In this document: piece after piece, positions 1 through 8,745 of the stretch | Layout: each line of letters begins with the position of its first letter | Position numbering within the stretch: position 1 is the first letter of the stretch | Position numbers and translations under genes: made by a program | NCBI GenBank assembly: GCA_024275415.1 | Contig: JAJRZD010000108.1 | Location: 1 to 8,745 of the forward strand | Direction of reading: 5' to 3' | Source: an archaeon | Lineage (GTDB): Archaea > Asgardarchaeota > Thorarchaeia > Thorarchaeales > Thorarchaeaceae | DNA: 8,745 nucleotides | Notes under the pieces: model-generated | The model's input: only the letters and a program-made list of their open reading frames with translations | Database searches by the model: none | Told to the model about the DNA's origin: nothing

Positions 1-1728
1 ATCAGGGTCGTTTGCCTTTGTACCAATCTCGTATTCTACCAGATTCGTTAGGCCATCATTGTCAAGATCAGCACCTGCATCGTCCAAAAGCGGATTAAGA
101 GAGTTGTCCACCTCCCAACCATCAGGCATCGAGTCAGAATCTGTATCATTGCTCAATCTATCTGTCCCATATTCTAGTTCTTGATAATCGAGAATTCCAT
201 CATTATCTGAATCACCAGGATCACGAGTAATAAAAAGAAAAGCATCCTCATTTCCGTTTAGATGCGGATACTGAGCATTGCGAATCAAGTAATCTGGGGA
301 ATATGTATTACCTGCAATGTGAACAACGCCCTGCGATCCACAACTTACCGCCCGCGCAATATCAGTCATGTTCCCTCCAAATACTATCGAGAATTCAATG
401 TTCAGAGTTTTATCGTCCAACTCGATAATGAAAGCATCAGTGCCATTGATGACAGTTTGTATCGGGTTATAAACAAGGGGGAAATCTGCAGAAGAGGTAG
501 AGCCGCATACAAATACGCTATTTTCATCATTTACTCTTACATCGAGTATCTGGTCATCATCCATTCCTCCAAGAAATCTTGACCGGATAATTGTTTTGCT
601 AGTCGTGTTCAATCTGACTACAAATCCGTCTGATGTGCCTCCTCCCCAACCATCTAATTGCAGGGGAATTGTTGGAAAATCTGACGATTGGGACCGACCA
701 ACGATATACAGATCATCCGCTGAATTCAGAGATATGCCCAAACCTATGTCGTCATAACCGCCTCCTAAATATGTAGAAAAAAGAGAGTTATTGCCGGTTG
801 AGGATAATTCGAAAACAAATGCATCAGTATAGCCACCAAGTACAGAATCTAGTGAATTGACACTAGGAAAATCTGAGGAGTATGTATGCCCAGTAATATA
901 TGTAGTCCCTGAAGAACTAATGGAAATCGCTAGTCCCTCATCCCAGTTAGAGCCTCCTACATACGTTGAGAATATAATTGAATTTGCACCAAGACTTAGT
1001 CCTGTGACAAAACAATCCGCTTCTCCGTTGAACGAATAATCAAAAGCCTCTACGGTTGGAAAGTCCACTGAATCGGTATATCCTGTCAAGTATACGTTAT
1101 TATTAGCATCAAGCGCGATATCGTACGCCCTCTCATTTCCAGTGCCGCCAAAATAAGTGGAGTACACTATCGCTCCCGAAGCATTCAGCTTGGTTATGAA
1201 GCAATCCTGTACACCATCAAGTATGCTGTCCATAGCATTTAATGTTGGAAAATCAGCTGATGAGGTGAAGCCAGTAATGTATGCGAATCCGTATTCATCA
1301 ATAACTATGGATTCGCCCCATTCGTTACCAGAACCGCCCAATAGGATGGAATATAGTAATTCTCCATTAGGAGACCACTTTGTGACGAAAGCATCAAAGA
1401 GCCCTCCCATAAACGGATTGCCACCCGTCACAGGAAAATCCTCCGACATAGTGAATCCGGTTGTATATATATTGCCTAGTTGATCAATCTCAATTGCTCT
1501 CATTTCTTCTAGGCTATTTCCACCAATATATGTTGATGCTATGACAGGAGAGTTAGAGTCGAGTGTCGAGTTGGAGGGTTTATAACATTTCAATTCCTGC
1601 TTTTGCGTGTGTATCGTGGCGGTTATTGGGGCTGCGAGAATCAGGTACTGACATATGATTCCTAACGTTAATAGAATGAATAATGCTTTAACGCGTGAAT
1701 CCATGTCTTGGGCATCTCCTACGTGCAT
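1..1728 (-). CDS. Secreted SBBP-type beta-propeller protein (7 repeats) with C-terminal DxDxDG Ca-binding repeats; 3'-partial, continues past position 1
   Basis: Hand translation shows an uninterrupted frame from ATG 1728 (or ATG 1704, preceded by SD-like GGAGAT) to position 1. It has a hydrophobic N-terminus (MDSRVKALFILLTLGIICQYLILAAP). Seven repeats of type STY[ILFV]GG..D/E...I.ID..G..YITG.T.S.DFP...DAF[VI] follow, then DSDNDGILDYQE, DTDSDSMPDGWE and DLDNDGLTNLVE. The ORF track omits it because no stop lies in the window. Confidence 0.92.
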   Translation of the reverse strand, partial: MHVGDAQDMDSRVKALFILLTLGIICQYLILAAPITATIHTQKQELKCYKPSNSTLDSNSPVIASTYIGGNSLEEMRAIEIDQLGNIYTTGFTMSEDFPVTGGNPFMGGLFDAFVTKWSPNGELLYSILLGGSGNEWGESIVIDEYGFAYITGFTSSADFPTLNAMDSILDGVQDCFITKLNASGAIVYSTYFGGTGNERAYDIALDANNNVYLTGYTDSVDFPTVEAFDYSFNGEADCFVTGLSLGANSIIFSTYVGGSNWDEGLAISISSSGTTYITGHTYSSDFPSVNSLDSVLGGYTDAFVFELSSTGNNSLFSTYLGGGYDDIGLGISLNSADDLYIVGRSQSSDFPTIPLQLDGWGGGTSDGFVVRLNTTSKTIIRSRFLGGMDDDQILDVRVNDENSVFVCGSTSSADFPLVYNPIQTVINGTDAFIIELDDKTLNIEFSIVFGGNMTDIARAVSCGSQGVVHIAGNTYSPDYLIRNAQYPHLNGNEDAFLFITRDPGDSDNDGILDYQELEYGTDRLSNDTDSDSMPDGWEVDNSLNPLLDDAGADLDNDGLTNLVEYEIGTKANDPD

Positions 1729-1744
1729 GATATTGCGGGGTTTG

Positions 1745-1760
1745 AAATTAAGGTTTGTTT
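1745..1760 (-). promoter_or_regulatory. Putative archaeal BRE/TATA promoter of the SBBP gene
   Basis: Minus strand reads AAACAAACCTTAATTT: a purine-rich BRE-like run then a TTAATTT box, 17-23 nt upstream of ATG 1728 and 41-47 nt upstream of ATG 1704. Confidence 0.4.
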
Positions 1761-1788
1761 TGTGAACTGTCAAATGTGGCCATTGGAA

Positions 1789-3276
1789 TCATCCCTCAAT
1801 TGTTATGCCCAAATCTCCATAGATTCTACAATGTGTTCCAACTGACGGATATAAAGTGGATGCATATGACCTCGCAGCATTCACACTGTAACCCCAGTCT
1901 AACGCCTCCCAGAATTTTATGGTAAATTCACTTGAATAACTTCCAGGCATTGAATCGTCGAATCCGACAAATGCATTGGCGTAAAAGACTTCATCACCCA
2001 TAGATATAGACCTGCTTTTCCACACGAATTGATATCCGAGACTATTCGTCTGTGTTGTAATTATGCTTCCACTAAAACAGTGAAGCAAATACGTTAGATA
2101 TCTTGATGGAGCCTCGTAAATCTCATAGGGGTACACTCTGTTGGTGTTCACATCAATCTTGATATAATTGTATGTGGTGTCAAAAGATCCATGACCAACT
2201 GAAAATGCAACGTAAGAGCATACAGCGCTTTTCCAAGCAGATTCGGTTAATGGTGGGTTTCGCTCTCCGACATTATCAAAGTGATTCCGCAACACTCCAC
2301 ATACATATTCCCAAGCTTTATACCCTGCTCCAATCCCTTCTGAAGTACCTTCAGCATAATCTTGCATGATGGCTTGAGCTTCGTAATAAATTAGATACGG
2401 ATCACGATGGACTATTTCTCCTGTTTCAGTGCTTACCCAGTATTCAGCAATATCTGAACTTATATGCCATGCAAGTTTGTGCTTCTCACAATTGACTGAA
2501 ATCCATTCCAATGATGGCAGAATCTCATGTGATACAGATTGATTGAAATGATTTGCTCTTATTATTCGAATCGATTCCAATGCATCAACACATATTCTTC
2601 TATTTTCGCTAACTTCATTCCATCTAAAGGAGAAACCAGTAATTGCACCACTCATGCTATTAACTTGAACTTGGATAAAATCATCTCTGACAAGTATGCC
2701 ATCGACAACATGATTCCATTTTACAATCATTCCAAATTGATTATCTTCGACACTTTCAAGAACAGCATCTGTAGGGATGGAGGAATATTTCTCCACAAAA
2801 TGAAGTGCATCGGATACAGCCATTGATTTGCTGATTCCTACTTTTTGGTTTTCAACATACGCAGAATGTCTTCTGGTGTCTACGTAATTGATAAGATTCT
2901 GCGTTTCGACATCAATCTCTACTAAAATCATATGATTCTCTTTTGAAGACCAATCGAAATGCAGTATCTGAGAGCCTGATTTTTCATCTACCTGCATGTG
3001 AACTTGCTTCAATATAAGATTCGAGTTTGGTTGAGCAATCTCCCATGCCTTCTCTACTAGAACCATGATAGAATCATCTGGAGCTATGCCATAACTAGAG
3101 ATAATAGTGATAATATCATTATGAATGGTTCCTTTGTATGTCATCTTTGTGCTAGGGTTTTCCATTGGAAAAATCATAGAGAAGGCTAAAAGTCCTATCA
3201 AACAAATCCAAAAAGCTTTTTGCCTTTTGATACATAATAAATGGTTGACACCAATCATCGAATACCACCTAACCAC
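1789..3276 (-). CDS. Secreted/membrane-anchored protein: YcdB/YcdC- or PepSY-like pro-region plus C-terminal caspase/gingipain-like (clan CD) His-Cys peptidase domain
   Basis: 495-aa ORF; ATG 3258 preceded by AGGTGG is the likelier start. N-terminal hydrophobic segment (AFWICLIGLLAFSMIFP). Middle has W.H.VDGI.V..DFI.VQVN..SG.I.GF and LAW...YWVS.ETGEIV motifs. C-terminus has VAFSVGH362G, YLTYLLHC400FSG, AFVGF...F...FWEAL..GYSV.AA and RIYGD. Fold assignment is by motif recognition only. Confidence 0.8.
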   Translation of the reverse strand: MVRWYSMIGVNHLLCIKRQKAFWICLIGLLAFSMIFPMENPSTKMTYKGTIHNDIITIISSYGIAPDDSIMVLVEKAWEIAQPNSNLILKQVHMQVDEKSGSQILHFDWSSKENHMILVEIDVETQNLINYVDTRRHSAYVENQKVGISKSMAVSDALHFVEKYSSIPTDAVLESVEDNQFGMIVKWNHVVDGILVRDDFIQVQVNSMSGAITGFSFRWNEVSENRRICVDALESIRIIRANHFNQSVSHEILPSLEWISVNCEKHKLAWHISSDIAEYWVSTETGEIVHRDPYLIYYEAQAIMQDYAEGTSEGIGAGYKAWEYVCGVLRNHFDNVGERNPPLTESAWKSAVCSYVAFSVGHGSFDTTYNYIKIDVNTNRVYPYEIYEAPSRYLTYLLHCFSGSIITTQTNSLGYQFVWKSRSISMGDEVFYANAFVGFDDSMPGSYSSEFTIKFWEALDWGYSVNAARSYASTLYPSVGTHCRIYGDLGITIEG

Positions 3277-3304
3277 TCAAATCAGGATTTATGTATTTTA
3301 GTGG

Positions 3305-3319
3305 ATATTAAGCCTTTCG
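3305..3319 (-). promoter_or_regulatory. Putative archaeal BRE/TATA promoter of the 495-aa gene
   Basis: Minus strand reads CGAAAGGCTTAATAT (BRE-like CGAAA plus CTTAATAT box), about 50 nt upstream of ATG 3258, followed by an AGGTGG SD. Confidence 0.6.
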
Positions 3320-3430
3320 AAAGTTAGAAAGCGACACTTTTGATGAATAAGCCAATCTATCTTCAATAATGCGAGATCCAATGCAAAAGTTGGCAGGAAT
3401 TGTCGTAAGAGTCACAGGAGGTAACGATGA

Positions 3431-3661
3431 TCCACTACCGAACACTACTGCATTCTCTGCAAATCTTGCGGATACTACATCAGTGGTACCAGCTTCAGCT
3501 GTCCTCAGACATCGGGTGTTTACGCACTGATGTTCGAGGCGTTCGGCAGTCAGAGTGTCGCGTGGCTAGAGGGACATCTCCAGGCGACTGCTGTGGATCT
3601 CGGGTATGATGTGTCTACGCAAGGCGCAGGGTTCGTCCAGGCCGACGGAGCAACTGCATAG
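3431..3661 (+). pseudogene. C-terminal fragment of a subtilisin-like (S8) serine peptidase
   Basis: Frame 3431-3661 reads STTEHYCILCKSCGYYISGTSFSCPQTSGVYALMFEAFGSQSVAWLEGHLQATAVDLGYDVSTQGAGFVQADGATA*. GTSFSCPQTSG (3485-3517) fits the subtilase Ser pattern G-T-S-x-[SA]-x-P-x2-[STAVC]-[AG], and L..TAVDLG....QGAG.V.A is the typical S8 C-terminal segment. The frame is closed upstream by TGA 3428 and TAA 3422, with no Asp or His motifs. Confidence 0.75.
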
Positions 3662-3674
3662 ATTCGCGAACCTA

Positions 3675-3706
3675 GGAAGGCACTCCGCCTTCCGTCCATT
3701 CTTTTT
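3675..3706 (+). terminator. Hairpin plus T-rich tract downstream of the S8 fragment
   Basis: GGAAGG (3675-3680) pairs with CCTTCC (3688-3693) around a 7-nt loop, followed by TTCTTTTT (3699-3706), starting 14 nt after the stop. Confidence 0.4.
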
Positions 3707-3807
3707 CCACAGATTGTGAATCCTATCTAATGTGAGATATGGAATGGCAATGCAGGATATCACAGGTCATGGGAAAGATGAGATTGGATCATATTCCCAC
3801 TCCGGTC

Positions 3808-4461
3808 TTACAGACTTGCCTTACAATTATGGCATTTCGGCGTGCCTTGCTCGTTCTTGGCGCCACAGAAGGGACACACGACAAGGATCTTGACTACCTC
3901 TCGCTCTTTGGTGATGGTCACAGGAGCTGCTAGCGCAGGCTTGCCGCGCACGAAGGTATCGCCTTCCATTTTCCCAGACAGCTGTCCAGTTCCAATAGCA
4001 TCATAGATGATATCTCGTACGATATTCACCGAAATACCAGTTATCTGACTCAGGTCATTCATCGCAATGCTATCATGTGCATTAGCCACACCAATGACCC
4101 TGTCCCTATTCTTCGTTTTTCCTGAGCAACAGAAACATGGCCACATGAAGACTGCCAACACAGTAAGAACCACACCAATGAGTGCGAGCATCCAAAGGGA
4201 TGCAGGGTCAAATGCCCCGATGATCGCAAGTGTGCTGGCGACAATCATTAGATATGCAAGGCCAACTCCTTCCTTGCTCTGAGCGACAGCAGGATTGGCA
4301 TAGCCCGTCACCAAGACGACGAATCCGACAATGGTCATGAAGAAGCCCATAAAGACCATTATTGGAGAATCACTTTCGGAACCCAATGCGCTAACCGCAA
4401 GGAAAAATCCTGCAACTGTCACTAGTATCGATGCTATAAGAAAGAGCCGTTCTTTCATCAA
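3808..4461 (-). CDS. Four-TM membrane protein with PCI-like winged-helix domain and C-terminal zinc ribbon
   Basis: 217 aa. Four hydrophobic segments (about aa 6-26, 34-53, 66-84, 89-107). Then IAMNDLSQITGISVNIVRDIIYDAIGTGQLSGKMEGDTF, resembling the PCI winged-helix pattern, and CPFCG-x9-CHNC. AGGAG SD upstream. Confidence 0.88.
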   Translation of the reverse strand: MMKERLFLIASILVTVAGFFLAVSALGSESDSPIMVFMGFFMTIVGFVVLVTGYANPAVAQSKEGVGLAYLMIVASTLAIIGAFDPASLWMLALIGVVLTVLAVFMWPCFCCSGKTKNRDRVIGVANAHDSIAMNDLSQITGISVNIVRDIIYDAIGTGQLSGKMEGDTFVRGKPALAAPVTITKEREVVKILVVCPFCGAKNEQGTPKCHNCKASL

Positions 4462-4496
4462 ACTATACTCCTATCTGAGGCATATGTTTGAACTTT

Positions 4497-4504
4497 GTTT
4501 TAAA
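4497..4504 (-). promoter_or_regulatory. Putative TATA box of the 217-aa gene
   Basis: Minus strand TTTAAAAC about 40 nt upstream of the start, with an SD in the inferred leader. Confidence 0.4.
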
Positions 4505-4871
4505 CTAGCTCCATCCATATCCAAGAGCTGTAAACGGTCATGTGAGAAACCTCGTTGGGCTTCATATACTGATTTCTAAAATGGAGTCACGAGGCCGCCC
4601 TGACACATGTCCATGCACCTCACAGACTCACCCCAGTGCCAGTTCTATGAAGGCAATTTGACCGAGATACGGAGGTCTTGTTCTTCTCCCATCCTTTGTC
4701 CCAGATACTCTTTGAGGGACTGATAGACGTTTCTGCGAGTACAACATGCTGGTGTCTAAGATTGTACAACTTGCAATGAACGATTTGGAAAAAGACCTTC
4801 AGCCACACAAAAACTGAGTGGATGTCTTTCCCAGCAACGACAGTCAGGATATCTGAACTAATTAGGAAAAA

Positions 4872-4946
4872 TGGGGCCCAGGGGGGGAATCGAACCCCCG
4901 TCAAGAGAGCCACAATCTCTTATGCTGCCGTTACACCACCTAGGCC
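4872..4946 (-). tRNA. tRNA-His: tRNA-His (anticodon GTG), intronless, G-1 and CCA genomically encoded
   Basis: Full cloverleaf: G-1, acceptor GCCTAGG/CCTGGGC, discriminator C, CCA; D arm GTGT/GCAT; anticodon arm AGAGA-TTGTGGC-TCTCT; T arm GGGGG-TTCGATT-CCCCC. Followed by TTTTT on the coding strand. Confidence 0.98.
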
Positions 4947-5297
4947 ATTTTTTGTCGTTGATGTGTCGGCGATGGCAGGCACACCAATTTTGGCTTATTA
5001 GCTTATCCGTAGGAACGAGAGGGGGAGGTGATGACACCTCTGAGCCGTTGGGATTATTCGCACAACTATGCAATAGACCACTATCAGATTGGATGTGATG
5101 GTGCATCATGGTTGTGTCGATTTGAAGTTTGTGGGATTGGCATTTATAGGTCAGGGCTGGTGGTCTATGAAGTCCAATAGACAAGGAGGGGGGGACAGTG
5201 TTAGATATCACCAGCGAGGGCATTCCACATCTGGTCAGGTGTATTCCGTCCTATATCAAGAGATGGAGTAGACTTCAATCTGACGAAAATGCAGAAG

Positions 5298-7538
5298 TCA
5301 GATTCTGGTGAATTCTGTATTGAGCAGTGATTTGAGAACGATTTGTGTTGCAATGATGTCATCATGTGCATATTCAAGGATTTTATCCCATTCAGGCTCG
5401 ATTCCGGTTTGTTTGTAAATTGATATCAGCATACCTACTTGAAAGCCATTTATCGTGGGATCGGACCACTCAAAGCCAAAGTGGCGTGCTATAGCCTTCA
5501 AACCACCTTTCGGAGCTCCGATGACACGGGTTGCCACTAAACGCCCCAAATCGATTTCATGCTTGAAAATGGGGGGAATAGGTATCCCATAGCGTTTTGC
5601 TTGATTGATCAGTACTCTTTGGTCAAATCTGTTACCGCTATAACTAACCAAGATGCTACGTGGGTTCTTTTGTAGATAATTGAAGAACTTCCTGACTAGC
5701 TCTGCTTCATCATCTTTCTCAAAGATTTGTTCTACCGAAGAGGTTGTTGGATTCCAATAGCTCACACATAATGCGCTTTTCCAATGAAGGTCTGTTTCTA
5801 TATCGTAGACGATATTTTTTTCTGGATGAAGTTTTTTCCACCGGGGGTCATGTAGTCGATAAATCCTATTTTCTTGTAGTGCTTTTCTACATAGAACCCA
5901 AAATCGAGCCAAATAGGTGCTTACACCTTGAATGCGTTTCATCTTGGGGATATTTGATTCTGTTATGTGATCTAGGCTCACTATTCCCAGCTCTTCTAAT
6001 TGTTTAGCACGTTTCGCACCTATTTTTGGCAGCTTGCGAAGTGGACTCAAAGAGAACTCGAAATCTGAGTGTGTTGTATTCTGAACGGTGTGGGTTCTCG
6101 TGATTCGAGGAACAGAAGAAAGTTGGACTGAAGTTTGTCTTGTTGTGTGTTGGGTACGGACACGACTTGGCTTTGGCCAAACAATTCTATCATATATGTT
6201 CAATATCCCTTCAGGCAGTGGTTCAGTATTGGCGAGATATTCGTCAGCAACAATTATCGTTTCGTCATCAATAAAGAGATTCTTCAGGTACATGCAGTGG
6301 AATAAGGGAGAGATATCAATTTCATCTAGTTTGTTCAATGTAAGCCATAGATTGCTAAGGGATTTACAGGATTTCAAAGGAGTAAGGTCTATCCTATTGA
6401 TTTTGTTTGCAAAAAGAAACAAGTTCTTCAGTCTACGGCAGTTCTGGAGAGGAGCAAGGTCTAATTTTGTGATACTATTATAGCTTAAATCAAGTTTCTC
6501 CAAGAACCTATTCGTACGCAAAGGTGACAGGTCGATACTACGTAATTGATTATAGTTCAAGTTTATTTCAGTAAGACGGGGCACCTTTTGAAGAGGCGAG
6601 AGGTCAACGCTCGTGGTATCACAATAACTCAAATCGAAAGTTGTATCTTTCACAGAGAAATGGTATTTTCTGACCCCATACTGAGTGTCAAAGAAGACAG
6701 TTACATACTGCACCTTACGACCACGGGAATGAAACTTTTTATCGTAATGCTTGGAGCGATTCAGAATAACCTCACACCTATGGTCAGAAACCTTTGCGGT
6801 TGCCATAATTGCATCTAATCGTTTTTTTAGACCCGAGTCTGTTTTGAGGAGTGTGTTCTTGTCAAAGACTAACTGTAACTGGATTTTTTCTGCCGATAAG
6901 AAATGAGTGATATCAATGGACTTTATCTGGTTGCCATCGATAGAGATTTGGGTTTTGAACGTTCTAGTATGCAAAGTGGATAGTGGACTCAAATCTATAG
7001 TATGCAGTTGATTATTACTCAAATCCAATGTGTCCAGTCCCATACATGACGATAGAGGGCTGAGGTCAATGGTACTCAGATTGTTTCTGTCAAGATACAG
7101 ACTTGATAGTTTCTGGCATCCTTGGAGAGGAGAGAGATTGATTTCTTGAAGTCGATTGTTTCCTAAATACAGAAGGTCAAGATCAGAACAGTGATACAGG
7201 GGATCCAAGTCTATCTTTCGAATCCTGTTATTGGTAAGATACAACTTCTGCAGAGATCGATTATGTTGCAAGGGATCTAAATTAACAGATTCGAGATTAT
7301 TTCCGGTCAGGTACAATATTTGTAATTGTGAGCAACTACTCAGAGGAGAAAGGTCGATTGTATCAAGACTATTAGAGCCAAGCAAAAGGTGAGTTAGACC
7401 CCTACAGCTTGCTAGTGGGGACAGGTCAATTGTGCGGAGTTGCTGACAAGACAAATCAATAGATGTGACTGACGTATCTATCTCGATTTGTTTTGATGTG
7501 CCCTCAGTATCGACATATGAAAGTGTGATCGAATCCAA
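5298..7538 (-). CDS. LRR-LRR-HhH-YprB/RNase_H_2 (DEDD 3'-5' exonuclease-like) fusion protein, about 746 aa
   Basis: Part of the 869-aa ORF (numbering from the track ORF). Likely start is TTG 7538 (residue 124), 7 nt after a GGGGGA SD and at the start of an LRR N-cap. 24-aa LRRs (L.L..N.L..IDLSPL..C..L): about 8 at aa 147-340 and 5 plus a cap at aa 422-555. HhH pair LRKLPKIG...IQGVS at aa 622-680. Exonuclease motifs YD702IE704T, SYSGNRFD762 and Y846AHDD850. Confidence 0.9.
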   Translation of the reverse strand: MDSITLSYVDTEGTSKQIEIDTSVTSIDLSCQQLRTIDLSPLASCRGLTHLLLGSNSLDTIDLSPLSSCSQLQILYLTGNNLESVNLDPLQHNRSLQKLYLTNNRIRKIDLDPLYHCSDLDLLYLGNNRLQEINLSPLQGCQKLSSLYLDRNNLSTIDLSPLSSCMGLDTLDLSNNQLHTIDLSPLSTLHTRTFKTQISIDGNQIKSIDITHFLSAEKIQLQLVFDKNTLLKTDSGLKKRLDAIMATAKVSDHRCEVILNRSKHYDKKFHSRGRKVQYVTVFFDTQYGVRKYHFSVKDTTFDLSYCDTTSVDLSPLQKVPRLTEINLNYNQLRSIDLSPLRTNRFLEKLDLSYNSITKLDLAPLQNCRRLKNLFLFANKINRIDLTPLKSCKSLSNLWLTLNKLDEIDISPLFHCMYLKNLFIDDETIIVADEYLANTEPLPEGILNIYDRIVWPKPSRVRTQHTTRQTSVQLSSVPRITRTHTVQNTTHSDFEFSLSPLRKLPKIGAKRAKQLEELGIVSLDHITESNIPKMKRIQGVSTYLARFWVLCRKALQENRIYRLHDPRWKKLHPEKNIVYDIETDLHWKSALCVSYWNPTTSSVEQIFEKDDEAELVRKFFNYLQKNPRSILVSYSGNRFDQRVLINQAKRYGIPIPPIFKHEIDLGRLVATRVIGAPKGGLKAIARHFGFEWSDPTINGFQVGMLISIYKQTGIEPEWDKILEYAHDDIIATQIVLKSLLNTEFTRI

Positions 7539-7599
7539 CTTGTAAATCCCCCATTCTAATAGATAATTCGACCGAGATACAAACTGTGAACAATCTAGA

Positions 7600-7607
7600 A
7601 ATAAAAG
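7600..7607 (-). promoter_or_regulatory. Possible TATA box for the LRR-nuclease gene
   Basis: Minus strand CTTTTATT about 60-70 nt upstream of TTG 7538; supports the shorter start but is a weak match. Confidence 0.3.
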
Positions 7608-7939
7608 TAATTCTGGTAGAAAGTAACTGTGTGGGCCGTTTCTGGTGTGAAGCCAGATTGAGATGTGATAAACCATCCCGTTATAATTCCCAATAAGAAG
7701 ACGAGTTATAGAAGTGTCAGCTCTACTCATCCAGATGTTATTGTACATTGTCCAAGATCTAGCAATAGGGTGTTTTGTCTTTGATCCTGTTTCGACTAAA
7801 CACTCTACTGATTCAGAGAATCTAGACCGATTCTCACAGTGATCAAAATCAAGTGCCACTGAGGATGAATGGATATCACCTGCAATAGGCACAACAAGTC
7901 GAAACATATATTGGTTAACCTAAAAATGTAAAGGATTTC

Positions 7940-7951
7940 TACTACATAGTA
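7940..7951. promoter_or_regulatory. Palindromic operator candidate overlapping the antitoxin start
   Basis: TACTA-CA-TAGTA perfect inverted repeat abutting ATG 7951, a position typical of TA autorepression operators. A second imperfect palindrome (7904-7929, 10 of 13 pairs, core GGTTAACC) covers the expected TATA region. Confidence 0.45.
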
Positions 7952-8168
7952 TGATAGTTGGTAAGGTAAGAAGGGACAGGTTGTCATCCCAAAGATAATC
8001 CGAGAAAAACTGAAGATAAGGGCTGGGGACACGGTCATTTTCAAGATAACAGGCGGAAAAGTGTATCTTGAAATAAGCAGAGAACAAATGAAAGATATCC
8101 TGAAAGCGGGACGGCCCGTTACCCAAAGTGTTGACTTCCAAAGAGATTTGCGGTCTGAGTGGACTTGA
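7951..8168 (+). pseudogene. vapB: AbrB/MazE/SpoVT-family antitoxin (VapB-like), frameshifted near the 5' end
   Basis: ATG 7951 reads MIVGKVRRDRLSSQR* in one frame. The frame from 7965 reads GKKGQVVIPKIIREKLKIRAGDTVIFKITGGKVYLEISREQMKDILKAGRPVTQSVDFQRDLRSEWT*, a classic AbrB fold, and is blocked upstream by TAA 7962. Its stop overlaps the PIN gene start. Confidence 0.85.
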
Positions 8169-8605
8169 AAGGTGTGGAGGGTGAGCCACGGTCGACCACA
8201 ATAAAAATCGATCTTGATACGAACATCTTCATTGCTGTCAAAAACCAAGAGGCAGAACACGAGTTCTGTGAGCGAATATTGGATGCTATTGACATGGGAA
8301 GAATTGAGGCTATTGTGTCTACAATTGTTGTTGCAGAGGTTATAGTGGGATTCTATTCAAACAATGAAGAGCTCGACGCCGATCGATTTAGTGACCACAG
8401 CCTCCTAAAATACAACATTCAACCTGTGACTCTTGAGATTGCAGATCTGGGCGCCAAGATTCGAGCAACAGGACTCAGGTTACCGGATGCGCTCATAGTA
8501 GCAACGGCGATCCAAACACAATCCTCACTAATCACCATGGATGATAGTGTCAGATATCCCCATCTTGAAATCGTCACACCTGAGAGATTTATTGATCGCC
8601 TATGA
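8159..8605 (+). CDS. vapC: PIN-domain (VapC-like) ribonuclease toxin
   Basis: All four conserved acidic positions are present: IDLDTNIFI, VVAEV, LPDALIVATA, LITMD. Start is GTG 8159 or TTG 8165; the latter gives a TTGA overlap with the antitoxin stop. Confidence 0.93.
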   Translation: MDLKGVEGEPRSTTIKIDLDTNIFIAVKNQEAEHEFCERILDAIDMGRIEAIVSTIVVAEVIVGFYSNNEELDADRFSDHSLLKYNIQPVTLEIADLGAKIRATGLRLPDALIVATAIQTQSSLITMDDSVRYPHLEIVTPERFIDRL

Positions 8606-8744
8606 TTATCATCACTTCTTTTTTGCACCAAGTTGTTATTACAATACGTCCCTTCGCGTCGAAAAATGCACTCATAGAAAAGTCCGCAGTTGTGAATTGG
8701 TTTGATTTGAAAAACGGCAATGGTTTCAGGATTCGGGCACGATG
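8589..8744 (-). CDS. Possible 3' end of a convergent gene entering from the right edge
   Basis: Open frame HRARILKPLPFFKSNQFTTADFSMSAFFDAKGRIVITTWCKKEVMIIIGDQ* looks protein-like and overlaps the vapC 3' end by 17 nt. No family recognised. Confidence 0.3.
   Translation of the reverse strand, partial: HRARILKPLPFFKSNQFTTADFSMSAFFDAKGRIVITTWCKKEVMIIIGDQ
8617..8624 (+). terminator. T-rich archaeal terminator candidate after vapC
   Basis: T-rich tract (TCTTTTTT) about 12 nt after the stop. Confidence 0.4.
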
Positions 8745-8745
8745 C

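Follow-up and report, generated by a model that had tools for sequence, protein, structure and literature searches.

Locus and genomic setting

The window, that is, the whole 8,745-nt stretch analyzed (contig JAJRZD010000108.1 of a Thorarchaeaceae genome), carries on its reverse strand a gene in which two LRR arrays are followed by a tandem HhH domain, (HhH)2, and a DEDDy exonuclease domain (Table 1). We refer to its product, P0001, as the LRR-exonuclease. The gene lies in a strain-specific insertion situated between the region upstream of tRNA-His and a conserved gene for a 182-aa membrane protein, and at its two ends the window shares 141 nt with contigs C121 and C20. In two genomes of the same genus, G002 and G005, the ortholog of the gene at C20:272-820 comes within ~140-220 bp after tRNA-His. 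A 55-nt repeat typical of the genus occurs at 4728-4784. No direct repeats longer than 10 nt flank the insertion, so no att site can be named.

Table 1. Features of the LRR-exonuclease locus, in window coordinates
Feature	Position	Strand	Remarks
tRNA-His (GTG)	4872..4945	-	Left anchor of insertion
Strain-specific low-GC insertion, ~3.8 kb	5012..8745		Ends ~115 nt past the window, in contig C20
Whole LRR-exonuclease ORF (P0001)	5298..7907	-	LRR unit A, spacer, LRR unit B, linker, (HhH)2, DEDDy exonuclease
Doubtful 5' extension, residues 1-123	7539..7907	-	Without homolog; pLDDT <50
TTG codon, residue 124, likely true start	7536..7538	-	Yields M-DSITLSY...
LRR unit A, residues 124-354	6846..7538	-	N-terminal cap, 8 repeats of 24 residues, degenerate C-terminal cap
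Inter-unit spacer, residues 355-420	6648..6845	-	Mostly pLDDT <50
LRR unit B, residues 421-575	6183..6647	-	Own N-terminal cap, 5 repeats, C-terminal cap ending RIVW
T/Q/R-rich low-complexity linker, residues 576-612	6072..6182	-	Junction of LRR-family and nuclease-family parts
(HhH)2 DNA-binding domain, residues 613-680	5868..6071	-	Homology to MPE-HhH-exonuclease relatives from about residue 613
PF13482 DEDDy 3'-5' exonuclease domain, residues 698-862	5322..5816	-	Pfam, fold and catalytic residues
Catalytic residues	5796-5804 (D702 + E704); 5622-5624 (D762); 5550-5552 (D786); 5358-5372 (Y846 + D850)	-
vapB, AbrB/MazE-type antitoxin	7951..8168	+	PF04014, E 1.5e-9; divergent from LRR-exonuclease gene
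vapC, PIN-domain toxin	8159..8605	+	PF01850, E 4e-17

The insertion also contains a toxin-antitoxin pair whose frames overlap by 10 nt and stand in the gene order of VapBC systems. A 5-nt tandem duplication (GGTAA GGTAA, 7960-7969) interrupts the vapB frame, a hint of decay. Apart from vapBC, neither an integrase nor any defense gene was found in the insertion; no repair genes adjoin the LRR-exonuclease gene, and the window shows no candidate antidote for the exonuclease. As a possible partner, a 121-aa ORF lying downstream (4858-5223) was considered and rejected, since it overlaps tRNA-His and bears no relation to a conserved small Cys-rich ORF, absent here, that comes after the nuclease gene in L008 and L011, the nearest two of the loci compared.

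The GC content of the LRR-exonuclease gene is 37.5-41%, as against 44-49% in the resident LRR paralogs, and the GC3 of its LRR parts is 39-44%, as against 46-57%. Across all segments of the ORF, GC is uniform (37.5-43.5%). By these measures the composition of the gene appears foreign.

Architecture of the LRR-exonuclease

The first-pass annotation had described one uninterrupted frame extending from 5298 to 7538. The frame is indeed single (stop codon at 5298-5300), but its longest form runs on to 7907 and encodes 869 aa, in which the earlier start is the TTG of residue 124. Homology to the LRR paralogs starts at residues 117-124; AF2 confidence, <50 over residues 1-122, jumps to >90 at about residue 130; and the stretch 29-49 looks like the C-terminus of a small ORF, otherwise unrelated, found on contig C37. 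These observations make a 746-aa product starting at 7538 no less likely than the 869-aa form. The LRR paralogs start 2-10 residues ahead of the same beta-strand, as the protein would if read from TTG-7538, and 19-30 nt upstream of this codon the sequence is A/T-rich and TATA-like. Further ATG codons occur within the 5' extension at 7748, 7730 and 7676.

The fusion of LRR, HhH and exonuclease parts is real on the source contig. Where about 13 LRRs had been claimed, there are exactly 13 repeats of 24 residues with an IDLSPL signature, eight in residues 160-354 and five in 434-553 (Pfam LRR_8, E 6e-29; LRR_4, E 1e-24). Both units carry the features of the IDLSPL family, namely an N-terminal beta cap, 24-residue repeats and a C-terminal cap ending RI.W, and unit B ends at the very point where stand-alone paralogs end. 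Unit A is modeled with pLDDT 81-97 as far as about residue 310. The low-complexity linker noted earlier is likewise present, residues 552-619 being of low complexity with pLDDT <50.

The two HhH motifs placed by the first-pass annotation at 6044-5868 correspond to residues 622-680. An HHH_5 match at residues 623-672 has an E-value of 3.5e-3 on its own; the family profile of the domain matches the (HhH)2 domains of L32e, Hel308 and Rad51, and the predicted structure shows the expected helices. The exonuclease domain matches PF13482 at residues 701-860 (E 5e-20, 72.5 bits against a cut-off of 22), and its active site is intact. All four acidic residues named before (D702, E704, D762, D850) are present within residues 698-862, and with Y846 they make up the Exo I (DxE), Exo II (FD) and Exo III (Yx3D) motifs; the family-invariant D786 is also present. 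At other sites the domain is less typical, deviating at 7 of 28 highly conserved exonuclease positions against a family median of 3, which ranks it 118 of 131.

The HhH-exonuclease module has the anticipated RNase H-like fold, and is modeled as a DEDD exonuclease with an AF2 pLDDT of 95.9. Its best structural matches are the exonuclease domains of family B DNA polymerases (Foldseek E 3e-5), as with 5mdn_B (VIA-align Z 15.9, rmsd 2.7 Å over 160 residues). Alignment with MrfB (8un9_B) gives Z 12.2 and rmsd 3.8 Å over 165 residues; MrfB was found by fold only, not being among the sequence-profile matches to solved structures. A feature search of the ESM Atlas returned no usable match. At full length, AF2 strings the domains out like beads (pTM 0.46) and gives no confident packing between them. 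A complex prediction of the LRR region (124-560) against the module, run without controls (score 0.00), speaks neither for nor against contact between the two. The Pfam-type domain matches include neither a NACHT, NB-ARC or STAND NTPase nor a TIR domain, and there is no transmembrane segment.

The nuclease module belongs to a mobile archaeal family

In a quick IQ-TREE run of 131 modules, the HhH-exonuclease module nests in a rare archaeal clade (P0002-P0010, SH-aLRT 99) of ~570-aa proteins, all of which have a metallophosphoesterase (MPE). This MPE-HhH-exonuclease family, and not YprB, is the true sister group of the LRR-exonuclease. Its members P0002-P0009, which come from metagenomes, together with HVO_RS02195/HVO_RS02190 of Haloferax volcanii pHV4, carry modules 36-44% identical to ours in the same C-terminal place, but have an N-terminal MPE where the LRR-exonuclease has its 13 LRRs. 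A Metallophos domain was detected in 59 of the 87 module relatives scanned and has no match in P0001, whose residues 124-575 are LRRs; conversely, none of 154 module relatives contains LRRs. The terminal branch of P0001 has a length of 0.62, equal to the family median in this tree.

Like the LRR-exonuclease, the family is tied to plasmids and integrated elements. An integrase and a D5_N primase adjoin P0009, ParB adjoins P0007, an integrase and HEPN adjoin P0005, and DUF87 and DUF4238 adjoin P0004. The module also occurs on 17 haloarchaeal plasmids, pHV4 included, and one haloarchaeal copy adjoins Cdc6, a PolB gene and an SRAP gene. The LRR-exonuclease is a domain-swapped version of a nuclease that mobile elements usually carry.

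Distribution of the module among Asgard archaea is uneven. It was not found in the six other genomes of the genus searched and was found in 1 of 76 other genomes of the family, there as a stand-alone copy beside a C5 methyltransferase; in one Asgard family it is found in 24 of 28 genomes. No homolog with the architecture of the LRR-exonuclease was found in 154 module relatives, 120 LRR relatives, the six same-genus genomes or 300 other genomes of the phylum, a lack that the first-pass annotation had itself named as grounds for refuting its proposal. A 980-aa open frame in G028 that matches half of the module was set aside as having neither a Pfam domain nor LRRs. Searches of genome contigs for related loci with the LRR-exonuclease protein alone and of viral contigs with P0009 found nothing, and tblastn of the module against phage records gave no match. 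Nor was any description of the fusion found in the literature searched. The fusion being a singleton, no conservation or co-variation backs a function.

An Asgard LRR family with several fusion partners

The LRR part is 34-45% identical to nine paralogs in its own genome and to proteins named as Thorarchaeota. The family is typical of Asgard archaea, its best matches being named as Thorarchaeota. None of 120 LRR relatives contains the nuclease module, and a search of metagenome contigs with P0001 returned a single LRR relative only. Other members of the same LRR family are fused to different partners. To illustrate, metagenome contigs encode an LRR-DarT fusion (P0159) adjoined by a macro-domain gene, an LRR-HhH relative adjoins a restriction-modification pair, and SAP and TnpB-like domains are found as further partners. 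These fusions suggest that the pairing of LRRs with effectors is a broader theme among Asgard archaea. The LRRs of P0159 share 26% identity over 86% of the LRR region and, as in the LRR-exonuclease, lie N-terminal to a DNA-targeting enzyme with no NTPase between. Its effector differs in being an ADP-ribosyltransferase, with a neighboring candidate antidote (macro-domain, DarG-like).

Comparison with known systems

LRRs are fused to a nuclease in the CCR4/CNOT6 deadenylase, where they serve as a protein-docking adaptor that places the nuclease onto CAF1. This enzyme is a eukaryotic RNA nuclease of the EEP fold, unrelated in sequence to the LRR-exonuclease. The NLR/STAND sensors (Avs, bNACHT) and Toll-like receptors likewise join a repeat sensor and an effector in one polypeptide and are accessory, island-borne genes. 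In the prokaryotic sensor-effectors considered, Avs and bNACHT, a STAND NTPase lies between sensor and effector; the LRR-exonuclease instead has disordered spacers (355-420 and 552-619), with no NTPase family among its Pfam matches.

The C-terminal pairing of HhH with RNase_H_2 had been attributed to YprB/TM0106-type nucleases, which holds for TM0106 and fails for YprB. Model positions 213-460 of the TM0106 family (TIGR03491 / COG2251) align to residues 622-859, implying a shared HhH-exonuclease cassette that is preceded by a different N-terminal domain in each. The LRR-exonuclease scores 66.6 bits against a family cut-off of 97.45 and is without the N-terminal Cas4/RecB-like PD-(D/E)XK domain. 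The TM0106 family is itself uncharacterized. YprB/MrfB, by comparison, is an exonuclease plus TPR protein and not an HhH plus exonuclease protein (PMC3985635, PMC11194089). In Bacillus subtilis, MrfB (YprB) is a 3'-5' DNA exonuclease of mitomycin C repair (PDB 8UN9; PMC11194089). It is the only biochemically characterized member of PF13482 and also fuses solenoid repeats to an exonuclease, but it is DEDDh, with a C-terminal TPR, no HhH and a partner helicase, MrfA. The LRR-exonuclease is DEDDy (Y846), with N-terminal LRRs and an (HhH)2 domain, and shows none of the MrfB/YprB (COG3359) features sought: no Exo III His, no TPR and no helicase in the window.

The family B polymerase exonucleases (Pyrobaculum PolB 5MDN, Pyrococcus PolB 4FLT and Pol epsilon 4M8O) align with Z 15-16 and rmsd 2.7-3.2 Å over ~160 residues. 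They have the same DEDDy motif set, although identity is just 15-20% and the LRR-exonuclease has no polymerase domain.

Proposed function and alternatives

The explanation we favor, held with middling confidence, is that the gene encodes a horizontally acquired DNA 3'-5' exonuclease in which LRRs have replaced the MPE and provide protein-mediated targeting or control, most likely in genetic conflict. The C-terminal 257 residues are the (HhH)2 + DEDDy module of a rare archaeal MPE family of plasmids and integrated elements, its MPE exchanged for two Asgard-type LRR solenoids, each capped, joined by disordered linkers of ~66-70 residues. The (HhH)2 domain would bind DNA without sequence preference and hand the 3' end to a two-metal site like that of family B polymerase proofreading, so that the enzyme would trim DNA 3'-5'. 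The LRRs would keep off the DNA and bind a protein instead, by which the nuclease would be recruited to, or released at, a protein-marked target, possibly the replication or terminal protein of an invading element. As there is no NTPase switch, any control would have to operate through direct binding. The gene would have arrived with the vapBC pair in the islet beside tRNA-His, and its role would be genetic conflict, whether defense or warfare between mobile elements. The analysis demonstrates the architecture, the intact active site, the fold, the domain swap, the insertion and that the fusion is unique; DNA as the substrate, a protein as the LRR ligand and the conflict role are what we infer. 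A strain-specific islet with vapBC, together with mobile-element relatives, fits conflict biology and mobile-element origin equally well.

The first-pass annotation had gone further, proposing a ligand-gated nuclease acting in antiviral defense. That proposal went uncorroborated: there is no NTPase switch, AF2 yields only the loose arrangement described above, and PADLOC-DB 2.0 (E <= 0.01) matched P0001 to 0 families and left vapC and the other neighbors likewise without a match. The PADLOC candidate PDC-S10 is matched solely by the MPE part of two relatives, P0004 and P0005. Given a domain-swapped copy of a mobile-element enzyme, in a small strain-specific insertion and seen nowhere else, an immune role is plausible yet unproven. 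In its specific form, this role would be that of an NTPase-free sensor-effector, whose LRRs recognize a viral or plasmid protein directly and loose the exonuclease on invader DNA, as one of a so far undescribed Asgard-wide class that joins IDLSPL-type LRRs to varied DNA-targeting effectors (DarT with its DarG-like partner, TnpB-like, HhH, SAP and this exonuclease); we regard this form as rather unlikely. Alternatively, the LRRs may dock a DNA-end-trimming exonuclease on a host or plasmid complex as a replication or repair accessory, much as the CCR4 LRR does on CAF1, with no part in immunity. The Cdc6/PolB/SRAP context of the haloarchaeal copy and the near-universal, housekeeping-like presence of the module in one Asgard family (24 of 28 genomes) fit replication or repair as well as conflict, and so count against the conflict reading, and the sole characterized relative, MrfB, is a 3'-5' DNA repair exonuclease (PMC11194089). 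The accessory role is nonetheless distinctly unlikely in view of the scarcity of the module in the genus (0 of 6 other genomes searched) and family (1 of 76), the strain-specific, low-GC islet with its toxin-antitoxin pair, nearest relatives that lie on integrative elements, and the want of adjacent repair genes.

It is possible, if doubtful, that the gene has no selected function, being a neutral or decaying accident in which deletions in a degrading element welded two LRR genes to a truncated mobile-element nuclease, the product being weak or absent. Such an origin would account for a singleton fusion whose LRR units each have their own caps, with unit B stopping where stand-alone paralogs stop and low-complexity spacers after them, and for the relic of another small ORF at the 5' end, the frame-shifted vapB nearby, the 7 of 28 altered exonuclease positions and the lack of a remaining integrase. 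Yet 746-869 open codons at 40% GC are very unlikely to last without selection or a very recent origin; the six residues, acidic or tyrosine, that are catalytic or invariant are all retained, both LRR units and the nuclease module are modeled with high confidence, and the terminal branch is no longer than the family median. It is highly improbable that the LRR and nuclease parts come from different metagenome molecules joined in frame by the assembler. The source genome, a MAG, comprises 127 contigs at 4.5% contamination, and the GC and tetranucleotide correlation of the contig are lower than those of its peers. Against this, the region 5005-7640 shares no sequence with other contigs of the genome where a mis-join could arise, GC is uniform over all ORF segments, both junctions are in frame, and at either end the contig is tied by synteny to genomes of the genus.

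Significance

At its core, eukaryotic innate immunity works by coupling LRR-based recognition to an effector. The weak point of our case is that the fusion is a single occurrence in one MAG. It nevertheless provides a natural Asgard instance of an LRR array replacing the second nuclease domain of a mobile-element exonuclease. The analysis also brings to notice the MPE-HhH-exonuclease family, which is entirely uncharacterized and which haloarchaea, among them the genetically tractable Haloferax volcanii, carry on plasmids. Together with its sister LRR fusions, the LRR-exonuclease offers a testable route to the ligands of the abundant Asgard LRR proteins, and the same fusions bear on whether direct LRR-to-effector wiring predates eukaryotes. 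Should an NTPase-free sensor class prove true, a Toll-like logic, leading straight from LRR to effector, would exist in the closest archaeal relatives of eukaryotes.

Gene structure and domain layout of the LRR-nuclease

The LRR-nuclease protein (P0001) is encoded on contig C92 (8745 bp), which constitutes the entire window and belongs to a 3.5 Mb metagenome-assembled genome in 127 contigs (92.9% completeness, 4.5% contamination). Pfam searches return LRR_8 (E 6e-29), LRR_4 (E 1e-24), a weak HHH_5 match and RNase_H_2 (PF13482; 72.5 bits, cut-off 22), with exonuclease domains of family B polymerases as secondary matches. By pattern count, the IDLSPL signature marks exactly 13 repeats, each 24 residues long: eight lie at residues 160-354 and five at 434-553. 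The first-pass annotation had read this protein as LRRs followed by helix-hairpin-helix (HhH) motifs (6044-5868) and a DEDD exonuclease (5816-5322) with active-site residues D702, E704, D762 and D850, and this anatomy is correct throughout. With Y846 the motif is of the DEDDy type, and a further position, D786, is near-invariant in the exonuclease family.

The same annotation started the protein at TTG 7538, which is codon 124 of the longest ORF; the upstream alternative is ATG 7907. Alignments of LRR paralogs from the same genome begin only at residues 122-124 of P0001, and these paralogs start 2-10 residues ahead of the equivalent of its first beta-strand. In the full-length AF2 model, pLDDT stays below 50 over residues 1-122 and exceeds 90 from around residue 130. 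An unrelated 103-aa ORF on contig C37 has a C-terminal end similar to residues 29-49. For these reasons residues 1-123 look like a doubtful extension, and TTG 7538 is favoured over ATG 7907. Because the alignment of another LRR relative, P0168, begins at residue 117, ATG 7676 is a possible alternative start. The pTM of the full-length model is 0.46, such that packing between domains, LRR-nuclease contacts included, carries no confidence.

Features of the contig and of P0001 (residues numbered from ATG 7907; pLDDT from the full-length AF2 model)
Feature	Position	Strand	Remarks
SBBP beta-propeller/TSP3 repeat protein gene	1-1773	-	low GC
DUF4901 (YcdB/YcdC repeat) protein gene	1789-3276	-	low GC
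Element downstream of tRNA-His	4728-4784		55 nt
Insertion	~5012 to 115 nt past the window		~3.8 kb
P0001, longest ORF	5298-7907	-	869 aa
LRR unit A	residues 124-~310		pLDDT 81-97
Inter-unit spacer	residues 349-420		modelled poorly
LRR unit B	residues 421-550		pLDDT 70-87
T/Q/R-rich linker	residues 552-619		disordered
HhH-exonuclease module	residues 620-869		compact, pLDDT 92-98
HHH_5 match	residues 623-672		
RNase_H_2 match	residues 701-860		
vapB (AbrB/MazE type)	7951-8168	+	ATG 7951
Tandem duplication in vapB	7960-7969		GGTAA GGTAA
Continued AbrB frame	7965-8165		

Fold and ancestry of the nuclease module

Modelled by itself with 28 relatives, the module reaches a pLDDT of 95.9. Its top PDB matches by Foldseek are archaeal family B DNA polymerases, via the proofreading domain. 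In an exhaustive structural alignment, Pyrobaculum PolB comes out on top (Z 15.9, rmsd 2.7 A over 160 residues), with Pol epsilon and then E. coli Pol II behind it; MrfB (8UN9), the sole characterised PF13482 protein, aligns with Z 12.2. The N-terminal 70 residues match the (HhH)2 DNA-binding domains of L32e, Hel308, Rad51 and Y-family polymerases. Since MrfB is a Mg2+-dependent 3'-5' DNA exonuclease (PMC11194089) and PF13482 groups with PolB exonucleases (PMC3985635), P0001 is expected, by analogy, to trim DNA 3' ends.

Only 276 relatives of the module (E <= 1e-3) were retrieved when 1.84 billion cluster representatives were searched exhaustively with HMMER; the closest are proteins of ~570 aa with 36-44% identity. 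Among the 87 relatives that are 400 aa or longer, a calcineurin-like metallophosphoesterase (MPE) precedes the HhH-exonuclease module in 59, and Cas4/PD-(D/E)XK replaces it in a few. Residues 1-600 of P0001 show no similarity to any of the 154 retrieved relatives. In a quick maximum-likelihood tree built from 131 modules, P0001 nests with P0002-P0010 (SH-aLRT 99), a clade whose every full-length protein has an MPE of 305-320 residues. The MPE fusion is therefore ancestral, and LRRs took its place in P0001. This cassette also corresponds to the C-terminal half of NCBIfam's RecB-like model TM0106, at a score under the model cut-off. Taken with the MPE fusions, this layout shows that the cassette normally sits behind a second nuclease domain; in P0001 it follows what would be a non-catalytic binding domain.

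Relatives of the module lie with a D5_N primase-helicase and an integrase (P0009), next to ParB (P0007), in the vicinity of a HEPN protein, an SDH protease and an integrase (P0005), or near DUF87 and DUF4238 proteins (P0004). The module also occurs on 17 haloarchaeal plasmids, including Haloferax volcanii pHV4 (L048, NC_013966.1 57789-70151), where the family member is annotated as split genes, one for a metallophosphoesterase (HVO_RS02195) and one for an RNase H-like protein (HVO_RS02190), flanked by genes for Cdc6/Cdc18, SRAP peptidase, TnpB and a type B DNA polymerase. Phage records gave no match. Within the phylum it is found in 48 of 301 genomes, being near-universal in one family (24/28) and common in another (8/11). 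Only one of 76 other genomes of the window's own family has it, as a stand-alone copy adjoining a C5 methyltransferase, and a search of six other same-genus genomes did not recover it. A small Cys-rich ORF of 116-119 aa overlaps the nuclease stop codon in each of the two nearest MPE-HhH-exonuclease loci that were compared (L008:8407-8757 and L011:9704-10063; 75% identical). This ORF, which is absent from the window's genome, may encode a partner subunit or an inhibitor.

The LRR part and its family

The LRR part belongs to a type that is native to the lineage. Its caps recur in nine paralogous LRR regions of the same genome, at 34-45% identity, and its top database matches come from named Thorarchaeota and other Asgard archaea. 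Units A and B each have an N-terminal cap, and unit B terminates at an RI.W motif, where stand-alone paralogs also end. Since units A and B, aligned in register, share 38% identity, no higher than the 44-45% of each to other family members, they are two distinct members joined, not a recent internal duplication.

Among the 120 best LRR relatives, PF13482 occurs in P0001 only; other C-terminal domains are DarT (P0159), HhH (P0168), SAP (P0255), TnpB-like (P0199), Roc GTPase and protein kinase. P0159 (882 aa, L049:6001-8649), whose locus is carried by seven metagenome contigs, joins LRRs to a DarT ssDNA ADP-ribosyltransferase (PF14487, E 1e-32). A DarG-like macro-domain gene (L049:8646-9335) is convergent with and overlaps it, a DarT-DarG layout, with a NERD gene near. 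P0168 (683 aa, L047:6001-8052) adjoins an N6/N4 methyltransferase and MvaI/BcnI-type restriction pair, and P0199 has OrfB_IS605 and Cas12f1-like TNB domains. Five LRR paralogs of the window's genome (C63:20741-22111, C110:40879-42375, C38:25678-26802, C100:50991-52817 and C14:12464-13150) have in common a ~230-aa C-terminal domain with conserved GGST..FD and LW.T.YG motifs. Because it has no Pfam match, it is an undescribed domain repeatedly fused to the Asgard LRR family.

Genomic setting

The ends of C92 overlap contigs C121 and C20 by 141 nt. In two same-genus genomes (G002 and G005), tRNA-His with ~65 nt upstream is followed by a 140-220 bp gap, the gene for a 182-aa membrane protein and a long syntenic block; the ortholog of that gene in the window's genome is at C20:272-820. 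Near-adjacency in the relatives and separation here show that about 3.8 kb is an insertion, which contains the LRR-nuclease gene, a divergent vapBC pair and nothing else. No flanking repeat longer than 10 nt was found, and the insertion has no integrase. The GC content of the LRR-nuclease gene (37.5-41%) and the GC3 of its LRR part (39-44%) are below those of resident LRR paralogs (44-49% and 46-57%), and contigs bearing the nearest nuclease relatives likewise have ~40% GC. The entire fusion, LRRs too, was probably formed elsewhere and then transferred in.

The vapB frame is broken by a 5-nt tandem duplication. Either the antitoxin is damaged while the PIN toxin gene next to it is intact, or the assembly is in error here. 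A second locus of similar small-ORF and toxin-antitoxin layout (L028, C37:28000-33500) encodes, in this order, a 538-aa protein with RAMP-like features, the 103-aa ORF with its C-terminal similarity to P0001 residues 29-49, and AbrB-like and PIN-like proteins.

The 55-nt element recurs on ~15 other contigs of the genome at 79-90% identity, and four of the six same-genus genomes that were searched have it too. A short dispersed repeat is one possibility, a conserved regulatory/terminator element another, and its multiple copies in genome and genus show that C92 belongs to the lineage. Probable secreted proteins are encoded by the first two genes of the contig, which match no DNA of the same-genus genomes; the left half of C92 is thus variable too. 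In two same-genus genomes the tRNA-His match is split by ~30 nt, in L029 (G005:C42, 2083-2244) and L030 (G001:C78, 752-860), probably by a tRNA intron that the window's tRNA lacks.

Possible role

That P0001 may be a sensor-nuclease, as first proposed, is a reasonable idea. We give even odds that it is a DNA exonuclease targeted or controlled by its LRRs and acting in conflict biology. In favour of such a role, the gene is accessory and lies within a strain-specific islet, a toxin-antitoxin pair adjoins it, the sister clade of its module is carried on mobile elements, and DarT is fused to the same LRR family with a candidate antidote alongside. Against it, or neutral, no defence model matches P0001, the protein has no NTPase switch, the LRR-PF13482 fusion is unique, and the neighbouring vapB is disrupted. 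The exonuclease also deviates at seven of 28 strongly conserved family positions (for example W713L, G716S and N847A), although all catalytic residues are retained. A neutral or decaying fusion is distinctly less probable than a conflict role, an adaptor nuclease for repair or replication is unlikely, and an assembly chimera is very improbable.

We found no description of an LRR-PF13482 fusion in the papers searched, and the survey of Asgard defence covers only systems known to DefenseFinder (PMC11291487). P0001 is a singleton LRR fusion of an otherwise known kind of enzyme; an LRR-effector class, if general, would make it more significant.
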